A DNA stretch of 62,869 nucleotides, counting the filler, from an uncultured Ignavibacteriales bacterium (GTDB lineage: Bacteria > Zixibacteria > MSB-5A5 > GN15 > JAAZOE01), in the NCBI GenBank assembly GCA_964611355.1. It is 6 parts of 6 records of this genome, joined end to end, with 100 filler letters (N's around TTAATTAATTAA, not from the genome) between each part and the next. Parts side by side here need not be neighbours in the genome. Positions count along the whole stretch, not along the records: positions 1 to 11,858 come from CAZSYD010000066.1; 5 more parts are not named here. One strand, 5' to 3'. Each line of letters starts with the position of its first letter. Position 1 is the stretch's first letter. The translations under genes were made by a program, and so were the position numbers. This document shows positions 1 to 62,869 of the stretch, one piece after another. Below the pieces are notes generated by a model. The model did no database searches, was not told the DNA's origin, and was given only the letters and a program-made list of their open reading frames with translations.

Positions 1-911
1 CTGACGACCCTGGTTCCGGTAACGGCTACAGGCGAGGTATAGCTCCAGCCGCCGGAGGGATTGGGGTCGCCGTCATTGTCGGCGATCCAGGCGATATTGA
101 CGGTGTCCTCATCGATGCACCACTCAGGCGGCATCCTGACCGTCCTCCGGAAACCGCAGATGTCATCGGCATAGCCGGTCGATTCCTTTGACTTGTGATA
201 AACATCAGCGTCAACGTAAAGGGCGACGTATAGGTCCTTTATCGGAAAAGGCCCGATGTTGGTAATCTTGTAATCGAACAGGACAAAATCCTCGGCGTAG
301 TCGTAGCTCCAGGCGTAGCTGTTCTGCTGGACGGAGACATTTATAGGGATATGCGGGCGATTGTCGATGGGATCAGTGCCGGTAAGGCCCGGATTGGTAT
401 TAGTATCGGTAAAAGTACAGATGATATCCTGCTCGGAAATGGCATTAATATCAAAGTTGGTTTTTGATTTGATATTCGATATGGAGATCATGGCCCCGGC
501 ATCTCCGGCGTCGGGGAAAAGTTCCGAGATGTGGTACCACCCGTCTCCCCCCACTGAAACCAGCGTATCTCGACCGATAACGGCGCCAATCCAGACAGCT
601 CCGCAATATAGATAGTCCAGATTGGAGTTAATCGGGTATTCGCAACCAAGTAGCAGCTTGCCATCCAATATGGGTGAGGATATATAGCCGTCCCCAAAAG
701 TGCCGAAATTGGTTACGGCAAGCTTTATCTTGCTGATTCTGTGGGCGTCATATTGAGTGTTTGGCGAGGTTTCATCCGTCGGCTTAAGAAAGGCGTCACC
801 CCCGCCCGGCTGGTATGAATCAAAAAGAGCGCGGGCCCCGATCGGCGTGACCAGAGAAAAACTCAGCATAGATACCAATATCAATGAAAACGCGCCATTT
901 TTGACAGTCAT
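1..911 (-). CDS. Large secreted protein, 5' part (runs off window); paralog of 3700-6213
   Basis: Not in ORF track. Hand translation from ATG at 911: MTVKNGAFSLILVSMLSFSLVTPIGA signal peptide, then DTLVSVG, DPIDNRPHIP, YAWSYDYAEDF, YVDADVYH, DDICG and IAWIADNDGDP blocks shared with 3700-6213; open to the window edge. Confidence 0.9.
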   Translation of the reverse strand, partial: MTVKNGAFSLILVSMLSFSLVTPIGARALFDSYQPGGGDAFLKPTDETSPNTQYDAHRISKIKLAVTNFGTFGDGYISSPILDGKLLLGCEYPINSNLDYLYCGAVWIGAVIGRDTLVSVGGDGWYHISELFPDAGDAGAMISISNIKSKTNFDINAISEQDIICTFTDTNTNPGLTGTDPIDNRPHIPINVSVQQNSYAWSYDYAEDFVLFDYKITNIGPFPIKDLYVALYVDADVYHKSKESTGYADDICGFRRTVRMPPEWCIDEDTVNIAWIADNDGDPNPSGGWSYTSPVAVTGTRVV

Positions 912-1139
912 ACTTCTACCCTTTATTATCAGTAGCTTTTCTTTTCGTTTCGGCCTGTCGCCATTATGAAGACAATCAGACCGCATGGTTGTCAAATCGA
1001 AACATGCCGCCAAGATGCAAAAAAATGACCGGGAAGGAAACTTTTTTTTAGATTACGAACCAAATTTCTTTACCTTCGAATTTCGTATTTGCCGTTTTTG
1101 GGCGTGATTTATCCCCGGAAAATGGTATAATAGCAAATT

Positions 1140-2402
1140 ATGGAAACCGCCCTTTTCCGGCGCGCCCGGGCCGAGTTTGGCGCCTTTGATAATCGCATAT
1201 ACATCCTTGCCGTTGGCCGGCTGGTTACTGCCGCCGGTTTTGCCATGGTAATCCCTTTCATGTCGATCTACTTCTACCAGGAGCTTGGGATGTCGATGAG
1301 CTCCATCGGGTTGTTTTTTGGTTTTTCCGCAGTGTTGCGATCGGCGCCGCAGCCGTTTGCCGGCTGGTTGTCGGATCGTTTGGGCCGAGTGCCGATTATG
1401 GGCTGGTCACAGATACTTCGTGCCGTTACTTTTACCGGAGTCAGCTACGCCATCATATCGGGCGCCGGATTCTGGACTATTGCCGTCCTGATCTCATTCA
1501 ATTACATCTTCGGTGCGGTGCTTCATCCCGCCGCCAACGCCATGGTTGCGGAGCTGGTCAAAAAGGAGCAGCGGATAAAAGGTTTCGCTATGATGCGGAT
1601 CGCGGTTAATCTGGGATGGGCCATCGGCCCGGCTTTGGGCGGCTTTATTGCTCATCGGTCATACGGAGCGCTTTTTTTTCTGGCGGCCATACTGGCGCTT
1701 TTGTCCGGCCTGTTTTTCTTGATTTTCCTGAAAGAAGTTCCCCGAACGAAAAAAACCGAAACTCACGCTTTCAAGCCGGCGGATATATTTACTTTTCGTA
1801 AAGACCGAAAGCTGTTCGAGCACTGCCTGATATCATTTGTTCTATTCCTGGCCGTTGCGCAGCTTATCGCGACACTATCGGTTTACAGCGTTGATGCTAT
1901 CGGCATCAGTCGAGCTCAACTGGGAGCTTTGTATGCCGTCAACGGAGGAATGGTCGTTTTTCTGCAATATTTTATATCACATATTTTCAGGAAATTCAAA
2001 CTGACCAGCCAACTGGCGATTGGTTCGGGAGTTTATGCCGCAGGTTATTTCCTGGTTGGACTGGCTTCCGGCTTTGCCTTTCTTGTGTGCTGCATGGCAA
2101 TAATCACAATAGGGGAAATGATCGTCTCGCCTCCTTCGGTTACGATTGTCGCGAACCTGTCTTCCCCCGAAGAATATGGCCGCTACATGGGTTTGTTCGG
2201 GTTTTTTCAAACGACAGGATGGTCGCTGGGACCGACTGTTGGAGGAGGATTGCTTGATCTTTTTGCCGAAACCCCGATACTAATGTGGTTTTCCGTTTCA
2301 ATCCTGGCCGTAATCGCATTTGTTCTTTTTATTAATTTCGGCAGAAAATTGCCCGGAGATATTAATAGCGGACTCAAGACCGCCGAGGCCGTTCATGGCT
2401 GA
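1140..2402 (+). CDS. MFS transporter (DHA1/MdtH-like)
   Basis: 420 aa, about 12 hydrophobic segments, motif A GWLSDRLGR, GWAIGPALGG. Confidence 0.9.
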   Translation: METALFRRARAEFGAFDNRIYILAVGRLVTAAGFAMVIPFMSIYFYQELGMSMSSIGLFFGFSAVLRSAPQPFAGWLSDRLGRVPIMGWSQILRAVTFTGVSYAIISGAGFWTIAVLISFNYIFGAVLHPAANAMVAELVKKEQRIKGFAMMRIAVNLGWAIGPALGGFIAHRSYGALFFLAAILALLSGLFFLIFLKEVPRTKKTETHAFKPADIFTFRKDRKLFEHCLISFVLFLAVAQLIATLSVYSVDAIGISRAQLGALYAVNGGMVVFLQYFISHIFRKFKLTSQLAIGSGVYAAGYFLVGLASGFAFLVCCMAIITIGEMIVSPPSVTIVANLSSPEEYGRYMGLFGFFQTTGWSLGPTVGGGLLDLFAETPILMWFSVSILAVIAFVLFINFGRKLPGDINSGLKTAEAVHG

Positions 2403-3585
2403 AGTCAACGATATTAAAAACGCCGAGTTTGCCTTTATATATACTGATATCGGGCGCGGTCACCCGAGTTATCTCGACGGAATTATCGAACGGCTCCAAA
2501 ATGATTACCCGTCAATCCGCTATTATCGGACGAATGTCTTTGATATTTCCAGAGGATGGTCACTTTGCGCCTGGCGTTTGGTCAAATGGATGTACCGGTT
2601 TGGAGCCAGGGGTGGTCTTATTACGTCAATTTATGGTCTGGCGCGGCGATTTTCGGGTGCGGGCGAAGGGAGCGGTCTGTTTCTTTACCGGCTTGGACGC
2701 GACATAAGAAAATTGGTTGAACGTTATGATAATCCGGTGGTAGTGGCACATCCGATTTTGGCGAAGATACTTTTAAAAAAATGCCGCGTTATTTATCAAC
2801 ATGGAGAACTGGCCTGCCCCGCCGAAGCGGTTATTAAAGGAGACCATAAGATATTGGTCCCGCTGGACGATGTCGCCGCGAAATTCGAAAAAGCAGGGGT
2901 CGATTCCGGAAATCTGTCGGTAACAGGCCAATGTATTGAAAGCGGGCTGGTCGATCTGGCCGAATCGGCTTTTGAAAAGCGCCTGGAACGCCTTAAAGGT
3001 AATAAACATCTTACGGCGGTCCTCTTTTCTTCGGGAGCTTATCCATCCGCCCATTTACGGAAACTCCGCTGTGCTGCACGGTCGCTTTTGCGGGCAGGCC
3101 ATAACGTTATCTTCTTCGCCGGATTATCATCCCGGATCGCCGATAAGTTCCGCGATTATTTCAATCGAGTCGGTTTTTCTGCCGGTGATAAGGTTGGTGA
3201 CGATACGCAGCTGCGCATAATCTCATCCGAAAGTCGTCAGGATGAAAATCAGAAAGTAACCGCTCTCTTTAACTTTTTTGATTTCTTTATCGCACCGGCG
3301 CATGAGCGAACCAATTGGTCGGTCGGACTGGGACTGCCGCAGTTTATTCCATGCCCTCATATCGGTTCGTATGCTCCTCTTAACGCCGCCATAGCGATTG
3401 AGCGCGGAGTCGCGCGGGAGATTGCCGACGTCAGAACCGCCGCGAGTTTTGCAGAAAGCATGAACTCACTGAGACAAAACGGCGAACTGACTGATATGGC
3501 CCGCCGGGGATTCGGCCATACCCCAATTGACGGTTTTTCCGGATGCGTCATGGTCCTTCTCGACATGCGTGAACAAAGCGGTTGA
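2395..3585 (+). CDS. Putative GT-B glycosyltransferase-like protein
   Basis: ATG at 2395 overlaps the MFS stop; N-terminal YTDIGRGH (GxGH) and C-terminal HERTNWSVGLGLP resemble GT-B nucleotide-sugar motifs. Confidence 0.5.
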   Translation: MAEVNDIKNAEFAFIYTDIGRGHPSYLDGIIERLQNDYPSIRYYRTNVFDISRGWSLCAWRLVKWMYRFGARGGLITSIYGLARRFSGAGEGSGLFLYRLGRDIRKLVERYDNPVVVAHPILAKILLKKCRVIYQHGELACPAEAVIKGDHKILVPLDDVAAKFEKAGVDSGNLSVTGQCIESGLVDLAESAFEKRLERLKGNKHLTAVLFSSGAYPSAHLRKLRCAARSLLRAGHNVIFFAGLSSRIADKFRDYFNRVGFSAGDKVGDDTQLRIISSESRQDENQKVTALFNFFDFFIAPAHERTNWSVGLGLPQFIPCPHIGSYAPLNAAIAIERGVAREIADVRTAASFAESMNSLRQNGELTDMARRGFGHTPIDGFSGCVMVLLDMREQSG

Positions 3586-3699
3586 TGATTGGGCGGGCCG
3601 GAATTATATTATGCTCGTAGATTTTGTACGAACGACCGAATCGCTTCATATTCGGGCGAAAAGAGGCGGTTTGACTTAAATACTAATGTCGGTGAATAT

Positions 3700-6213
3700 A
3701 TGAGATACAGCAGGCTGATTTGGCTGGTTTTGATTCCTTTTCTTTTTGGCGCGGAAGTAGCAACCGCCGCCGCCGTTTTTTATCCGGGTAAGAGCAATGA
3801 TCGTCTTATCAGTCCCAAAACCCAGGCGTTTGATAGTCCCAATTGGTGTATTGAGGTTCATAAAATAAACAATATGTGGCTGACGATTTCGAACGGGGGC
3901 ACATTTGGAATAGGTTTTGCCAATTCGCAAATCGATCCGGAAACCGGTCTGCCTGCGCCGTCGTGCGAGTTCCCGGCCAATTCCAATATAACCTACCTTT
4001 ATGTGGCCGCTTTTTGGGCCGGCGCCGTGGTCGGGCATGATACGCTGGTTTCAGTGGGGGCCGAGGGATACTTTTATGACATCAACGAGTTCTGGCCGCA
4101 ACCCGGGGAAGAAGGGGCTATTATTCGTCGGAGTAATATGAAGACCTCGCTCGATTATTCGCCCGACGCCGTCTCGGAACAGGATTTCATCTGCAGTTAT
4201 ACCGATACTTTCACCGATCCCGGTCTGACCAGTATCGATCCCATCGACAACCGTCCTCATATTCCGCTTGGCTTGGAAGTCAAACAGCGCACATACGCCT
4301 GGAGTTATGACTATGCCGAGGATTTTATAATTTTCGACTACACCATAAAAAATATCAATATCTTTCCGCTTAAGGATATTTACTTTGGCATTTACGTGGA
4401 CGCTGATGTCTATCATGAATCGCGACAGGGGGGAACGGCATGGAATGATGATATTTGCGGTTATCTTCATTCAGTGCCGTCATCCGATCCGCCCGGTTTC
4501 GAAGATACGGTTCGCATCGCCTGGACGGCCGATAACGACGGCGACCCGTCCGAAGTTGGCGGGACGCCTGTTTTTAATTATACCTCGGCGAGGGCTTTGA
4601 CCGGCACGGCCGTGCTTCGGACACCCAACCCTGATCTGAAATACTCATTCAATTGGTGGATTGCCAACGGCAATCCAACCCTCGACTGGGGCCCGCGCAT
4701 GGCCGGAACCGAAGAGAAACCGTTTCGCGATTTCGGGACGGGCATGGGTTCGCCCACCGGCGATAAGAATAAATACTATATCCTTTCCAGCAACGAATTC
4801 GATTATAATCAGCTTGAATCGGCCATAAGCCATACCAGCGAAGGGTTCATGGCTCCGCCGCGCGATGCCGAGGATTTCGCCGACGGATTTGATGCGCGCT
4901 ATCTTTTCTCCTTCGGGCCGTTTGATCTCCAGCCCGATGACACGTTGCCGATTACGCTGGCTTATGTGGCTGGCGATTGGTTTCATCAGGAGTCGGACGA
5001 TTTTATCAAATTCTGGGACGCTTATCAGCCTCGGTTTTATCAGAACCATCTGAGTTTCGCCGATCTCGGAATCAACGCTATGTGGGCGCAATGGATTTTC
5101 GACAATCCCGGCGTCGATACCGACGATGACGGCGATTCCGGCAGGGTGCGCTGGGTGATCGATTCGACCAACATGGATTCAACCGGCTTTTTCTATGCCG
5201 GTGACGGCGTCCCTGATTTGCGGGGAGCCTCGCCGCCCCCGCCGCCGGAAGTAAGGGTTTTACCGGACTTCGGCAAACTGCGCGTCAGGTGGAACGGGCA
5301 ATTAAGCGAAAACAATATCGACATATTTTCCGATCTCAAGGATTTTGAGGGGTATCGCGTTTATTACGGCGAGGACAATCGGGTCGGCGATTATGTTCTT
5401 CTGGCGACCTACGACCGAGATGATTACAATCTTTACACCTGGGATCCGGTGATGCAGCGCTGGAATATATCCGATATGCCTTTTACGCGCGATTCCATTG
5501 AAACGTTATTTGGAGAAGGATTTGATCCCAATTATTTTACGAATCCGGCATCGCCATGTGAGAAGAACGGAGTATTTTACTATTTTCGTCCCCAGGAATG
5601 GAACGATTCGAACCTTTCAAACCTGCACGGCATCCATCGCCTCTACCCGGAAGCCGATCTGAACGACCGCGGTGATACTACAGAGGATGGTTATCACCGT
5701 ATTTACGAGTATGAATATATCATCGAGAATCTTCAACCATCCAAGCCCTATTACGTCACCGTGACCGCTTTCGATTTTGGCAGCCGCAAAATCGCCCTGT
5801 CATCGTTGGAATCGGCGTTCAATATAAATTCCGTTCTGGCCTATCCGCTTCCGTCGACTGAAGTGGTGGAAAAGGAAGGGTTGAATGTGATGGTTTATCC
5901 CAATCCGTACCGCATTGACGGCGGCTATGCGGCGGCGGGATACGAAAACCGCGATCGTACCAAATCGGCTGAGCGGTCGCGTTCCATTCATTTCTATAAT
6001 CTGCCTTCGATTTGTACTATTCGTATCTATACCGTCAGCGGCGATCTGGTGCAGGAGATTGAGCATTATCGTCCGGACGCCGGTCCCGACGCGCAGCACG
6101 AACGCTGGAATTTAATCAGTCGCAACACGCAGGCGGTCGTCACCGGCATCTATATTTATCATGTTTCATCCTCAATGGGCGAGCAGTTGGGCAAGATTGT
6201 GATTATTAAATAG
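3700..6213 (+). CDS. Large secreted protein with C-terminal FlgD/T9SS-like sorting domain
   Basis: Signal peptide MRYSRLIWLVLIPFLFGAEVATA; Fn3-like DFEGYRVY...YYVTVTAFD; C-terminus VYPNPY...IHFYNLPSICTIRIYTVSGDLV...WNLISRN...TGIYIYHV...GKIVIIK. Confidence 0.85.
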   Translation: MRYSRLIWLVLIPFLFGAEVATAAAVFYPGKSNDRLISPKTQAFDSPNWCIEVHKINNMWLTISNGGTFGIGFANSQIDPETGLPAPSCEFPANSNITYLYVAAFWAGAVVGHDTLVSVGAEGYFYDINEFWPQPGEEGAIIRRSNMKTSLDYSPDAVSEQDFICSYTDTFTDPGLTSIDPIDNRPHIPLGLEVKQRTYAWSYDYAEDFIIFDYTIKNINIFPLKDIYFGIYVDADVYHESRQGGTAWNDDICGYLHSVPSSDPPGFEDTVRIAWTADNDGDPSEVGGTPVFNYTSARALTGTAVLRTPNPDLKYSFNWWIANGNPTLDWGPRMAGTEEKPFRDFGTGMGSPTGDKNKYYILSSNEFDYNQLESAISHTSEGFMAPPRDAEDFADGFDARYLFSFGPFDLQPDDTLPITLAYVAGDWFHQESDDFIKFWDAYQPRFYQNHLSFADLGINAMWAQWIFDNPGVDTDDDGDSGRVRWVIDSTNMDSTGFFYAGDGVPDLRGASPPPPPEVRVLPDFGKLRVRWNGQLSENNIDIFSDLKDFEGYRVYYGEDNRVGDYVLLATYDRDDYNLYTWDPVMQRWNISDMPFTRDSIETLFGEGFDPNYFTNPASPCEKNGVFYYFRPQEWNDSNLSNLHGIHRLYPEADLNDRGDTTEDGYHRIYEYEYIIENLQPSKPYYVTVTAFDFGSRKIALSSLESAFNINSVLAYPLPSTEVVEKEGLNVMVYPNPYRIDGGYAAAGYENRDRTKSAERSRSIHFYNLPSICTIRIYTVSGDLVQEIEHYRPDAGPDAQHERWNLISRNTQAVVTGIYIYHVSSSMGEQLGKIVIIK

Positions 6214-6243
6214 AAAAGCAGTATTTATTAAAAGTGGCCGCAA

Positions 6244-6278
6244 GTCGGGTTCCGAAGTCGCAGGCGGAGAAAACCGAC
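6244..6278 (+). repeat. REP-like palindromic repeat, copy 1 (degenerate)
   Basis: gtcgggttccga...ggcggagaaaaccgac, between convergent genes; matches copies at 35802, 43726, 59993. Confidence 0.6.
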
Positions 6279-6285
6279 AAATCGA

Positions 6286-6957
6286 CTAAAACCCTTCCGG
6301 CAGCGTATCGCCGCTTTCTCCGATGAGTATAATTGAACTGTCGGTTACTTCATATTGCCAGATATGACTGAGCGAACATACCGGGATGCAATCGCCGCCC
6401 CACCGAAATTGGAATTCATATTGGGGAAGATCTACGAATATCCGGCTACCGTCGGCCCCAATGGATACCGCTGAAGCCCATTCCACGCCGTTGGCGTAAT
6501 TATAAATCTCGGCGATACTGTCGGAATGATAGGGAAGAGCGAAGTTGATCTTCATCTGACGATATTGAGAATACCAGATTACATGGGCGGTATCGTAGAG
6601 GTTATTCAGTGAATCGAGGCCGTGATAAGTCCCGGCCTCGTATGCCGCGGCCGTGGCCGCCGTAAGCTGAACGGTTATCCGGCCAGCCGGCCGGTTTTCA
6701 AAATGCTTGACCTTGTTCATATCCGGAAACGTATCACGGATAGACCGCAGGTCTTCGTCAATTGTTTTATAAAGAGTTGTATCGGGCAAAAAGGTCGGGT
6801 CTACCTGCAGGGTCAGGTGTACCGCTTCGGTATCGCTGTAGTCGAATCTTTTTGGTTTCTCCGGGCCGGTCGAGCTGTCGTCCGAACCGCATCCGGCAGC
6901 AATTGCCATTCCGGTCAGGAGAATACAGGTCAAGGTTCTGATATGCGACGATGTCAT
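6286..6957 (-). CDS. Hypothetical lipoprotein
   Basis: Lipobox IAAGC after a hydrophobic stretch; C-terminal WGGDCIPVC Cys pair. Confidence 0.75.
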   Translation of the reverse strand: MTSSHIRTLTCILLTGMAIAAGCGSDDSSTGPEKPKRFDYSDTEAVHLTLQVDPTFLPDTTLYKTIDEDLRSIRDTFPDMNKVKHFENRPAGRITVQLTAATAAAYEAGTYHGLDSLNNLYDTAHVIWYSQYRQMKINFALPYHSDSIAEIYNYANGVEWASAVSIGADGSRIFVDLPQYEFQFRWGGDCIPVCSLSHIWQYEVTDSSIILIGESGDTLPEGF

Positions 6958-7183
6958 AAGGCCTTCCCTTATGTAAATTCGGCCAATAGTTGTACAATTT
7001 TATGATATATACGGCCTAAATCAAGGCAATTTAAACAGATGAGCGGTACTTGGTTTCCGTGTACGTTATGAAAGTGGGATATCATCGCTACAATATTTTC
7101 AATTCGCGGCCTTAGTGCCCTTGATTTATCTACGGCGAGTTTGTATATATAAATTTTTGCCGGAGTAACTGAGGTAGTTTTAT

Positions 7184-8137
7184 ATGAAGAGAATATTGGT
7201 TATCGGCGCGCTGGGTCAGATTGGGTCGGAGTTGATTATTGCCCTGCGGAGAAAATACGGCGACGACAACGTTATTGCCACCGATGTACGGATGCCGACC
7301 GACCGGACCCTGCGCGACGGCGGGCCGTTTGATTTTCTCGATGTCCTTGATGAAAACCATATTACGCGCGTTATGCGGCAATTTAAGGTTGATACTATCT
7401 TCCACATGGCCGCTATTCTTTCGGCTGTTGGAGAAACCCGCCCGAAGGTCGCCTGGCGGGTCAATGTCGATGGCCTGTATAATGTGCTCGAAGCGGCCCG
7501 GCAGTATAAATGCGCCCTGTTTTTCCCCAGCTCCATCGGCGCTTTTGGCCCGACCACACCCGGGGACAATACCCCCCAGGAGACTATCATGCGGCCTGAG
7601 ACGATGTATGGTATTACCAAGCTGGCGGGCGAGCTGCTTTGCGATTACTATTTCAAAAGGTTCGGCGTCGATGCCCGCAGCGTCCGTTTCCCGGGTTTGA
7701 TTTCGTATGAAACTAAGCCGGGCGGCGGTACGACCGATTATGCGGTGGAAATATTTTTCGAAGCGATCCGCCATAAGAAGTACACCTGCTATCTGCGTTC
7801 CGATACCTCGCTGGATATGATGTATATGCCCGACGCCATCAAGGCGATGATCGACCTGATGGAGGCCGACGGCAAAAAACTTATCCATCGCAACGCCTAT
7901 AACATTACCGCCATGAGCTTCACTCCGGAAAAACTCTCAGGGGAGATTCGCAAACATATTCCGGAGTTTGTCATCAATTATGACGTTGACCCTGTGCGCC
8001 AGGCGATAGCCGATTCGTGGCCGAACCGCATGGATGATTCCGCTGCCCGTGAAGAGTGGGGCTGGGCGCACGAATACGATCTTCCTCGAATGACAAAAGC
8101 CATGATCGAGACGTTATCCCGGAAGCCGGTCGCTTGA
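7184..8137 (+). CDS. tdh: L-threonine 3-dehydrogenase (SDR/epimerase type)
   Basis: GALGQIG Rossmann motif, HMAAILSAVGE, PSSIGAFG, YGITK (YxxxK), PGGGTTDYAV typical of SDR-type ThrDH; kbl in the same cluster. Confidence 0.85.
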   Translation: MKRILVIGALGQIGSELIIALRRKYGDDNVIATDVRMPTDRTLRDGGPFDFLDVLDENHITRVMRQFKVDTIFHMAAILSAVGETRPKVAWRVNVDGLYNVLEAARQYKCALFFPSSIGAFGPTTPGDNTPQETIMRPETMYGITKLAGELLCDYYFKRFGVDARSVRFPGLISYETKPGGGTTDYAVEIFFEAIRHKKYTCYLRSDTSLDMMYMPDAIKAMIDLMEADGKKLIHRNAYNITAMSFTPEKLSGEIRKHIPEFVINYDVDPVRQAIADSWPNRMDDSAAREEWGWAHEYDLPRMTKAMIETLSRKPVA

Positions 8138-8187
8138 ATGGCTAAGAGGAAGCTATTTGATCCGGGATTTTATGGCGGAGTAAGATT

Positions 8188-8562
8188 TTGATTTTCGGCA
8201 TCGGTATAGACGTAATAGAAGTGGCGCGGGTTGAGAAACAGGTTTGCAGTGAGAATGGCCTCAGAGAGAAACTGTTTACGACCGGTGAAATCGAGTACTG
8301 CGAATCGAAAAGATACAGTGCTCAAAACTATGCCGCTCGTTTTGCCGCCAAAGAAGCCTTTATGAAAGCAATGGGAACCTGCGGGCAGGATGCGCCTGCG
8401 TTTCGCGAGATAGAAATCGTCAACGATAAACGAGGAAGACCGGCGCTTGTATTGCACGGCAGGGCAGAGGAACTTGTAAAACTGAATAAAATTACAAACA
8501 TTCAGGTTTCTTTGTCGCATATAAAAGATTTTGCCGGCGCCATCGTTGTGCTGGAGAAGTAA
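8188..8562 (+). CDS. acpS: Holo-ACP synthase (4'-phosphopantetheinyl transferase)
   Basis: GIGIDVIE, ARFAAKEAFMKA, GRP, VSLSH; TTG start after GGAG. Confidence 0.95.
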   Translation: MIFGIGIDVIEVARVEKQVCSENGLREKLFTTGEIEYCESKRYSAQNYAARFAAKEAFMKAMGTCGQDAPAFREIEIVNDKRGRPALVLHGRAEELVKLNKITNIQVSLSHIKDFAGAIVVLEK

Positions 8563-8578
8563 AAAAGGAATGCCAACT

Positions 8579-10285
8579 ATGTCAAACGTGGGATTATACG
8601 AAGAAAGAATTAAAGATTTTGATTGGTCGATATCCGAAAAGGAACTTGGGTTCGAGAGGGGCGATGTACTCAATATAGGCTGGTACTGTTCGGACAGGAT
8701 TTGCCGCATGGGTAAAGCCGATAAGCCGGCTCTTATCTGGGAAGGCGTGGGTGGAGTAGAAAAAATATATACCTTCAACGATATCCGTCTGGCGAGTAAC
8801 GCAGTTGGCGCTTTTCTCAGAGGCCTGGGAATCAAAAACGAAGACAGAGTTTGCCTTTTCATGGATAAGATTCCGGAATTGTATCTCGGTTTATTGGGTG
8901 TCTTGAAGATTGGGGCGATTGCGCAACCGCTTTTCTCGGCTTTTGGCGATGAATCCCTGCATGTTCGGCTTGATAACGCCAAAACAACCGCGATTATCAC
9001 GCAGAGAAAGCATGTTTCCAAGATTCGAAGAATTATCGGCAAAATGCCGTATCTTAAGCGGATTATCATTGTCGATTATGACGGCCGAAAACCGCTTCAG
9101 GAAAGGGAAATAGCTTTCTCTCTGGAGGAATCGACACCTGTTGAGGAGCTTGAAATCTTCCCCACGAAAGCCGACTCGCCTTCGCTACTTCATTACACGT
9201 CCGGAACGACGGGGCAGCCCAAGGGGGTCAGGCATGTTCATTACTCGCTCATAGCCCAGTATTTATCGACCAAATGGGTTCTGGATTTGCAGGACGATGA
9301 TATCTATTGGTGCACCGCCGATCCGGGCTGGGTAACCGGCACTTCTTATGGAATCATCGGTCCTTGGAGTATGGGCGCTACTCAGTGCGTTCAGGACATT
9401 GGTTTTTCGGCGGAATCGTGGTATAAATTCATCGAAAAGCGAAAAATTACGGTATGGTATTCTGCGCCGACTGCCATCCGGTCTTTGATGAAAGCCGGAG
9501 ATGAACTGGTTGCCAGGCATGACCTCTCTTCTCTTCGGCACCTGGCCAGCGTGGGGGAGCCGCTTAATGCCGAAGCGGTCGTATGGTCGGAGAGAGTCTT
9601 TGGACGTCCCTTTCATGATACGTACTGGCAAACCGAGACGGGGTCGATAATGCTGACGAATTTCCCTGGAATGAAAATCAAACCCGGGTCGATGGGCAGA
9701 CCTTTTCCGGGAATCACCGCTGTTGTTCTTGATCTCAAAACATTTGAACCGATCAATGAACCCGGGCGCGTCGGTTTGATAGCATTCAAGCCGGGTTGGC
9801 CGTCCATGTTGAGAGGGTACTGGAACAACGAGGTGACCTATAAGGCCAAGTTCAAGAACGGGTGGTATCTTTCCGGGGATCGTTCGAGTATCGATAAGGA
9901 CGGCTATTTCTGGTTTACCGGACGCGACGACGATGTCATAAATACCGGCGGTCATCTTGTGAGTCCTTTTGAAGTGGAATCGGCGCTTTTGGAGCACGAG
10001 GCGGTGGCGGAATCGGCCGTGGTGGCAAAGCCGGACGAAGTCAATATGGAAGTCGTGAAAGCGTTCATAACCTTGAAACCGGGATATACTGCCGACGCCG
10101 ATCTTGAGTTGAAGATTATGAATTTTATCCGCAAAAAGCTCTCGCCTTTGGCCATGCCCCAGGATATTGAATATGTAAGCGCGCTTCCAAGGACCAGGAG
10201 CGGCAAAATCATGAGACGAATCCTGCGCGCCAAAGAGTGGGGTGAAGAGATCGGTGATACGTCCACCCTTGAAGACGACGAGTAA
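8579..10285 (+). CDS. acsA: AMP-forming acetate--CoA/ACP ligase (AcsA-like)
   Basis: YTSGTTGQPKG, ADPGWVTG, SVGEP, DTYWQTETG, GRDDD, PRTRSGKIMRR. Confidence 0.9.
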   Translation: MSNVGLYEERIKDFDWSISEKELGFERGDVLNIGWYCSDRICRMGKADKPALIWEGVGGVEKIYTFNDIRLASNAVGAFLRGLGIKNEDRVCLFMDKIPELYLGLLGVLKIGAIAQPLFSAFGDESLHVRLDNAKTTAIITQRKHVSKIRRIIGKMPYLKRIIIVDYDGRKPLQEREIAFSLEESTPVEELEIFPTKADSPSLLHYTSGTTGQPKGVRHVHYSLIAQYLSTKWVLDLQDDDIYWCTADPGWVTGTSYGIIGPWSMGATQCVQDIGFSAESWYKFIEKRKITVWYSAPTAIRSLMKAGDELVARHDLSSLRHLASVGEPLNAEAVVWSERVFGRPFHDTYWQTETGSIMLTNFPGMKIKPGSMGRPFPGITAVVLDLKTFEPINEPGRVGLIAFKPGWPSMLRGYWNNEVTYKAKFKNGWYLSGDRSSIDKDGYFWFTGRDDDVINTGGHLVSPFEVESALLEHEAVAESAVVAKPDEVNMEVVKAFITLKPGYTADADLELKIMNFIRKKLSPLAMPQDIEYVSALPRTRSGKIMRRILRAKEWGEEIGDTSTLEDDE

Positions 10286-10315
10286 AAGCTGAATTTCAAT
10301 AAACGGGAGACAGTC

Positions 10316-10561
10316 ATGGAAGAAATGAAAGATATTATCCTGAAGTATGTAATTGACGAGTATCTCGAAGATGAGGACGAAGAAATAAGTTTCGACACGC
10401 CGCTGATCTCCGGCGGGATCGTCGATTCCTTCTCCATGGTTTCTTTGAAAAGGTTTCTGGAAAACAAGTACAGTATTTCCATTCCGGACGACAAAGCCAC
10501 GCCGGAAGCTTTCGATTCGGTCAATAAAATCGTCATCTTAGTGAACGACTTTTTGAAATAA
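10316..10561 (+). CDS. Acyl carrier protein
   Basis: 81 aa, very acidic, GIVDSFSMV with the phosphopantetheine Ser; RBS GGGAG. Confidence 0.92.
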   Translation: MEEMKDIILKYVIDEYLEDEDEEISFDTPLISGGIVDSFSMVSLKRFLENKYSISIPDDKATPEAFDSVNKIVILVNDFLK

Positions 10562-10686
10562 TCGGGCAGGCTGCCGGTTCGCTCTGATGACAAAAATGAA
10601 CAGCGGTCATTGCGAGGTCGTCCCGGCAGCGTGGTAATACCAATGAACACTCGCAATTCAGTATAGCTTGTGATAAGGAGTTGAAA

Positions 10687-11858
10687 ATGGGTTATAGCGA
10701 CAAGGTCAGAGGGATATATCAAGAGCAGATTAAGGGTATTCACGACGCGGGGATTTTCAAGCAGGAACGATTTATACATTCCTCTCAGGCGGCTGACATC
10801 GAAGTGGAGTATCCGACCGGGTCTCCCCTGAAAAAAGTAATCAATATGTGCGCCAACAACTACCTGGGGCTTTCCAGTCATCCGGACGTTGTCAAGGCGG
10901 CGCATGACGGATTGGACGCGCGCGGATACGGGATGTCTTCGGTCCGCTTCATTTGCGGGACACAGGATATTCATAATGAACTGGAAAAGAAGGTTACTGA
11001 ATTTTTGGGGACGGAAGACACCATCCTTTTTCCGTCCTGCATGGATGCCAATGCCGGTGTGTTTGAAGCCATTCTCACCAATGAAGACGTGATGATTTCC
11101 GACCGGCTGGTGCACGCTTCGATAATCGACGGTATTCGCTTATGCAGCGCCATGCACGATACTTTCAAGCACTCGAACATGAAGCACCTCGAACAGAAAC
11201 TTCAGCTTCATGCCGACAAAAGGTTCAAACTCGTTATTACCGACGGCGTTTTTTCCATGGACGGAGACACCGCTAAACTCGACGAAATAGTCGATCTGTG
11301 CGAGAAATACGACGCCATGGTTTTTTTGGACGATTCGCACTCGTCCGGTTTTATCGGAAAAACCGGACGGGGAACTCACGAAAAATGCGGCGTTATGGGC
11401 AAAATCGATATTATCACGACCACTTTCGGCAAGGCCCTGGGCGGCGCTTCGGGCGGCTGTGTTTCCGGCCGAAAAGAACTGGTTGAGATGTGTCGTCAAA
11501 AAGCGCGTCCGTATCTTTTCTCCAACACTATCGCACCGGTCGTCGTTTCCGGCGTTTTGAAAGTGCTCGATATTCTTTCGCAAAGCACCGAGCGCCGAGA
11601 CAAGCTCGAATCGAACACCAAATACTGGCGAAAGGGCCTGACCGAGGCCGGTTTTGTCCTCAAGGAAGGCGATACGCCGATTGTTCCGGTAATGCTTTTC
11701 AACGCCAAACTGTCTCAGGATTTCTCCCGCGACCTGTATGATGAAGGCATCTATGCCATAGGCTTTTTCTTTCCCGTGGTGCCCAACGGTCAGGCAAGAA
11801 TAAGAACGCAGATTTCCGCCGGTCACGAGATTCATCATCTGGATAAAGCTCTGGACGC
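10687..11858 (+). CDS. kbl: 2-amino-3-ketobutyrate CoA ligase (glycine C-acetyltransferase), 3' end truncated by contig end
   Basis: CANNYLGL, SVRFICGTQ, HASIIDG, DGVFSMDG, DDSH, GKALGGASGG (PLP Lys), RPYLFSN, ARIRTQ. Confidence 0.92.
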
Positions 11859-11958
11859 NNNNNNNNNNNNNNNNNNNNNNNNNNNNNNNNNNNNNNNNNN
11901 NNTTAATTAATTAANNNNNNNNNNNNNNNNNNNNNNNNNNNNNNNNNNNNNNNNNNNN
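11859..11958. other. Artificial contig linker
   Basis: N-run/TTAATTAATTAA/N-run with stops in all six frames. Confidence 0.98.
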
Positions 11959-12480
11959 GAGATTATCGGGGTTATTGACGACATTGCCGACCAGACCAAC
12001 CTTTTGGCTCTCAATGCAGCTATTGAAGCGGCCCGGGCCGGCGAGCAGGGTCGCGGCTTTGCCGTTGTGGCCGATGAGGTCAGGAAGCTGGCTGAGCGGA
12101 CCGGCAAGGCGACCGGCGAAATTACCGGGATGATCAAGGGTATTCAGAACGATTCCAATCGGGCCGTGGCTTCAATGGAAGGAGCCGGTAAGCTGGTGGA
12201 GGAAGGTAAGGTGCTGGCCGACAAAGCGGGCAACAGTCTCAACGAGATCAATACCGTGGCCCAGCGCGTTACGGATATGATCGTCCAGATCGCCACCGCC
12301 TCCGACCAGCAGTCGGCTGCGGCTGAGCAGATATCAAAGAATATGGAGAACATTTCCAACGTGACCAAGGAGACGGCCACCGGCGCCGAGCAGTCAGCTT
12401 CCGCCGCCGAAGAACTTAATCGCCAGGCGGAAGGCTTGAAGCAGATGGTCGGCCAGTTCAAGATAAAAGAAAACGCATAA
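11959..12480 (+). CDS. Methyl-accepting chemotaxis protein, C-terminal signalling domain (5' truncated)
   Basis: [40 protein letters not shown]. Confidence 0.95.
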
Positions 12481-12516
12481 AGGTATCTCGCGCATTTCGT
12501 CTTCTTTTTCCGGATA

Positions 12517-12549
12517 AGAAAGGCGAGCGAATCCATCGCTCGCCTTTCT
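12517..12549. terminator. Hairpin between convergent genes
   Basis: agaaaggcgagcga-atcca-tcgctcgcctttct, perfect 14-bp stem. Confidence 0.7.
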
Positions 12550-12634
12550 AAAATCATTGACAGACTACAAAACAGCTATTACTCTGAAACCGGCTGCAAG
12601 CTGTTTTCTACTTAAGTAACCGGTATGCCGGATA

Positions 12635-13747
12635 TCATTTCGTAAATCTGAACGATATCGCTTTCTCCGGACAGATTTTGATACATTCCCCGCAGGAGGT
12701 GCAGTCCGGGATCGTTTTGGATTTTCCTTCGCGCAGCGGTTTTATTGTCGGGCAGGGGCTTTCTTCTTCGCAGATGCCGCATTCCGTGCATTTGTCGTGA
12801 TCTATTCGTATTCTTCCGGGAGCTATCTTCTCGCACAACCATGTTAACGCCCCGATCGGGCAGATAAGATAGCAGAAAGGGCGATAGATTATAAGGCTGG
12901 CGATTACCAGAACCGACATCATTATTATAAAAATAGTATCGATATTCCAGTGCAGTAGTTCAAAAAAGTTTATCGGTTCATAGACGTTGAAAGCCGAATA
13001 TGCCGCCCAGAGACCCTGTGAGGTATCGGCGCCAAGTTTTTCGCCAAGATAAAGTATCTGCTCCTTGACCGCGAAGAAGGTCAAAAAGAACATCGCCAGA
13101 AGACCCATTCTAAAAGTATTAAAGGCGGTGAAGTTGAACTGTTTCCATTGGAACTTGTGCGGAATTTTATTGACCAGCTCCTGAAGCGCGCCCAGCGGGC
13201 AGACCCAGCCGCAGAAAAGCTTCCTGCCGATCAGGCTGGGAATAAAGATGGCCGCAAACATGGCGATAAAGGCCGGGAAGAATTTCCCTTGAGTGAACTT
13301 GTACATGAACAGCTTGGTGGTAGCGCACATCGGGCTGGGATGAAGAGGAAAGAAAACCTCAAGTCCGAACAGAACAAAAGCAACCGCCAGCATGGCGATC
13401 CTGACCCATCGGCTGATCCGGCGGGTAAAGAGTAAAATGAGCCCGACGATCATTACAATGAGAAAGGCGAGATATTTGCCGCTTAGAAGAAAATCCACCA
13501 CGCCCGGCGATTGGCGTTTTTGAGCCCCGCGTCCCCGGCCGCCGCCTTGTCCGGTTTTTGAACCGGCGGTTTGGTATGAATGTTCGTTCTCCGATTCACC
13601 CGATTGCCGGGTAGTCGAATCGCCAATTTCGGATTGGCCGGGATCTTCCGATGCCTGCGCCATGACCTGCCCGTTGTCCGATATGAACCAGAAAGCCGCC
13701 AGCAGGCTCAGGTAAAATATAACCGTGCATAGGGTATTGTTTTTCAT
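12635..13747 (-). CDS. Membrane 4Fe-4S binding protein (NapH/MauN/YccM-like)
   Basis: TM helices, [43 protein letters not shown]. Confidence 0.88.
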
Positions 13748-14034
13748 GGGTTGAATATATCAGCGAGGTCTTCTTTGTCAATTGAAAACGGGGTAGTCTG
13801 AGATGATTATAGCGCGACATGGCAAACTTTCGGGGTAATCGACTCAGGATTTCCCGATCGCCGGGATTGTCGAACTATTGCCATTGATCCGTGTTGAAAA
13901 GATTTTTGCATTGACTTGCAAACGGTAAGGGCACCCTCCGACAGAAAATATTCATACAGCTTTTCGACAAGCTGTTTCGTAAAGATGCGTTCTATTGCGC
14001 TTTGAAACATTACGTGGAATAATACCGGTGCCGA

Positions 14035-15804
14035 TTATGACGCCTTTTTGAGCGCGGGTAACTCCTCAGTTGATTCCTTGTTCTCAGGCGTTTTAGAAAA
14101 AGAGGTTTCCGTGGATTTGGACCCGTTTTGGTTTGACAATCTCAGGGCGCGGAGATTGTCGGTGAACAGTTCCCAGGCCGATTTCTCGGTATTGGCCCTG
14201 ACTGATATATAGCAACCCCCGCAATCGGTAACGTCGGCAAACTTTTCTATAAGTTCTTCGCGGCTGTCATAGCGCTCGTCGATAAACATGGCGCACGGCG
14301 TCAGCCGTCCATCCGGGTTGATCACCAGAAATCTCCTGCCGGCGCGGCAGTTCGGTATATTGCAGTTATTCTCGTAGAAATGGCAATACCGGCGGAATAC
14401 TTTCTCTGATGTCATCACCGCATGGTAATCGTTGCGCCGGTCGTAGATTTCATCGATGATGGCGTTAAGTTTTTCGGTGTCTTCCGGGTGTCGAAGATTA
14501 AACTCGTTATTATGCGTGCGCAGATCTGTATAGATGGAGAAATTCAACTTGGCCCCCCAGCTTCCGACCAGGCGGGCCAGGTCCTTTATGTAAGGATAGT
14601 TTTCACGGGTGATGCATGAGTTTATGGTAACGTCGCCATGGCCGTACGACAGAAGCTCCGGCACCAGCCTGTTGATTCGGTTGAACAGGCCGGGGACGCG
14701 CCGGTTTTCGTCGTGGCGCTCGTCCGGGAAATCAAGCGATATGGAAAACTGCTTGATACCGGCTTCGCGAAGTTCAAAATATTTATCTTTGGTCAGAAGC
14801 GTGGCGTTGGTAATAAGGACCAGAATCGGCGGCCGATTGGGCCGGTAAAGAGCGCGCACGATTTCCGGCAGGTCCTTGCGCCACATCGGTTCGCCGCCGG
14901 CGATCTGAATCATGCTGGGCGACAATTCATCACAGATGCGCTTGTATTCCTCGGCGCCGACCGCGTTGTCTTCCACCTTTGGTCCTTTATCGCAGTGCCT
15001 GCAGTTGGCCGTGCAGTTGTGCGTAACCTCAAGAGCGACGCAGATCGGCTTCTGAACCATAAGGTTCTTGATCGTACGGGTGGCAATCCTGACCGCCATT
15101 GCTGTTGAAATATTTTTTGGCATTTTTTCTTTCGCTTTTGAAGGTTTTCCGGCCACGAGATCATACAACCAAATAAACGGCCGGGAAACAAGTTTGAAAA
15201 TTTTCCTGTAATACACCGCCGCAAACATGCCTACAAAGGCAGCGATTATAAGCCAGTTGGGAATCTGGAAGGTAAAACCAAGCAGGGCTAAAAGGTAATA
15301 CCGGGGAAACCGCCCGATAGTCACCGCCCCCAGGTATCTCCAGATCGGATATTTCGAGGCATATACCATGAATTTGAACGGGTAAAAAGGTATCGGCGTA
15401 AATCCGGCAATAACAATAGCCATAAACGGCATCTTGTAAAACAGGCGATGCGCCTGCCGGTAGAAGCGATGTGATTTGAACTTGGCTGAATATGACAGGT
15501 TCAGGATCGGAGTAAAGAACCTGTAGTCAAGATAAGCGGCCGCAATCGTTCCCAGTGTGGCCGCCGTGGTGAGATGCCAGAGGTTGACGAATTTGCCGTA
15601 CCAGACCAGAACCGGCTCATGTGGGAAAAGGGAGATGGCGCAATTGGATGGAATCGAGTATAAGAATATGGTCAGAAGGGGATAAACGTTCGGTTTAGCC
15701 GCCATCAGATAGACTCCGACCGCGCCAATGATAACCATAACCGCTCCAAAAGCGTAGACTTTCGGAGTCATCACGTCGAATTGTCGCTGTGGTTTGGATT
15801 CCAT
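14035..15804 (-). CDS. DedA/VTT membrane domain fused to a radical SAM enzyme with a twitch/SPASM-like C-terminus
   Basis: N-terminal half FPHEP...AGFTPIPF...GRFPRY (YqaA/VTT-like); C-terminal half CTANCRHC, GGEP, ITNA, CRAG...NPDGRLTPC...CGGC; single ORF. Confidence 0.85.
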   Translation of the reverse strand: MESKPQRQFDVMTPKVYAFGAVMVIIGAVGVYLMAAKPNVYPLLTIFLYSIPSNCAISLFPHEPVLVWYGKFVNLWHLTTAATLGTIAAAYLDYRFFTPILNLSYSAKFKSHRFYRQAHRLFYKMPFMAIVIAGFTPIPFYPFKFMVYASKYPIWRYLGAVTIGRFPRYYLLALLGFTFQIPNWLIIAAFVGMFAAVYYRKIFKLVSRPFIWLYDLVAGKPSKAKEKMPKNISTAMAVRIATRTIKNLMVQKPICVALEVTHNCTANCRHCDKGPKVEDNAVGAEEYKRICDELSPSMIQIAGGEPMWRKDLPEIVRALYRPNRPPILVLITNATLLTKDKYFELREAGIKQFSISLDFPDERHDENRRVPGLFNRINRLVPELLSYGHGDVTINSCITRENYPYIKDLARLVGSWGAKLNFSIYTDLRTHNNEFNLRHPEDTEKLNAIIDEIYDRRNDYHAVMTSEKVFRRYCHFYENNCNIPNCRAGRRFLVINPDGRLTPCAMFIDERYDSREELIEKFADVTDCGGCYISVRANTEKSAWELFTDNLRALRLSNQNGSKSTETSFSKTPENKESTEELPALKKAS

Positions 15805-15979
15805 CAGGCCCAAAATGTAGATATCAAATTGTAAAAGTCAAGCGGTTTCGCTCAATAAGAACCCCGAAGGTATTACCGATCAACTTCTTGCCTGTCCGTG
15901 TCCGATCTGTTACATTGATATCCAAAAAAACTTCCGGCTTGGCGAGATTTTATTTCTAAGAGTGGAATACCAGCATAAA

Positions 15980-17485
15980 ATGAAACGCCAATATATATAT
16001 GCCATAACGATTGTTATACTTTTTCTGGCGCTGATGGAAACGGCGGCGCGGATCGTGGAATCACAAATTATTTCTCCGTCCGAGCCGGCCGGTGATCGGC
16101 CCGGCTGGCAGCAAAAATTCTTCGGCTCGCTTCTTGACTGGCACGAAAATGACCCGGAGCTTCTCTGGCGTTTCAAAGCAGGCCTGGACAATCCCCTGAT
16201 CAGGACCAATTCCGACCATCTTCTGGGAGCTGAAATCCCGCATGAAAAAAACCCGAACAGCTATCGTATCCTTCTTCTCGGCGATTCATCGCCGGTCGGC
16301 CTGGGGCTGGTTTCACGTCGGCAGGCGTTCGGTGAGATCGCCCGGTACATGCTCGACAAGCGGATAGGCGGAGGTCGACAGGTTGAGTTGATAAACGCAG
16401 CCGTCTCGGGTTATACCAGCGAACAGATGGCTCGCTTTCTGGAAATTCGAGGCTGGAGCTACGACCCGGATATCGTTATTCTTTATTGCGGCAATAACGA
16501 TGCTTCGATTTCCGGGACGCGTTACGATCGGGAAATAATGACGGGTCAGCGATTCAAATCGTTTCGCATCTTTCTGTCCCGGTTGGCGATCTACCGGCTG
16601 ATGCGCGGCCTGCTTCTCAATCGGCCATCAACTGATGGTAATAGGGAACTTCAGCTAAAGGTCAGGGTTTCGCCCGAAAGATACGGCGAGAATCTAACGA
16701 ACATATATCAACAGTGCCGACAACATAACCGTCCCCTTATTATTATAAAGCCGCCGGTGCCGTACCTCTGGCCGGCCGGACTGCAGTTCAGACCGTTTAT
16801 GCATGTTACCGATCGGGAAGGGGAGGTGATCCTCCCCGAGGAAATAGCCCGGATGCTGGGTCGGGAAATCTCTTATTGTCTTGATGAAGAGCGTTTTCGT
16901 GAGCTTTACGGGAAGGGTGATGTTTTTACGCAGGCGGTTTACCGTTCCGGTTTTCAGGATACCCTGACTTCGACGGAAGCAATTGAATATTATGCGGACC
17001 TGATCGTTTCTGAGCCTGATAATCCGCTTTACCATAACAATCAGGGAGTTGCCTTCTGGCGTAACAATGATTATGAAAAAGCGGATAAAGCATTAAAAAA
17101 AGCTCGGCAGCTTTATCAATCGCACCGGAAAAATTCTCCGGCTGCGGAAGCGGCCGGTTCGCCGATACTGTTCAATATCGGAATAAACCTCCTGTCGATG
17201 AAAGGGGGCAAGTCGCCGGCTTTATTTGATACGACCGGGATTGCTTTCCGGTATCTCGATTCGGCGCTTCAGGCCGATTATTTTTCCTTACGCATAAAAC
17301 GAGGCTACTGGCGCGCCATAGACGAGTTGAACGGCAGGAAAGGAATAGCGGTCCTGGATTTGCCGGAAATATTCGCTGCCAACGGCGGTGAAAAACTTTT
17401 TATCGATCACTGTCACCCTACGCCCGAAGGGCACAGACTGATAGCGAAGGAGATTGTCGGGACAATAACGGATCATAACTGGTAG
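15980..17485 (+). CDS. Membrane-anchored SGNH/GDSL hydrolase with TPR insertion
   Basis: N-terminal TM; blocks GDSS, NAAVSGY, GNND, DHCHP; TPR-like PDNPLYHNNQGVAFW. Confidence 0.85.
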   Translation: MKRQYIYAITIVILFLALMETAARIVESQIISPSEPAGDRPGWQQKFFGSLLDWHENDPELLWRFKAGLDNPLIRTNSDHLLGAEIPHEKNPNSYRILLLGDSSPVGLGLVSRRQAFGEIARYMLDKRIGGGRQVELINAAVSGYTSEQMARFLEIRGWSYDPDIVILYCGNNDASISGTRYDREIMTGQRFKSFRIFLSRLAIYRLMRGLLLNRPSTDGNRELQLKVRVSPERYGENLTNIYQQCRQHNRPLIIIKPPVPYLWPAGLQFRPFMHVTDREGEVILPEEIARMLGREISYCLDEERFRELYGKGDVFTQAVYRSGFQDTLTSTEAIEYYADLIVSEPDNPLYHNNQGVAFWRNNDYEKADKALKKARQLYQSHRKNSPAAEAAGSPILFNIGINLLSMKGGKSPALFDTTGIAFRYLDSALQADYFSLRIKRGYWRAIDELNGRKGIAVLDLPEIFAANGGEKLFIDHCHPTPEGHRLIAKEIVGTITDHNW

Positions 17486-17551
17486 ATTGCCTGTGCGCCA
17501 TTGAGCGGAAAAAATCAAAGACCCTGTTTTATTGCAATGGCAGTTCGGCGA

Positions 17552-18019
17552 TTATTTCAGTATTTCAGGAGTTACCATCCAGTCGAGCGACCAGCGCTTA
17601 TTATCATTTCGAATAAGACAGACTATCCCCGCATTATGGAAAGCAACGGCAGACCTGTCCTGATCGCCGGTCAGAAGCAGCGACGCCAGCCTGTCGAGAT
17701 GCGGCAGGTGCCCCACGAGAATGATATCTTCCTGCATTCCTTTTAGTCTGTCAACCCAGATAGTCGGGTCTGCCGTCGGATCGAGGCCCTCGGCCTGACT
17801 TACTTCCGGCGCTTGTTTGGTGTGCTCCGCCAGGATTTCGGCCGTCTGCCTTGCTCTTAACTTGCCGCTGTGAAAAATCGTTACCGTCTTTAAGCCGACG
17901 TTGGTATCGACAAAGGCAGTTATTTTACCAAGGTCAGCCGTTCCTGTTTCCGACAGCGGTCGCTCGGGATCCGCCTCTTTCGGTTTGGCCTGACCGTGTT
18001 GAACCAGATAAAGTCTCAT
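17552..18019 (-). CDS. sixA: Phosphohistidine phosphatase SixA
   Basis: LYLVQHG, RPLS, HSGKLRARQTA, LVGHLP. Confidence 0.9.
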   Translation of the reverse strand: MRLYLVQHGQAKPKEADPERPLSETGTADLGKITAFVDTNVGLKTVTIFHSGKLRARQTAEILAEHTKQAPEVSQAEGLDPTADPTIWVDRLKGMQEDIILVGHLPHLDRLASLLLTGDQDRSAVAFHNAGIVCLIRNDNKRWSLDWMVTPEILK

Positions 18020-18164
18020 CCGCTTTGTCCCTTGCTTTTTGTTTTAGTCAGCGTCTCATCGTTTTTCCATTGAATACGATTACCGATAAATAATGCAATA
18101 AAAAGAAAATGCGCGCGATTTCCACTCGGCGGAACAAATCACGTTTCGCGGAGATCGCTCGATA

Positions 18165-18193
18165 TTGACATTGTTTCTCGTGCGCAGTATCAT
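18165..18193 (+). promoter_or_regulatory. Sigma70-type promoter
   Basis: TTGACA-N17-TATCAT upstream of the deacetylase. Confidence 0.65.
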
Positions 18194-18229
18194 GCCTGAA
18201 ATTGAATCAACGATTTGAGTTACAGCTTT

Positions 18230-19078
18230 ATGAAATGTCTCTTTTCGGTCGACGTCGAGGACTGGTATCATATCCTGGATATCTCCGGCGCGCCTTTAAT
18301 ATCCGAATGGGACCGGCTGCCGTCGAGAGTGGAAAAAAATTTCCGGCGGCTGCTTGATGTATTAAATGCGAAAAACGTAAAGGCCACCTGCTTTTTTCTG
18401 GGATGGATTGCCGAGCGTTATCCGCGGCTGGTCACGGAAGCGCATAACCGGGGTCACGAGATTGCTTCGCACGGATACTCGCATAAGTTGGTATATGAAA
18501 TGACGCCTCGGGAATTTTTTGAAGACGCTTCACGTTCAAAAGCGATCATTGAGGATATAATCGGCCAGCCGGTAACCGGTTTTCGCGCCCCCGGGTTTTC
18601 GGTTACGGAAGCAACGCCGTGGTTTTTCGAGATGCTTGTCCGGGCCGGGTACCGATACGATTCATCGGTTTTCCCCGCGAAACGCGGACACGGCGGCATG
18701 AAATCAAACAGATTTTCGCCGTACCGGGTTGGCGAGGTCTCCGGCGGGCTTATTGAATTTCCTCTTACGGTTACGAAAGTATTCGGCCGCCGCGTGAGTT
18801 TTTTCGGCGGCGGCTACCTGAGGCTGTTTCCTTATTCGGTTATAAGGAGGATGGCCGGCAGGGTGCTGAAAGAAAACCGGCCGGTGATCTGGTACATCCA
18901 TCCCCGTGAGATTGATCCCGATCATCCCCGCCTGCCTATGAATTATTTCCGCCGATTCAAATCTTATTGCAATCTGAAATCGACCGAGACAAAAATAATA
19001 AAACTGCTTGGCGATTTTGAATGGATGAGGTTTTCCGATTATATTAGCCTTGACACCGGACTGCGGGAGATGCGATGA
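18230..19078 (+). CDS. Polysaccharide deacetylase (CE4, DUF3473 type)
   Basis: SVDVEDWY, ATCFFLG, HEIASHGYSH, GFRAPGFS, YDSS, GGGYLR, YIHPREID. Confidence 0.9.
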   Translation: MKCLFSVDVEDWYHILDISGAPLISEWDRLPSRVEKNFRRLLDVLNAKNVKATCFFLGWIAERYPRLVTEAHNRGHEIASHGYSHKLVYEMTPREFFEDASRSKAIIEDIIGQPVTGFRAPGFSVTEATPWFFEMLVRAGYRYDSSVFPAKRGHGGMKSNRFSPYRVGEVSGGLIEFPLTVTKVFGRRVSFFGGGYLRLFPYSVIRRMAGRVLKENRPVIWYIHPREIDPDHPRLPMNYFRRFKSYCNLKSTETKIIKLLGDFEWMRFSDYISLDTGLREMR

Positions 19079-19722
19079 CGGCAAAAAAAAACGCCTCCGA
19101 TTTTTTTGATTCATACGCCCATGACTTCGACGCCATCTATGGGCATAAAAATAGCTTCATTAACCGATTGATTAACCATTTCTTCCGCAGGAGTATGAGG
19201 CTCAGGTATCGGAAAACGATTGAAGAATGTTTGCCGGTTGAAGGCAGGACGGCTCTTGATATCGGCTGCGGGCCGGGGCATTACTGTATAGCCCTCGCCC
19301 GGCGGGGGATTGATGAAGTGTGGGGGATAGATTTTGCTCCCGCTATGATTGAGCTGGCTCAGCAAAAAGCCAAGGCCGCCGTGGTAAGTGAAAAGTGCAG
19401 GTTTATCACGGGTGATTATTTGGGCTATAAATTTGACAGAAAATTCGATTATTGCGTCCTCACCGGATTTATGGATTATGCCGCCGATCCGGAGCGGGTT
19501 ATAAGTAAAACTTTATCTTTGACAACTTCAAAAGCGTTTTTCAGTTTTCCCGCCGCCGAAGGTTTTCTGGCCTGGCAGAGGCGGGTCCGTTACAAGGGGA
19601 AATGCGATCTCTATATGCACAGCCGCGAAGAGATCGAAAAGCTGTTTTTGGGAAAATCGTGCCGGGATATAGGAATTGAAAAAATCAGTCGGGACTATTT
19701 TGTGACGGTTTTGATGGAATAA
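19075..19722 (+). CDS. Class I SAM-dependent methyltransferase
   Basis: LDIGCGPG, GIDFA; ATGA overlap with the deacetylase. Confidence 0.9.
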   Translation: MTAKKNASDFFDSYAHDFDAIYGHKNSFINRLINHFFRRSMRLRYRKTIEECLPVEGRTALDIGCGPGHYCIALARRGIDEVWGIDFAPAMIELAQQKAKAAVVSEKCRFITGDYLGYKFDRKFDYCVLTGFMDYAADPERVISKTLSLTTSKAFFSFPAAEGFLAWQRRVRYKGKCDLYMHSREEIEKLFLGKSCRDIGIEKISRDYFVTVLME

Positions 19723-19741
19723 AGAAACAGAGAATATTCAT

Positions 19742-20665
19742 TTACGAATCGACGAACCTTATATTGCGCATCAAACCCTTGTATTTGGCCCGTTTGACAG
19801 CCGAACCGCGAAAAAGTTTTTGATAACGTTCTTCCGTCAATGTCCGCCACTCATCATCAGTCATCGCGAAAATCTCCGCCAAAGGCGTAAATTCCGATTC
19901 CCGGTGCGGTCCGGAGAAGCGGTTAAAGGGACAGACATCCTGGCAAATATCGCAGCCGAATATCCAGCCCTTATATTTACCTGTCAATTCTTTGGGTATG
20001 GCTTCTTTTAATTCAATAGTCAGATAAGATATGCATTTGGCGGCGTCCAGAACGTACGGTTCCACGATTGCGCCGGTGGGGCAGGCGTCGATACATCGCC
20101 GGCATTCCGCGCAATGATCAGCCGTCGGCCGGTCGTACTCCAACTCGATGTCGAGTAAAATCTCGGACAGAAAGAAAAAACTGCCGGCACGAGAGGTCAG
20201 CAGGTTGGTGTGTTTCCCGATCCATCCTAGGCCGGATCGGACCGCCAAGGCCTTCTCCATTACCGGGGCGCTGTCAACGCAGGCGCGGGCATTGACCTCG
20301 CCCAGTTCTTCCCGGATATAGTCAATAAGTCTATTCAGTTTTTTACTTATGACTCGATGATAATCACGGCCATAAGCATACTTTGATATTACGAATTTGC
20401 TTTTTGGTGCGAGCGCCGGGTGTGGGTAGTAATTGTACATCAATGACACTACCGACCTGGCCTCCGGCATCAGGCGACGCGGATCGACGCGCATATCGAA
20501 GTTATCGGCCATGTAAGCCATATCTCCGTTCATGTTCCGCCGCAACCAGAGCTCCAGTCGGGAAGCTTCAGTCTCAAGAAACCCGGCTCGCGATATCCCG
20601 CAACCGGCAAAACCAAGCTCACCGGCCAATCGCTTGATAAGCCGCGTTTGCGCCGTTTTATCCAT
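19742..20665 (-). CDS. queG: Epoxyqueuosine reductase
   Basis: YAYGRDYH, VDSAPVME, GLGWIGK, CAECRRCIDACPT, CISYLTIE, FGCDICQDVCPFN. Confidence 0.95.
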   Translation of the reverse strand: MDKTAQTRLIKRLAGELGFAGCGISRAGFLETEASRLELWLRRNMNGDMAYMADNFDMRVDPRRLMPEARSVVSLMYNYYPHPALAPKSKFVISKYAYGRDYHRVISKKLNRLIDYIREELGEVNARACVDSAPVMEKALAVRSGLGWIGKHTNLLTSRAGSFFFLSEILLDIELEYDRPTADHCAECRRCIDACPTGAIVEPYVLDAAKCISYLTIELKEAIPKELTGKYKGWIFGCDICQDVCPFNRFSGPHRESEFTPLAEIFAMTDDEWRTLTEERYQKLFRGSAVKRAKYKGLMRNIRFVDS

Positions 20666-21025
20666 TCTGGCTGACCTGCGCGCCTTGTGTTATTGTTTAT
20701 TCGTTATCGTCGTATCAATCAATCAAAATCATATCAAAAGTCAAGTTCCTCAAACAGGTCGGCTATGATCCGGAGCAGTATTATCTTCGTTCTCTTACCT
20801 CGGTTTGAGGCTGGTCGCGACCGATGGCGCCGCCGGGTTGATCGAGACAACTGTGAAAGGATTATCTTTATCCGGATAGAACTGCCGGACAAAAAACCGG
20901 AGCTAAACAAATGAACCAATTTTACACAATTATTCTTGCACTACCCATGAAAACAAATAGTTGACATATTGGCAATTAACTCTATCTTCTTTAACATACT
21001 CCGCATACGCGTCAATGGAGAAACA

Positions 21026-22012
21026 ATGAAGCGAGACCTGTGTACCCCGATAATAGTCATGGCAGTAATTTCTCTAAATCTGTTTTCCCTGACCGGCACG
21101 CTCAATGCCGAAGCCATCTTTGCCAATCATCTTGCCGTCGGCGAATTCGACCTTATCCCGGATTCGGTCGTCGATAATATCGGCAATGACTATCACATTT
21201 ACTACGTGCACACCTCGCACGGCAGCCAGATAATGACCGGGCTGACCATGCTGCAGGCCGAAGACGCCAAGTACGATCCGCCGTATTTTTACCAACAGGG
21301 CGACGATCTCGGACACAACGGAGATACGTCATGGGTACCGAATACGCGCACATATCTTAACACTCATCCCGAATGCAACGTGGCGATGTTTTCCTGGTGC
21401 GGCGGCGTTTCGGACAATACCGAAGAAGGTATCGATATCTACCTGAACAAAATGCGGGAGTTGGAGGCGGATTACCCCGACGTTACTTTTATATATATGA
21501 CCGGGCATTTGGACGGCACCGGGCCTGACGGCAATCTTTACCGGCGCAACAACCAGATTCGCGATACCTGCCTTGGCCGTGGCAAAATACTTTTTGATTT
21601 TGCGGACATTGAAAGTTACGATCCCGACGGCGTCTGGTATCCGGATGAAAGCGACTACTGCCACTGGTGCTACGAATGGTGCGCTTCGCACTCCTGTCTC
21701 ACCTGCGGCTCATGTGCTCATTCGCACTGTTTCAACTGCTATTTGAAGGGAAAAGCCTTCTGGTGGATGATGGCCAAACTTTCCGGCTGGCAGTCAACGG
21801 TCGATACCTGCGGCAACGCCAACGGCGACGGACAGATAAACATCGGAGACGTTGTTTATCTTGTGGAATACGCTTTCCGCGACGGTCCCGCGCCGGATCC
21901 CTACGAAGCGGGCGACGCCAACTGCGATATCAACGTAAATATCGGCGACGCGGTCTATCTGATTAATTTCATATTCAAGGACGGACCCGAACCATGCGCC
22001 TGTTGTAAATAA
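21026..22012 (+). CDS. Secreted SGNH-like protein with a Cys-rich segment and C-terminal dockerin
   Basis: Signal peptide; YVHTSHGSQ, FSWCG, YMTGH, FDFADIES, CAHS; duplicated GN/DANxDxxxNIGDxVYL dockerin repeats. Confidence 0.8.
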   Translation: MKRDLCTPIIVMAVISLNLFSLTGTLNAEAIFANHLAVGEFDLIPDSVVDNIGNDYHIYYVHTSHGSQIMTGLTMLQAEDAKYDPPYFYQQGDDLGHNGDTSWVPNTRTYLNTHPECNVAMFSWCGGVSDNTEEGIDIYLNKMRELEADYPDVTFIYMTGHLDGTGPDGNLYRRNNQIRDTCLGRGKILFDFADIESYDPDGVWYPDESDYCHWCYEWCASHSCLTCGSCAHSHCFNCYLKGKAFWWMMAKLSGWQSTVDTCGNANGDGQINIGDVVYLVEYAFRDGPAPDPYEAGDANCDINVNIGDAVYLINFIFKDGPEPCACCK

Positions 22013-22030
22013 GAGAGAAAAGCCAACTAC

Positions 22031-22063
22031 AAAAAAAGAGCCGCTGCCGGAGGCTCTTTTTTT
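22031..22063. terminator. Bidirectional intrinsic terminator
   Basis: aaaaaaagagcc-N9-ggctcttttttt between convergent genes. Confidence 0.8.
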
Positions 22064-22085
22064 GACCTGCATCGTGAGATGAATT

Positions 22086-23453
22086 TTATTTCCTGGCGTC
22101 GATATCGTATTTTTTGATCTTATCGAATAATGTAGTATAGTCGATTTTCAGGACCTGTGCGCAGCGGCGTTTGTTGCCGCGGACCTGGTTGAGCACCCTG
22201 ATAATGGCCGCCCGTTCGGCCTGACCCTGGGCGTGCGCGCCGATCTCTTTCAGCCCGGCCCCTTCCCGCAGACGGATTTCCTGGTTGCTTGAAATCCTGA
22301 TGGCCAGATGTTCCGGTTTGATCTTCTTGCCTTCACAGAGGATAATCGCGCGTTCGATCGTATTCTCCAGTTCGCGGACGTTACCCGGCCAGTGGTACTT
22401 GTCCATCATCGCCAGGGCTTCGCGCGAGAGGGACTTCGGCTTCTTGTTCATCTCCCGGCAGTATCGGGCAATGAAATAGTCGGCCAGCGCCGGAACGTCA
22501 TCCTGCCGTTCCCGAAGAGGCGGAACCGTGATGGGAAAAACCGACAATCGATAATAAAGGTCTTCGCGGAATTTTTTCTGGGTAACCATTTCTTTCAAGT
22601 CGGCGTTGGAAGCGGCAATAACTCTGGTATCGATCTTGGTGGAGCGGGTTCCTCCCAGTCTTTCGATCATTTTTTCCTGCAGAACCCGGAGGAGTTTCGC
22701 CTGCAGTGCATAATCCATATCGCTGATCTCGTCAAGGAAAATCGTGCCGGCATCGGCTATCTCGAATTTACCGATCTTGCGCGCGACCGAACCGGTAAAA
22801 GCGCCCCGCTCCGACCCGAACAGTTCGTTCTCCAGCAGGTCTCGCGGAATAGCCGCGCAGTTGATACCGATAAACGGTTTGTTTTTCCTTGAGGACAACT
22901 TGTGAATCGCCCTGGCATACAACTCCTTTCCGGTACCCGACTCACCCTGCAGCAGAACCGAAGTATCCGATGCGGCCACTTTTTGGACCAGCTTGAGAGA
23001 TTCGATAGTCTTTTCATTCCGGCCGATGATCTCGCCCATACCCAGCCGCTCGCCAAGCTCCTCGCGCAGGACTTCATTTTCGGCGACAATCCTCTGGCTC
23101 CGGAGCGCCTTATCGACCAGAACCAGCATATGGTCGGTATCAAACGGTTTGGTGATAAAATCGATGGCGCCGTTTTTCATGGCCGACACGGCGATTTCAA
23201 TCGTCCCGTAGGCGGTCATGACAATCACCGGCAGGTCGTTGTTTATATCCTGCAGGCCGGAGAGAACCTCAAGGCCGTCCATATCCGGCATTTTAAGGTC
23301 GGTGATAACCAAGTCGAACGCCTTTTCGCGCGCTTTTGCGATCCCCTCAGGCCCGCCGGCCGCCGTATCGACGTTATGACCCTCCTCGACCAGGGTCTGC
23401 GACATCATCTTGCGCATCGAGTCTTTATCGTCAATAACCAGAATAGATGACAT
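22086..23453 (-). CDS. Sigma54-dependent response regulator (NtrC/AtoC family)
   Basis: Receiver domain (IDD, DLKMP, KPF), GESGTGKE, GAFTGS, FLDEI, WPGNVRELEN, Fis HTH. Confidence 0.95.
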   Translation of the reverse strand: MSSILVIDDKDSMRKMMSQTLVEEGHNVDTAAGGPEGIAKAREKAFDLVITDLKMPDMDGLEVLSGLQDINNDLPVIVMTAYGTIEIAVSAMKNGAIDFITKPFDTDHMLVLVDKALRSQRIVAENEVLREELGERLGMGEIIGRNEKTIESLKLVQKVAASDTSVLLQGESGTGKELYARAIHKLSSRKNKPFIGINCAAIPRDLLENELFGSERGAFTGSVARKIGKFEIADAGTIFLDEISDMDYALQAKLLRVLQEKMIERLGGTRSTKIDTRVIAASNADLKEMVTQKKFREDLYYRLSVFPITVPPLRERQDDVPALADYFIARYCREMNKKPKSLSREALAMMDKYHWPGNVRELENTIERAIILCEGKKIKPEHLAIRISSNQEIRLREGAGLKEIGAHAQGQAERAAIIRVLNQVRGNKRRCAQVLKIDYTTLFDKIKKYDIDARK

Positions 23454-23503
23454 TTTATCTCCTGCCGGTTGAGAGATTGTTACCTGCTCGTCCTCTGTTC
23501 TGA

Positions 23504-23530
23504 TTATCGGCTTTTTCCCATACCGCTCAA
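23504..23530 (-). promoter_or_regulatory. Possible sigma28 promoter
   Basis: TTGA-N15-GCCGATAA; perfect -10, weak -35. Confidence 0.35.
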
Positions 23531-23684
23531 TCACAAAGCCTGTTCTATTTTAGCACAATTTGATAACCGACAATAAGTTAAGAGGAAAGGCCGGTAGAAA
23601 TTACAGATGCTTCATGATCCAAGCTACAGCCTTGGCCGTTCAAATAAATTCCGTGTATTACACTGTCTGATAATCATTACGGAC

Positions 23685-23719
23685 GAAATGGGTTTGTTTT
23701 GTCATATTTTACTTTTCGT
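23685..23719 (-). repeat. Dispersed AAACAAACCCATTTC repeat, copy 1 (cut by contig end)
   Basis: 33/35 identical to 34264-34298. Confidence 0.8.
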
Positions 23720-23720
23720 T

Positions 23721-23820
23721 NNNNNNNNNNNNNNNNNNNNNNNNNNNNNNNNNNNNNNNNNNNNTTAATTAATTAANNNNNNNNNNNNNNNNNNNNNNNN
23801 NNNNNNNNNNNNNNNNNNNN
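23721..23820. other. Artificial contig linker
   Basis: N-run/TTAATTAATTAA/N-run. Confidence 0.98.
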
Positions 23821-24075
23821 CCCAACCCGTTCAACCCGATAACCCGGATCAGCTTCGCGCTGCCGGAAGCCTCCCATGTATCGTTGGATATTTACAATAT
23901 CCTCGGCCAGCACGTAGAAAACCTTGCCGACGGTCAGTTTGATGCGGGCGAGCATACCGTTATGTGGGATGCCACCGATGGCTACGGGCAGAAGGTCGCT
24001 TCGGGTATTTACTTCTTCCGGATTGCATTCAACCATAGAGAACTAATCACAAGGAAGATGATTCTGCTTAAGTAG
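23821..24075 (+). CDS. C-terminal FlgD/T9SS type-A-like sorting domain of a secreted protein (5' truncated)
   Basis: PNPFNPITRISF...IYNILGQ...WDATD...ASGIYFFR...KMILLK. Confidence 0.9.
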   Translation, partial: PNPFNPITRISFALPEASHVSLDIYNILGQHVENLADGQFDAGEHTVMWDATDGYGQKVASGIYFFRIAFNHRELITRKMILLK

Positions 24076-24095
24076 GCATCGAAATCATCGTAATG

Positions 24096-24133
24096 AAAAA
24101 CGGGACAGGTGAAAATACCGGTCCCGTTTTTTT
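24096..24133. terminator. Bidirectional intrinsic terminator
   Basis: aaaaacgggacaggt...accggtcccgttttttt between convergent genes. Confidence 0.75.
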
Positions 24134-24185
24134 ATATGATTTAGCCTATGCGGTTTCCAATTCATCTGTCAGCGTGTGCGGTACA

Positions 24186-25820
24186 TCATTCAAGTAACTT
24201 TTCTTCTTCCTCTTCTTCCAGTTCCAGCGGGGTCCATTCGCCGAAGTATTCAATATCGACCTTGCAGCGGCCGATGGATGTCGCTTTTGCATTGGCATTG
24301 TAACCCCATTCCAGGTACTCCGAACCGCCGCCGCCTGCTGTCGTTATCAGGAACCGATTTCTAAGGAAACCGAAAGAGCGGGCCTTGTCGGCACCCCACT
24401 TGGCGTCGCCGCCGGAAGGATCTACCGGCAGCCAGCCATAGCCGGGAAGATAGATTTCCACCCAGCGATGGAAGGTCTCATCCCAGGAGGCGTCGTCACC
24501 GCGGACAACTATCGAGCCGACATAACGGGCCGGAAGCCCCGCCGCCCGGCAGACGGCGATATAGACAAAGCTGTACTCTGAACATGAGCCGGTGCCGCGT
24601 TCGAGAACCGCCGGAGCGATGTTCCAGCCGCCGGCCAGTTCGTATTCGATATGATCGATAACGTAGTTGAATATCTTCCTGCCGATCCGGTACGGATTGG
24701 TTTCGTCGCCGACAGCCGCTTTGACCGCTTTTTGAATAATGTCATTGTCCAGATCGAATTTGGCGTCATCGACCAGATACTTATCTCTGATATCTTTGGG
24801 GATGTCATCCAGCGTACCGACCTTTTCCGGGAATACGAAATAACGGTTCTGATACAGTTTGGCTTCGGCCGTCATGGTAATCTCGGCAAATTCAGCCGCC
24901 GCCATATCCTTAAACTGGAAAAGGGCTATTTTCTGGTCCCATTTGTCGGTTATTATCTTGTCCGGTTTCGGCTCGAAAACGACTTCGCCTATCAACTCCT
25001 GGTTGTTCATGTCGTGCGGTATTGCCAGATATACATCAAGCGTTTTGACCGAATCCGGGCCGTAATTTCTGGCCTGAAGGATAAACTCAACCCGCTCGGC
25101 CTTTTCCTCGGTGCGGTCGAACAAAGTCCCGTTATCAACTACTAATTTGTAAATACGATCGGCCTGGTAGTCAACGTTCCAGAGGTTTTGGCCGTCCCAG
25201 GCCAGCCCCCACGCGTGCGGTCCGGGCGCGTCGAAGGAGATGACGACATCGCCGTTATCGGGCGAAACCATATATATTTCGTCCCTGTAGCGATCGGCTA
25301 CCCAGAGGTAGGTGCCGTCAAATGTCAGGCCGCCGGGAGTGGAGGTCGGCGCCGGAATGGAAACGATAGTGGTGCCGTCCTCGGGGCTGAGTTGACAAAT
25401 CTCGTTTTCCCGATCATCGGCCAGCCAGAGGTATTTGCCGTCCCACGCCAGATCGCCCGGTCTTGAGGACGGGCAATAAATCGTCTTTTCCACGATTTTA
25501 TTTTTCGGATTGATGGCGTATATAAGCTCTTCCGCAGCGTCCACGCACCACAGGAGCTTACCGTCCCAGGTCAGCCCGCGCACGACGTAACCGGGCGTCG
25601 GAATAGAATCCGCCACCTCGCCGCTTTTGGGATCAATCTTATACAGCATGTCGCTTTTCCGGTCGGCATTCCACAGGTATTTGCCGTCAAAGGTCAAACC
25701 CTGAGGGCAGTCAAATGGAGAAGCGATTGACCTTATAGTATCTCCCGGCGCGGCTGATGCCGCTGGTGATATAAGGAATACGATAAAAATCAGCAACCCC
25801 GAGAAAAACCATCTGAACAT
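24186..25820 (-). CDS. Secreted beta-propeller plus transglutaminase-like domain protein
   Basis: Signal peptide after GGAGG; repeated GLT(W/F)DGxxLWxxD blades; catalytic triad GSCSEY, FHRW, VDPS. Confidence 0.88.
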   Translation of the reverse strand: MFRWFFSGLLIFIVFLISPAASAAPGDTIRSIASPFDCPQGLTFDGKYLWNADRKSDMLYKIDPKSGEVADSIPTPGYVVRGLTWDGKLLWCVDAAEELIYAINPKNKIVEKTIYCPSSRPGDLAWDGKYLWLADDRENEICQLSPEDGTTIVSIPAPTSTPGGLTFDGTYLWVADRYRDEIYMVSPDNGDVVISFDAPGPHAWGLAWDGQNLWNVDYQADRIYKLVVDNGTLFDRTEEKAERVEFILQARNYGPDSVKTLDVYLAIPHDMNNQELIGEVVFEPKPDKIITDKWDQKIALFQFKDMAAAEFAEITMTAEAKLYQNRYFVFPEKVGTLDDIPKDIRDKYLVDDAKFDLDNDIIQKAVKAAVGDETNPYRIGRKIFNYVIDHIEYELAGGWNIAPAVLERGTGSCSEYSFVYIAVCRAAGLPARYVGSIVVRGDDASWDETFHRWVEIYLPGYGWLPVDPSGGDAKWGADKARSFGFLRNRFLITTAGGGGSEYLEWGYNANAKATSIGRCKVDIEYFGEWTPLELEEEEEEKLLE

Positions 25821-26064
25821 AATAACCTCCCTTGATTGTCGCCTTCCAGCCCGATCGGCGATGCAGTTTGTATCAAAAAGCAACACCTCAAACGTACCTG
25901 TCAAGACAAAAGCCTCGTCTCTCCTGCCGATTTCCCTAACCCGCAGGGTGCCGCCCTATGACGAATACCGACATTTGCGATAGGCGCTTATATCATGGCT
26001 TATATAAAAGACCCTGCATTGCGTTGCTGTTCAAGTCTCTTTGCCTGCGAATAAATGCCATAAT

Positions 26065-27258
26065 TCATCCTGAGACTATTTTTTCAAAACTGACCGGATC
26101 GGTGGCTCCCTCAGTATTTATTATAAGTATTTGCGTTTGGGAATCGATTCCAATTCTATCGCGGGCCCCGGCCGGTTTATCGTTTAGCAGGAGAGCCAGA
26201 AGGCCGCCCAGGCCCGCCGCTCCCGATTCGCCCGATATTATTCGCGGGTCATCTCCATTCGGATAATAAAGCCGCCTTACGGCATCGACGGCATAACTGT
26301 CCGATATGGTCATAAACATATCGAGGCCGTCTTTGAGTATCGGCCAGGCTCGAAGCGACGGCGTACCGCAGTTCAGTCCGGCCATAATAGTTTCAAAACT
26401 TCCCCCGGCGCGGGCGACGTTGCCTCCTTTCGATCGGATCGATTCGTAAAGGCAGGCGGCTTCGGTCGGTTCCACGGAAACCAGATAAGGCCGATCTGTA
26501 CCGTACTTGGAGATATAGTACCATGCGGCGGCGGCGGCAAAACTACCCACGCCGCATTGCAGAAATACGATATCAACGCCCGAATCGGACTTATGATGCA
26601 GAATATCTTCCATTTCCGCAAACATAGTGGCGTAACCGGCCATGACATAACCGGGGATTTCCATATAGCCGTTATATGCGGTATCGGATATTATCTGCCA
26701 GCCGTTGTGGTCGGCTTCGTCGGCCGCCCGTCGAACGGCATCGTCATAGGTCCCATCCACCACGACGACCTTCGCCTCTTCCGATTCGATATTTTCAATC
26801 CGCGCTTTGGCCGTGCCCCGAGGGACAAAAATCACCGCCCGCTGCGACATCCGGCGGGCAGTCCAAGCGACCGCCCGACCGTGATTGCCGTCGGTGGCGG
26901 TGCAGAAGGTGAAAGCCCCCGCCAGACGCCGGTACGGTCGATCGCTTTGAAGATCATTTATATCAAACGGCTTGCCGCGACTGCCGCCCCACTGCTGTTT
27001 CAGAAACCGATAAATGGCATATGACGCCCCCAGGACTTTGAAAGCGTTCAGACCGAACCGATGCGATTCATCCTTGACATAGATCTCCCCGACACCCAGG
27101 CTTTCAGCCAGAGCGGGGAGGGCAATTAAAGGCGTTGGTGAGTACCCCGGCAATGATTTGTGAAATTCGATTACGTCACCGGCATGAAAACAACCAACGA
27201 TTTCGCTTCCCCATTGAGGCCGTTCAAGCCGGTATTTATTAAAAACATACTGGCACAT
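26065..27258 (-). CDS. dpaL: Diaminopropionate ammonia-lyase (PLP-dependent)
   Basis: YSPTPL, KDESHRFGLNAFKVLG, ATDGNHG, QCGVGS, TIMAGLNCG, GESGAAG, NTEGATDP. Confidence 0.9.
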   Translation of the reverse strand: MCQYVFNKYRLERPQWGSEIVGCFHAGDVIEFHKSLPGYSPTPLIALPALAESLGVGEIYVKDESHRFGLNAFKVLGASYAIYRFLKQQWGGSRGKPFDINDLQSDRPYRRLAGAFTFCTATDGNHGRAVAWTARRMSQRAVIFVPRGTAKARIENIESEEAKVVVVDGTYDDAVRRAADEADHNGWQIISDTAYNGYMEIPGYVMAGYATMFAEMEDILHHKSDSGVDIVFLQCGVGSFAAAAAWYYISKYGTDRPYLVSVEPTEAACLYESIRSKGGNVARAGGSFETIMAGLNCGTPSLRAWPILKDGLDMFMTISDSYAVDAVRRLYYPNGDDPRIISGESGAAGLGGLLALLLNDKPAGARDRIGIDSQTQILIINTEGATDPVSFEKIVSG

Positions 27259-27379
27259 TCTTATTATTTCGTTCTGTTTCCTGTGTTCAGGCGGTAATAT
27301 AAAAGAAAACCGGAATGTAACAAAATCGAATTGTTGTTAATGCGAATAAAAGCCCCGCCGCGCCGGGTGCGATAATTCG

Positions 27380-27408
27380 TTGACGCGATGTATAAAACGG
27401 CCGATAAT
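27380..27408 (+). promoter_or_regulatory. Sigma70-type promoter
   Basis: TTGACG-N17-GATAAT upstream of 27475. Confidence 0.5.
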
Positions 27409-27474
27409 TTATTATATCGAATTCAGACCGGATCGAAGATTGAACCGGACACTAAAAGGATTTAACGCAGGGAG

Positions 27475-28128
27475 TTGACCATCAAAACCGGGATACCATA
27501 CAGCCTGATCACGACAGTCTTTCTTGTGCTGGCGCTTTTTGTCCTGCCGCAGTTATGGGGCTGGCCGGGCTGGCCGGTTGTTATCGTCGCCCTGATGATT
27601 ATCGGCGGGACTTTCCTGATTCGCTGGCACGCCCGCCACACCGGATACCTATGCCACGCCTGCGCCCATAAGTTTGCCGTTTCGGCTTGGGTCGATTTCC
27701 TCAGTCCGCACAAGGCCGGCGAAAAAATGCTGTGCTGTCCCCGCTGTGGCGAAAGTTCGTGGTGCGTGGAAATTGACCGCGGCCTTGTTCCGGAACAGGA
27801 AAGCCCCCAAAAGGCGTTGCGGAAAGCCGCTACAAAAAGCCCCACCGGCAAGTATCTTCAGATTGTACTTGTCCTGGGGGTATATGCCGCAATGTGGCTG
27901 TATACTCTTAACGCCTGGGAAGGCCTGCCCGAAACGGCGCCAACCCTGGCGGTACTGAAAATCCCTCTGGCAGCCGGTGTAATTCCGGCTATGCACCTGA
28001 TATTTTGTCTTTTTGCCGCTGTTCGAGGTTACAAAAGCCGCATCTATCCGGCCGTTACCGGTTTTGTTATTATCTTTCTCCTGTTTGCCGCCTGGTCGCA
28101 GTACTATACCCTGTCGCATTTAGGTTAA
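27475..28128 (+). CDS. Membrane protein with a zinc-ribbon loop
   Basis: 2+3 TM segments flanking CHAC...CPRC. Confidence 0.7.
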   Translation: MTIKTGIPYSLITTVFLVLALFVLPQLWGWPGWPVVIVALMIIGGTFLIRWHARHTGYLCHACAHKFAVSAWVDFLSPHKAGEKMLCCPRCGESSWCVEIDRGLVPEQESPQKALRKAATKSPTGKYLQIVLVLGVYAAMWLYTLNAWEGLPETAPTLAVLKIPLAAGVIPAMHLIFCLFAAVRGYKSRIYPAVTGFVIIFLLFAAWSQYYTLSHLG

Positions 28129-28346
28129 TATCATGGCTGTTTTTTCTCACAGCATTTAAGAACCTGCCGGCCTCTATCCACGTTAAGCGATTTGCAACCG
28201 AATAAAAGCCTTTCCTGTCCGGTATATATGAAAGCGGTTCCAAATTGCAGCAGAGGTATTTGAGGCAAAATCGCAGAAGCGATCAAACACAAAAATGATT
28301 GAACCGGCTCTGAAAATCATGTATAATAAACATTGAGGGATTAATA

Positions 28347-29843
28347 ATGAAAATGAGGATGTCCCCTGACATATTTGTCGGAAGGGTTGCTGTGGTTTTT
28401 CTCACCATAGCGTTGCCGGTGTTCTTTCAGACAACATCCTATGCCGCGCGGGACGATTTCTTCCTCCGGCAACGAATCGATGTGGCCGGGACAATTCTCG
28501 GCTTCCGGGCCGCCGACTTTAACGGTGACGGCAAAACCGATATCGCTCTGCTGGTGGCCGAACCGTCGGATCGGCGCGTACTTCAGGTTTATCTCCAGCG
28601 TGAATCGGACAGGTTTCCGCCCTCCCCCGGGCAAAGCCTGACCCTGTCGTCCTCGGTTAACATGATTCAATCCCTCGATATTGACGGCGACGGCCGGGCG
28701 GAACTTTTCACTATTGACCACGACGGCCTCAGGCAATACAACCACGACGGTAAAAGTTTTATCGACAAGCCAAAGGCCCAGGTTCCGGGGTCGACGGTGT
28801 TCACCGGAGCCATCGAAGGCGGCATCCTCCCTGATGAATTTATACATAACATATCCGATCGTTGGATTGTTTTCCTACCAATCGACGAAGGTTTCCTTCT
28901 CTGGGAATACCGGCAGGGGGAATTTCAGCAACTGGGAAAAATCAATTTCCCTCACGTCATTTATAAAAACGACCGGCCGGTAAAATATCTCGGCAATCCG
29001 ATGTGCGTCTTTGCCATGACGCTTCCGAAAATCGTCATCGACGAACGGGAAGGAAAATCGGATATATACCTGATCTGGCCTGACCGGCTGGCAATATTCC
29101 CGGCTGCTGAAAACGGCCGATTCGATAACGGCGAATCTGTGCATTTCCGCTTTCAGGAAGCTGCCGCCGGCAACTTTTGTCAGTCCAGGTTGGTTGACTT
29201 CGACCTTGACGGTCGTCTCGACCTGGTGTGCAGCCAGTCAACCGGCGGTATATCCGGAGCGCACACCGATATAAAATTATTCGGTTCCGACCGGTTCCGA
29301 CACGCCAATATCACCGAAAGCCACAAAATAGCCCTGACCGATGTTTGCGGCAATTTAATGATTGACAACTTCGATCGTGTCGGCGGGCTGGAACTGGTCG
29401 TCCCTGCGATTGAACTGGGCACGATGTCGGCCGTCAAGATGATGATTACAAAAAATATTGATTGTCATCTGTTGATATATCCGATTGACAATCTTGGCCG
29501 ACCGGCCAGAGAGCCAAAGGTTCGCCGCAAGATGACCTGTCGCCTTGATTTCGAAAAGGCGGATCCGACCGAAGATATTCGCATCGACTGGTCGGGCGAT
29601 TATGATGGCGATGGCCTTCCCGATCTGGTCCTGGCTGATGGCGGCGGAAAACTGATGTTTTATCGGGGATCATCCGAAGAATATTTAGAGGACAAAGCTG
29701 AAATAGTGCTCGATATTTCCGGGCCGGATATCGTTCATCCGGTTCACCTTAATGCCGACGGACGATCCGACCTGATTATCATTCAGCAACCGGGCCGGCA
29801 AAGCGCCCGGCTGACGCTTCTGGTAACGAACAGGATCAGTTAA
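28347..29843 (+). CDS. Secreted FG-GAP/VCBS repeat protein
   Basis: DFNGDGKTDI, DIDGDGRAEL, DFDLDGRLDL, DYDGDGLPDL, LNADGRSDL. Confidence 0.88.
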   Translation: MKMRMSPDIFVGRVAVVFLTIALPVFFQTTSYAARDDFFLRQRIDVAGTILGFRAADFNGDGKTDIALLVAEPSDRRVLQVYLQRESDRFPPSPGQSLTLSSSVNMIQSLDIDGDGRAELFTIDHDGLRQYNHDGKSFIDKPKAQVPGSTVFTGAIEGGILPDEFIHNISDRWIVFLPIDEGFLLWEYRQGEFQQLGKINFPHVIYKNDRPVKYLGNPMCVFAMTLPKIVIDEREGKSDIYLIWPDRLAIFPAAENGRFDNGESVHFRFQEAAAGNFCQSRLVDFDLDGRLDLVCSQSTGGISGAHTDIKLFGSDRFRHANITESHKIALTDVCGNLMIDNFDRVGGLELVVPAIELGTMSAVKMMITKNIDCHLLIYPIDNLGRPAREPKVRRKMTCRLDFEKADPTEDIRIDWSGDYDGDGLPDLVLADGGGKLMFYRGSSEEYLEDKAEIVLDISGPDIVHPVHLNADGRSDLIIIQQPGRQSARLTLLVTNRIS

Positions 29844-29961
29844 CCGCCAAATCCGGAAGTAGGCTATAAGGAATTGACAGGAGGTTAAAGGCGCCGGGAA
29901 ATAAATCCTGACAATAATCGGTTTTTCTTTTATAGTGGAAAGGAAAGAGATAAAAAAATAA

Positions 29962-30882
29962 ATGTCCGGGTCAGTACTCAACATATTGATTAAACTGATC
30001 GCCGTACTTCTGGCGATTCTGCTCTGGTTCTATGTGATCTCCCAGAAGCAATACGAGTACGAACTGACTCTGCCGGTGACTGAAATCGATTTTCCCGCTG
30101 GATTGGGGCCGATCTCCCCACTGCCTGATTCGCTGGCAGTCAAAGTTATAGCCGAAGGGAAAAAACTCCTAAGCAGCAAATGGAAAAAGGCGGGCCTCCG
30201 CCTGAAGGCTTCCCGGCTTAAACGCGGCGTCAACCGTCTTGACCTTAACCTGGAAACGGTGTCGCTGGTTATATCCGAGGATATCACCCTGCTTGATTTG
30301 CCGGAAGCGGTATCGGTGTCGGTGCGTCTTGACCGTATCGATTCGGTCGTCAGGCCGGTTGCTTCACGACTGGTGGTATTACCTGCAGAAGGGTATATGG
30401 TCATTTCCGGTCGAGAAAAAATCGAGCCTGTCAAGACCACGGTGATCGGGCCGGCTATTTCGCTGAAACAGATCGATTCGATTTACACCGAACAAAAGAT
30501 TCTCGATGGTCTGGATAAATCGCGCCGAACAACTCTTCAACTGGAAATTCCCGAAAATATGGCCCTTACACTCGAACATGATTCAGTAACGGTAGAAGTG
30601 GAAATCGACAAGATCAAATCAAGACTGTTTGAAAACATATCGGTCACGACCGGAAGAATCCCTTCCGGCGACCGCGTAATCGTTGATCCCGACCGGGTTT
30701 CCCTTGAGCTCACCGGGCCGGAAACGATCATCGATACCATTTCGGCCGGACAAATCAGCGTATGGGTCAGGCCCTCGGGCTCGGTCAGCGATGGATATGT
30801 AGTCCCCCATATATCCCTACCGCCCAACGTTAACCTTAGGCGAATTATTCCCGATTCCATCCGTATTCTGGTATCCCCTTGA
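29962..30882 (+). CDS. YbbR/CdaR-like domain protein
   Basis: N-terminal KLIAVLLAILLWFYV anchor followed by repeated P..V...GP beta domains. Confidence 0.75.
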   Translation: MSGSVLNILIKLIAVLLAILLWFYVISQKQYEYELTLPVTEIDFPAGLGPISPLPDSLAVKVIAEGKKLLSSKWKKAGLRLKASRLKRGVNRLDLNLETVSLVISEDITLLDLPEAVSVSVRLDRIDSVVRPVASRLVVLPAEGYMVISGREKIEPVKTTVIGPAISLKQIDSIYTEQKILDGLDKSRRTTLQLEIPENMALTLEHDSVTVEVEIDKIKSRLFENISVTTGRIPSGDRVIVDPDRVSLELTGPETIIDTISAGQISVWVRPSGSVSDGYVVPHISLPPNVNLRRIIPDSIRILVSP

Positions 30883-31880
30883 TTGTCCTCGGCATTGAAA
30901 CATCATGCGATGAAACATCCGTGGCGGTGGTAAAAGACAGCCGCAAGGTATTGTCGAATATCATTCACTCGCAGCTTGTACACCGGAAATACGGCGGGGT
31001 GGTGCCCGAACTGGCCAGCCGGGAACATATCAAACGGATTGTTCCGATAATGAATGAAGGGCTCGCCGCGGCCGGAAAGACGCTCGATGACATCGATGGC
31101 TATGCGGCTACATTTGGTCCCGGTCTGGTAGGGGCTCTGCTTGTCGGCTTATCCCTGGCCAAGTCACTGGCTTACTGCACCGACAAGCCGTTCTATGCCG
31201 TCAATCATCTGGAAGGGCACATTGCCGCCAATCTTCTGGCTCACGCCGATCTCGGGGAAAGTTTTGTCACACTTCTTGCGTCGGGCGGACACACCATGCT
31301 GATCGATGTCAACGGTTTCGGCAACTATACCGTGCTGGGCAAAACGCTGGACGACGCCGCCGGCGAGGCTTTCGACAAGGTCGCCAAACTGCTGGGTCTC
31401 GGTTATCCGGGCGGGGTTGCCATCGACCAATTAGCCAAAGTGGGCGATCCGGGTTATTTCCACTTTCCGCGAGCTGTGCCTGATCCCGAACGGCTCGATT
31501 TTTCCTATTCAGGTCTCAAAACCGCCGTAGCGCTTTTCGTCCGGAAACTCGGCGCCGATCAACTTGAGAAACACAAGGCCGATATCGCCGCCTCGTTTCA
31601 GGAAGCGGCGGTCGATATGCTGTGCGCCAAATCCATTCTCGCCCTGCAAAAATCAGGCAGGAAAATACTGGCCGTCTCCGGCGGCGTGGCCGCCAACTCG
31701 CGGCTCCGGGAAAAAATGCAAAAGACCTGCGATCAAATAAACATACGCCTTGTATTCCCGCCACCCGAGTTGTGTACCGATAACGGAGCCATGATCGCCG
31801 CCGCCGGGTCGATACACCTCGCCCGTGGGGAACATTCTCCCTTTGACGTAAACGCCATACCTTACGAAAAGCTTTCGTAA
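30879..31880 (+). CDS. tsaD: tRNA N6-adenosine threonylcarbamoyltransferase TsaD
   Basis: LGIETSCDET, GGVVPELASREH, GPGL, NHLEGH, SGGHT, DDAAGEAFDK, SGLKT, GGVAAN, CTDNGAMI. Confidence 0.97.
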   Translation: MIVLGIETSCDETSVAVVKDSRKVLSNIIHSQLVHRKYGGVVPELASREHIKRIVPIMNEGLAAAGKTLDDIDGYAATFGPGLVGALLVGLSLAKSLAYCTDKPFYAVNHLEGHIAANLLAHADLGESFVTLLASGGHTMLIDVNGFGNYTVLGKTLDDAAGEAFDKVAKLLGLGYPGGVAIDQLAKVGDPGYFHFPRAVPDPERLDFSYSGLKTAVALFVRKLGADQLEKHKADIAASFQEAAVDMLCAKSILALQKSGRKILAVSGGVAANSRLREKMQKTCDQINIRLVFPPPELCTDNGAMIAAAGSIHLARGEHSPFDVNAIPYEKLS

Positions 31881-32141
31881 AAGTAAGTCTTTGCATCCAA
31901 GGGATTGACCGGTTAACGCAGGCCATAGCAGCCCGTCAGGAAGCGGAAGATAGAGCAAAACGCAACCGAAAGGTTGCAGCATCAAAATAAGTTTATACGC
32001 TTCTTGATATGAACTCCGGAAAGATACATGCCTTGTTGGGCTGAGGTAAGTTGACAGCAGAGTGAGGAGTCAGCTTTATGACTCTTTGTTTTACTTTGCC
32101 CGTAAGTGTCTGGCAGGTGAACTGCTGTTCTGCACAATTTC

Positions 32142-32822
32142 TCAACGCGTTTTGCGGTCAGGGTCTGCGCCACCCTTGTGCCTGATTATTTCTCCTTCGA
32201 CCATGTAGATAACATCTTCGGCAATATTGGTGGCTTGGTCGGCGATACGCTCCAGGTGGCGCGAGACGGCCAATAGGTGAATCAAGCACTCCATTCTCTC
32301 CGGATATTTCCGAATAGCACCCTGAATCTGCCGGTACATCTCCCGATTGAGGGAGTCGATTTCGTCGTCGGAGGCACAAACCTTATTCGCTAAAGCAGTG
32401 TCCATGTTTACCAAGGCATCAATGCTCTGCCTCAGCATTGACTTAGCAATTTCGACCATCCTCGGAAAATCAAAAGTGATAGTCACCGGCTCTTTGGTCG
32501 AGAGAAAGACAGTCCGCTCGGCGACATTGACCGCAAGGTCACCGATTCGCTCCAGGTCGTTATTTATTTTCAGGATGGCGACAATGAACCGCAGGTCTAT
32601 CGCCACTGGTTGATGCAGAGCCAGTATTTTCAAGCACTCTTCCTCAACATCGACCTCCATTTGGTCGATATCTTCGTCTCCCTTAATGACCTGCCGGGCT
32701 AATTTCTCGTCTCTTTCCAGAAGGGACTTGATCGCTTTGTGCAGGCTCTCCTCGACCAGCGCGCTCAGAGCCAGGATATGCTTTTTCAGCTTTTCTATCT
32801 CTCGGTGCAAATGTTGGGTCAT
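32142..32822 (-). CDS. phoU: Phosphate signalling protein PhoU
   Basis: QPVAIDLR, DLERIGD, LERIADQATNIAE; follows pstB. Confidence 0.95.
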   Translation of the reverse strand: MTQHLHREIEKLKKHILALSALVEESLHKAIKSLLERDEKLARQVIKGDEDIDQMEVDVEEECLKILALHQPVAIDLRFIVAILKINNDLERIGDLAVNVAERTVFLSTKEPVTITFDFPRMVEIAKSMLRQSIDALVNMDTALANKVCASDDEIDSLNREMYRQIQGAIRKYPERMECLIHLLAVSRHLERIADQATNIAEDVIYMVEGEIIRHKGGADPDRKTR

Positions 32823-32840
32823 GAACTTATTCCTCTCGTT

Positions 32841-33695
32841 TTATCCGAAGCGTCCTGTGATGTAGTCCTCAGTCTTTTTCTTACCCGGTTTGGTGAACAT
32901 CTGTTTGGTCGGACCGAATTCAATCAGGCGGCCTTCGTAGAAGAAACCGGTGAAGTCTGAGATACGCGCCGCCTGTTGCATGTTGTGAGTAACAATGACA
33001 ATAGTGTAATCTTTTTTCAACTCGTTGATCAAGTCCTCAATCTTCGCAGTTGAGAGAGGATCAAGCGCTGAGGCCGGTTCGTCCATCAACAGCACTTCCG
33101 GTCTGACCGCTAACGCCCGCGCTACGCACAATCGCTGCTGCTGGCCTCCCGACAACATGTAGGCACTGTGGTTAAGTTTGTCTTTGACCTCGTCCCATAG
33201 ATAGGCCTTCTTTAGGGTATCCTCCACAGCCTCGGTAATAATCCTTTTGTCAGTAACACCGTTGACCTTTAGGCCGTAGGCGACATTCTCAGAAATCGAC
33301 TTGGGAAAGGGGTTCGATTTCTGAAAGACCATCCCGACCCGTCGTCTGATGACCGATACGTCCTTCACGTCTCGATAAATATCGACTTCATCAAGTTTCA
33401 CTGTTCCCTCCAAGCGGGTTCCCAGGATTGTATCGTTCATCCGGTTGAGCGTGCGCAAGAAAGTGGACTTGCCGCAGCCCGAGGGTCCGATAAGGGCGGT
33501 GACCCGGTTTCTCTGAACGTCCAGAGAAATATCGTACAGGGCTTGGCTATCGCCGTAGTAGAAGTCAAGCTTCTTAACAGTCATTTTCACCGGCAAGCCG
33601 GCCTTATCCCTCTGGTCCCGCGAGGTGGTGTTATGAGATCCGCTTGCTTGCGGCGGGAGCGATTCCAGTTCAATATTGTCCTGTTGCTTATACAT
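32841..33695 (-). CDS. pstB: Phosphate ABC transporter ATPase
   Basis: [40 protein letters not shown]. Confidence 0.97.
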
Positions 33696-33914
33696 TGACA
33701 CGCCTCGATCTTATTCTGGAACGGATCATTATGGCTGTTGAGTTTAACATAAACGTCAACACCAGCAGGACCAATACGGTGCCGTACAAGATCGGCTTGG
33801 TCGCCTCGATGTCAGGCGATTGGGTCGCCATGACGTAGATGTGGTATCCCAGTTCCATAAACTGGTCATTAAGCTTGCTGGGCAGGTACGGCAGATAGTA
33901 CGCTGCCCCGGTGA
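33688..33914 (-). CDS. pstA: Phosphate ABC permease PstA, C-terminal part (5' truncated)
   Basis: Hand translation [11 protein letters not shown]...[14 protein letters not shown]...[20 protein letters not shown]; overlaps the pstB start. Confidence 0.88.
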
Positions 33915-34014
33915 NNNNNNNNNNNNNNNNNNNNNNNNNNNNNNNNNNNNNNNNNNNNTTAATTAATTAANNNNNNNNNNNNNNNNNNNNNNNNNNNNNN
34001 NNNNNNNNNNNNNN
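33915..34014. other. Artificial contig linker
   Basis: N-run/TTAATTAATTAA/N-run. Confidence 0.98.
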
Positions 34015-34076
34015 TCAACACGCGCGAAGAAGCCTTTTACGAAGGTTATTCCCCCTGCCGCAACTGCAAACCATGA
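34015..34076 (+). CDS. C-terminus of an Ada-type zinc-binding domain protein (5' truncated)
   Basis: NTREEAFYEGYSPCRNCKP* matches the Ada metal-binding end motif (reeA...GyrPCxxCkP). Confidence 0.75.
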
Positions 34077-34216
34077 GGAAACCGATTTTCTGCTTACACT
34101 GACAGAATCCGTCAGTGGAATAAATTTATAAATATATCGTAAAATCTGAAATAATTCTTGACACATAGTAACTGTAGCCGGCGACATTCAAGCTTGGGAT
34201 ATAAAAATGCGGTGCT

Positions 34217-34417
34217 TCAAATAGACGTCTCAGAATATATTGTAAACGCAACTGCCCGGTGGGGAAATGGGTTTGTTCCGTCATATTTTACTTTTCGTAC
34301 TACCGGTTTTGTAGTGATTCTTGTATGACGTTGAAACTGAATGTGTTTTAGGAGTCTGTAGGCGCGGCGGGATCGCCAAAGACGGTTGGCAATGAGTTGT
34401 TTTTTACTTACGGACAT
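34217..34417 (-). pseudogene. Probable internally deleted remnant of a repeat-associated hypothetical protein
   Basis: MSVSKKQLIANR joined directly to LWRSRRAYR and running through KYDGTNPF, encoded by the dispersed repeat; family assignment from recall only. Confidence 0.45.
34264..34298 (-). repeat. Dispersed AAACAAACCCATTTC-type repeat, copy 2
   Basis: gaaatgggtttgttccgtcatattttacttttcgt. Confidence 0.8.
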
Positions 34418-34777
34418 ATTTATATCCCCGGTATAATAATCCATTAATAGGGGGAAGGTTATGAAATACCATTGGTTGTATATTGATTATGGTGGAATAG
34501 AAACGCAGCGCAAGCCGATGGGCCATACGTCTAACCAATTTATAATCAACTCCTCAGGCAGAAAAGTAAAACCCACCCTTCACTTCATTCAGGATACACC
34601 AGGCGCTGCCGCTCTGGGATGGGGTACCATGTATAAATATATATAATATAGATTTATACCAAAAATTTAAAAAATCATTGCTTTTTTGCTTTTTAGGCGT
34701 ATAATTAGATAGAGTTTGTCGATACCATGAACAAAGGCTAATGTCAAAATGTTCAATTTGCTTTCTGGCGGAGCAAA

Positions 34778-35158
34778 ATGAGAAAAAAGAATACTAAGAA
34801 ATTTGATGATGCGTTATTTCTGCGTGTCTTAGGATATTTAGAGTCGGACGGGTCTTGGGCGGCTCATTGCTTAGAAACCGATTTGGTTGGATATGGAACG
34901 TCATTTAAGAAGGCTTTGGATAATCTACAGGAATTAACTGTAATGCAGGTTAGTTTCGCATCATATAAGAATCAGCCTGCACTACTCGACCGTTCAGCAC
35001 CCGTAGAGATTTTTGAGATGTATAATATGTTACTACGGGCAAGTATCCAGCAATTTACCCAGCAAGATAAATTAGACCGTAAGCGTAAGGTTACGAGTAT
35101 TCCATGGCCAAGTGATCTCCCATCATCAGAATTAGGATTCAGAATTGCGCCAAGCTAA
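34778..35158 (+). CDS. hicB: HicB-like antitoxin
   Basis: DGSWAAHCLETDLVGYGTSFKKALDNLQE, the partial RNase H HicB fold pattern; AT-rich. Confidence 0.7.
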   Translation: MRKKNTKKFDDALFLRVLGYLESDGSWAAHCLETDLVGYGTSFKKALDNLQELTVMQVSFASYKNQPALLDRSAPVEIFEMYNMLLRASIQQFTQQDKLDRKRKVTSIPWPSDLPSSELGFRIAPS

Positions 35159-35384
35159 GTCGTATAAATATCGGGAATTAATAAAACAACTCCGAAAATA
35201 CGATTCACAATTTATTGTTTATGAGACAAAAGGGAAGAGCAGTCATCGTATGATTTATCATCCAGATATATTGGGAAAGCCCGTGTCTTTCCCAATAATC
35301 TGTCATGGTGAAGGTAGTACGATTAAGAGAAAAATAATTAAAAATTTAATCAGAGCATTTAATCTCCCAGATAATCTTCTTTAG
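35145..35384 (+). CDS. hicA: HicA-like mRNA interferase toxin
   Basis: 79 aa, basic; YRELIKQL...KGKSSHRMIYHP...FPIICHG...IIKNLIR; overlaps the hicB stop. Confidence 0.78.
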   Translation: MRQAKSYKYRELIKQLRKYDSQFIVYETKGKSSHRMIYHPDILGKPVSFPIICHGEGSTIKRKIIKNLIRAFNLPDNLL

Positions 35385-35563
35385 CTTAAAAATAATAGAC
35401 TCGCTTATCCACAAATAATTCTAATTAGGACAACACCCAAAATTTTAAACTGACCCACTACCTATCTCCGTATCCATTTTTTCAGGGGAAATCCAAATAG
35501 TATCTTAGCCAACTGTCCTCTTTTTCGGGGGAAGGTCAGGTTATGCTTCGCTGCTTTGATATT

Positions 35564-35722
35564 TCACCCCTGCCGGCGGCGGTCGCCGACGATCATCCGG
35601 ACGCCGACGGCGATTATCAGAACCGGCCAGAGGTAACTCCAGAACGACCAGTTATGAATTATTCCCAACTCACTGAGCAGAAGTATCGCTCCGATTATTA
35701 CAAGAACAATGCCGAAGAACAT
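35564..35722 (-). CDS. Small membrane protein (DUF5668/LiaI-LiaF TM-like), 52 aa
   Basis: Not in ORF track; GGAGG RBS; MFFGIVLVIIGAILLLSELGIIHNWSFWSYLWPVLIIAVGVRMIVGDRRRQG. Confidence 0.8.
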   Translation of the reverse strand: MFFGIVLVIIGAILLLSELGIIHNWSFWSYLWPVLIIAVGVRMIVGDRRRQG

Positions 35723-35801
35723 TATTGCCTCCCGGGGTTTGCCCTGAATAAATAGAACTGAGTTAATGTTTTCAATGATTAAATTCCCGAAAGAAGAAAT
35801 T

Positions 35802-35843
35802 ATCGGGTTTCTCTCCTCTTGTGGCGGATCGGAACGCCGACAA
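35802..35843 (-). repeat. REP-like palindromic repeat, copy 2
   Basis: Reverse complement gtcggcgttccgatccgc-cacaaga-ggagagaaacccga, next to the GAF gene stop. Confidence 0.75.
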
Positions 35844-35844
35844 T

Positions 35845-36297
35845 CTATTGATTCTCCAATCTTTGGCCAATTAATCCGGCGATTTCCTCCAGCAGTTGTT
35901 TGTCATCTTGATTAAAATCGGCTATCTTATTTGAATCGATATCAAGTTCCCCGATAATTTTGCCCCCGACCCATATCGGGATGACTATCTCCGATCTGGT
36001 TTCCAGTGAGCAGGCCAAATACCGGGGATCGGCATTGACATCGCCCACGACTATGGTCTCCCGTTGACGAACTGCCGCGCCGCAGATGCCTTCGTTCGGA
36101 TCAATGACGGTATGCGGGGTCGGCTTGCCGACATACGGTCCGATGTATAATTTCCCGTCCTTTAAGAAGTAAAAACCAACCCAGTTATAGCGGGGAAAAT
36201 GGCGATTGATTGTCCCGGCAGTCCTGAACAGGAATTCATCGCGCTCCAGGGCGGATTCGGCCAGCTTTTTTATTTCGATCAGGAGTTGATGTTTCAT
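35845..36297 (-). CDS. GAF domain protein, free Met-R-sulfoxide reductase (MsrC)-like
   Basis: NWVGFY, GPYVG, GICG, DVNADPRYLAC, SEIVIP, ELDIDS. Confidence 0.8.
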   Translation of the reverse strand: MKHQLLIEIKKLAESALERDEFLFRTAGTINRHFPRYNWVGFYFLKDGKLYIGPYVGKPTPHTVIDPNEGICGAAVRQRETIVVGDVNADPRYLACSLETRSEIVIPIWVGGKIIGELDIDSNKIADFNQDDKQLLEEIAGLIGQRLENQ

Positions 36298-36575
36298 AAG
36301 AAAATCATCCCTTGTCAGCCTTTCCAACCTACTTAATACCTATCCGAAATCAAGCAGAATTTGCGCACACCCGTTTAGCGTGTTTAATCTTTCAACAGTT
36401 ATCTCACCTTGAAAGCTGGTGTCCTAATCGGTTGCCGGACAATTCAATAACGGCCGTCGCACACCTGTATAAATATCTTGCATAATGCAATAGTCCTCTT
36501 CAGTGGTAACTCATGCTGCCGATGCTTTAGGTGGAAGATGTCGTTGTCACGGGCTCTTAATCGGGACAGGTGATA

Positions 36576-37964
36576 ATGCCGGGAAAAATTTACGTAGTTG
36601 ACGACGAAGAGTCGATGTGCAACTTCATGGCCATCATGCTCAAGAAAGAGGGGTATGAGGTCGAGACCAGTCAGGATGCGCGTATTGCGGTTGACAAAAT
36701 CTGTTCCGGAAGCTTCGATCTGGTAATTGCCGATATCATGATGCCGGAAATGTCCGGTCTTGAACTGCTTACCGAAGTCAAAAAGAAAAAACAGGACCAG
36801 GAATTTATTGTCATGACCGCTTTCGCCTCGGTGGAATCGGCCATTGAGGCTATGAAGCGAGGCGCCGGCGACTATATTAGCAAGCCGTTCAAGATAGACG
36901 AAATCAAGCTTACTATCGAAAAGGTGATATCTCATCACCGGATTGTGGATGAAAATAAAAACCTAAAAAAGCAACTGGCTCAATCCAAAGACCTGGACAG
37001 CTTTATAGGCATGTCCGAGCCGGTCATGAAACTTAAGGAAATGATCAGACAGATTGCCAGGGTCGATTCCACGATTTTGATCAGGGGAGAATCCGGAACC
37101 GGTAAAGACCTTCTGGCCAGGGCCATTCATTCCCTGTCAGATCGCAGGGACGGCCCTTTTATCAGTATCAACTGCGGCGCCATTCCGGAGACGCTTCTGG
37201 AATCGGAGTTGTTCGGGCATGGCAAGGGCGCTTTTACGGGGGCGACCCGCGACAAGGAAGGGCTGTTTAAGGTGGCCGACGGTGGAACCTTTTTTCTTGA
37301 CGAAATCGGCAATACGTCACTTGCCATGCAGGTTAAGCTGCTTCGGGCGCTTGAGGAAAAGAAGATCATGCCGGTCGGGGAGACCAGGCAGATTCCCGTC
37401 GATATTCGCCTGATCGGCGCCACCAATACCAACCTGGAGGAGGAAGTCAGCGCCGGCCGGTTCCGTTCCGATCTTTTCTATCGCCTGAATGTAATCCCGA
37501 TCATCATACCTTCTTTGCGTGAAAGAGTGGACGATATTCTGCTTCTGATTGATTATTTTGTGGAAAAATTTTGCCGGCGGCATAACCTGACCCGCAAGGA
37601 AATACAGCCGGAGGTTTATAATATGCTTTCGGCTTACAGCTGGCCGGGCAACGTCCGGGAACTGGAGAATACTATCGAGCGTGCCATACTCCTGACCAAA
37701 GGCAATGCTTTAACGCCGAAGTCATTCCCGGAGGCGATGGTCAGCGGGAAACAAGATAGCCTGGTCAATGTCGTGGACCATAAAACGCCGGCCCTCGAAT
37801 CCATTGAAAAAGCATATATCCATTGGGTTCTGGAGCAAAGCGGAGGCAACAAATCGAAAGCCGCCAGAACGCTGGGTATCGATGCCTCAACCTTGTATCG
37901 AAAACTGGAAAAGTACAGGATAGGGGTAAAGAAAACAAAAAGCGGGGTTGCAGTAAGGAGTTGA
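36576..37964 (+). CDS. Sigma54-dependent response regulator, PilR-like by context
   Basis: Receiver, GESGTGKD, GAFTGA, FLDEI, HTH; directly upstream of the pilins. Confidence 0.92.
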   Translation: MPGKIYVVDDEESMCNFMAIMLKKEGYEVETSQDARIAVDKICSGSFDLVIADIMMPEMSGLELLTEVKKKKQDQEFIVMTAFASVESAIEAMKRGAGDYISKPFKIDEIKLTIEKVISHHRIVDENKNLKKQLAQSKDLDSFIGMSEPVMKLKEMIRQIARVDSTILIRGESGTGKDLLARAIHSLSDRRDGPFISINCGAIPETLLESELFGHGKGAFTGATRDKEGLFKVADGGTFFLDEIGNTSLAMQVKLLRALEEKKIMPVGETRQIPVDIRLIGATNTNLEEEVSAGRFRSDLFYRLNVIPIIIPSLRERVDDILLLIDYFVEKFCRRHNLTRKEIQPEVYNMLSAYSWPGNVRELENTIERAILLTKGNALTPKSFPEAMVSGKQDSLVNVVDHKTPALESIEKAYIHWVLEQSGGNKSKAARTLGIDASTLYRKLEKYRIGVKKTKSGVAVRS

Positions 37965-37994
37965 TAAGGTTTGTTCAAAGACAGGCGGTGGGTT

Positions 37995-38420
37995 ATGATA
38001 TTGCATAAAAACCGGGGGTTTACCCTCATTGAACTGATGATTGTCGTTATTATCGTGGGGATTCTTGCCGCTCTCGCCCTCCCCCGTTTCATTTCCTCAA
38101 CTTATCAGGCAAAACAATCCGAAGCGAAGCAGATATTGCACCAAGTATATACCATGGAACATATCTATCATAAAGAACATACCACATACTGGGCCGGTAC
38201 GGCATCGGCGGCGGCTCCGAACGGTCTCGGTACTATAGACGTAGAAATCTCCATATCAGCTTTATATATTTATGCTGTTGCTGCAGGTGTCACCGGGGAT
38301 ATTGCCAGTTCCTTTATCTGCACCGCCGCCGCCAACCTTGATTCCGATGGAACCCTTGATACCTGGACGATTGATCAGGACGGGGTGTTGACTAACACCT
38401 CCGATGACATAACCGGCTGA
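37995..38420 (+). CDS. Type IV pilin (copy 1)
   Basis: Prepilin cleavage site RG|FTLIELMIVV with E5 and P22. Confidence 0.92.
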   Translation: MILHKNRGFTLIELMIVVIIVGILAALALPRFISSTYQAKQSEAKQILHQVYTMEHIYHKEHTTYWAGTASAAAPNGLGTIDVEISISALYIYAVAAGVTGDIASSFICTAAANLDSDGTLDTWTIDQDGVLTNTSDDITG

Positions 38421-38585
38421 TTACCGCAAAACGCAATAGCATGGGCAACATACCCAGGCATAAATATGGGACGGCTTCGATATTGGAAAATTGCCATCGT
38501 TTTCGGCAACTATTCGGGCCGCATAACCTATAGATAGGCAGGAAGTTGAAAAAATATGTCGGCTTTTTCCAACCGGTCATCAGTT

Positions 38586-38601
38586 TGGCATCGACCTTGC
38601 A
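38586..38601 (+). promoter_or_regulatory. Sigma54 (-24/-12) promoter of pilin 2
   Basis: TGGCATCGACCTTGCA = GG-N10-GC consensus. Confidence 0.8.
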
Positions 38602-38657
38602 ATATCGATCGGCAGAGGAAACGGGTTAGACCAAACCAAAATAAGCGGGAGGTATTA

Positions 38658-39092
38658 ATGTTTACCAAGTTCCACAATCGCCAGCGCGGCTTCACCCTGA
38701 TCGAGCTCATGATCGTGGTTGTCATTATCGGTATTCTGGCCGCTCTGGCCGTGCCGCGGTTCATGAGGGCCACCACCAAGTCGAAGCAGTCTGAAGCCAA
38801 GCAGCTTCTTAAGCAGATCTACACCATGGAGCGTACCTATCGTCAGGAGAATAACACTTACTTCGCCGGTACCGCTTCGGCCGCCGCGCCGAACGGTCTC
38901 ACTACCATTGGTGTTGAAGTCGGCGTCAACGCCCTGTACGTTTATGTTGCAGCCGCAGGTGACAGCGGTAGTATTCTCGATTCATTTACGGCTACCGCCA
39001 CTGCCAATCTTGACGATGACGCTACTATCGATACCTGGACGATTAAAGAGACCGGTGTCCTGGCGTGCAGCATCAATGACGCCACAACCTAA
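38658..39092 (+). CDS. pilA: Type IV major pilin (copy 2)
   Basis: RG|FTLIELMIVV; strong RBS GGGAGG; own sigma54 promoter and terminator. Confidence 0.9.
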   Translation: MFTKFHNRQRGFTLIELMIVVVIIGILAALAVPRFMRATTKSKQSEAKQLLKQIYTMERTYRQENNTYFAGTASAAAPNGLTTIGVEVGVNALYVYVAAAGDSGSILDSFTATATANLDDDATIDTWTIKETGVLACSINDATT

Positions 39093-39122
39093 TAATGGGC
39101 AAGGAATAATACAGTTGAATAT

Positions 39123-39149
39123 GGGGCGGGGATTTCCCGCCCCTTTTTT
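39123..39149 (+). terminator. Intrinsic terminator after pilA
   Basis: ggggcggg-attt-cccgcccc-ttttttt. Confidence 0.85.
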
Positions 39150-39244
39150 ATTGATTATTTAACTAATACACCGTGTTTGCTTCTTTTAAGACCGCCTTTA
39201 AAAAAGCGATTGACTTGGTTTGTCCCGCTGCCTTTTATGATTAC

Positions 39245-41164
39245 ATGAAGATTATATGCATTTCGGCTGCAGTATTAATATTCGCCGCTTCTCCGGCGAT
39301 GTCCCAGAATTCCCCGTCGGCGATAACCGATTCAATCAACTTCGACAGTCTGCTGAATTGCGGGCTCGACGAGCTTTTGTCTTATCTGTTTTTAACTCGC
39401 AATGATTTTGTTTTTCGGGACGATTACACGGAGAAAGATATATTCAGGCTTGATATAATAGACAGCCTGATGAAAGACCCTTTGAATCTGGTCGATTTTG
39501 CCGACAGCTGTGCGCTGATCTTTGAAAGCTTTGAAGATTATCCCGACTGTCTGCCCGCATTTTTCGAAGAACTCAGAGGGAAAAACAGCGTTCAAAATCA
39601 CAAACAAGGTCTCCAGACTAAAGATTCGCCGTTTCGTTTCAGGAAACTCAGGGAGCCGCTGAGATCGGTAGTTCAGAACATGGCCGACGAACTTGACGGT
39701 TGTCAAACCATGATTGAGAATATAACAGGGGGCCCTCAGACAAAGCGGTATCGGTTTATTACCACAAAGTACAGAGAAATTATACTTGAGGACGAAAACT
39801 ACAAGCGGCAGACGCCCGAGGAGATGGATTCGATCCAGCATTTAGAGGAAGAGTATACGCTCGAATTTGCAAAAATGGCCGAAAAATTGCCTGATATTCC
39901 TTTTCAGAAAATTTCCGGGTTGTTTCAGATGATTGATTCGGCGTATTCGGTTCTGGGAAAAGACAAAAAACTACGAAAGCGCAGCAGGCCCGGCAAGCCA
40001 CTTTATAAAATTAAAACCGCTTACGGTCCGGTTGTCATAGGTAGTTACGGCGACGATATCTACCGGGGCGACTATTTCATGATACTGGACCCGGGCGGCG
40101 ATGACAGCTATTACCTGACTTATGATATGGAAAATCCCCATCCTGTCGTGATTGCCGATTATTCCGGCAGCGATTTCTATAAGGCAGAATCTGAGTTTTC
40201 TCTCGCCTCGGGCGCCTTCTCGAATTCGTTGCTGATAGATTACGAAGGCGATGATATCTATCGCGGGGGCAACTTTTCTCTTGGCTCGGGGTATTTTGGA
40301 ACCGGCCTGCTCTGGGATAAGAAGGGGAACGATAGTTACTTCGGCGATACTTTTACTCAGGGAGCGGGGACGTTTGGTCTTGGTTTGCTGATTGATTCAG
40401 AGGGGTCGGATACATATACCGGAAATCTTTTTTGCCAGGGGTTTGGGTTTGTCCGGGGTTTCGGTGGCATTGTCGATTATCTCGGCAACGATACCTACAC
40501 CGTTCAGGGGAAATACCCGGAAAGCTTTCATACCGGCAGTCATTTTCAATCACTGTCGCAGGGATTTGCTATTGGCGTCAGGCCGTACCTGTCCGGCGGT
40601 ATCGGATTCATCTTCGATTACGCCGGTAATGACGCGTACGTGTCTGATTTTTTCAGTCAGGGATCGGCCTACTGGTGGGCGCTGGGAATGATCTATGATC
40701 GTTCCGGGGACGATCAATACCTGTCTTACCAGTACTCGCAGGGAAGTGCGGCTCATATGGCTCTTGGCTTTCTGCATGACGGAGCCGGCGATGATATTTA
40801 TCGTTCGCACGGCGTCTGCCAGGGTTGCGGTCATGACTATTCATGCGGCTGGCTGATCGACATCTCGGGCGACGATATTTATTCGGCCCATGATCTGGCC
40901 CAGGGAGCGGGCCAGGCCAACGGTTTTGGAATCTTCTCTGATCTTGCCGGGGACGATGGGTATTATGTTTTTCGCAAAGACAACACCCAGGGATACGGCA
41001 ACCCGCGGCGGGATTACGGTTCGATCGGGCTGTTTCTTGATCTCGACGGCCGTGATCGTTATGACGGCAACGGCGCCGACAACTGTTTCTGGCGGACGCC
41101 TTCTAAATGGGGCGGCGGGCTTGATCGCAATATAAAATCACCCGACAGCACGGAGGCGAAATGA
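39245..41164 (+). CDS. Secreted protein with tandem DxxGxDxY/Gly-rich repeats
   Basis: Signal peptide MKIICISAAVLIFAASPAMS; about 12 repeats of D-x-x-G-x-D-x-Y, most followed by (Q)GxG. Confidence 0.8.
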   Translation: MKIICISAAVLIFAASPAMSQNSPSAITDSINFDSLLNCGLDELLSYLFLTRNDFVFRDDYTEKDIFRLDIIDSLMKDPLNLVDFADSCALIFESFEDYPDCLPAFFEELRGKNSVQNHKQGLQTKDSPFRFRKLREPLRSVVQNMADELDGCQTMIENITGGPQTKRYRFITTKYREIILEDENYKRQTPEEMDSIQHLEEEYTLEFAKMAEKLPDIPFQKISGLFQMIDSAYSVLGKDKKLRKRSRPGKPLYKIKTAYGPVVIGSYGDDIYRGDYFMILDPGGDDSYYLTYDMENPHPVVIADYSGSDFYKAESEFSLASGAFSNSLLIDYEGDDIYRGGNFSLGSGYFGTGLLWDKKGNDSYFGDTFTQGAGTFGLGLLIDSEGSDTYTGNLFCQGFGFVRGFGGIVDYLGNDTYTVQGKYPESFHTGSHFQSLSQGFAIGVRPYLSGGIGFIFDYAGNDAYVSDFFSQGSAYWWALGMIYDRSGDDQYLSYQYSQGSAAHMALGFLHDGAGDDIYRSHGVCQGCGHDYSCGWLIDISGDDIYSAHDLAQGAGQANGFGIFSDLAGDDGYYVFRKDNTQGYGNPRRDYGSIGLFLDLDGRDRYDGNGADNCFWRTPSKWGGGLDRNIKSPDSTEAK

Positions 41165-42117
41165 TACGCCCGGGCAGATACGGGTACGCTGTTTGGGCTA
41201 TAATCCTGATAGCGATGCTTAATACCGCCTCTTTCGCTGAAGATACCCTGCAGGCGAAGATCGATTCCATGTTTGTCATTGCCTCGTCGGGGGATTTTAA
41301 GTACCGGGAGCTGGTCGAACCGACTATTGATGATATAGCAGCCCTGGGCGTCGAAGCGGTTCCCTACCTGATTGACAAGTTGGGCACAAAAGATGCCCGC
41401 GAACGGGTGACACTGGAAAACATCCTCAAAAAGATCGGTCCACCGGCGATACCGTACCTGAATGACGCTCTCCTTGAGACCGATTCGCTGCAACTATCCC
41501 GGGTGGCTAAGATACTCTACTACCTTCCGGATAGTTCGTCGGTTGAAAGCCTGATGAAGGTCGCCGAAAACCGGTACTTTTGGGTGCGGTATGAATCAAT
41601 TCGAGCTCTTGGCAAAATCGCCGACCGGAAAGCTGCCCCTGCGATTAAAACCGCCCTGGGCGACAGCAATGAGCTGGTGCGGACTATGGCGGCGGTGGCA
41701 GCCGGTCGCCTGGGGGCAAAAGGTTTTCACTTTCAGTTGGTCGAAGCTCTGAGTGACAGTTATTATGGCGTCAGGATGGCGGCTTATGAAGAACTGAAAA
41801 AACTTGATTGCGATTCAAAGAGAAGATACCTGTTTCCTTTTATCCAAAATACAAAAAGTGCGATAACCCGGAAACTTCTCTTGTCGATTATGGCCGAGTC
41901 GTTCTGTGCCTGTGATATCGAGATTGTCAGGCCGTTCTTTTCCGACACTGATCCGGTAACGCGGAGCCTGGCATTGAAGGCGGCTTATAGATGTGCACCC
42001 GATTCGGTTATCGACTACCTGTCCCGGGTTTCGGGAGAATCCGAGAGCCTTATTCTCAGGCAAACCATCGAAGAGATAAAAAACACCTATGGAACGGAAA
42101 CGACTGTAAACCCTTGA
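41161..42117 (+). CDS. Exported HEAT/PBS-lyase-like repeat protein
   Basis: Signal-like N-terminus; repeats VRYESIRALGKI, VRTMAAVAAGRL, VRMAAYEEL; ATGA overlap. Confidence 0.85.
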   Translation: MIRPGRYGYAVWAIILIAMLNTASFAEDTLQAKIDSMFVIASSGDFKYRELVEPTIDDIAALGVEAVPYLIDKLGTKDARERVTLENILKKIGPPAIPYLNDALLETDSLQLSRVAKILYYLPDSSSVESLMKVAENRYFWVRYESIRALGKIADRKAAPAIKTALGDSNELVRTMAAVAAGRLGAKGFHFQLVEALSDSYYGVRMAAYEELKKLDCDSKRRYLFPFIQNTKSAITRKLLLSIMAESFCACDIEIVRPFFSDTDPVTRSLALKAAYRCAPDSVIDYLSRVSGESESLILRQTIEEIKNTYGTETTVNP

Positions 42118-42345
42118 TCGCTTTCTGAAACTTCCTGGCGATTCGGCTACCGCCGAGGACAACCTGCGGCCGCCGGCTGGAATAATAGGCGCCGAGATAA
42201 TTGAACGAAACCGTTTCCGTATCCTTAAGATTATTGACGATATCGACTTTTTCCCTTATTCCACTATTAAAGATATCAACGAACACCTGCGCTCCGATCT
42301 CTACCGGCGAAAACGGCTGGTTGGAAAGCGTTGACCGACTACCTC

Positions 42346-42372
42346 TAAATCTTTGTAAAATCCTGTCGATAT
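42346..42372 (+). promoter_or_regulatory. Putative sigma28 promoter
   Basis: TAAA-N15-GTCGATAT, 21 nt before the HDOD ATG. Confidence 0.55.
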
Positions 42373-42393
42373 TGCTACTGAGGGTATCCGCAT

Positions 42394-43716
42394 ATGTCAG
42401 AACAAAATATATTTGAACTAATAAAGGATAACAAAGAGCTTTCCTCTCTTCCCCAGGTCCTGGCCGAGGTAATCAGGGTCGCCGATGACGACGATTCAAG
42501 CGCCGGCGATATTGCCGAAGTTATCATGAAAGACCCGGCGTTGTCGGCCCGGATTCTTCGAATCGTAAACTCGCCTTTTTACGGCTCGATGCGCGAAATC
42601 AGTTCCATTAACCAGTCGGTGGTAACGCTTGGTACGCGGGCCGTTAAAGCGCTGGCGCTTTCGGCCGGCCTTTACCGGTTGTTTGACACCGACAGGGTAG
42701 TGGTGGATCGGTTGCGGTTCTGGCGCCATTCCCTGGAAGTGGCTATCGCCAGCCGGGAGATTGCCAATCTCTGTTCTTATAGACCGGCCGAAGAGGCATA
42801 TGTTACCGGATTAATGCACGATATCGGTCTCCTGATCATGGAGGTCAGCTTTGAGGAGCAGTTCCGCCGGGTATGGAGACTGGTTACTTCGGGTGAGTCG
42901 CTGGTCAGGCTTGAGGAAGCCAATTGGGGCACCAACCATGCCCGGGTGGGTAAGTTTCTTCTGGATCAGTGGAATATACCCGTATTCATCGGCGAGGCTG
43001 TCGCCAGACATCATGACGATTTCGATAAGGATGGGAAAGATCCAGAGAATCGCCTTGGCCGGATTATCGGCCTGGCCAACCGAATTTCGAAATTCCGTAC
43101 CTGCCAGATGCCGCCTTTGGATCCGGAAGAGATCGCCGGCATCGAAAGCCTGGCGGAATCGCTCGGTATCGGGCCGACGGTACTGGCGGAATTGCAGGAA
43201 AACTGCTTGAGCCTGCTGATTAAAGAATCGGAATTTCTTGACATCAAGATCGGATCGATAACCGACCTTCTTAAAGACGCTAATCATATTATTTATAAAC
43301 AATATTTACTGGTCGAGTCGGTGCTGCGTGAAAACCGGACCATGCAGGCGCAGATCGCCCGCGACCAGTTGAAAAAGGCGGCTATCGAGTCGCTCAAGAT
43401 CATTACCGCTACTCTTTCGCATTACATCAATAACGCCTCGGCGACGATTCTTGGTCGGGCGCAGTTGGTGGAGTTGGCTGTCTCCAAGGGAAACATCATC
43501 GACGAACAGAAGATCGCCGCCGATTCGATGAATATTATCGTCAAATCGGTGGAGACGATTTCCATGATTCTGGAAGAACTCAAGAAACTATCCAGCTTTG
43601 ACACGACTCACTATCACGACGAGACCGCCATTCTTGATATTGAGGATCGCTTAAAGCAGCAAATCGCCATCCTCGACGAAGAGCGCAAAAACTCCGCCGC
43701 GCCGAGACCTACCTAA
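42394..43716 (+). CDS. HDOD domain protein with a C-terminal HisKA(DHp)-like segment
   Basis: SLPQV, KDPALSARILRIVNSPFY, FWRHS, GLMHDIG, NHARVG; C-terminal LSHYINNA...ILGRAQL. Confidence 0.88.
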   Translation: MSEQNIFELIKDNKELSSLPQVLAEVIRVADDDDSSAGDIAEVIMKDPALSARILRIVNSPFYGSMREISSINQSVVTLGTRAVKALALSAGLYRLFDTDRVVVDRLRFWRHSLEVAIASREIANLCSYRPAEEAYVTGLMHDIGLLIMEVSFEEQFRRVWRLVTSGESLVRLEEANWGTNHARVGKFLLDQWNIPVFIGEAVARHHDDFDKDGKDPENRLGRIIGLANRISKFRTCQMPPLDPEEIAGIESLAESLGIGPTVLAELQENCLSLLIKESEFLDIKIGSITDLLKDANHIIYKQYLLVESVLRENRTMQAQIARDQLKKAAIESLKIITATLSHYINNASATILGRAQLVELAVSKGNIIDEQKIAADSMNIIVKSVETISMILEELKKLSSFDTTHYHDETAILDIEDRLKQQIAILDEERKNSAAPRPT

Positions 43717-43725
43717 ACTCGAAAA

Positions 43726-43765
43726 TGTCGGTTTTCTCATTCCGCTCCGCTCCATTCGGAACGCC
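43726..43765 (-). repeat. REP-like palindromic repeat, copy 3
   Basis: Reverse complement ggcgttccga-atggagcggagcggaat-gagaaaaccgaca, just after the HDOD stop. Confidence 0.65.
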
Positions 43766-43862
43766 AGCCATTTGCTGCCCGTCATTAAACCCAAAGCAAA
43801 CTGTAGCCCACCGGTCATTTAATAAATTCGGCGTAACATCAGGAGTGATTATTGGTTACGTG

Positions 43863-43887
43863 GAAATGGGTTTGTTTCGTCATATTT
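43863..43887 (-). repeat. Dispersed AAACAAACCCATTTC repeat, copy 3
   Basis: gaaatgggtttgtttcgtcatattt, 24/25 identical to copy 1. Confidence 0.75.
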
Positions 43888-44038
43888 AAAAGTATGCACT
43901 ACATATCCTGTGGTGATTACGAAAGCCAGCAGGCCTGATAATGATCTGGAAACTGTTTTTTGAGCAGCCAGAAGTTCTCCTTTGGAAAACCTGTTCATTA
44001 ACGGAGACAGATTATGAAACAGCAGGAAGAATGTATTG

Positions 44039-44138
44039 NNNNNNNNNNNNNNNNNNNNNNNNNNNNNNNNNNNNNNNNNNNNTTAATTAATTAANNNNNN
44101 NNNNNNNNNNNNNNNNNNNNNNNNNNNNNNNNNNNNNN
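44039..44138. other. Artificial contig linker
   Basis: N-run/TTAATTAATTAA/N-run. Confidence 0.98.
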
Positions 44139-44269
44139 TCGTCCGATGCCCGGTTTATCCGGAGCCCCGAACTGAGCCGTTCCGCGGTTTTCATAAGGGA
44201 ACCATACGTCCGGTTCAGATTCCGAGAAGCGTCGGCGCCGACTAAATTGTGAGTTGTTCTAATAGGCAT
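44139..44269 (-). CDS. fliC: Flagellin N-terminus (3' truncated)
   Basis: MPIRTTHN...ERLSSGLRINRASD; RBS AAGGAG. Confidence 0.85.
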
Positions 44270-44299
44270 ACGAACTCCTTTTCCTCCGGGCATTAAGTA

Positions 44300-44315
44300 T
44301 GCAAACTGTTTGCCG
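44300..44315 (-). promoter_or_regulatory. Sigma54 promoter of flagellin
   Basis: CGGCAAACAGTTTGCA = GG-N10-GC, 30 nt upstream of the ATG. Confidence 0.7.
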
Positions 44316-44484
44316 TTTTAGCCGGAAACGGCGAAATCTATTATCCGCCAATAAATTGACTATGATTTCCGGTTGACGTCAGGCCGTTTCTAAAGCGAAA
44401 AAAGCGGGTTTTTTCCCATACAATATAGAAAAATTTCCGCAAGATATTAATTTCTGAGAAGTTGCCGAACAGAACCGGCGGTTG

Positions 44485-45876
44485 TTATTTTAGAAGTATC
44501 ATCGTCCGGGTATAGCCGGTCTGACCATTGTCCAGCCGGTAAAAATAGACTCCCGCGGGCGCCTGGCAACCCTGATCATCGGCGCCGTCCCATTGGAACC
44601 GGTACTCTCCCTGAGATAAATGGGCAGAGACAATTGTTTTCAGTTCTCTGCCGAGGATATCATAAACCCGGATGGTAATAAACCCTGATCGCTTAAGGTT
44701 AACCGGTATGGTTGTGGACGGGTTAAACGGGTTGGGGAAGTTTTGTCCCAGCGCAAAAAAGCCGGGTCCTTGTGATTTTTCATCGTCCGTATCAAGAGCG
44801 GTAAAATCGACCTTTTCCCAGTAATCACCGCGGTAACCGCCTTGATACAAACCGTTGGAAGTCCCGATCCAGATAACCGAATCGGAAGTCATGGCCACGC
44901 TGTACATATCGATGTTATAAGAAATAGCGTGGTCGGTTATATTCTCGAAACTCTGACCGCCGTCATCCGAAAACCAAAGACCCGAATCGCTGGCGGCAAA
45001 AACATCCTCGCCGTGGAAAAGGAAATTCCATACCCGCCGCTTGTTCAAAACCGTTCGCCAGGTTTGGCCTTCATCAGAACTGATCGAGACTCCAAAATCT
45101 CCACCAGTCTGATAATTTTTCCATGCGGCCGCCCAAATCTCTTCGGCACCGCCAGCATCGCGAATTCTAATGCAGACCACCTTGTCTGCGGATAGAGCAC
45201 CCTCCTCCTCCGTGCGGCGAATATATTCCCATGTAACTCCCCTGTCAGTGGAATAATTAATGCCTCCTTCGGTTCCGGCCCAGATTACCGAATCGCCAAT
45301 TGCCAGAGAAAAGGCCCGATGATGCAGGCTGTCCTGCGGATTAAAACAACCGGGGTCAAAAGAGATCAACTCCCAGTTCAATCCTCCGTCGGTCGATTTG
45401 CTCAGGCCTCTCCACCAGTTGGCCGTCCAGATAATGTCGCTGTCAACGAAAACATCGTAGGTAATATTTCCGGCATCAAACGGATACGGCGGGATGAAAT
45501 ATTCCCAGCCGGTTACGTCAATATCGCTTTTGTAAATCCCGCCATTCAGGGAATATGTACCCGATTGAGTAATAGTGTCATAATAGGTCGCCGCCCAGAA
45601 GGCGGTATCGTTTACGGTCATCGCCGAAACAAGGCGCGGTTCAAAACCGTTGGAAGTATCAAAACAATGCCACGAAATACCGCCGTTATCCGAATACAGG
45701 AGTTGATTCGACCACCCGGCCCAGATCTTATTGCCGTCGGCGACAACCTCAAAAACCGCTCCAACACTATCGCTGACAAGCAAACCTGCCTGCGCCCCGG
45801 ACCAACAGACCAGAGAGACCACAAGCAAAAGCATGACGGTGCATCGGCGAAAGATATTTGCATTAACCCGCTTCAT
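44485..45876 (-). CDS. Secreted BNR/Asp-box beta-propeller with FlgD/T9SS type-A-like CTD
   Basis: SDNGGISW, STDGGLNW, STDRGVTW, SSDEGQTW, SDDGGQSF; NFPNPFNP...MILLK. Confidence 0.88.
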   Translation of the reverse strand: MKRVNANIFRRCTVMLLLVVSLVCWSGAQAGLLVSDSVGAVFEVVADGNKIWAGWSNQLLYSDNGGISWHCFDTSNGFEPRLVSAMTVNDTAFWAATYYDTITQSGTYSLNGGIYKSDIDVTGWEYFIPPYPFDAGNITYDVFVDSDIIWTANWWRGLSKSTDGGLNWELISFDPGCFNPQDSLHHRAFSLAIGDSVIWAGTEGGINYSTDRGVTWEYIRRTEEEGALSADKVVCIRIRDAGGAEEIWAAAWKNYQTGGDFGVSISSDEGQTWRTVLNKRRVWNFLFHGEDVFAASDSGLWFSDDGGQSFENITDHAISYNIDMYSVAMTSDSVIWIGTSNGLYQGGYRGDYWEKVDFTALDTDDEKSQGPGFFALGQNFPNPFNPSTTIPVNLKRSGFITIRVYDILGRELKTIVSAHLSQGEYRFQWDGADDQGCQAPAGVYFYRLDNGQTGYTRTMILLK

Positions 45877-46003
45877 AGGTTTGTTACCCGGTGTTCATCA
45901 GACGTTATTACCCTCGGAAATGTTCAAAGCAAATCTCCGGTAAACATACCGGCGCTACTTTAATATAATACGAATCGGGAAATTCGCCACCAGATATTAC
46001 GGC

Positions 46004-46035
46004 AAAAAAAAACCTGCCTGCAGGCAGGTTTTTTT
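46004..46035 (-). terminator. Intrinsic terminator after the PorV-like gene
   Basis: aaaaaaaaacctgcc-tgca-ggcaggttttttt. Confidence 0.8.
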
Positions 46036-46052
46036 GTGAAGAAATAGTATCT

Positions 46053-47048
46053 TTAGAAATTAAAGCCGACTGAGAAACGATGGACCGATTCGAGACGTTC
46101 GAAATCGGAGAAGGCATAATCGATTACGAGGACTGTCCGTTCGCCCATACCGGTTTTAACGCCAGCTCCGAAAGTAAGACCCTGTTCCTCGTAGTTAATT
46201 TTATACCCGGCCCTCAGGAAATATTTCTGCTGGTAACAGTATTCCGAACCGATCGCCGCCTGCTGTTCGTTGTCGTTGGGATGTTTGGCTTCCATGGCCA
46301 CCGTACAGCGATTATCAGGGTTGTCTATAAAATCATACGCCACTCCGAGCCGGAAGGTCAGCGGCAGATCATAGTCGTCCACCGATACCGTGCCGTTGGG
46401 CGTTGAACCGGATTGAATGTCGAGCGGGTTGATCAGGTCCGGCCCGTCGAATTTCATCGATGCTCCCATATTGGCGATATTCATTCCAATCCGCAGCGAG
46501 CGTAAGCCGGTGCGTAGCTGAGTGCCGAAATCAAAGGCGAAACCCTCGGCCGACTCATTGTAGATTTTCTCATAAATGTATTTTATGGAAGCGCCAAAAG
46601 TCAAACGGGTCGTCAGGTGACGGGCGAACCCGCCTGTCAGAGCGAAGCTGGAGGCCTGAAACATCTCACCGGTTCCGTTCGGTTCATCGACGGTGGTAAT
46701 TTCCATGTCGCCCGTATTAAGAAGGGTTGCGGACAGGCCGATAACACCGAAATCTTCAATCCGCGTGCCAAAGCCGACGTAGTTCAGCGAGATACCCGCA
46801 ATCCAGTCGACATTGGTGAATGTAATAGCGTTCCCCTCAATATAAGCCAGACCGGCCGGATTCCAGTAAAGACTGTAAGCATCATCAACCACCGCCACCG
46901 AGGCCTCCCCCAGACCCTGATAGCGGGAACCTACCGCAATCTTTAGAAATTGCGCTCCGACCGACCCGGTCTTGGTAAAATCGCCAGCGAAGACCGAGCC
47001 GCCGGCCGCCATCAGAAAGACCATAGTATATATAAGTACCTTTTTCAT
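46053..47048 (-). CDS. PorV/PorQ family outer-membrane beta-barrel
   Basis: FLKIAVGSRYQGLGEA, YWNPAGL, FAFDFG, LPLTFRLG, FLRAGY, HRFSVGFNF (C-terminal Phe). Confidence 0.85.
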   Translation of the reverse strand: MKKVLIYTMVFLMAAGGSVFAGDFTKTGSVGAQFLKIAVGSRYQGLGEASVAVVDDAYSLYWNPAGLAYIEGNAITFTNVDWIAGISLNYVGFGTRIEDFGVIGLSATLLNTGDMEITTVDEPNGTGEMFQASSFALTGGFARHLTTRLTFGASIKYIYEKIYNESAEGFAFDFGTQLRTGLRSLRIGMNIANMGASMKFDGPDLINPLDIQSGSTPNGTVSVDDYDLPLTFRLGVAYDFIDNPDNRCTVAMEAKHPNDNEQQAAIGSEYCYQQKYFLRAGYKINYEEQGLTFGAGVKTGMGERTVLVIDYAFSDFERLESVHRFSVGFNF

Positions 47049-47064
47049 TTCTCTCTCCCCGGGC

Positions 47065-49686
47065 TTACTTGATTACGGCAAATTTTTCTGTGAGACTTCC
47101 AAATTCGCTCTCGACGTTGTATAGGTAAACGCCGGAGGCTATGCCGCGTCCGGCTTCCGAAACCATATCCCAGTTTTCGGCGCCGGTTCCGTCATCATGG
47201 CGCAGGGTGCGAATCAATTCGCCGGCCAGAGTATAAATCCTGATAGTGCATTGGGCTGGCAGATTGACGAACTGAATCCGGCGCTCTCCTTCATTCGATT
47301 CCCAGCGGGCATTAGCGAGGTAAGGATTGGGCACAACTCTTATCCGGTTCAAATCCTGCCTTGCCTGCGAAGCGACAATCTTGCGGGACGAGAAGTTGAA
47401 CTGGTCGTCGGGCGAGGCCAGGTGCGGCCCTTCAATTGTCAGGACGTCGCCTTCGACCGGTGTAGCAGCGACGTCAAAAGCCATTATCCAGGTCAGGTAT
47501 TCGGTCCGTTCGTCGGGGTGATAGCCACCGTCATCGTAGTCGTAATCGGTGATCATTATATAATCGAGATCAGCCACGGTATACTCGCCATCTCCACCCC
47601 AGTCCACAATCCAGCTTCCAACCTGCGAATCGGCCGTAATATTCCAGACCTCAAACGGCACGTTGACCGGATTATGGGTGAACCAGTCATAGGCCACCGA
47701 ACCGGTCCCCGTAAAGCGGAACTCTATGTCATTTCGGAAGTGAATGTTACAGCCTACCGACGAGGAGAACTCCTCCAGGAACGAGAGGGTCAGGGAAGTG
47801 TCCCCGGCGATGGCGAATTCGGATTGATAGATTGAACCAGGCACCCTGGGATTCTTTACGACTACCTGAAATCCATCGACTATGGGATAAGTGGCATGGG
47901 CGCCTTCGAACTGATCCTGATCCGCGAGCATGGTATCGCCCGTGGTTGTGTTGATCAGGTGCCAGCAGGTCATGCAATCCTCGGAAAAGGCGACCCGATA
48001 ATCATCGCCGGTAATAACCGATTCGTCAACAACGTAAATGGTAACGGAGTCGTAGCACGGGTTCCATTCGCCGTTGTAGGTATGAGCGATACTCGCCTGC
48101 GGGGTAACATAACCCAGAGGATTGGCCTGCGGGAAAACCCTTATGATATTGGAAACCGTTTCCGGATTTCCCGAAGTATAGTCGTATTCCTGACTCGAAC
48201 TGTCATAAGCCACAACAGCGTACCAGTATTCCAGACCGTTGGTCAGGCTGCTATCCATAAAGCTATGGGCTATCCGACCAAAATCGTCCCTCTCGTACAC
48301 CACCAGCGGAACGTAGTCGGGGCCGACCGAATAATCGGCGTTGGTTTTCAAACTGCCCCAGGTTTCACCCCGGTCGGCGGACCGAAAAACCTTGTATCCC
48401 CGGAAGTCCTGTGAGCCGGTTGAGGGATCAATTGACAGTTCAGCGATATCGTCCCATTTAAGCATAACCATGAAATTGCCGGCGGCTGCATTGACGACAG
48501 GCTCGTCAGGCGGCCGGGAAGCGATATAATTGTTCTGATACAGTATCAACGCCTTCTGGACAACATCCTTGAGGATAACCGAATCGGGCGCGGCCACCAG
48601 GGCGAAATCGAACTGGATCGTTTGCCCGGCCGGCAGATCAATCCCGCGTACGGCTTGAACGTAATACTGGTCGGTCGGCGGCAACGACTCATCGAACTCG
48701 GTATTGTCTATCATTTCGAAGCGCCCTTGGTCATTATCAGGCAGAAATTCCCACTGACCGGTATTGAACGAAGTCATTCCTATATCGCCCGGCGTGGAGA
48801 GAACCACCGTGCCCATTACGCCTGTTTCGACACCCGGTCCCCAACCAGGGTCGTACCCGTCTTCGTCGTAAGTCCAGGCCAGATCCAGATCGGCATCATG
48901 AGCGACCAGATCTCCCAGCCGGCCGTTCTCTCCGGTGGCCGGGTCGGGCCCGCCGATATCGAAGTCGCAGTAGAGGCCAATAGCCACACTGTGATAGTCT
49001 TCCGTGCCGACGTTCGTAATCTCCAGTGTAAAGAAGATGATGTCGCGAATTTCCTTGTAGTTCCATTGACGCACCGTCTGGGTTATCTCCAATCCCAATA
49101 CCGGAGATCCCAGGTTATCGTCGGCATAGCGGCAGATCGATTCCTGGACGCTGACCGGCCCGCCGGGGAAATAGCTTGAAGCAAGTGTATTATAGACCTG
49201 ATTATACACCCAGTTACGAGCCTCAACGTCCCAGACGCGCCACCCGTAAGCGGGATAACCGATGCCGGTTCCCACGGTATCGGTTGCGTCATAGCCGTAA
49301 CGGGTCGTATCGGTTGACAGCAGGAAATCGTTTGGCTTCTCAGCCGCGCTCCAGTTTACCAGCGGATTAAAATCATCATCGGTGTTGGCCAGAAGAGTAT
49401 CGTCGGTGGAACTGACGCCGCCGATCCAGAACTTTATCTCAGCCAGGTAATCGCGGCCACTGTTGGCGGGCCATCTTCCGGAGGGACGTCCGGCCCACAT
49501 GAAGCCGCCAACGTATCCGAAGTTATCCAGAGTAGTGGCAATATTCCCCCGGTCATGAGTGATCTGATCCCTGACTGCCGGGTTCGGTACCTGCGATGAG
49601 CCGGCCGCCGCCAGGACGAGGCCGGACCAGCAGATCACCAGGGCCGCCGCCGTTAAAGCAATCTTTATATATATACCTTTTTTCAT
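47065..49686 (-). CDS. Large secreted protein with C-terminal VVPNPY-type sorting domain
   Basis: Signal peptide; DFRGYKVFRS, YWYAVVAYD; IRVVPNPY...IQFVNLPAQCTIRIYTLAGE...ASGVYLYNV...KFAVIK. Confidence 0.85.
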   Translation of the reverse strand: MKKGIYIKIALTAAALVICWSGLVLAAAGSSQVPNPAVRDQITHDRGNIATTLDNFGYVGGFMWAGRPSGRWPANSGRDYLAEIKFWIGGVSSTDDTLLANTDDDFNPLVNWSAAEKPNDFLLSTDTTRYGYDATDTVGTGIGYPAYGWRVWDVEARNWVYNQVYNTLASSYFPGGPVSVQESICRYADDNLGSPVLGLEITQTVRQWNYKEIRDIIFFTLEITNVGTEDYHSVAIGLYCDFDIGGPDPATGENGRLGDLVAHDADLDLAWTYDEDGYDPGWGPGVETGVMGTVVLSTPGDIGMTSFNTGQWEFLPDNDQGRFEMIDNTEFDESLPPTDQYYVQAVRGIDLPAGQTIQFDFALVAAPDSVILKDVVQKALILYQNNYIASRPPDEPVVNAAAGNFMVMLKWDDIAELSIDPSTGSQDFRGYKVFRSADRGETWGSLKTNADYSVGPDYVPLVVYERDDFGRIAHSFMDSSLTNGLEYWYAVVAYDSSSQEYDYTSGNPETVSNIIRVFPQANPLGYVTPQASIAHTYNGEWNPCYDSVTIYVVDESVITGDDYRVAFSEDCMTCWHLINTTTGDTMLADQDQFEGAHATYPIVDGFQVVVKNPRVPGSIYQSEFAIAGDTSLTLSFLEEFSSSVGCNIHFRNDIEFRFTGTGSVAYDWFTHNPVNVPFEVWNITADSQVGSWIVDWGGDGEYTVADLDYIMITDYDYDDGGYHPDERTEYLTWIMAFDVAATPVEGDVLTIEGPHLASPDDQFNFSSRKIVASQARQDLNRIRVVPNPYLANARWESNEGERRIQFVNLPAQCTIRIYTLAGELIRTLRHDDGTGAENWDMVSEAGRGIASGVYLYNVESEFGSLTEKFAVIK

Positions 49687-49711
49687 CGCCAATCCTCTCT
49701 GATCTTATCCG

Positions 49712-52411
49712 TTAGAAGTTGAACTCCATCCCCAATCGTACCCGTCGCGGATGATCATAATGCTGGGGATCTTTGGCCAGCAGTTCATGCCAGAGCTTTT
49801 CCTGTTCATATGTCGGGCTGTTGACGTTAAGGGCCAGATGACCGTCGTTATCCGGCGACCCTGTCTCGGTGTAAACATCGACAACGTTTCGCCGGTCAAA
49901 CAGATTTTCGACCTCGATAAAGAAGGAAAGGAAATTCCGGCTGTCCGACCAGAGGAAGAAATCCTTATTAAAGCGCATATCAAGTCGGAGCGTATACGGC
50001 ATCCGCTCTCCGTTGAGAAGACCCACCCTCCTGCCGTTCTTGTCGGTCCGGGTATAGGTCAGTCCCGATGAATATCGAGCCAGCAGATTAACGCCCCACG
50101 CATCCGGGAATGCGACTCCCATATAATTAAGCTTTTCGCCACGCCCTACTCTGAAATCGATCACCGCCGTCAGTTTGTGACGCTGATCGTATGAGAGCGG
50201 ATACTCACGCGTGGGTTCGGGCGGACGATCCTCATCCTGAACGGTGAAATAATCGTAATACCATTCGTATGGACTGGATGCGTTGCCGTTGGCAATCATG
50301 TAGGAATAACTGGCCGACCAGTTTAAGTGTCGGCGGCTCAGGCTTTCAAGAGATAGGTCAAACCCTTTGCAGGAACCGTAATCGGAATTCGTAAAAACAG
50401 TATAGGGATTGCCGTCTTCGTCCAAAACCTCGCGGGCGCCGATTAAGTTCTTTATATCCCGGTAGTAGGTTGTCAGACTTAAGCGTAAGTCACGGTTTAT
50501 CAACCGGGTCCATCCCAGTTCATAATATATGGTCTTTTCGGCGTCCAGATCGGGATTGCCGATAAGCGGAAATCCCGTTTCAAGATCGCCCTGCAGGTTT
50601 GTGTACATTAAGCGCACGTTAGGAGGCTGGAAAAGATAACCGTAGTTGAAATGCAATACCGAATTGGCGCTGACCGGATGCGAAATACCCAGCCGCGGCG
50701 ACCACTGGACCTTGGGCGTTGATTTTACCCGGTAATCCTTGGTGAACGGGTCGTTCCAATATTCAATATCGGTATAAAGATAATCGAAGCGTAGGCCGAC
50801 GTTAATCACCAAATCATTGAGCTCAACCTTGTCCTGGAAATAAACGGCGCCAAACCAGGGATGGGCTTCATAAGTTTCGCCATACGGTTTGGCATTAAAG
50901 AACTGACGGTTATCCCAGAAAAGATCATGGCGGCGCAGGTCGCCGCCGAACTTCAACTGATTATACTTGTCGATCTGGGAGAGCACCGAGAATTTGGCCC
51001 CGGTATAGGCAGAAAAGCGCTCCAAATAATAGGGGAAAAAATCGTCGCCGGAGGTAAAACCGATATAGGCATAATCGGGGGAACTATTGTAATTGGAATC
51101 GTCAATCGTTCCATTGTACGAACCGTTACCGTCAACCGAATATCCCGGCCATTGATCCCAGTAAAGATCAAAAAGATGTTCCGGAGCCCTCTTGGTTTTG
51201 GTCCGGAAGCGATTCACGTGTAGGGAGACAACCGTATTCCTGGATTTATTGTAGCTTCCTTTAACGCCGAACAAGTAGGCTTCTGTCTCGCTTTTGCCCA
51301 AACCGTCGAGATTGAAATCATACGAGCGGTTGTTAACGTCCCTGTGCACATAACTCTGCCTGTCGCGGAAATAATAAGAACCGTCTATGGCCAGCTTGGT
51401 TTGAGAGGTGGGGAAAGCTATTATTTTACCCGTTCCGGAATAAAGCTTGGATTTGTTATGAGGCAGATAGGCGTCATTTCGCAGAATCTCGGCGTTGGCA
51501 AAAAAAGTCGTCATCCGTTCGCCGATTTTGACAATCGGCCCGGAGAGATCCATAGCCACCGACCGGTTCTGAGTCAGATCCAAATCGCCGTAGGTTGTAT
51601 TATCTATGTTATACCGGTGGCTGGCGCCTTCATAGACTCTAATCCGGCCGCGGAAGTCTTTGCCGCCTTCGCGGGTAATGGCATTAACTACTCCTGAAAG
51701 GGCCTCGCCATACTCCGGCGCAAGACCGCCTGAGGTCAGCGATAATTCTTCAAGGGCGTCAGGCGCGATCCGGATCCCCATATCGCCGGTGAAAGGATCC
51801 TGGATTGAAAAACCGTCGTAAAAATACGTAACCGAACCGTAACGACCGCCCCGCACGTGAAGATTGCCGTCGCCGCCAATTACCGTACCGGCCATATTGG
51901 AAATAATATCCAATACATTTCGCGAATTGGCCAGGCCGGTGATTTCGTTGCGAGTGACAATGGTTCTTGAGGACGTCTTATCCCTTTGAATCGGCGGTCG
52001 CTGCGCTACAACAGTAACCGCCCTGTCAAGATCAATGGGACTTTCCTGCATCGTGAAATCCACCGGAGTAGTCAGGTCCATAAGGACCCTGATATCCTTA
52101 ATGATAACCGTCTCGTATCCTATCATGGATACCGACAAGGAGTGGATGCCAACCGGCAGATTAATGATATAGAACTCGCCGTCAGAATCAGCCTTGGTTA
52201 TGATCTGAGTTTCTACAACCTTGACTGTAGCCCCCTGCAAAGGTTCCCCCGTTACCGCATCCGTTGCGATACCGGCTATTTTCCCCGTGGTACTCGACAA
52301 TGCCGGCGAACATATTAAAAGGCTGAGTACCAACAGAGCAGGCAGTACCGCATATCTTCCAAACGCTAACAAGTTGAACTCCTCAGTTAAATGATTCTTA
52401 TACACTCCCAC
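49712..52411 (-). CDS. TonB-dependent receptor with N-terminal carboxypeptidase-regulatory-like domain
   Basis: TTGKIAG...TGEPLQGA, LHVRGGR, GGLAPEYGEALSGVVN plug, SPRLGISHP, GNPDL, C-terminal RLGMEFNF; start codon uncertain. Confidence 0.92.
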   Translation of the reverse strand: MGVYKNHLTEEFNLLAFGRYAVLPALLVLSLLICSPALSSTTGKIAGIATDAVTGEPLQGATVKVVETQIITKADSDGEFYIINLPVGIHSLSVSMIGYETVIIKDIRVLMDLTTPVDFTMQESPIDLDRAVTVVAQRPPIQRDKTSSRTIVTRNEITGLANSRNVLDIISNMAGTVIGGDGNLHVRGGRYGSVTYFYDGFSIQDPFTGDMGIRIAPDALEELSLTSGGLAPEYGEALSGVVNAITREGGKDFRGRIRVYEGASHRYNIDNTTYGDLDLTQNRSVAMDLSGPIVKIGERMTTFFANAEILRNDAYLPHNKSKLYSGTGKIIAFPTSQTKLAIDGSYYFRDRQSYVHRDVNNRSYDFNLDGLGKSETEAYLFGVKGSYNKSRNTVVSLHVNRFRTKTKRAPEHLFDLYWDQWPGYSVDGNGSYNGTIDDSNYNSSPDYAYIGFTSGDDFFPYYLERFSAYTGAKFSVLSQIDKYNQLKFGGDLRRHDLFWDNRQFFNAKPYGETYEAHPWFGAVYFQDKVELNDLVINVGLRFDYLYTDIEYWNDPFTKDYRVKSTPKVQWSPRLGISHPVSANSVLHFNYGYLFQPPNVRLMYTNLQGDLETGFPLIGNPDLDAEKTIYYELGWTRLINRDLRLSLTTYYRDIKNLIGAREVLDEDGNPYTVFTNSDYGSCKGFDLSLESLSRRHLNWSASYSYMIANGNASSPYEWYYDYFTVQDEDRPPEPTREYPLSYDQRHKLTAVIDFRVGRGEKLNYMGVAFPDAWGVNLLARYSSGLTYTRTDKNGRRVGLLNGERMPYTLRLDMRFNKDFFLWSDSRNFLSFFIEVENLFDRRNVVDVYTETGSPDNDGHLALNVNSPTYEQEKLWHELLAKDPQHYDHPRRVRLGMEFNF

Positions 52412-52472
52412 AGATTGCCACTTCTCGCAGGCTGATTATTTCTATATTGGTCTATAAGATTTCTTTATTTGT

Positions 52473-52500
52473 TTATCGGAAGAACTATCAGACGGCTTTA
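52473..52500 (-). promoter_or_regulatory. Putative sigma28 promoter of the TBDR operon
   Basis: TAAA-N16-TCCGATAA. Confidence 0.45.
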
Positions 52501-52641
52501 GCTGATTTCAAGACATATATGGCCGTGGCAAAATTGATCACGCCACCTGCCAATACTCAAAAAAGGGGATGAAAAGAAATATTAATGCCGATTATTGTTT
52601 AACAGCGTTGCATCTTCCCCTATGGTTTGGACGGCCTCCGC

Positions 52642-52668
52642 TTAAGAATTCCCTGATTTGGCCGATAT
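52642..52668 (+). promoter_or_regulatory. Putative sigma28 promoter of the SBP operon
   Basis: TTAAG-N14-GCCGATAT. Confidence 0.45.
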
Positions 52669-52769
52669 TTCGGGTAAGTATCACCTCCTGCGGTGCAAAA
52701 GTTCCAATTCTGGTAAAATGCCCGCCTTAGGGACCATGACAGATTTCAGGAGGCAGCACCGGAATACAT

Positions 52770-53759
52770 ATGGTCATGCATCCGAAACGAACAATCCGCC
52801 TGTTTAACCGGCTGCCGGCGTTAGGCGCCATTTTCTTTATGGTCCTGACCGCGCTAATCCCTCTGGCAACAAAGGCTTATGCCGCCAACAAGATTTCCAT
52901 AGTTTTAATCGATAACGAACCAAGCACACTGCGAACCATTAAAGGAATAAAGAATGCTATTAAACGGTACGGTCTGGAGGTAAGTTACAACGAATCAATT
53001 CTGAGCGGTGATCCTGAAGCCGATCAGCGAATTTTCGCATCACTTAAAGATTTTAACCCCGATCTGTTTATCACCCTCGGCTCATACACTACATCCAAAA
53101 TATCGGAAATTTTTCCCCATCGGCCGATTATATTCGCCAATGTCATGAATCCGGAGGCTTCCGGGTTCATAGCCTCCATGAACCGCCCGGGTGGGCATAT
53201 TACCGGCGCCGCCCTCGATATCCCGCCGGATAAACAATTCCATTACTTTAAGCGAGTTGTGAGTAATATAAAAACCATGGGGGTACTCTATTCCGCAGAA
53301 ACCGAAAACATCATCAATCAGGCGCGCATTGCCGGCCGGCAGCTCGGCATTAACCTGGTTGCCATTAAAGTAGAAAGTGAAAAGGAAATCCCCGCGGCCA
53401 TAGATTCCCTGTGTAAAATATCAAACGCCCTCTGGTCGGTAGCCGATCACACGGTTTATACCCCCCAATCCACGCAGTATATTATTTTGCAGATCTTGAG
53501 ACACGGCCTGCCGATGATGGGGTTTTCGCAGTCACTCGTCGAAGCAGGAGGTCTTTTCACTCTCGATTTCGACTTCAAGGATATTGGACGTCAGGCCGGA
53601 GAAACAGCCGTCCGGGTCTTACATGGCAGCGATCCGTCCAGTATTCCGGTCACCACACCCGGAATAATATATTTCAAATACAATGAGAAGACCGCCAACC
53701 GGATAAATATTCAGATACCGGAAGATTTGCTGGCGGTAGCCAAGGAGGTAATCAAATGA
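52770..53759 (+). CDS. Periplasmic substrate-binding protein (ABC_sub_bind type)
   Basis: Signal peptide; PIIFANV, GGHITG, MGVLYS, IGRQAG...P..IPV. Confidence 0.8.
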   Translation: MVMHPKRTIRLFNRLPALGAIFFMVLTALIPLATKAYAANKISIVLIDNEPSTLRTIKGIKNAIKRYGLEVSYNESILSGDPEADQRIFASLKDFNPDLFITLGSYTTSKISEIFPHRPIIFANVMNPEASGFIASMNRPGGHITGAALDIPPDKQFHYFKRVVSNIKTMGVLYSAETENIINQARIAGRQLGINLVAIKVESEKEIPAAIDSLCKISNALWSVADHTVYTPQSTQYIILQILRHGLPMMGFSQSLVEAGGLFTLDFDFKDIGRQAGETAVRVLHGSDPSSIPVTTPGIIYFKYNEKTANRINIQIPEDLLAVAKEVIK

Positions 53760-53832
53760 GCTTCCTTGGTAAATTTGATAGTCTTAGCCTGCGGGTAAAA
53801 TTCATAGTTATCATTTCCCTGTTGATTATCAC
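53756..53832 (+). CDS. N-terminus of a membrane sensor (kinase/MCP-like), truncated
   Basis: MSFLGKFDSLSLRVKFIVIISLLII; ATGA overlap and GGAGG RBS. Confidence 0.55.
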
Positions 53833-53932
53833 NNNNNNNNNNNNNNNNNNNNNNNNNNNNNNNNNNNNNNNNNNNNTTAATTAATTAANNNNNNNNNNNN
53901 NNNNNNNNNNNNNNNNNNNNNNNNNNNNNNNN
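53833..53932. other. Artificial contig linker
   Basis: N-run/TTAATTAATTAA/N-run. Confidence 0.98.
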
Positions 53933-54034
53933 CATTCGGCGTTAGGCTATCGCCCACCGAATCGGGCCGAAGAAATCTATAACCTCAACCGCAAAACTCT
54001 CTTAAAATCGGCTTGACTAATGGGGAGCAGTACA
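53933..54034 (+). mobile_element. IS3-family element right end (transposase C-terminus plus terminal IR)
   Basis: HSALGYRPP...LKSA* (stop 54014-54016) followed by ctaatggggagcagtaCA terminus. Confidence 0.8.
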
Positions 54035-54194
54035 TAATGGTAAATTATCTGACTTACATCCCAGTCGAAACCATTTGCCTTTATGTCATCCGTACTCATA
54101 ATAGCTACTATCTAATAAATACAATAACTAATCTCGCGTATATTAATTGATATTTCGCTTTTATTCAACATTTTATACCAATTCCATTCTTCTT

Positions 54195-56327
54195 TTATCT
54201 TGCCGTAGCCAAAGCGCCCGCAAAAGTCAGCCCAATCAATATCACCAGCGACCACAAAAGCCAACTCAGGCCGATGACCGGCAAAAACATCGTTGTCGTC
54301 AGGAGAGCTCCCAGCGAAGAACCGACCAGTTCCCAGCCGTAACCGGTTCCGCGATTGGCAATCCGGCTGCCGGCGTAATAACGGTTGGTTGCACCTATAA
54401 AAAGCGTTCCCGTAGCCAGGGCCGCGACGAATAAAAAGAAAGCATAATATGGCAGGGCCGCATCCGGACTGACCGAACCATAACTTCCGATGAATATCAA
54501 CCCCGCCGCAAGGAACAATATCAGTGCGGGAAACTCGAGCGGTTTATCACCACCGACCCGCATCGAATAATATGTTCCCAGCGCAAGGCCGAGCATAAAT
54601 GAACCGATGAGTATGGCCAGTTCCGAATAAAGCGATCCGGCGGTCGATTGATAAAGGTAAAATGATACCAGTTCCAGCGATAAAGAAACCAGCCCGGCAA
54701 TAAAATAAAGAAACAGGGCGAATTGATTGGTGCGCCTGTTTTTCAAAACGGCAGCTACAAAAAACAGCGCAATCAGGGCCGGAAACAGGATTATCCATAA
54801 CGGTTGACGCAGAATAAATCCGATAATTTTGCGATCAACCGAATCGGCCAGCGAACGGTAAAGCGCCTGATAATGCGGCAGGATCGGCTTCTTCAGGCTG
54901 TTGGCAACGGCGCCGCTTTTTACGGCCAAAAGAAGCCGCTCGGTTTTTATCAAGCTCAACCGATTTGCCAGGTAATCTTCATGGATATACTGCGTCTCGA
55001 CGTTAAGCCGGTTTATGCGGGATATCAGCGTGTCATATGGCAGGTCAAGGCTTCGCCGGGACGATGCAAAAAACAGCGTCTTACTTCCCGGCCAGGTATT
55101 AACGTTGACGAAAATCCGCTCCAGCGTATTATAAAGAATCGAAAGTATCTGCTTTTTTTCGGTCGCAAGGTACCGGTCGGTATCGTAATCGACGGAAATA
55201 AACAATATACCGCCGTTTTCCAGCCGGCTCCCCGTCATGGAAAGGAACTTTTCGGTGATGTAGCGGCTCTTCTGGTAATTATTCGGCTCACCTGTGTCAA
55301 GAATAATAATATCGTACCGGTCGAAGGCGCTCCCGCCGGAAAGATAACTTACCGGATCATCGTCAATTCGCTGTCTGTTTGAAACGGAAGGAAAAAGCCG
55401 GTCAAACAGACCGTTTAGCGATTCTCTCGGATCAAGAGCGGTAAGATCCAAATTCAGGGAGCTGGCGAGGTCAAAGACGCCAAACTCCGCCCGGCCGACA
55501 AAAAGTATCCTTTTCGCCTCCGGATGATACAAAAGGGGTGGGATTACGAGGTTCTCAATCGTTTCGCGATCGGGATAAACCGCGTCGACGGTATTGTCGG
55601 TCATAAGGACAATGCTCTCGTCACGCTTCAGGATCGTCTGATGCGAGTAAGGAGTATCGAACGAGGCCGCGATATCGTATGAATCGTATTTGATCGAATC
55701 GAGATGCCCGTCAAGAGAGGGTATTGCCATGATAATTGCGATAATCGTAAGCGCGGCAACTATCCCGGCCGGTATGTCGTAACGCTTATTCGAAAATGCA
55801 ACGATTGAAGCAATAGTAACAACGCTCAGTATCAATGCCAATCCCAATGATGATATCAGTTCTCCGGCCGTCAGGGTAATGATCAGGCCGCCGGCAAAAG
55901 CGCCGATTCCCTCGAAAAGATAAACGGTTCCAATTGATCGAGTCGGGTCTGTTTGTCCTTTCTGCGCAATAGCCGGGAACAACCAGCCGGAAATTATCCC
56001 GACCGGACACATGGCCAGAATTGACAGAACAGCCGCCTTTGTAAACGGAATAATCTCGCCGACTATATCGGTAAACGCCAGAGGCGACAGCCTGACCAGA
56101 ATTATCATAACCGGCAGAAGAACGGCCCCCAGTATAAAAAGTAGCCGATCACCCGGCTTTCGGCAACGCCCGCCGACAAAAGCTCCCAGCGCGACCGATA
56201 AAAGCCAGCCGAAAAGAGCCGTGCCGATAAAAAACTCATCACCATTCAGGGAAGATATCAGTTCCCGTAGAAGGAGAACCTGACCGCCGACCGAAAAGAG
56301 GCCGAGCAAAAATCCCGATCGTCTCAT
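54195..56327 (-). CDS. Polytopic membrane protein with a central spermidine-synthase-like domain
   Basis: GQVLLLRE...GDEF and SLELV...GSLY TM blocks on either side of FDTPY, HPEAKRILFVG, YDIIILD, LENGGIL. Confidence 0.8.
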   Translation of the reverse strand: MRRSGFLLGLFSVGGQVLLLRELISSLNGDEFFIGTALFGWLLSVALGAFVGGRCRKPGDRLLFILGAVLLPVMIILVRLSPLAFTDIVGEIIPFTKAAVLSILAMCPVGIISGWLFPAIAQKGQTDPTRSIGTVYLFEGIGAFAGGLIITLTAGELISSLGLALILSVVTIASIVAFSNKRYDIPAGIVAALTIIAIIMAIPSLDGHLDSIKYDSYDIAASFDTPYSHQTILKRDESIVLMTDNTVDAVYPDRETIENLVIPPLLYHPEAKRILFVGRAEFGVFDLASSLNLDLTALDPRESLNGLFDRLFPSVSNRQRIDDDPVSYLSGGSAFDRYDIIILDTGEPNNYQKSRYITEKFLSMTGSRLENGGILFISVDYDTDRYLATEKKQILSILYNTLERIFVNVNTWPGSKTLFFASSRRSLDLPYDTLISRINRLNVETQYIHEDYLANRLSLIKTERLLLAVKSGAVANSLKKPILPHYQALYRSLADSVDRKIIGFILRQPLWIILFPALIALFFVAAVLKNRRTNQFALFLYFIAGLVSLSLELVSFYLYQSTAGSLYSELAILIGSFMLGLALGTYYSMRVGGDKPLEFPALILFLAAGLIFIGSYGSVSPDAALPYYAFFLFVAALATGTLFIGATNRYYAGSRIANRGTGYGWELVGSSLGALLTTTMFLPVIGLSWLLWSLVILIGLTFAGALATAR

Positions 56328-57467
56328 TTAAGTAAATCGTCCCGGAATTTCCCGATTACAGAATTTGCAACGATTACCTTTGAGATTGTTTTGATAAATT
56401 TGATACCCGCGCCGCTCAATTAAGATTTTGCCGCATCCCGGACAGTAAGTCGATTCGGCCGGGTGACCCGGAAGATTGCCCAGATAGACATATTTCAGTC
56501 CTTCGGCCCGGCTGATTTGGTGCGCCCGCTCAAGAGTTTTCTGCGGCGTCGGCGGGAGATTTCTCAAAAGATACTGGGGATGAAAGCGCGAAAAGTGAAC
56601 CGGAACATCGCTTCCGAGATTGGTTTTCACCCACCGGGCCAGTTCTTTGAATTCGTCATCGGTGTCGTTGAGCGTCGGGATCACCAGGTAAACAATTTCC
56701 AGCCAGACGCCCGACTTTTTGATCTGCACAAGACGATCAAGGACCGGTTTCAATTCTCCGTCAACATAATCGCGATAGTAATTCTCGCGGATGGCCTTAA
56801 GGTCAACCTTGACGGCGTCAAGGTGTCCCAGAAGATCAGTTAGCGGCTCGGACTCGATATACCCGCCGGTTATCATGACCGACCTGATGTTATGTTTATG
56901 CCCCAATTCGGCGGTATCATACATATATTCGTAAAAAACAACCGGCTCCGAATAGGTGTAGGCGATAGTGGGAATATTTCTGGATTGGCAGATGTCGACG
57001 ATCTCTCGAGGGGGAAGATCGATATTATCGGTTTGCTCCGGGCGCGACTGGGAAATATCCCAATTCTGACAACACTTGCAGTTGACGTTACAACCGGCGG
57101 TAGCCAGCGAAAAAGCGGTCGTACCCGGATAAAAATGAAACAGCGGTTTTTTTTCAATCGGGTCGATATTGAGGGCGCAGGGCAGGCCATAGACGAGAGT
57201 ATAATAAATATCTTTCCGGTTTTCGCGCACCCCGCAGTAACCTCGTTCGAGGTCTGTTATCAGGCAGTGCCGGGGGCAGAGGCCGCATTCAATTCCGCCG
57301 GTTTCAAGTTTGGTGTAATAGCGAGCCTCGACCGACGAAAGTTCCTTGGCGAATTCAAAGGCGCAGGCGTTTTGCAGTCCTCCAAGAACATCCTGCCAGT
57401 AATTCGAACCGGCCGCGGCAGCCGCTGCGCCGCACCCGACACATTTAATAAATCTTCGCCTGTCCAT
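56328..57467 (-). CDS. amrS: AmmeMemoRadiSam radical SAM enzyme with Tat signal
   Basis: MDRRRFIK twin-Arg leader; CGLCPRHC, GYCGVREN, IDPIEKKPLFHF, GCNVNCKCCQNWDISQ, AYTYSEP, HFSRFHP, YVYLGN, TYCPGC. Confidence 0.92.
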   Translation of the reverse strand: MDRRRFIKCVGCGAAAAAAGSNYWQDVLGGLQNACAFEFAKELSSVEARYYTKLETGGIECGLCPRHCLITDLERGYCGVRENRKDIYYTLVYGLPCALNIDPIEKKPLFHFYPGTTAFSLATAGCNVNCKCCQNWDISQSRPEQTDNIDLPPREIVDICQSRNIPTIAYTYSEPVVFYEYMYDTAELGHKHNIRSVMITGGYIESEPLTDLLGHLDAVKVDLKAIRENYYRDYVDGELKPVLDRLVQIKKSGVWLEIVYLVIPTLNDTDDEFKELARWVKTNLGSDVPVHFSRFHPQYLLRNLPPTPQKTLERAHQISRAEGLKYVYLGNLPGHPAESTYCPGCGKILIERRGYQIYQNNLKGNRCKFCNREIPGRFT

Positions 57468-58387
57468 CAGAAAAGCTCCCGGGACACGCCCCGTTCACGA
57501 CCCTTTTCATTAACTTTTACGACCCGAAGGTCAATCCTGTTTATATCGGCTTCGCCAAGGCCGATTTTCTGCGCCGAATCGAGATATTTAACCGGCCGGC
57601 CGACTTTAGCCAGCGGCGGTCGCCCGTTTTTGGCGCGCAGATGCTCCAATATTTGAAGCGCAACTCGGTCGGCCGCTACCGGGTCGTTCGAAATAATTAA
57701 ACCATTATAATAATCGAGCGAACGACTGTCAAAGCCGGGGCCGTTATCATATTGGACTCGGGCGGCATCGGTTATGGTCAACCGGTGTTTGTCTTTTATC
57801 GGCGCCAGGTTATTGATATCTGCCGCGTACGGATCGCAGTTGTTGCCGTGATACTTGTTGGGGTTATTCACGGCTCCAAACATGTTTTTCATCCCGGCCG
57901 ACAGTCCTGCGACGGAATGATCTTTCAGAACCGGCAGGTTTATGCTGTGATCGACCATGCGGGTCAGGATTCGAGTCACCAGTGAACCGACCTTTCCTGA
58001 ATTGTAAAAGTCACGGCTGTAACCGACGCCGCTGGTGTCGGTGCCGAGGCAGCGTCTCCCGAATGAGGAAGCATTCAGCTTATATCCGGCGTTTTTTAGT
58101 TCCCGGTTGCTTCGTTCCCAGATGATAATATCGTTTTCCTCTATCCCGGCCACTTTTATCAAAAGCTCGGTCAAAGCGTCCGCCAGAGGCTTGAACGTCG
58201 GGTTAAAGCTGGCCAGGCAATTGGTCTTTATACCTACTGCCCCTTTGGGGAACAGGGACTTAAGAAACAGCTTTGGGTCGCCGCCGATAAATATCTTTAA
58301 GCCGGTTTCCAGCAGAAACCGGTATTGGTCCTGATCGAGGAATTTCCCCGGATTTCCGGAAAGCTTTGACACCGCGACAATACTCAT
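57467..58387 (-). CDS. DUF362 domain protein
   Basis: VGIKTN, IIIWER, INLPVLKDHSVAGLSAGMKNMFG, DPVAAD; stop overlaps the amrS start. Confidence 0.85.
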   Translation of the reverse strand: MSIVAVSKLSGNPGKFLDQDQYRFLLETGLKIFIGGDPKLFLKSLFPKGAVGIKTNCLASFNPTFKPLADALTELLIKVAGIEENDIIIWERSNRELKNAGYKLNASSFGRRCLGTDTSGVGYSRDFYNSGKVGSLVTRILTRMVDHSINLPVLKDHSVAGLSAGMKNMFGAVNNPNKYHGNNCDPYAADINNLAPIKDKHRLTITDAARVQYDNGPGFDSRSLDYYNGLIISNDPVAADRVALQILEHLRAKNGRPPLAKVGRPVKYLDSAQKIGLGEADINRIDLRVVKVNEKGRERGVSRELF

Positions 58388-58435
58388 ATATATAATATAC
58401 AAAAACGACGCGTAAAACCGCCAAGCCTTTTTATC

Positions 58436-58464
58436 TTGACTGACCGGATACGGCGGCATATCAT
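58436..58464 (+). promoter_or_regulatory. Sigma70-type promoter of the amrB-amrA fusion
   Basis: TTGACT-N17-TATCAT. Confidence 0.6.
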
Positions 58465-58481
58465 AAAGACAGGTAGGGCTC

Positions 58482-59954
58482 ATGAAAAAGACAGCATGGT
58501 CTGTTATCGTAACAATCATTTGTATAATCTGCATTATGGATTGCCACGCCGATACAGATAAGGCCGAAATTATCCGGGAACCTGCCGTGGCCGGGTTCTT
58601 TTACCCCGCCGACGGGGAAGAGTTGCAAACCGTCGTAGATAAGCACCTCGACAATGTTGTCGATTTGCCACGGATTAACGGCCAAATAATCGCCCTGATC
58701 GCTCCCCATGCGGGGCTGGTCTATTCCGGGCAGATCGCCGCTTATAGTTATAAAACCCTGCAGAATTCCGGCGTTAATAAGGTTATTCTCATTGGTCCGT
58801 CGCATCGGTTTCCGTTCGAGGGCATCTCGGTTTTCGGGCCGGGCGTCCGGTGGCGCACGCCGCTGGGAATGATTGATTGCGACGATGAGTTCTGCGAGCA
58901 GTTTATCAGGCAGAATCAAAGAATAGATATTATCCCCCAGGCTCATGAGCAGGAACACTGCCTTGAAGTGCAGCTTCCCTATCTTCAAACCGTTCTCGGT
59001 GATTTCAGCATCGTTCCGGCTATAATGGGCCGGCCCGCCGTGGAGACCGTTAATCTTCTGGCCGATGCCCTGACTTCACTGGAGTTTGACAGTCAGACAA
59101 TCATGATCGCTTCCACCGACTGGCAACACTATCACCCCGCGTCCGTCGGATGGCCGATGGATTCGCTTGGCATCGAGTGCCTTAAAAGCCTTAATGTTGA
59201 TCTCTTGCAGAAAAAGCTCGCCGAAGGAAAAGTCCAGGCCTGCGGCGGCGGTTCGGTCGTAGCCGTCATGAAAGCAGCTATTGCCCACGGAGCCAACCGG
59301 GTAAAAATACTAAAATACGGCGATTCCGGCGACATTACCGGCGATAAAAGCTCGGTGGTCAGCTATATCGCGGCGGTTATCTACCGGGATAAAAAGGCGG
59401 AACTTCCGGAAAAAGCCGACCTGTCTGAGGCCGATAAGGAAAAACTTCTGAAAATCGCCCGCCGGTCCATCGAGACATTTCTAAAGACCAGACAAGCCCC
59501 GGAATTTGACGTCCCGCAAAATCTTAAAGAACCGGGAGCGGCGTTTGTCACCCTGGAGAAACAAGGCCGGTTGCGCGGTTGTATCGGATATACCGAGGCC
59601 GTCGATCCCTTATACGAAACGGTATCGCGCTGTGCAATTCAGGCGGCGGTCGCCGACCCCCGCTTCCCACCCGTTAAGTACGATGAAATGGCCGATATTC
59701 ACATCGAAATTTCCGTGCTGACGCCGCTTCAACAAGTCAAATCTTTCGATGAAATAGAAGTAGGCCGGGACGGCCTGATGATCTTCAAAGGCAACAATCG
59801 CGGACTGCTGCTGCCGCAGGTGGCGGTTGAATACGGCTGGGACAGGGAAGAATTTCTAAAACAAACCTGTCGCAAAGCAGGGCTTACCCGGGACGCCTAT
59901 AAATCGGACGACGCCAAAATCTACAAATTCCAGGCGATTATATTCGGCGAATAA
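58482..59954 (+). CDS. amrB: AmmeMemoRadiSam protein B (Memo) fused to protein A (AMMECR1), with signal peptide
   Basis: REPAVAGFFYP, APHAGLVYSG, GPSH, EHCLEVQLPYLQ, STDWQHY, ACG; then AFVTL, LRGCIG, DPRFPP, EISVLT, GLLLPQV. Confidence 0.92.
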   Translation: MKKTAWSVIVTIICIICIMDCHADTDKAEIIREPAVAGFFYPADGEELQTVVDKHLDNVVDLPRINGQIIALIAPHAGLVYSGQIAAYSYKTLQNSGVNKVILIGPSHRFPFEGISVFGPGVRWRTPLGMIDCDDEFCEQFIRQNQRIDIIPQAHEQEHCLEVQLPYLQTVLGDFSIVPAIMGRPAVETVNLLADALTSLEFDSQTIMIASTDWQHYHPASVGWPMDSLGIECLKSLNVDLLQKKLAEGKVQACGGGSVVAVMKAAIAHGANRVKILKYGDSGDITGDKSSVVSYIAAVIYRDKKAELPEKADLSEADKEKLLKIARRSIETFLKTRQAPEFDVPQNLKEPGAAFVTLEKQGRLRGCIGYTEAVDPLYETVSRCAIQAAVADPRFPPVKYDEMADIHIEISVLTPLQQVKSFDEIEVGRDGLMIFKGNNRGLLLPQVAVEYGWDREEFLKQTCRKAGLTRDAYKSDDAKIYKFQAIIFGE

Positions 59955-59992
59955 TCATAACTCTGCCGTAATCAATAAATGAATTGCAGGCG

Positions 59993-60029
59993 GGCGTTCC
60001 GATCCGCACTGGCGGAGAGAAACCCGACA
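59993..60029 (+). repeat. REP-like palindromic repeat, copy 4
   Basis: ggcgttccgatccgc-actggc-ggagagaaacccgaca. Confidence 0.75.
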
Positions 60030-60119
60030 AGTCCAACGGGCTCCAGCTTTTCAACATTTATCCGACATATAGTATGTCCACATAGTCTTTCTATAACGAC
60101 TTTGAAGAAGGCTCTATAT

Positions 60120-60935
60120 ATGAAGAAAATTTATTTCACCGCAGCCATTGCCATCCTGATCGCCTCGATGATAATAATCAACTGCAGCGACGATAAAGGG
60201 GCCAATAACGGTTCGGGTTCCATCATAACCGGCGATACCACGGAAACGATTATCGCCGATCACCAGGCTGTGGCTGAATTTTCCGATATACCGGCTTCGG
60301 TTATTGAAACCACAGGGGACAGTCTTAATATCTATTACGTGCATACCTCGCACGGCAGCCAAATTATGACCGGCCTTGATATGCTTGAGACGGAAGACAG
60401 TACTTATGACCCCCCATACTTCTATGAGAGGGGCGATGATCTCGGCCATAACGGAGATACTTCCTGGGTTCCCCATACGCGCACTTATCTGGACGGTCAT
60501 CCTGAGTGTAATGTCGCCATGTTTTCCTGGTGCGGCGGCGCCTCCGATAACACCGAAGAAGGAATCAATATCTACTTGAATATGACCGACAGCCTTGAAC
60601 AGGACTATCCCGATGTCGTTTTCATTTACATGACCGGTCATCTGGATGGAACCGGCATCGACGGCAATCTATATATTCGCAACAACCAGATTCACGCTTA
60701 TTGCTCAGATCACGAAAAGATTCTTTTTGATTTTGCGGATATCGAAAGTTATGATCCCGACGGCAATTATTACCCCGATGAGAGCGACGGTTGCGGCTGG
60801 TGCTCCGACTGGTGCGCCGAAAACATCTGCCCCTCGTGCGGCTCATGCGCTCATTCGCATTGCTTTAACTGCTATTTAAAGGGCAAAGCGTTCTGGTGGC
60901 TGATGGCGCGGATCAACGGTTGGGACGGCACGTAA
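60120..60935 (+). CDS. Lipoprotein, SGNH-like; paralog of 21026-22012 without the dockerin
   Basis: MKKIYF...IIINC lipoprotein leader; near-identical core YVHTSHGSQIMTGL...CGSCAHSHCFNCYLKGKAFWW. Confidence 0.82.
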   Translation: MKKIYFTAAIAILIASMIIINCSDDKGANNGSGSIITGDTTETIIADHQAVAEFSDIPASVIETTGDSLNIYYVHTSHGSQIMTGLDMLETEDSTYDPPYFYERGDDLGHNGDTSWVPHTRTYLDGHPECNVAMFSWCGGASDNTEEGINIYLNMTDSLEQDYPDVVFIYMTGHLDGTGIDGNLYIRNNQIHAYCSDHEKILFDFADIESYDPDGNYYPDESDGCGWCSDWCAENICPSCGSCAHSHCFNCYLKGKAFWWLMARINGWDGT

Positions 60936-60991
60936 GGCGTCAGTCATTTCGGTATTGTTTGAGAAGTTGCGCTTCAAACCATCGTTATCCA

Positions 60992-62668
60992 TTAGTCGGA
61001 ATCTATAAACCACTCCCCGGCAATTCGCTCGGTGACGGCAATTATTTCGCGGTCTTTATCGTTCAGGGCTCCTCTTGCAATCAGCGTATCAACGGCCTTA
61101 TGCAGCACGACCATCTTGTTTTGAACCGGAATCAGGGCCGGATAGTATTCATTGTTAAAAAACATCCGGAACCTTCTGCGTTGACGGTCATCTTCATAGA
61201 GGCGAGCAATCTCCGATTCCAGTTCAGAGCCGCTCAACTTCTCCAGTTCCTCCTTGGGAGAAACCATGAGCCTGCTCGTGTTCTCAAGATCGGTATTGCA
61301 CTTGAACGTCATCTGCCAGCATTCGACCATGCCGAGCGAATTGACCGTCAGGACAGACGCCGCAATCCGGCTGTTTTCCGAATCGGCGCTTACTCCCTTC
61401 ATGAATGGAATGAAATAATTATCGGTAATGGCTCCGAAAGCGCTGACGCCTCCGGCAAATGGGTCATCAAGGATATCGGCCATGGTAAAGTAGGGTTTGC
61501 GCTCAAAACGGGCGTCCTGGATGAGCATAAATTCGTCCTCGGTAAAATGAAATCTCTCTTTCCATTTGGCTTCCGAACTGAGGTCCGAACGGGTCAGTGA
61601 CGACTGACTGGTCAGCATACCGATAGCCTCCCCGCCCCGCCAGACCAAAGGCAGAACCCCGACGGCCCATTCGGCGGAACCGCCGATCTCACCAATCATT
61701 GAACACAGGCCGCGTTGGTCGGGGAATTTCAGCCCGTCCATACCAAGGACAATGGCCGGCATCAGATCGCCGTCCTTATCGAACGGCGTGGCTACCCCAG
61801 CCTTATTCAAAATATCCATGGCCGGGTAATGACGCGGCCGATCTAAAAAAAAGGCGCTCAACCTGTCGATACCGGAAAAACCATAAGCTTCGGCAATAAT
61901 CTTCGCCGCTTCCGGAAGATTCGTTTCGCGAGGATTGAATTTCTCGAAACAGGCGCTGGCCATCCACCGTTGAACATAAATATCGGGAAGGTGTCTTTTT
62001 ACGTTCGATTCCGTGACAAACAAAGCCGTCAGGCTGGAATGAATTCCCCTGATCGACTTGGTAGTCCCGTCAATAACGTCGTTGCCCATCGACAGCAGGG
62101 TAACGTTACGCGAGGCGCTGAGCCCATAGTCGGCCCGATGTTTGTCCTTGGCGAAAACCGCACCGACAGCGATGGTCGGATTGCCGCCCGCCTCCTTGCC
62201 CGGTTTGACGCGGACACCTTCGGTAATGGCCGACTCGATGATGACTTCTTCGCCTATCGGCAGCGTCTCCGTGGTCGTCTGCAGGATATCGGCCATGATT
62301 TGCGCCGAGGTGCGGTCGTTAGCTCTTTTCAAACGATTGGCAAGGTCTTTGGTTTGTTGTTCTTTCGGGTATCTATTGAGACTGTCCCGGCCGTGCAGGG
62401 CGACAGCAATAGCGGATAGCGCGGCCGAAAGAATAACCGACTGCCGCAACTGGCGATTGCGCAATGTTCCCAGGTTGGACTGCTGATTGATCTGATCGCT
62501 GAGAGTGATAATACTGCACGAATCCAGAGTTATGTTATAATTGCTTAGTACCGCCTTGTGGCGGTGATTGAATTCAAGTATACGATCCCGCTCAAACAGC
62601 CATTTGTTTTCATTCCCGCTGTAGGAAAGCCTTTGTTCGGCGATATCATAACGCAGTTTGTTGTCCAT
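60992..62668 (-). CDS. Class II fructose-1,6-bisphosphatase (GlpX)-like protein with N- and C-terminal extensions
   Basis: TEG, NDVIDGT, LPDIY, LDRPRH, DGDL, EIGGSAE, GAITD align with GlpX motifs. Confidence 0.7.
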   Translation of the reverse strand: MDNKLRYDIAEQRLSYSGNENKWLFERDRILEFNHRHKAVLSNYNITLDSCSIITLSDQINQQSNLGTLRNRQLRQSVILSAALSAIAVALHGRDSLNRYPKEQQTKDLANRLKRANDRTSAQIMADILQTTTETLPIGEEVIIESAITEGVRVKPGKEAGGNPTIAVGAVFAKDKHRADYGLSASRNVTLLSMGNDVIDGTTKSIRGIHSSLTALFVTESNVKRHLPDIYVQRWMASACFEKFNPRETNLPEAAKIIAEAYGFSGIDRLSAFFLDRPRHYPAMDILNKAGVATPFDKDGDLMPAIVLGMDGLKFPDQRGLCSMIGEIGGSAEWAVGVLPLVWRGGEAIGMLTSQSSLTRSDLSSEAKWKERFHFTEDEFMLIQDARFERKPYFTMADILDDPFAGGVSAFGAITDNYFIPFMKGVSADSENSRIAASVLTVNSLGMVECWQMTFKCNTDLENTSRLMVSPKEELEKLSGSELESEIARLYEDDRQRRRFRMFFNNEYYPALIPVQNKMVVLHKAVDTLIARGALNDKDREIIAVTERIAGEWFIDSD

Positions 62669-62869
62669 GCGCCCTCCGCATAATGGGATATTAAAAAAGG
62701 TCCAACATCTCGGCTTTCATTTTCGAACAGACATTATACGGGATGTTATCCGGTTTTCAAGTACTAACTTTATTATGAATTGTTCGCTGTAAAAAAATCA
62801 AAATTTTTCTACGGAATCAGAATCTCTTCTTGGTCGGGAACTGAAAGGCGGGGATGGTCAACCGAATTG

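Follow-up and report, generated by a model that had tools for sequence, protein, structure and literature searches.

The locus and its proteins

The window, by which we mean the whole stretch of DNA analysed (62,869 nucleotides, filler included), carries at positions 1-11858 a single contig, C66, from a 96.4% complete MAG (110 contigs, 2.57 Mb). The ORF listing and the family assignments confirm what a preliminary description had reported there, namely five co-oriented, close-set genes on one contig, all on the + strand between 7184 and 11858:

7184..8137, + strand: SDR-type (UDP-galactose-4-epimerase-like) L-threonine 3-dehydrogenase, 317 aa (Pfam Epimerase, solved homologues)
8188..8562, + strand: second holo-ACP synthase AcpS, cassette-borne, 124 aa (TIGR00516, PF01648)
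8573..10285, + strand: AcsA-like adenylate-forming ligase, 570 aa, proposed acetate:holo-ACP ligase (NF003313)
10316..10561, + strand: stand-alone acidic carrier protein (ACP), 81 aa (16-orthologue alignment, solved-carrier matches)
10687..11858, + strand: Kbl1, glycine C-acetyltransferase-like alpha-oxoamine synthase, 3' end cut (NF005394, TIGR01822)

The gaps between successive genes are 50, about 10, 30, and 125 nt, a consensus scan of the region singled out no internal terminator, and the five genes form one operon. The ligase may begin at the ATG at 8573 or at an in-frame TTG at 8531, the latter giving 584 aa and overlapping acpS. The kbl1 ORF begins at 10681 or 10687, and its reading frame enters the run of N that starts at 11859; it stops at the contig end, and Kbl1 therefore lacks its last few residues only.

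The product of the first gene matches Pfam Epimerase (110 bits), possesses an N-terminal GALGQIG and Y142xxxK, and finds 18 solved chains at E <= 1e-20, the great majority of which are L-threonine 3-dehydrogenases, with matches to solved enzymes of that kind running from 9.2e-132 (7cgv) and 1.4e-126 (7ol1) down to 1.4e-74. NCBIfam has no model for this SDR-type family. The dedicated ACP and PPTase that had been proposed are likewise borne out. AcpS exceeds the TIGR00516 cut-off (89.7 bits against 59.8), also matches PF01648, and is the second of its genome, another acpS residing on contig C54 (91.5 bits). The 16 aligned ACP orthologues have a mean column identity of 79% and an invariant D37-S38 (16/16), the invariant stretch being PLISGGIVDSFSMVSL with phosphopantetheine serine 38, and the protein has 19 acidic and 8 basic residues in its 81 aa. 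No family model was matched over its cut-off (the best, NF052616, gave 59.1 against 130), Pfam PP-binding PF00550 gave no match at E <= 0.001, and the sole Pfam match, PF23297 at 19.6 bits, falls under its cut-off; in atlas clusters of ACP look-alikes PF00550 is found on 35-47% of members. The ACP profile matches solved type II carrier proteins, among them 6cxt (4.7e-14), PigG, PltL, and DltC, and likeness to PigG, PltL, and DltC is a resemblance to carriers loaded by stand-alone adenylating enzymes.

All four motifs reported for the ligase (GWVT, SVGEP, DTYWQTE, and GGHL) are present in its translation and alignment. Its best solved relative is a 572-aa acetyl-CoA synthetase, 9g79 (9.3e-165, full length); it scores 737.7 bits against NF003313, acetate--CoA ligase, a margin of 9 bits over the cut-off of 729, and 498.9 against TIGR02188, under the cut-off of 724.95. 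The Salmonella-type acetate pocket claimed for it holds throughout the clade: in enterobacterial Acs numbering, V310, T311, and V386 are invariant in 84/84 orthologues, as is the catalytic K609, and W414 is present in 82, with Phe in the other 2. These residues make acetate the predicted acid. The altered A8 loop is a genuine clade signature, Leu occupying the position of Arg526 in 84/84. In one account of Acs (PMC10455477), three highly conserved Arg, namely Arg191, Arg526, and Arg584, act in the CoA/thioester half-reaction; Arg526 keeps the enzyme in its thioester-forming conformation, and Arg584 contacts the CoA 3'-phosphate. This three-Arg set is not kept by the cassette ligase: Arg584 is retained in 84/84, Arg526 is lost, and no Arg aligns at position 191 (0/84), although the alignment has gaps there and Arg194 is matched by Arg in 82. 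Given that the ligase retains Arg584 and lies over the NF003313 cut-off, it could still use CoA. A natural ligase-ACP fusion also exists (P0015, in-frame and clean, 659 aa, 6 member sequences on 5 contigs), the ligase part of which exceeds the NF003313 cut-off, and this fusion and the Arg526Leu change lead us to predict that the ligase acylates its own ACP rather than CoA.

Kbl1, without its last residues, exceeds NF005394 (562.9 bits, cut-off 460) and TIGR01822 (561, cut-off 493) and matches solved Kbl structures (7v58, 3.8e-133; 1fc4, 3.2e-131). It represents a distinct, slowly evolving clade within canonical Kbl, set on a long stem with an SH-aLRT of 100, and on average it shares 52% identity with E. 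coli Kbl, whereas the canonical Kbl (Kbl2) that is co-encoded with it shares 60%. Eleven clade-specific invariant substitutions mark Kbl1, two of which, F112M and N135V, adjoin active-site motifs. In E. coli Kbl, we take the PLP lysine and the active-site residues to be N50, H136, S185, D210, H213, T241, K244, S274, and R368; all nine mapped catalytic positions, those for the substrate carboxylate included, are invariant in 84/84 Kbl1 and 40-41/41 Kbl2. Serine palmitoyltransferase was considered as an identity for Kbl1 and rejected, the protein failing NF047600 (311.8 against 640), NF047599 (269.4 against 500), and NF047603 (227.7 against 670). The context, with an adjacent ACP, a separate clade, and a co-resident canonical Kbl, argues for acetyl-ACP as the predicted thioester of Kbl1.

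Conservation and spread of the cassette

The order ligase-ACP-Kbl is retained in 16/16 loci of relatives. At least 554 ACP loci were confirmed in GTDB species-representative genomes, and the neighbours were tallied for the best-scoring 80 of these, all in other genomes: the ligase adjoins the ACP in 72 of the 76 loci with room, Kbl1 adjoins it in 76 of 77, and acpS lies no more than 2.6 kb upstream in 53 of 67, with the proviso that remoter ACP relatives may have other contexts since these 80 are the top scorers. The 16/16 loci and the two adjacency counts place the arrangement far beyond chance, across genomes that are phylogenetically non-independent. These tallies bear directly on the most conventional reading, an ordinary acetyl-CoA synthetase beside a catabolic Tdh/Kbl pair, with ACP and AcpS as passengers destined for another pathway. 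Both the ligase and Kbl do exceed NCBIfam equivalog cut-offs for CoA enzymes, and acpS beside unrelated genes is common. Nevertheless, this reading is highly improbable given that the ACP sits between ligase and Kbl1 nearly everywhere, across phyla, among the best 80 of at least 554 loci, that ligase and ACP can be fused, that Arg526 is replaced in every orthologue, that Kbl1 is a separate clade beside a canonical Kbl, and that the genome has its other acpS.

Hosts include Zixibacteria, Bacteroidales, Aminicenantes, Delongbacteria, Cloacimonadota (Cloacimonadales), KSB1, Elusimicrobia, and others, and identity across phyla is unusually high (ACP 72-88%, Kbl1 mean 82%, ligase mean 77%). The four core genes, acpS-ligase-ACP-Kbl1, make up a self-contained cassette that has spread horizontally and slots into operons for threonine dehydrogenase and Kbl. 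Of the preliminary claim that five genes are conserved together, what stands is a conserved unit, and that unit is these four rather than all five. The cassette is found within or next to native tdh/kbl operons of three distinct kinds. In Zixibacteria it is placed exactly between tdh and a native alpha-oxoamine synthase, K3, which lies immediately 3' of tdh in 5/5 cassette-less Zixibacteria relatives examined. Kbl2 is co-encoded in 35/48 loci among the best 80 of at least 554, and Kbl1 shares one operon with a canonical Kbl in the K3 loci and the loci of family f4 as well; in the window's own genome assembly, where tdh heads the operon, neither Kbl2 nor K3 was found. The proposed synteny search returned a cassette that recurs across phyla, usually beside a second canonical Kbl that had not been foreseen.

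As had been suggested, threonine dehydrogenase has a functional link to the unit. In families f1 and f3, the first gene of the operon is an SDR tdh (67-79% identity) in 9/9 loci, and in family f4 a non-homologous Zn-type Tdh (NF003808, 381.8 against 380) substitutes for it in the same place in 7/7 loci. Tdh is recognisable in 48/50 cassette genomes of other groups and absent in 2; in Bacteroidales and Aminicenantes the gene mostly lies outside the operon, and an SDR tdh falls within the locus in only 7/48 (best 80 of at least 554). An AceTr/SatP acetate channel (NF038013, 273.9 bits) stands directly 3' of kbl1 in 21/48 loci with room, again among the best 80 of at least 554, a further pointer to acetate as the acid. 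Channels of this acetate uptake family can work in both directions.

Proposed chemistry: direction and product

From the conserved cassette, the acetate pocket with Arg526Leu, the fusion, the Kbl1 clade, and the acetate channel, we infer with good support a carrier-dependent acetate/glycine/threonine chemistry: the cassette apparently attaches acetate to a small carrier protein of its own, thereby linking acetate to glycine and threonine. The direction that we tentatively favour, and each step of which we infer, starts with the activation of acetate and proceeds by condensation and then reduction to threonine. The cassette AcpS would put phosphopantetheine on carrier Ser38. The AcsA-like ligase would then adenylate acetate and pass the acetyl group to the carrier instead of CoA, yielding acetyl-ACP as ATP is converted to AMP and PPi; Kbl1 would combine acetyl-ACP with glycine to give 2-amino-3-oxobutanoate; and threonine dehydrogenase with NADH would turn this into L-threonine. 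Kbl condensation is unfavourable because it releases no CO2, and an almost fully acetylated private carrier pool would push it. The same private pool would dedicate free acetate to the route, much as AcpR/AasR dedicate fatty acids when sphingolipids are made. Several points count for the forward direction: thioester formation is almost always the direction of adenylate-forming ligases; the E. coli acs operon includes, in its annotation, an acetate transporter that presumably serves uptake; the AasR/AcpR/SPT precedent runs forward (PMC9386255); and in the window's order the cassette tends to take the place of canonical Acs (found in 5/18 genomes with the cassette and 16/23 without). Counting against the forward route, a canonical, presumably CoA-dependent Kbl2 or K3 would drain 2-amino-3-oxobutanoate to acetyl-CoA, members of the window's order resemble consumers of peptides, where Tdh/Kbl would be expected to break threonine down, and canonical Acs and the cassette were not clearly complementary in a Bacteroidales sample (1/9 against 10/52).

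The distribution of threonine biosynthesis genes does not bear out the anticipated anticorrelation with thrB/thrC. ThrC was found in 43/50 cassette genomes from other phyla, and the route is therefore not needed for threonine there; genomes G041-G090 were counted without completeness estimates. Within the window's order, thrC is present in 3/18 cassette genomes versus 12/23 without the cassette. As hisD was found in 1/41 genomes of this order and is missing from 40/41, the order is broadly auxotrophic and the thrC pattern does not discriminate. A homoserine-independent replacement route, as initially envisaged, is on both these counts unsupported.

Missing hisD in 40/41 and thrC in 26/41 genomes likewise suggest that members of the window's order are likely amino-acid consumers, which speaks for the opposite direction. 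There, Tdh would oxidise threonine, Kbl1 with holo-ACP would release glycine and acetyl-ACP, the ligase would convert acetyl-ACP, AMP, and PPi to acetate and ATP, and SatP would export the acetate, the private carrier pool conserving thioester energy as ATP. We consider this unlikely. It is in keeping with the cassette always being grafted onto tdh/kbl operons, which are catabolic in textbooks, with the co-expression of Kbl1 and a CoA-type Kbl as two parallel sinks, with a glycine cleavage T protein in 5/5 cassette genomes checked, and with hosts from lineages and habitats that we take to be anaerobic; further, Syntrophus aciditrophicus reportedly uses AMP-forming Acs in reverse for ATP synthesis. 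However, cassette genomes encode AckA and an ADP-forming acetyl-CoA synthetase, which already supply ATP from acetyl-CoA, and NCBIfam names the SatP-type family acetate uptake transporter, though two-way working is possible. As estimated from standard free energies, reversal at millimolar acetate needs a ratio of acetyl-carrier to free carrier in the thousands, and we know of no carrier-protein ligase that runs backwards. That the cassette constitutes carrier-protein-based substrate-level phosphorylation, an add-on that anaerobes pass to one another and that increases the ATP yield of amino-acid fermentation, is a proposition we regard as unlikely.

The distribution of canonical Acs raises a different prospect. 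The cassette tends to replace this enzyme in the window's order, where 5/18 cassette genomes have the canonical 650-aa Acs and 16/23 genomes lacking the cassette do; in a further count, only 11/50 cassette genomes had an Acs above its cut-off. Glycine might act as a catalyst of acetate activation: the ligase would make acetyl-ACP, Kbl1 would condense it with glycine, and Kbl2 or K3 would cleave the product to acetyl-CoA and glycine, the net being the acetyl-CoA synthetase reaction with threonine merely buffering the intermediate. The sharing of an operon by Kbl1 and canonical Kbl (35/48 among the best 80 of at least 554, plus the K3 and f4 loci), the scarcity of SDR tdh inside the locus (7/48 of the same set), and the acetate channel in the operon all fit such a cycle. 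It is quite unlikely nonetheless, being roundabout compared with a single Acs and of no evident gain; the window's genome assembly has neither Kbl2 nor K3 and a tdh at the head of the operon, and a sample of the order Bacteroidales gave no clear complementarity between canonical Acs and cassette (1/9 against 10/52).

The product itself may also differ from threonine. A different small acid, such as propionate or glycolate, could give a threonine analogue, for example 4-hydroxythreonine, or decarboxylation could give aminoacetone and lead to pyrazines or an amino-alcohol. The identity of the acid comes from pocket residues only, Kbl1 has its 11 clade-specific substitutions with F112M and N135V near active-site motifs, and 2/50 cassette genomes are without a recognisable Tdh. 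Conversely, the pocket with its Trp gate is of the acetate-specific Acs type, both accompanying Tdh types closely resemble characterised L-threonine dehydrogenases, Kbl retains its catalytic and substrate-carboxylate positions, and the associated channel is of the acetate type, all of which make another product decidedly improbable.

Implications and relation to known systems

If carrier-dependent acetate/glycine/threonine chemistry is true, the proteins of hundreds of anaerobic species that NCBIfam designates 'acetate--CoA ligase' and 'glycine C-acetyltransferase' would in fact act as acetate:ACP ligase and acetyl-ACP-dependent synthase, respectively. Models of acetate, glycine, and threonine flux would need revising for uncultured lineages of sediment, peat, and digesters, with Zixibacteria, Aminicenantes, Bacteroidales, and Cloacimonadota affected. 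More broadly, private carrier proteins, familiar from lipids and natural products, would turn out to serve central amino-acid metabolism too, there with a C2 unit. Run forward, the favoured synthesis would make threonine from acetate and glycine in a few ATP-driven steps, a matter of interest to designers of C1/C2 bioconversion; run in reverse, the cassette would conserve energy in a new way. With four or five small genes, the system is compact and amenable to in vitro work.

A literature search found no description of a carrier-protein variant of threonine metabolism, and several known systems share features with the cassette. AcsA 9g79 (Bacillus-type) resembles the cassette ligase in short architecture, acetate pocket, and catalytic Lys, but its A8 position is occupied by Arg, in contrast to the Leu of all 84 cassette ligases; the cassette ligase further differs in having a carrier protein gene 3' of it, fused to it in P0015. 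The acetate:SH-ACP ligases CitC (citrate lyase) and MadH (malonate decarboxylase) also acetylate a carrier thiol with free acetate at the expense of ATP. They belong to another protein family, however, their carriers have other prosthetic groups, and the acetyl group primes a lyase cycle, whereas in the cassette it would be a stoichiometric substrate. The E. coli kbl-tdh operon (NC_000913.3; EC 1.1.1.103, 2.3.1.29) has the two chemistries and the gene adjacency in common with the cassette. Unlike it, the cassette places a carrier protein, a PPTase, and an acetate-activating ligase between the two genes, its acyl carrier is predicted to be ACP instead of CoA, and Kbl1 forms a separate subfamily.

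The parallel with bacterial sphingolipid clusters drawn in the preliminary description is apt, AasR/AcpR/SPT being a proven precedent (PMC9386255). As set out there, a specialised ligase loads a specialised ACP, not CoA, and an alpha-oxoamine synthase takes the acyl group; like the cassette, the system clusters an ACP, an adenylate-forming ligase, and an alpha-oxoamine synthase, and in the sphingolipid system a reductase follows (PMC9386255). The differences lie in a C2 acid versus a long-chain fatty acid, glycine versus serine, an Acs-like versus a FadD-like ligase, and a soluble amino acid versus a lipid as product, and the host phyla differ too. By this analogy, the cassette may be rated a variant of AasR/AcpR/SPT logic.

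The gene set and its distribution

The feature lies on contig C66, which makes up positions 1-11858 of the window and belongs to a MAG of 2.57 Mb (110 contigs; completeness 96.4%, contamination 1.7%). Because the window consists of six joined contigs, features may not be read across the joints at 11859-11958, 23721-23820, 33915-34014, 44039-44138 and 53833-53932, each of which is two 44-base N runs flanking the spacer TTAATTAATTAA. The gene set of the preliminary description is confirmed, with five plus-strand ORFs and all four named motifs present:

7184-8137, + strand: SDR-type L-threonine 3-dehydrogenase (tdh); solved enzymes match at 9.2e-132 and below
8188-8562, + strand: AcpS; TIGR00516, 89.7 bits against a cut-off of 59.8
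8573-10285 (alternative TTG start at 8531), + strand: AcsA-like ligase; NF003313, 737.7 against 729
10316-10561, + strand: acidic carrier protein of 81 aa (ACP); its profile hits solved carrier proteins of type II
10687 to the contig end, + strand: Kbl; 562.9 against 460, solved Kbl structures near 1e-133

The ligase falls below the TIGR02188 cut-off (498.9 against 724.95), and its best solved relative is 9g79, a 572-aa acetyl-CoA synthetase; no NCBIfam or Pfam family matches the carrier protein over its cut-off. Given that the genome holds a second acpS on another contig, the PPTase encoded here is an extra one. Upstream of tdh, an 874-aa ORF (3589-6213) and a 223-aa ORF (6286-6957) match no Pfam family at E <= 1e-5. 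An Rfam search of 10 loci returned a tRNA as its sole match and no riboswitch or other RNA element at the gathering score, and a promoter and terminator scan gave nothing decisive. Elsewhere in the genome, a second, divergent carrier protein (contig C29:10186-10494, L002:1474-1782), 30% identical to the first and below the AcpP cut-off (TIGR00517, 31.4 against 70.45), adjoins an NAD+ synthase gene. Another alpha-oxoamine synthase (AOS), at C28:356-1387 (L004), has as its best model the Bacteroidota-type serine palmitoyltransferase (SPT) NF047600, with 501.6 bits over a 344-aa part against a cut-off of 640, and is possibly a sphingolipid gene in a Zixibacteria-like MAG.

The unit formed by acpS, the ligase, the ACP and the adjoining Kbl (Kbl1), here the cassette, extends well beyond this genome. 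Ligase orthologues occur in 18 of 41 genomes of the window's order at 69-100% identity, and the order ligase-ACP-Kbl is retained in all 16 loci fetched from it. A scan with an ACP alignment, at one genome per GTDB species, returned at least 601 stretches, of which at least 554 were confirmed and the best 80 were taken further, three of these being, to judge by their length, the same contigs as the relatives' loci. Among these best 80 of at least 554, the ligase is directly upstream in 72 of 76 loci with room, Kbl directly downstream in 76 of 77 and an acpS no more than 2.6 kb away in 53 of 67, counts that, across related genomes, are statistically non-independent; completeness values are not given for genomes G041-G090. 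Record titles of the 80, with taxon names as given by the submitters, point to Zixibacteria, Delongbacteria, Bacteroidales/Prolixibacteraceae, Aminicenantes/Acidobacteria, Cloacimonadales, KSB1 and Elusimicrobiaceae, together with a few doubtful-looking labels. Identity across groups is 72-88% for the ACP, 82% on average for Kbl (minimum 70%) and 77% for the ligase (minimum 66%). Because these values are unusually high, the cassette appears to have spread horizontally, and it is probably self-sufficient; the sole plasmid match obtained was unrelated, at 48%. That there is nothing special about the gene set is very unlikely.

The carrier protein as putative acceptor

When 84 cassette ligases were mapped on E. 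coli Acs, V310, T311, V386 and K609 proved to be kept in every one and W414 in 82. PMC10455477 describes Arg191, Arg526 and Arg584 of Acs as highly conserved, with Arg526 holding the thioester-forming conformation via the adenylate phosphate and Arg191 and Arg584 binding the CoA phosphates. Arg584 is kept in 84 of 84 cassette ligases; no Arg aligns at position 191, in a gapped part of the alignment; and Arg526 is Leu in all 84. The change in the A8 loop that had been noticed in a single ligase therefore truly marks the clade as a whole. Among longer proteins found to contain the cassette ACP is P0015, a clean in-frame ligase-ACP fusion of 659 aa with six member sequences on five contigs, whose ligase part passes NF003313. 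Three other candidates (P0006, P0014 and P0005) were left uncounted: their junctions contain low-complexity stretches, and they have the look of gene calls that were frameshifted or merged. Three proteins of 231-239 aa (P0008, P0009 and P0012), in which an AcpS domain (PF01648) is joined to the cassette ACP family, may be real fusions or merged gene calls.

The synthase comes in two kinds. Many loci carry a second Kbl (Kbl2) that shares 50-67% identity with the first. Against E. coli Kbl, identity averages 52% for Kbl1 (84 sequences) and 60% for Kbl2 (41 sequences), and 11 positions are invariant in Kbl1 and differ in both Kbl2 and the E. coli enzyme. In a quick tree search of 62 sampled rows, for which the program warns of long branches, Kbl1 forms a single clade (SH-aLRT 100) nested within canonical Kbl, its stem long and its internal branches short. 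Since it is a separate nested clade, since the catalytic positions checked are unchanged in both kinds, and since an ordinary Kbl is encoded alongside, Kbl1 is a derived subfamily coexisting with ordinary Kbl. An acetate-to-acetyl-CoA shuttle running through both Kbls is quite improbable.

The threonine node and the direction of the pathway

The strongest evidence that the cassette works on the threonine/2-amino-3-oxobutanoate node is that it sits alongside three different native tdh/kbl set-ups and that one type of Tdh has been displaced there by an unrelated one. Within the window's order, families f1 and f3 have SDR tdh-acpS-ligase-ACP-Kbl1 in nine of nine loci (acpS detected in eight), whereas in family f4 a Zn-type threonine dehydrogenase (TIGR00692, 394 bits; NF003808, 381.8 against 380) lies directly upstream of the ligase in seven of seven loci, with Kbl2 after Kbl1 and no SDR tdh in the five genomes searched. 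In relatives lacking the cassette, an AOS of about 410 aa, K3, directly follows tdh in all five loci examined (L129-L133; genomes G002, G010, G018, G006 and G014). K3 is 33-38% identical to Kbl1 and below all cut-offs (Kbl 314, BioF 283, SPT 228 bits), and is probably this lineage's own Kbl, missed by the models. Its orthologues directly follow Kbl1 in eight Zixibacteria-type loci (e.g. L031:10423-11655), where the cassette has come to separate tdh from its native partner. Loci of Bacteroidales and Aminicenantes usually read Kbl2-acpS-ligase-ACP-Kbl1; among 48 loci with enough flank, Kbl2 is present in 35 and SDR tdh in seven. Of 50 cassette genomes, 48 encode a recognisable Tdh, of SDR type in 42 and of Zn type in six. 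That the cassette yields another product is improbable.

Several neighbouring genes deserve mention in their own right. In three f4 loci (L034:9883-12599, L037:9773-12519 and L038:9675-12424), the Zn-type tdh is immediately preceded, on the same strand, by genes for PEP carboxykinase (ATP-type) and phosphofructokinase (TIGR02483 mixed-type, 442 bits). In genome G003 (L026:9964-13406), kbl1 is followed on the same strand by a DUF985 cupin, an HMG-CoA-synthase-like protein, a thiolase and a ChsH2-type OB-fold protein, which place an acetoacetyl-CoA/HMG-CoA-type trio beside the cassette. A divergent TetR-family gene upstream of tdh (L031:4425-5018), matched by size (198 aa) and position in an ORF at L033:10173-10766, is a candidate for regulating the operon.

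The preliminary description envisaged homoserine-independent threonine synthesis and, with it, an anticorrelation with thrB/thrC, which does not hold as a general rule. Counting matches of at least 145 bits, thrC occurs in three of the 18 cassette genomes of the window's order against 12 of the 23 others. Further, hisD is found in one of the 41 genomes (all 14 control genomes matched), which suggests that the whole order lacks the usual route to histidine; with hom in 11 of 41 as well, the order is broadly auxotrophic, and the thrC contrast is consequently confounded. Outside the order, thrC occurs in 43 of 50 cassette genomes (40 over the cut-off), these being what remained of the 80 best loci once three that repeat contigs of relatives and a further 27, for the most part on short contigs, had been set aside before any result was seen. 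The cassette is therefore no general substitute for the homoserine route. In the window's own genome hom is present, split over two contig ends, and no thrC was detected, the ThrC of the close relative G012 giving no tblastn match at 1e-10; G003 and G012, its closest cassette-bearing relatives, have both genes.

As to the direction of the pathway, synthesis of threonine from acetate and glycine via the cassette is our tentative preference, at somewhat short of an even chance. Adenylate-forming ligases generally run forward, and the proven precedent of the AasR/AcpR/SPT system argues for the same direction. In 21 of the 48 loci with sufficient room, and in 25 loci overall, the gene after Kbl1 encodes an acetate channel of the AceTr/SatP family (NF038013, 273.9 bits), and in one locus an ActP/MctC-like symporter, below cut-offs, adjoins Kbl1; acetate transporters sit in acetate-uptake operons, as in the annotated acs-yjcH-actP operon of E. 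coli, which again favours synthesis. So does the distribution of canonical Acs within the window's order (five of 18 cassette genomes against 16 of 23 without), where the cassette partly complements it. Canonical Acs is found in just 11 of 50 other cassette genomes; as a general replacement of Acs the cassette was rejected, a 61-genome Bacteroidales-order sample giving no contrast (1/9 against 10/52). Like the condensation by thiolase, that by Kbl is uphill, with no release of CO2. By our estimate from standard free energies, a private carrier pool, if kept nearly fully acetylated by an ATP-to-AMP ligase, could push this condensation as the shared CoA pool could not, and for the ligase to be reversed at millimolar acetate the acetyl-carrier ratio would have to be extreme; both considerations favour synthesis. 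The latter also weighs against the reverse process, an ATP-conserving breakdown of threonine, which we consider rather unlikely. Three points speak for it: hosts that resemble amino-acid consumers, a cassette grafted onto operons with a catabolic role, and a co-expressed CoA-type Kbl. Cassette genomes also hold AckA, an ADP-forming acetyl-CoA synthetase and the glycine cleavage T protein, compatible with either direction; glycine reductase (GRDB) had no match, but neither did the controls, so this negative carries no weight.

Relation to known systems

No description of the cassette was found in the literature searched outside subscription journals. A link to the OlsH/I ornithine lipid system was rejected, the best NCBIfam match of the ACP being far under its cut-off (59.1 against 130), and membership among sphingolipid clusters is ruled out because the AOS fails the SPT models. 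According to PMC9386255, AasR acylates AcpR only and SPT prefers acyl-AcpR, and the authors argue that free fatty acids are in this way diverted into one pathway. By analogy the cassette may work alike, yet it is no member of that system, given that its synthase fails all SPT models and its ligase is Acs-like. By score the cassette enzymes belong to the Kbl and AcsA families, and the ligase departs from Acs in one defining Arg; the thiol substrate of both enzymes would probably also differ from that of their families.

Follow-up and report, generated by a model that had tools for sequence, protein, structure and literature searches.

We describe a gene cluster that is probably an AmmeMemoRadiSam system directed to the cell envelope: its radical SAM enzyme, AmrS, carries a twin-arginine leader, the divergent Memo-AMMECR1 fusion carries a Sec-type leader, and both accompany a DUF362 protein and a 710-residue membrane protein with a spermidine-synthase-fold domain. 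The window (the whole 62,869-nucleotide stretch of DNA that was analysed) consists of MAG contigs chained via N runs, and the entire cluster lies within one 8.9-kb MAG contig, C74 (window 53933-62869), whose closest named relatives are Zixibacteria MAGs and which ends ~260 nt beyond the membrane-protein gene. Because C74 begins at 53933 and the contigs are N-joined, no sequence before that position counts as a neighbour. The initial annotation had reported an AmmeMemoRadiSam cluster with DUF362 and a membrane SAM-fold partner; we confirm this observation, and its interpretation as a whole is partly supported. The features of the cluster are as follows.

54195..56327, minus strand: 710-aa membrane protein, a transporter of MFS fold into which a spermidine-synthase-fold domain is inserted (ORF, AF2 model, Foldseek)
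55689..56327, minus strand: TM1-TM7 of the same protein (aa 1-213), the N-lobe of the MFS fold with TM7 as an extra helix (AF2 helices, loop charge)
54840..55688, minus strand: spermidine-synthase-fold domain (aa 214-496), predicted periplasmic, with GRAEFG replacing GGGDG (profile alignment to 1uir)
54195..54839, minus strand: TM8-TM14 (aa 497-710 and the stop codon), the extra helix TM8 followed by the C-lobe of the MFS fold (AF2 helices, loop charge)
56328..57467, minus strand: AmrS, AmmeMemoRadiSam radical SAM enzyme, 379 aa, with an N-terminal twin-arginine leader, beginning MDRRRFIKCVGCGAAAAAAG (TIGR04337)
57360..57467, minus strand: Tat-type leader of AmrS, aa 1-36 (TIGR01409, conservation)
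57467..58387, minus strand: DUF362 protein, 306 aa from Met50, LarA-like fold, leaderless (PF04015, orthologue starts, AF2)
58388..58481, no strand: 94-nt spacer separating the divergent DUF362 and Memo-AMMECR1 genes (sequence)
58482..59954, plus strand: Memo-AMMECR1 (AmrB-AmrA) fusion, 490 aa, with a Sec-type leader (Memo and AMMECR1 models)
58482..58550, plus strand: signal-peptide-like leader of Memo-AMMECR1, aa 1-23, MKKTAWSVIVTIICIICIMDCHA (hydropathy, orthologues)

The open reading frames and family assignments are as originally claimed, with AmrS, DUF362, Memo and AMMECR1 all above their model cut-offs, and the claimed translational coupling can be read directly in the sequence: TGATG at the DUF362/AmrS junction (1-nt overlap) and TAAATG at the junction of AmrS and the membrane gene (0-nt gap). 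The Memo-AMMECR1 gene is divergent and lies about 1 kb from amrS, with a AGGTAGGG stretch of the spacer immediately 5' of its ATG. The longest DUF362 frame spans 57467-58534 on the minus strand; orthologues begin MS[KR]VVVVK, several having a stop 0-5 codons upstream, and the start is most likely Met50 of this long frame (window 58387; MSIVAVSKL), which leaves no overlap with the Memo gene and the 94-nt divergent spacer. Read from this conserved Met50, DUF362 has no leader of its own, as had been proposed.

AmrS matches TIGR04337 at 373.2 bits (cut-off 220) over residues 48-378, and C126, C130 and C133, the three cysteines of its CX3CX2C motif, do not vary among 53 sequences. The N-terminus matches the Tat-signal model TIGR01409 (19.3 bits, cut-off 16.7, residues 2-25), and the leader is made up of DRRRFIK, a span of 17 uncharged residues (C9-Q25) and NACA preceding the mature domain; across 53 orthologues R3 and R4 never vary, and at least 90% retain F6, A34 and A36. 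AmrS combines the twin-arginine motif, uncharged h-region and A-x-A by which a Tat substrate is recognized in sequence, and is a putative one. The leader pointed out in the initial annotation is real-looking and conserved, an RR leader being present in 118 of the 120 closest homologues; the two without the motif start at MKC, six residues inside the leader. Nine of nine deeper Zixibacteria operons have AmrS leaders that are unrelated in sequence and keep RRxF[LF]K, and a leader is found in all 20 loci fetched from Thermodesulfobacteriota (19 RR, 1 KR). Tat machinery is encoded in the genome (TatC, 202 bits; TatA (TatA/B/E), 72.1 bits). The same genome also encodes a 332-aa AmrS and a Memo-AMMECR1 that both lack leaders. 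Identity to the proteins of the cluster is 38% for AmrS (from residue 47) and 41% for Memo-AMMECR1 (from residue 31), and compared with these paralogues the cluster's proteins are longer at the N-terminus by 47 and 30 residues, respectively.

In the Memo-AMMECR1 fusion the Memo domain (204.9 bits) occupies aa 33-298 and the AMMECR1 domain (193.7 bits) aa 323-488; the fused gene scores 246 bits against TIGR04336 (AmrB, cut-off 26) and 191.8 bits against TIGR04335 (AmrA, cut-off 99), with the LRGCIG (AMMECR1) and APHAG (Memo) motifs both present. The best 10-residue hydropathy of its leader is 3.55, compared with 0.8 in the leaderless paralogue. This Sec-type leader, also claimed previously, again looks real: a signal-peptide-like leader is kept in 48 of 50 syntenic genes by our own hydropathy heuristic (which requires a start codon, a basic n-region and an h-region scoring 2.1 or more, directly before the Memo domain), the two other loci having failed the motif search and been left unscored. 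Lipoprotein-like leaders (lipobox-like) are found on five of five fusions from five deeper-branching genomes, one each, and one of these genomes has a separate, leaderless 315-aa Memo frame; in Thermodesulfobacteriota, four of four Memo-AMMECR1 genes have leaders. The extension has the features of a signal peptide, type I or lipoprotein, and appears to be kept while its sequence drifts.

Such leaders could instead be membrane anchors or vestiges, with the enzymes working on the cytoplasmic side of the membrane; the RR segment would then be a tether to the membrane or a chaperone without translocation, and the membrane protein a scaffold. The vestigial Tat motif of NarG is a precedent for an RR segment without translocation and, to our knowledge, every other radical SAM enzyme is found in a compartment containing SAM and reductant; in addition, in some family members (P0283) a Memo-AMMECR1-AmrS fusion sits behind a non-Tat hydrophobic, Sec-type N-terminal leader, which is hard to square with Sec export of an Fe-S enzyme. 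We nevertheless regard this arrangement as improbable, given that all parts of a working Tat signal are kept (invariant RR, uncharged h-region, A-x-A in at least 90%), that in three lineages the partner independently retains a Sec or lipoprotein leader, and that topology prediction puts the membrane partner's soluble domain outside. Also arguing against it, all 29 RR-labelled AmrS representatives lie within one clade of 44, which includes signal-peptide forms, TM anchors and FMN_bind domains.

The AF2 model of the 710-aa protein (mean pLDDT 89.4, pTM 0.89) comprises seven helices (residues 2-26, 32-54, 60-80, 95-121, 128-153, 160-179 and 181-213), a soluble domain, and seven further helices (509-533, 536-562, 567-591, 598-618, 621-650, 661-685 and 687-709). 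Taken over residues 1-710, the model has the twelve-helix MFS fold (Z 25.9 to VMAT2, 9kqa, 326 aligned, rmsd 3.6; further MFS matches at Z 24.2 to 6kki and 19.9 to 4zp0), the best structural matches of the transmembrane body being amine/cation transporters. Mean K+R counts in the N-terminal half are 1.9, 2.7, 1.7 and 2.1 for inward loops versus 1.0 and 0.1 for outward loops, and in the C-terminal half 3.9, 2.0, 2.8 and 1.0 versus 0.0 and 0.6, summing to ~18 in predicted inside loops against ~1.7 outside. The two extra helices are predicted to put the spermidine-synthase-fold domain on the outer face of the MFS body, which is the outcome of the topology prediction that the initial annotation had proposed.

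At sequence level the protein has no Pfam family at E<=0.01 (MFS and PF01564 included), and its NCBIfam SpeE matches are weak (27.4, 20.7 and 21.2 bits, the last to TIGR00417, cut-off 249.55), all far below cut-offs; NF037959 is not among the NCBIfam matches at E<=0.01 in a library copy that may lack that model. The spermidine-synthase fold is clear from structure, including the N-terminal beta domain (Foldseek to 1uir, E 8.4e-11, 292 columns, TMt 0.69; Z 22.0, 271 aligned, rmsd 2.7), and a profile alignment to 1uir (E 3.7e-09) places E281, D299 and D324 as retained. The degenerate SAM loop reported earlier is present (FVGRAEFG, residues 276-283, with Arg279 at the second Gly of the loop), although it proves to be a trait of this clade only, since the deeper-lineage operon partners keep the GGGxGG loop (GGG[VLMI]GG) along with DYVE[LI]DP and NLPDP, and eight of eight match PF01564 at 65-88 bits. 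The SpeE catalytic Asp (DxxDP) falls at an unconserved position, occupied by Asn in the family consensus and here by Asp343. Given the altered GRAEFG loop, the Pfam mismatch and this unconserved Asp, SAM binding by the present copy is doubtful.

The membrane gene and Tat-type AmrS usually occur together. In 64/64 assessable loci amrS immediately precedes the membrane gene, with a gap of -4 to +4 nt in 44/45; DUF362 lies upstream of AmrS in 50/54 (three partial, one absent) and its stop overlaps the AmrS start in 45/45, while Memo-AMMECR1 is divergent in 42/45. Across 285 genomes of the phylum, 160 have both genes, 15 the membrane gene alone, three Tat-type AmrS alone and 107 neither, so that Tat-type AmrS accompanies the membrane protein in 160 of 175 genomes; joint gain and loss extends over 20 families. 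The link recurs in a second phylum, where 4 of 20 loci show it and the genes are arranged in three different ways. The initial annotation had named leaders that are not conserved, or a membrane protein occurring independently of Tat-type AmrS, as findings that would count against it; we find the leaders conserved, and the membrane protein tracks Tat-type AmrS in both synteny and phyletic pattern.

This record bears directly on whether the membrane protein might be a polyamine-related transporter or synthase that is an operon-mate of AmrS with no functional link to it. Homologues without an adjoining AmrS do exist, two within the phylum, both from a single family (L079, L082), and three outside it (L073, L074, L075), and two of the latter are bona fide PF01564 proteins: L073 (97.1 bits), whose neighbours are aspartate-semialdehyde dehydrogenase and an aminotransferase, and L075 (53.6 bits), which has just an AmrS-like match ~2 kb off on the opposite strand. 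The structural proximity of the transmembrane body to amine/cation transporters points the same way; set against start-stop coupling, invariant adjacency, shared gain and loss and recurrence in another phylum, however, this explanation seems to us very remote.

DUF362 (65.1 bits against PF04015, cut-off 24) is modelled at pLDDT 93.9, and its Foldseek matches are LarA-family malate/lactate racemases (7s91, E 3.8e-06, TMq 0.52), partial ones with TMt 0.33-0.41. LarC (PF01969) was not found in the genome, which is 96.36% complete, making use of the nickel-pincer cofactor unlikely. The earlier proposal of an "Fe-S/redox partner or target" divides accordingly: with a LarA-like rather than Fe-S fold, a redox role is unlikely, whereas a target or adaptor fits better. 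DUF362 is predicted to dock with a conserved cleft against the active site of AmrS, the modelled complex reaching ipSAE 0.67 against 0.00 for the best of three controls (a mark reached by 116/157 solved complexes and 2/215 mismatched pairs, a rough guide since own alignments were used), with at least 86% shared contacts between runs and partner pLDDT of at least 90. The interface places DUF362 residues 174-180, 157-159, 117 and 122-123 on AmrS residues 71-79, 129 and 140-145, with invariant residues on both sides, beside the CX3CX2C motif. Being leaderless and predicted to bind AmrS, DUF362 could plausibly be co-exported by hitchhiking; the model is just as compatible with an enzyme-substrate contact in the cytoplasm. 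At one locus (L097), the DUF362 directly upstream of Tat-type AmrS carries its own RR leader.

A paralogous DUF362 close to the cluster also has an RR leader; together with a NapH-like polyferredoxin, such a Tat-DUF362 would form an outward-directed redox module. Elsewhere in the clade, several AmrS relatives are fused to FMN_bind, DsbD_2 and Fer4_5, domains tied to transmembrane electron transfer, and both sets are candidate electron suppliers.

The docking model raises the alternative that radical chemistry takes place inside the cell, on DUF362 or a ligand in its LarA-like cleft, after which the complex is Tat-exported with AmrS chiefly as the signal-bearing carrier, and Memo-AMMECR1 and the outward domain act on the product. 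SAM and reductant would then no longer be needed outside the cytoplasm, and the leaderless DUF362, its unbroken overlap with the AmrS start and its modelled contact beside the cluster motif all agree with such an order of events, as does the likeness of AmrS to activases of protein substrates: its next-best radical SAM relatives are the glycyl-radical-enzyme activases (PflA, TIGR02493; 49.2 bits, cut-off 231.75). We consider it unlikely all the same. It leaves no role for the MFS transporter with its outward SAM-fold domain, so regular a companion of AmrS; DUF362 is missing in L011 and from most Thermodesulfobacteriota loci (upstream in only 5/20); and the AmrS fusions to FMN_bind, DsbD_2 and Fer4_5 suggest electron supply outside.

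Returning to an envelope-directed system, export signals on the enzyme and its Memo-AMMECR1 partner, together with a transporter bearing a predicted outward SAM-type domain, mean that radical SAM chemistry may run outside the cytoplasm. The signals and their conservation, the synteny and co-occurrence, the folds, the topology and the AmrS-DUF362 contact come from sequence comparison and prediction, and from them we infer export, SAM as the transported metabolite, a reductant source outside and the reaction itself. AmrS would fold and load its Fe-S clusters in the cytoplasm before Tat transport across the membrane, with the translationally coupled DUF362 seated over its active site as hitchhiker, substrate or adaptor, and the Memo-AMMECR1 fusion would be exported through Sec. 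The 710-aa transporter, its extra helices holding the SAM-fold domain at the periplasmic face, would most plausibly carry a small cationic metabolite for or from the outside enzymes, SAM being the obvious candidate. Against this, we know of neither SAM nor a low-potential reductant outside the cytoplasm. Periplasmic turnover of AmrS in full, with Tat co-export alongside a LarA-like adaptor, an MFS exporter feeding SAM via its outward SAM-fold domain and neighbouring redox modules giving electrons, is a tentative proposal. Were it true, it would provide the first example both of an extracytoplasmic radical SAM pathway and of a bacterial SAM exporter, and would define a branch, deep and spread over several phyla, of the family to which human MEMO1 and AMMECR1 are related; we found no paper describing such an export-tagged AmmeMemoRadiSam cluster, and radical SAM chemistry outside the cytoplasm is not known to have been described.

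Several known systems resemble parts of the cluster. The PflA activases are radical SAM relatives of AmrS whose target is a loop in a partner protein; AmrS scores far below the TIGR02493 cut-off, its predicted partner is LarA-like, and no glycyl radical enzyme is found near the locus. That partner shares its modelled fold, in a partial match, with malate and lactate racemases of the LarA / DUF2088 nickel-pincer-nucleotide group, which is placed with DUF362 in Pfam clan CL0471 (PMC11770544), but its host genome yielded no LarC. Membrane-bound spermidine-synthase-like proteins (PRK03612/NF002956) also have an N-terminal transmembrane region before a SpeE-fold domain, and the 710-aa protein matches NF002956 weakly over residues 20-278, SpeE and MFS folds being common to both; here, by contrast, scores are far under cut-offs, the loop is GRAEFG, a second transmembrane bundle follows the domain and the gene is locked to Tat-type AmrS. 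"Fused MFS/spermidine synthase" is the NCBI name of NF037959. Tat-exported Fe-S enzymes with signal-less partners include DmsAB, the small and large subunits of [NiFe] hydrogenase, and NapG/NrfC-type ferredoxins. They share with our cluster a twin-arginine leader on the cofactor-bearing protein and an adjoining, leaderless, predicted binding partner, but the passenger here is a radical SAM enzyme, a class among which our literature search returned no reported Tat substrate; the hitchhiker principle itself is stated in PMC10924467. A further one is the canonical AmmeMemoRadiSam system, called "Memo-Ammecr1 systems" in PMC7159879, which cites Burroughs et al. 2019. TIGR04335, TIGR04336 and TIGR04337 are all above cut-off, the radical SAM, LRGCIG and APHAG motifs are shared, and function is uncharacterised in both. 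The canonical proteins are leaderless, whereas those described here bear Tat and Sec leaders and are joined in the unit by two more conserved genes, encoding DUF362 and the MFS-SpeE protein, with a leaderless copy of the classical genes kept in the same genome.

The cluster lies wholly on contig C74 (window 53933-62869, 8937 nt) and comprises three consecutive minus-strand genes and a divergent fusion gene:

54195-56327, minus strand: membrane protein of 710 aa, third of the three consecutive genes
56328-57467, minus strand: AmrS, 379 aa (TIGR04337, 373.2 bits, residues 48-378)
57467-58387 (from the likely start), minus strand: DUF362 protein (PF04015, 65.1 bits)
58482-59954, plus strand: Memo-AMMECR1 fusion (TIGR04336, 246 bits; TIGR04335, 191.8 bits), starting 94 nt from DUF362

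The initial annotation described the minus-strand genes as translationally coupled, which their junctions (TGATG and TAAATG) bear out; across related loci, the stop codon of DUF362 and the start codon of AmrS overlap in 45/45, and the gap from AmrS to the membrane gene is -4 to +4 nt in 44/45. The nearest named relatives of the cluster are Zixibacteria MAGs. Contigs C66, C67, C70, C71, C72 and C74 make up the window, with paired N runs at 11859-11958, 23721-23820, 33915-34014, 44039-44138 and 53833-53932; because these are six separate contigs, genes lying across an N run are not neighbours. C74 also carries a 318-aa frame (59979-60935, plus strand), an inner start of which (MKKIYFTAAIAILIASMIIINC) resembles a lipoprotein leader, and a 558-aa protein (60992-62668, minus strand) with a weak match to GlpX-type fructose-bisphosphatase (35.1 bits); neither has a counterpart among 68 related loci, and we therefore do not count them as parts of the cluster.

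Linkage between the membrane protein and Tat-type AmrS, cast as partners by the initial annotation, was set beforehand as the decisive test. AmrS lies directly upstream of the membrane gene in all 64 loci with upstream DNA, from a set of 65 Zixibacteria-type loci. Across 285 genomes of the phylum, the membrane protein was found in 175 (E<=1e-10) and Tat-type AmrS in 163 (E<=1e-115, a threshold picked to shut out the ~38%-identical leaderless AmrS paralogues); 160 genomes hold both, 15 the membrane protein only, 3 AmrS only and 107 neither, counts to which no test statistic is attached, given the non-independence of related genomes. Of the 15 membrane-protein-only genomes, at least two are contig-end truncations (loci L076 and L077), and per-family counts of the two proteins differ by at most 3. 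Among 13 loci fetched from deeper-branching Zixibacteria, the operon is present in 10, one is not assessable, and two, both from one family, have the membrane gene alone, with a Tat-type AmrS elsewhere in the genome. Outside the phylum, homologues at loci L073 and L075 (PF01564, 97.1 and 53.6 bits) have no AmrS gene beside them (at L075 the only AmrS-like match lies ~2 kb off on the other strand), nor does a weaker homologue at L074 have one alongside. The L073 homologue, from Thermodesulfobacteriota (L073:6880-12292), bears PF01564 and sits between aspartate-semialdehyde dehydrogenase and epimerase/aminotransferase genes, a context that suggests polyamine metabolism. Such loci bear on a weaker rival in which the membrane protein is an unrelated polyamine transporter; set beside the operon linkage within the phylum, we regard it as highly improbable. 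In 20 Thermodesulfobacteriota loci these components are again found around Tat-type AmrS, in several gene orders: 4 loci have a membrane partner no more than 7 kb away, 5 have DUF362 immediately upstream, 4 have Memo-AMMECR1 and 4 a NapH-like polyferredoxin.

The twin-arginine leader ascribed to AmrS is recognized by the Tat-signal model TIGR01409 (residues 2-25, 19.3 bits, cut-off 16.7) and proved to be conserved, with the RR motif present in 118/120 of the closest homologues; the remaining two open with MKC, six residues in, which looks like a late start call. A set of 53 AmrS orthologues drawn from syntenic loci shows no variation at R3 or R4 and at least 90% conservation at F6, A34 and A36. 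The leader sequence in deeper Zixibacteria operons is unrelated, yet RRxF[LF]K and a hydrophobic stretch are found in 9/9; in Thermodesulfobacteriota, AmrS carries a leader in 20/20 fetched loci (19 RR, 1 KR). L075, a Myxococcota locus in DNA of 74% G+C, was left out of leader counts. TatC and TatA were found in the source genome (completeness 96%), which also encodes a second AmrS (332 aa; L002:1495-2493, contig C19) and a second Memo-AMMECR1 (493 aa; L004:898-2379, contig C29), non-adjacent and both without an N-terminal extension. Alignment with the cluster proteins begins at residue 47 of AmrS (38% identity) and at residue 31 of Memo-AMMECR1 (41%), indicating that the leaders are add-ons to complete domains. 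The C19 AmrS adjoins a heptosyltransferase/GmhB-like gene, so named from a reading of the translation alone.

For the Memo-AMMECR1 fusion, the claimed Sec-type leader was assessed with a custom heuristic, the basis of our Sec calls, in which four signal-peptide features (start codon, basic n-region, small residues and a hydrophobic core whose hydropathy over 10 residues reaches at least 2.1) were sought just ahead of R-x-P-A-V-A-G, the conserved sequence with which the Memo domain opens; all four are present in 48/50 syntenic genes, the other two being unscored because the motif search missed them. The leader sequences drift freely, a behaviour typical of signal peptides. Five deeper genomes encode a fusion that has a lipoprotein-like leader; four of them have no other Memo gene, and the fifth also has a 315-aa Memo frame lacking a leader. 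The Thermodesulfobacteriota fusions carry leaders in 4/4. A start at the inner Met19 was rejected, as no purine-rich stretch precedes Met19 and the full leader is kept in orthologues. On a complete Zixibacteria chromosome, the divergent position is taken by an 829-aa frame (L018:3432-5921, minus strand) that joins a truncated Memo (aa 54-259) to an OMP_b-brl_4 outer-membrane beta-barrel, and could reflect either a genuine fusion or an erroneous merging of frames. A weaker rival to export, in which the leaders are non-translocating anchors, seems to us distinctly doubtful.

An AlphaFold model of the membrane protein (36 homologues; mean pLDDT 89.4, pTM 0.89) has seven helices, a soluble domain (approximately residues 214-496) and then seven further helices. 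The soluble domain has a spermidine synthase fold (1uir, E 8.4e-11, TMt 0.69) and the helices an MFS transporter fold (Z of 25.9 to VMAT2, 24.2 to SotB and 19.9 to MdfA, with ~330 residues aligned), such that the protein, as modeled, consists of a 6+6 MFS body with the SpeE-fold domain borne on two helices added to its central loop. Both termini and the central loop of MFS proteins are cytoplasmic, and the two extra helices are therefore predicted to place this domain outside; the family-wide charge pattern agrees, with a summed mean K+R of ~18 for inside loops vs. ~1.7 for short outside loops. The degenerate SAM loop claimed by the initial annotation holds for this clade, where the GGG(D/E)G loop of SpeE reads GRAEFG, but not for deeper operons, where GGG[VLMI]GG is intact. 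Relative to SpeE, the domain retains the acidic residues E281, D299 and D324, has Asn as the family consensus at the position of the catalytic Asp, and gave no match in a Pfam search. The deeper-operon partners also retain DYVE[LI]DP and NLPDP, score 65-88 bits on PF01564 in 8/8 tested, and show seven TM-like peaks before the domain in 7/8 and six in 1/8 (hydropathy count). Their intact loop and PF01564 matches mark the altered loop as locally derived; judging by these motifs, binding of an adenosyl ligand seems to have been within the reach of the ancestral partner. The MFS body is structurally closest to amine/cation antiporters, and its helices contain acidic residues that are invariant (E139, E552) or kept in at least 90% (E22, E666); these features are consistent with a small cationic cargo, though not specific to one.

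DUF362 lacks a leader, as initially noted, starting MS[KR]VVVVK with a stop 0-5 codons upstream in several loci; on the strength of these upstream stops and the orthologue starts, we rejected a start further upstream with a hydrophobic N-terminus. At locus L097, the DUF362 upstream of Tat-AmrS bears an RR leader of its own. The DUF362 model (pLDDT 93.9) resembles LarA-family racemases (7s91, E 3.8e-06, TMq 0.52), in agreement with the Pfam clan that DUF362 and LarA share according to PMC11770544; LarC was not found in the 96%-complete source genome. Modeling of mature AmrS with DUF362 gave a complex score of 0.67 (best of three controls, 0.00), the score mark being reached by 116/157 solved complexes and 2/215 mismatched pairs, benchmark counts that are only rough as custom alignments were used. 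At least 86% of contacts are shared between model runs, and partner pLDDT is at least 90. The modeled contacts involve invariant DUF362 residues (N175-P176-N177-K178, H180, the H157 region, D117 and G122-Y123) and invariant AmrS residues (D72-G79, N129 inside CX3CX2C, and Q140-E144). We know of no solved complex of this kind. The model, which shows likeness of fit rather than binding, supports an AmrS–DUF362 association, and its geometry would be equally compatible with DUF362 as a substrate, an adaptor or a hitchhiking partner.

We consider it reasonably probable that the cluster encodes an envelope-directed AmmeMemoRadiSam system, with export predicted. AmrS would acquire its clusters in the cytoplasm and then leave through Tat, its active site covered by DUF362; Memo-AMMECR1 would cross afterward, through Sec; and the MFS protein would carry over the membrane a small cationic metabolite, with SAM the obvious candidate, that the exported enzymes either use or release. 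Counting against this are the reliance of the Sec calls on a custom heuristic, the altered SAM loop of this clade and the absence or partial state of DUF362 in 4/54 loci, and the Sec-type N-terminus of P0283, a Memo-AMMECR1-AmrS fusion, is awkward for an Fe-S enzyme. In the main rival, which we judge unlikely, radical chemistry would take place in the cytoplasm and nothing but the AmrS–DUF362 complex would be exported; the docked geometry would serve it equally, but it leaves the MFS transporter and its predicted outward SAM-fold domain unaccounted for.

An RR motif followed by a hydrophobic stretch occurs in 33 of the best 150 AmrS-family representatives (50%-identity). A quick maximum-likelihood tree of 141 AmrS core domains (eleven rows with short or split cores, intein-bearing ones among them, were left out) places all 29 Tat-labeled rows in one clade of 44 (SH-aLRT 91), together with 8 N-terminal fusions, 3 TM/signal-segment forms, 3 plain forms and 1 C-terminal fusion; the leaderless paralogue of the source genome falls among the other 97 rows. 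As representatives were picked by likeness to the Tat-type query and support is moderate, this clade is a lead rather than a settled phylogeny. Named members of the wider branch come from Armatimonadota and Planctomycetota, and two AmrS-family representatives (P0335, P0350) carry an intein with a LAGLIDADG domain inside the radical SAM domain. AmrS-family fusion partners include FMN_bind, DsbD_2 and Fer4_5 (NapH/NosR-type) modules (P0248, P0254, P0261, P0267, P0274, P0275 and P0290). The two FMN_bind-AmrS forms have one TM segment, at the N-terminus, and no other separating their domains, so that both domains are predicted to share one side of the membrane. Near the cluster in related loci is a gene pair, a Tat-leader DUF362 paralogue followed by a 563-aa NapH-like polyferredoxin (Fer4_5, several 4Fe-4S motifs and an internal RRK-hydrophobic segment), which is convergent to the membrane gene in 24/36 loci with at least 4.5 kb downstream and lies, in the source genome, at the edge of the small contig C93 (3.9 kb). 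Examples are L015:11371-14964 and L040:10142-12885, with a DUF6599 lipoprotein next in some loci. The pair is a possible electron route for the cluster.

To our knowledge, radical SAM enzymes are taken as confined to compartments where SAM and a low-potential reductant are at hand. The cluster, with a conserved Tat leader on such an enzyme, export signals on its partners and a predicted outward SAM-fold transporter, makes a testable case for an exception, one that may span several little-studied phyla. The Memo/AMMECR1/radical SAM system, without known function, gains two handles, namely DUF362 as a predicted protein partner docked on the AmrS active site and a transporter with assayable cargo; should the export reading be wrong, the conserved leaders still call for explanation. 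No report of an exported AmrS or of an extracytoplasmic radical SAM enzyme was found in the literature searched, a scope outside which lies Burroughs et al, 2019, which may bear on the point. "Memo-Ammecr1 systems" are named in PMC7159879 with a citation of that work (Burroughs et al, 2019, JBC), and in PMC10924467 the sole radical SAM mention is of a neighbouring gene. The HxS papers describe, in their abstracts, a periplasmic role for that system, the rSAM step of which is here assumed to be cytoplasmic. We place the present cluster as a variant, not previously reported in the literature searched, of the known but uncharacterised AmmeMemoRadiSam system.
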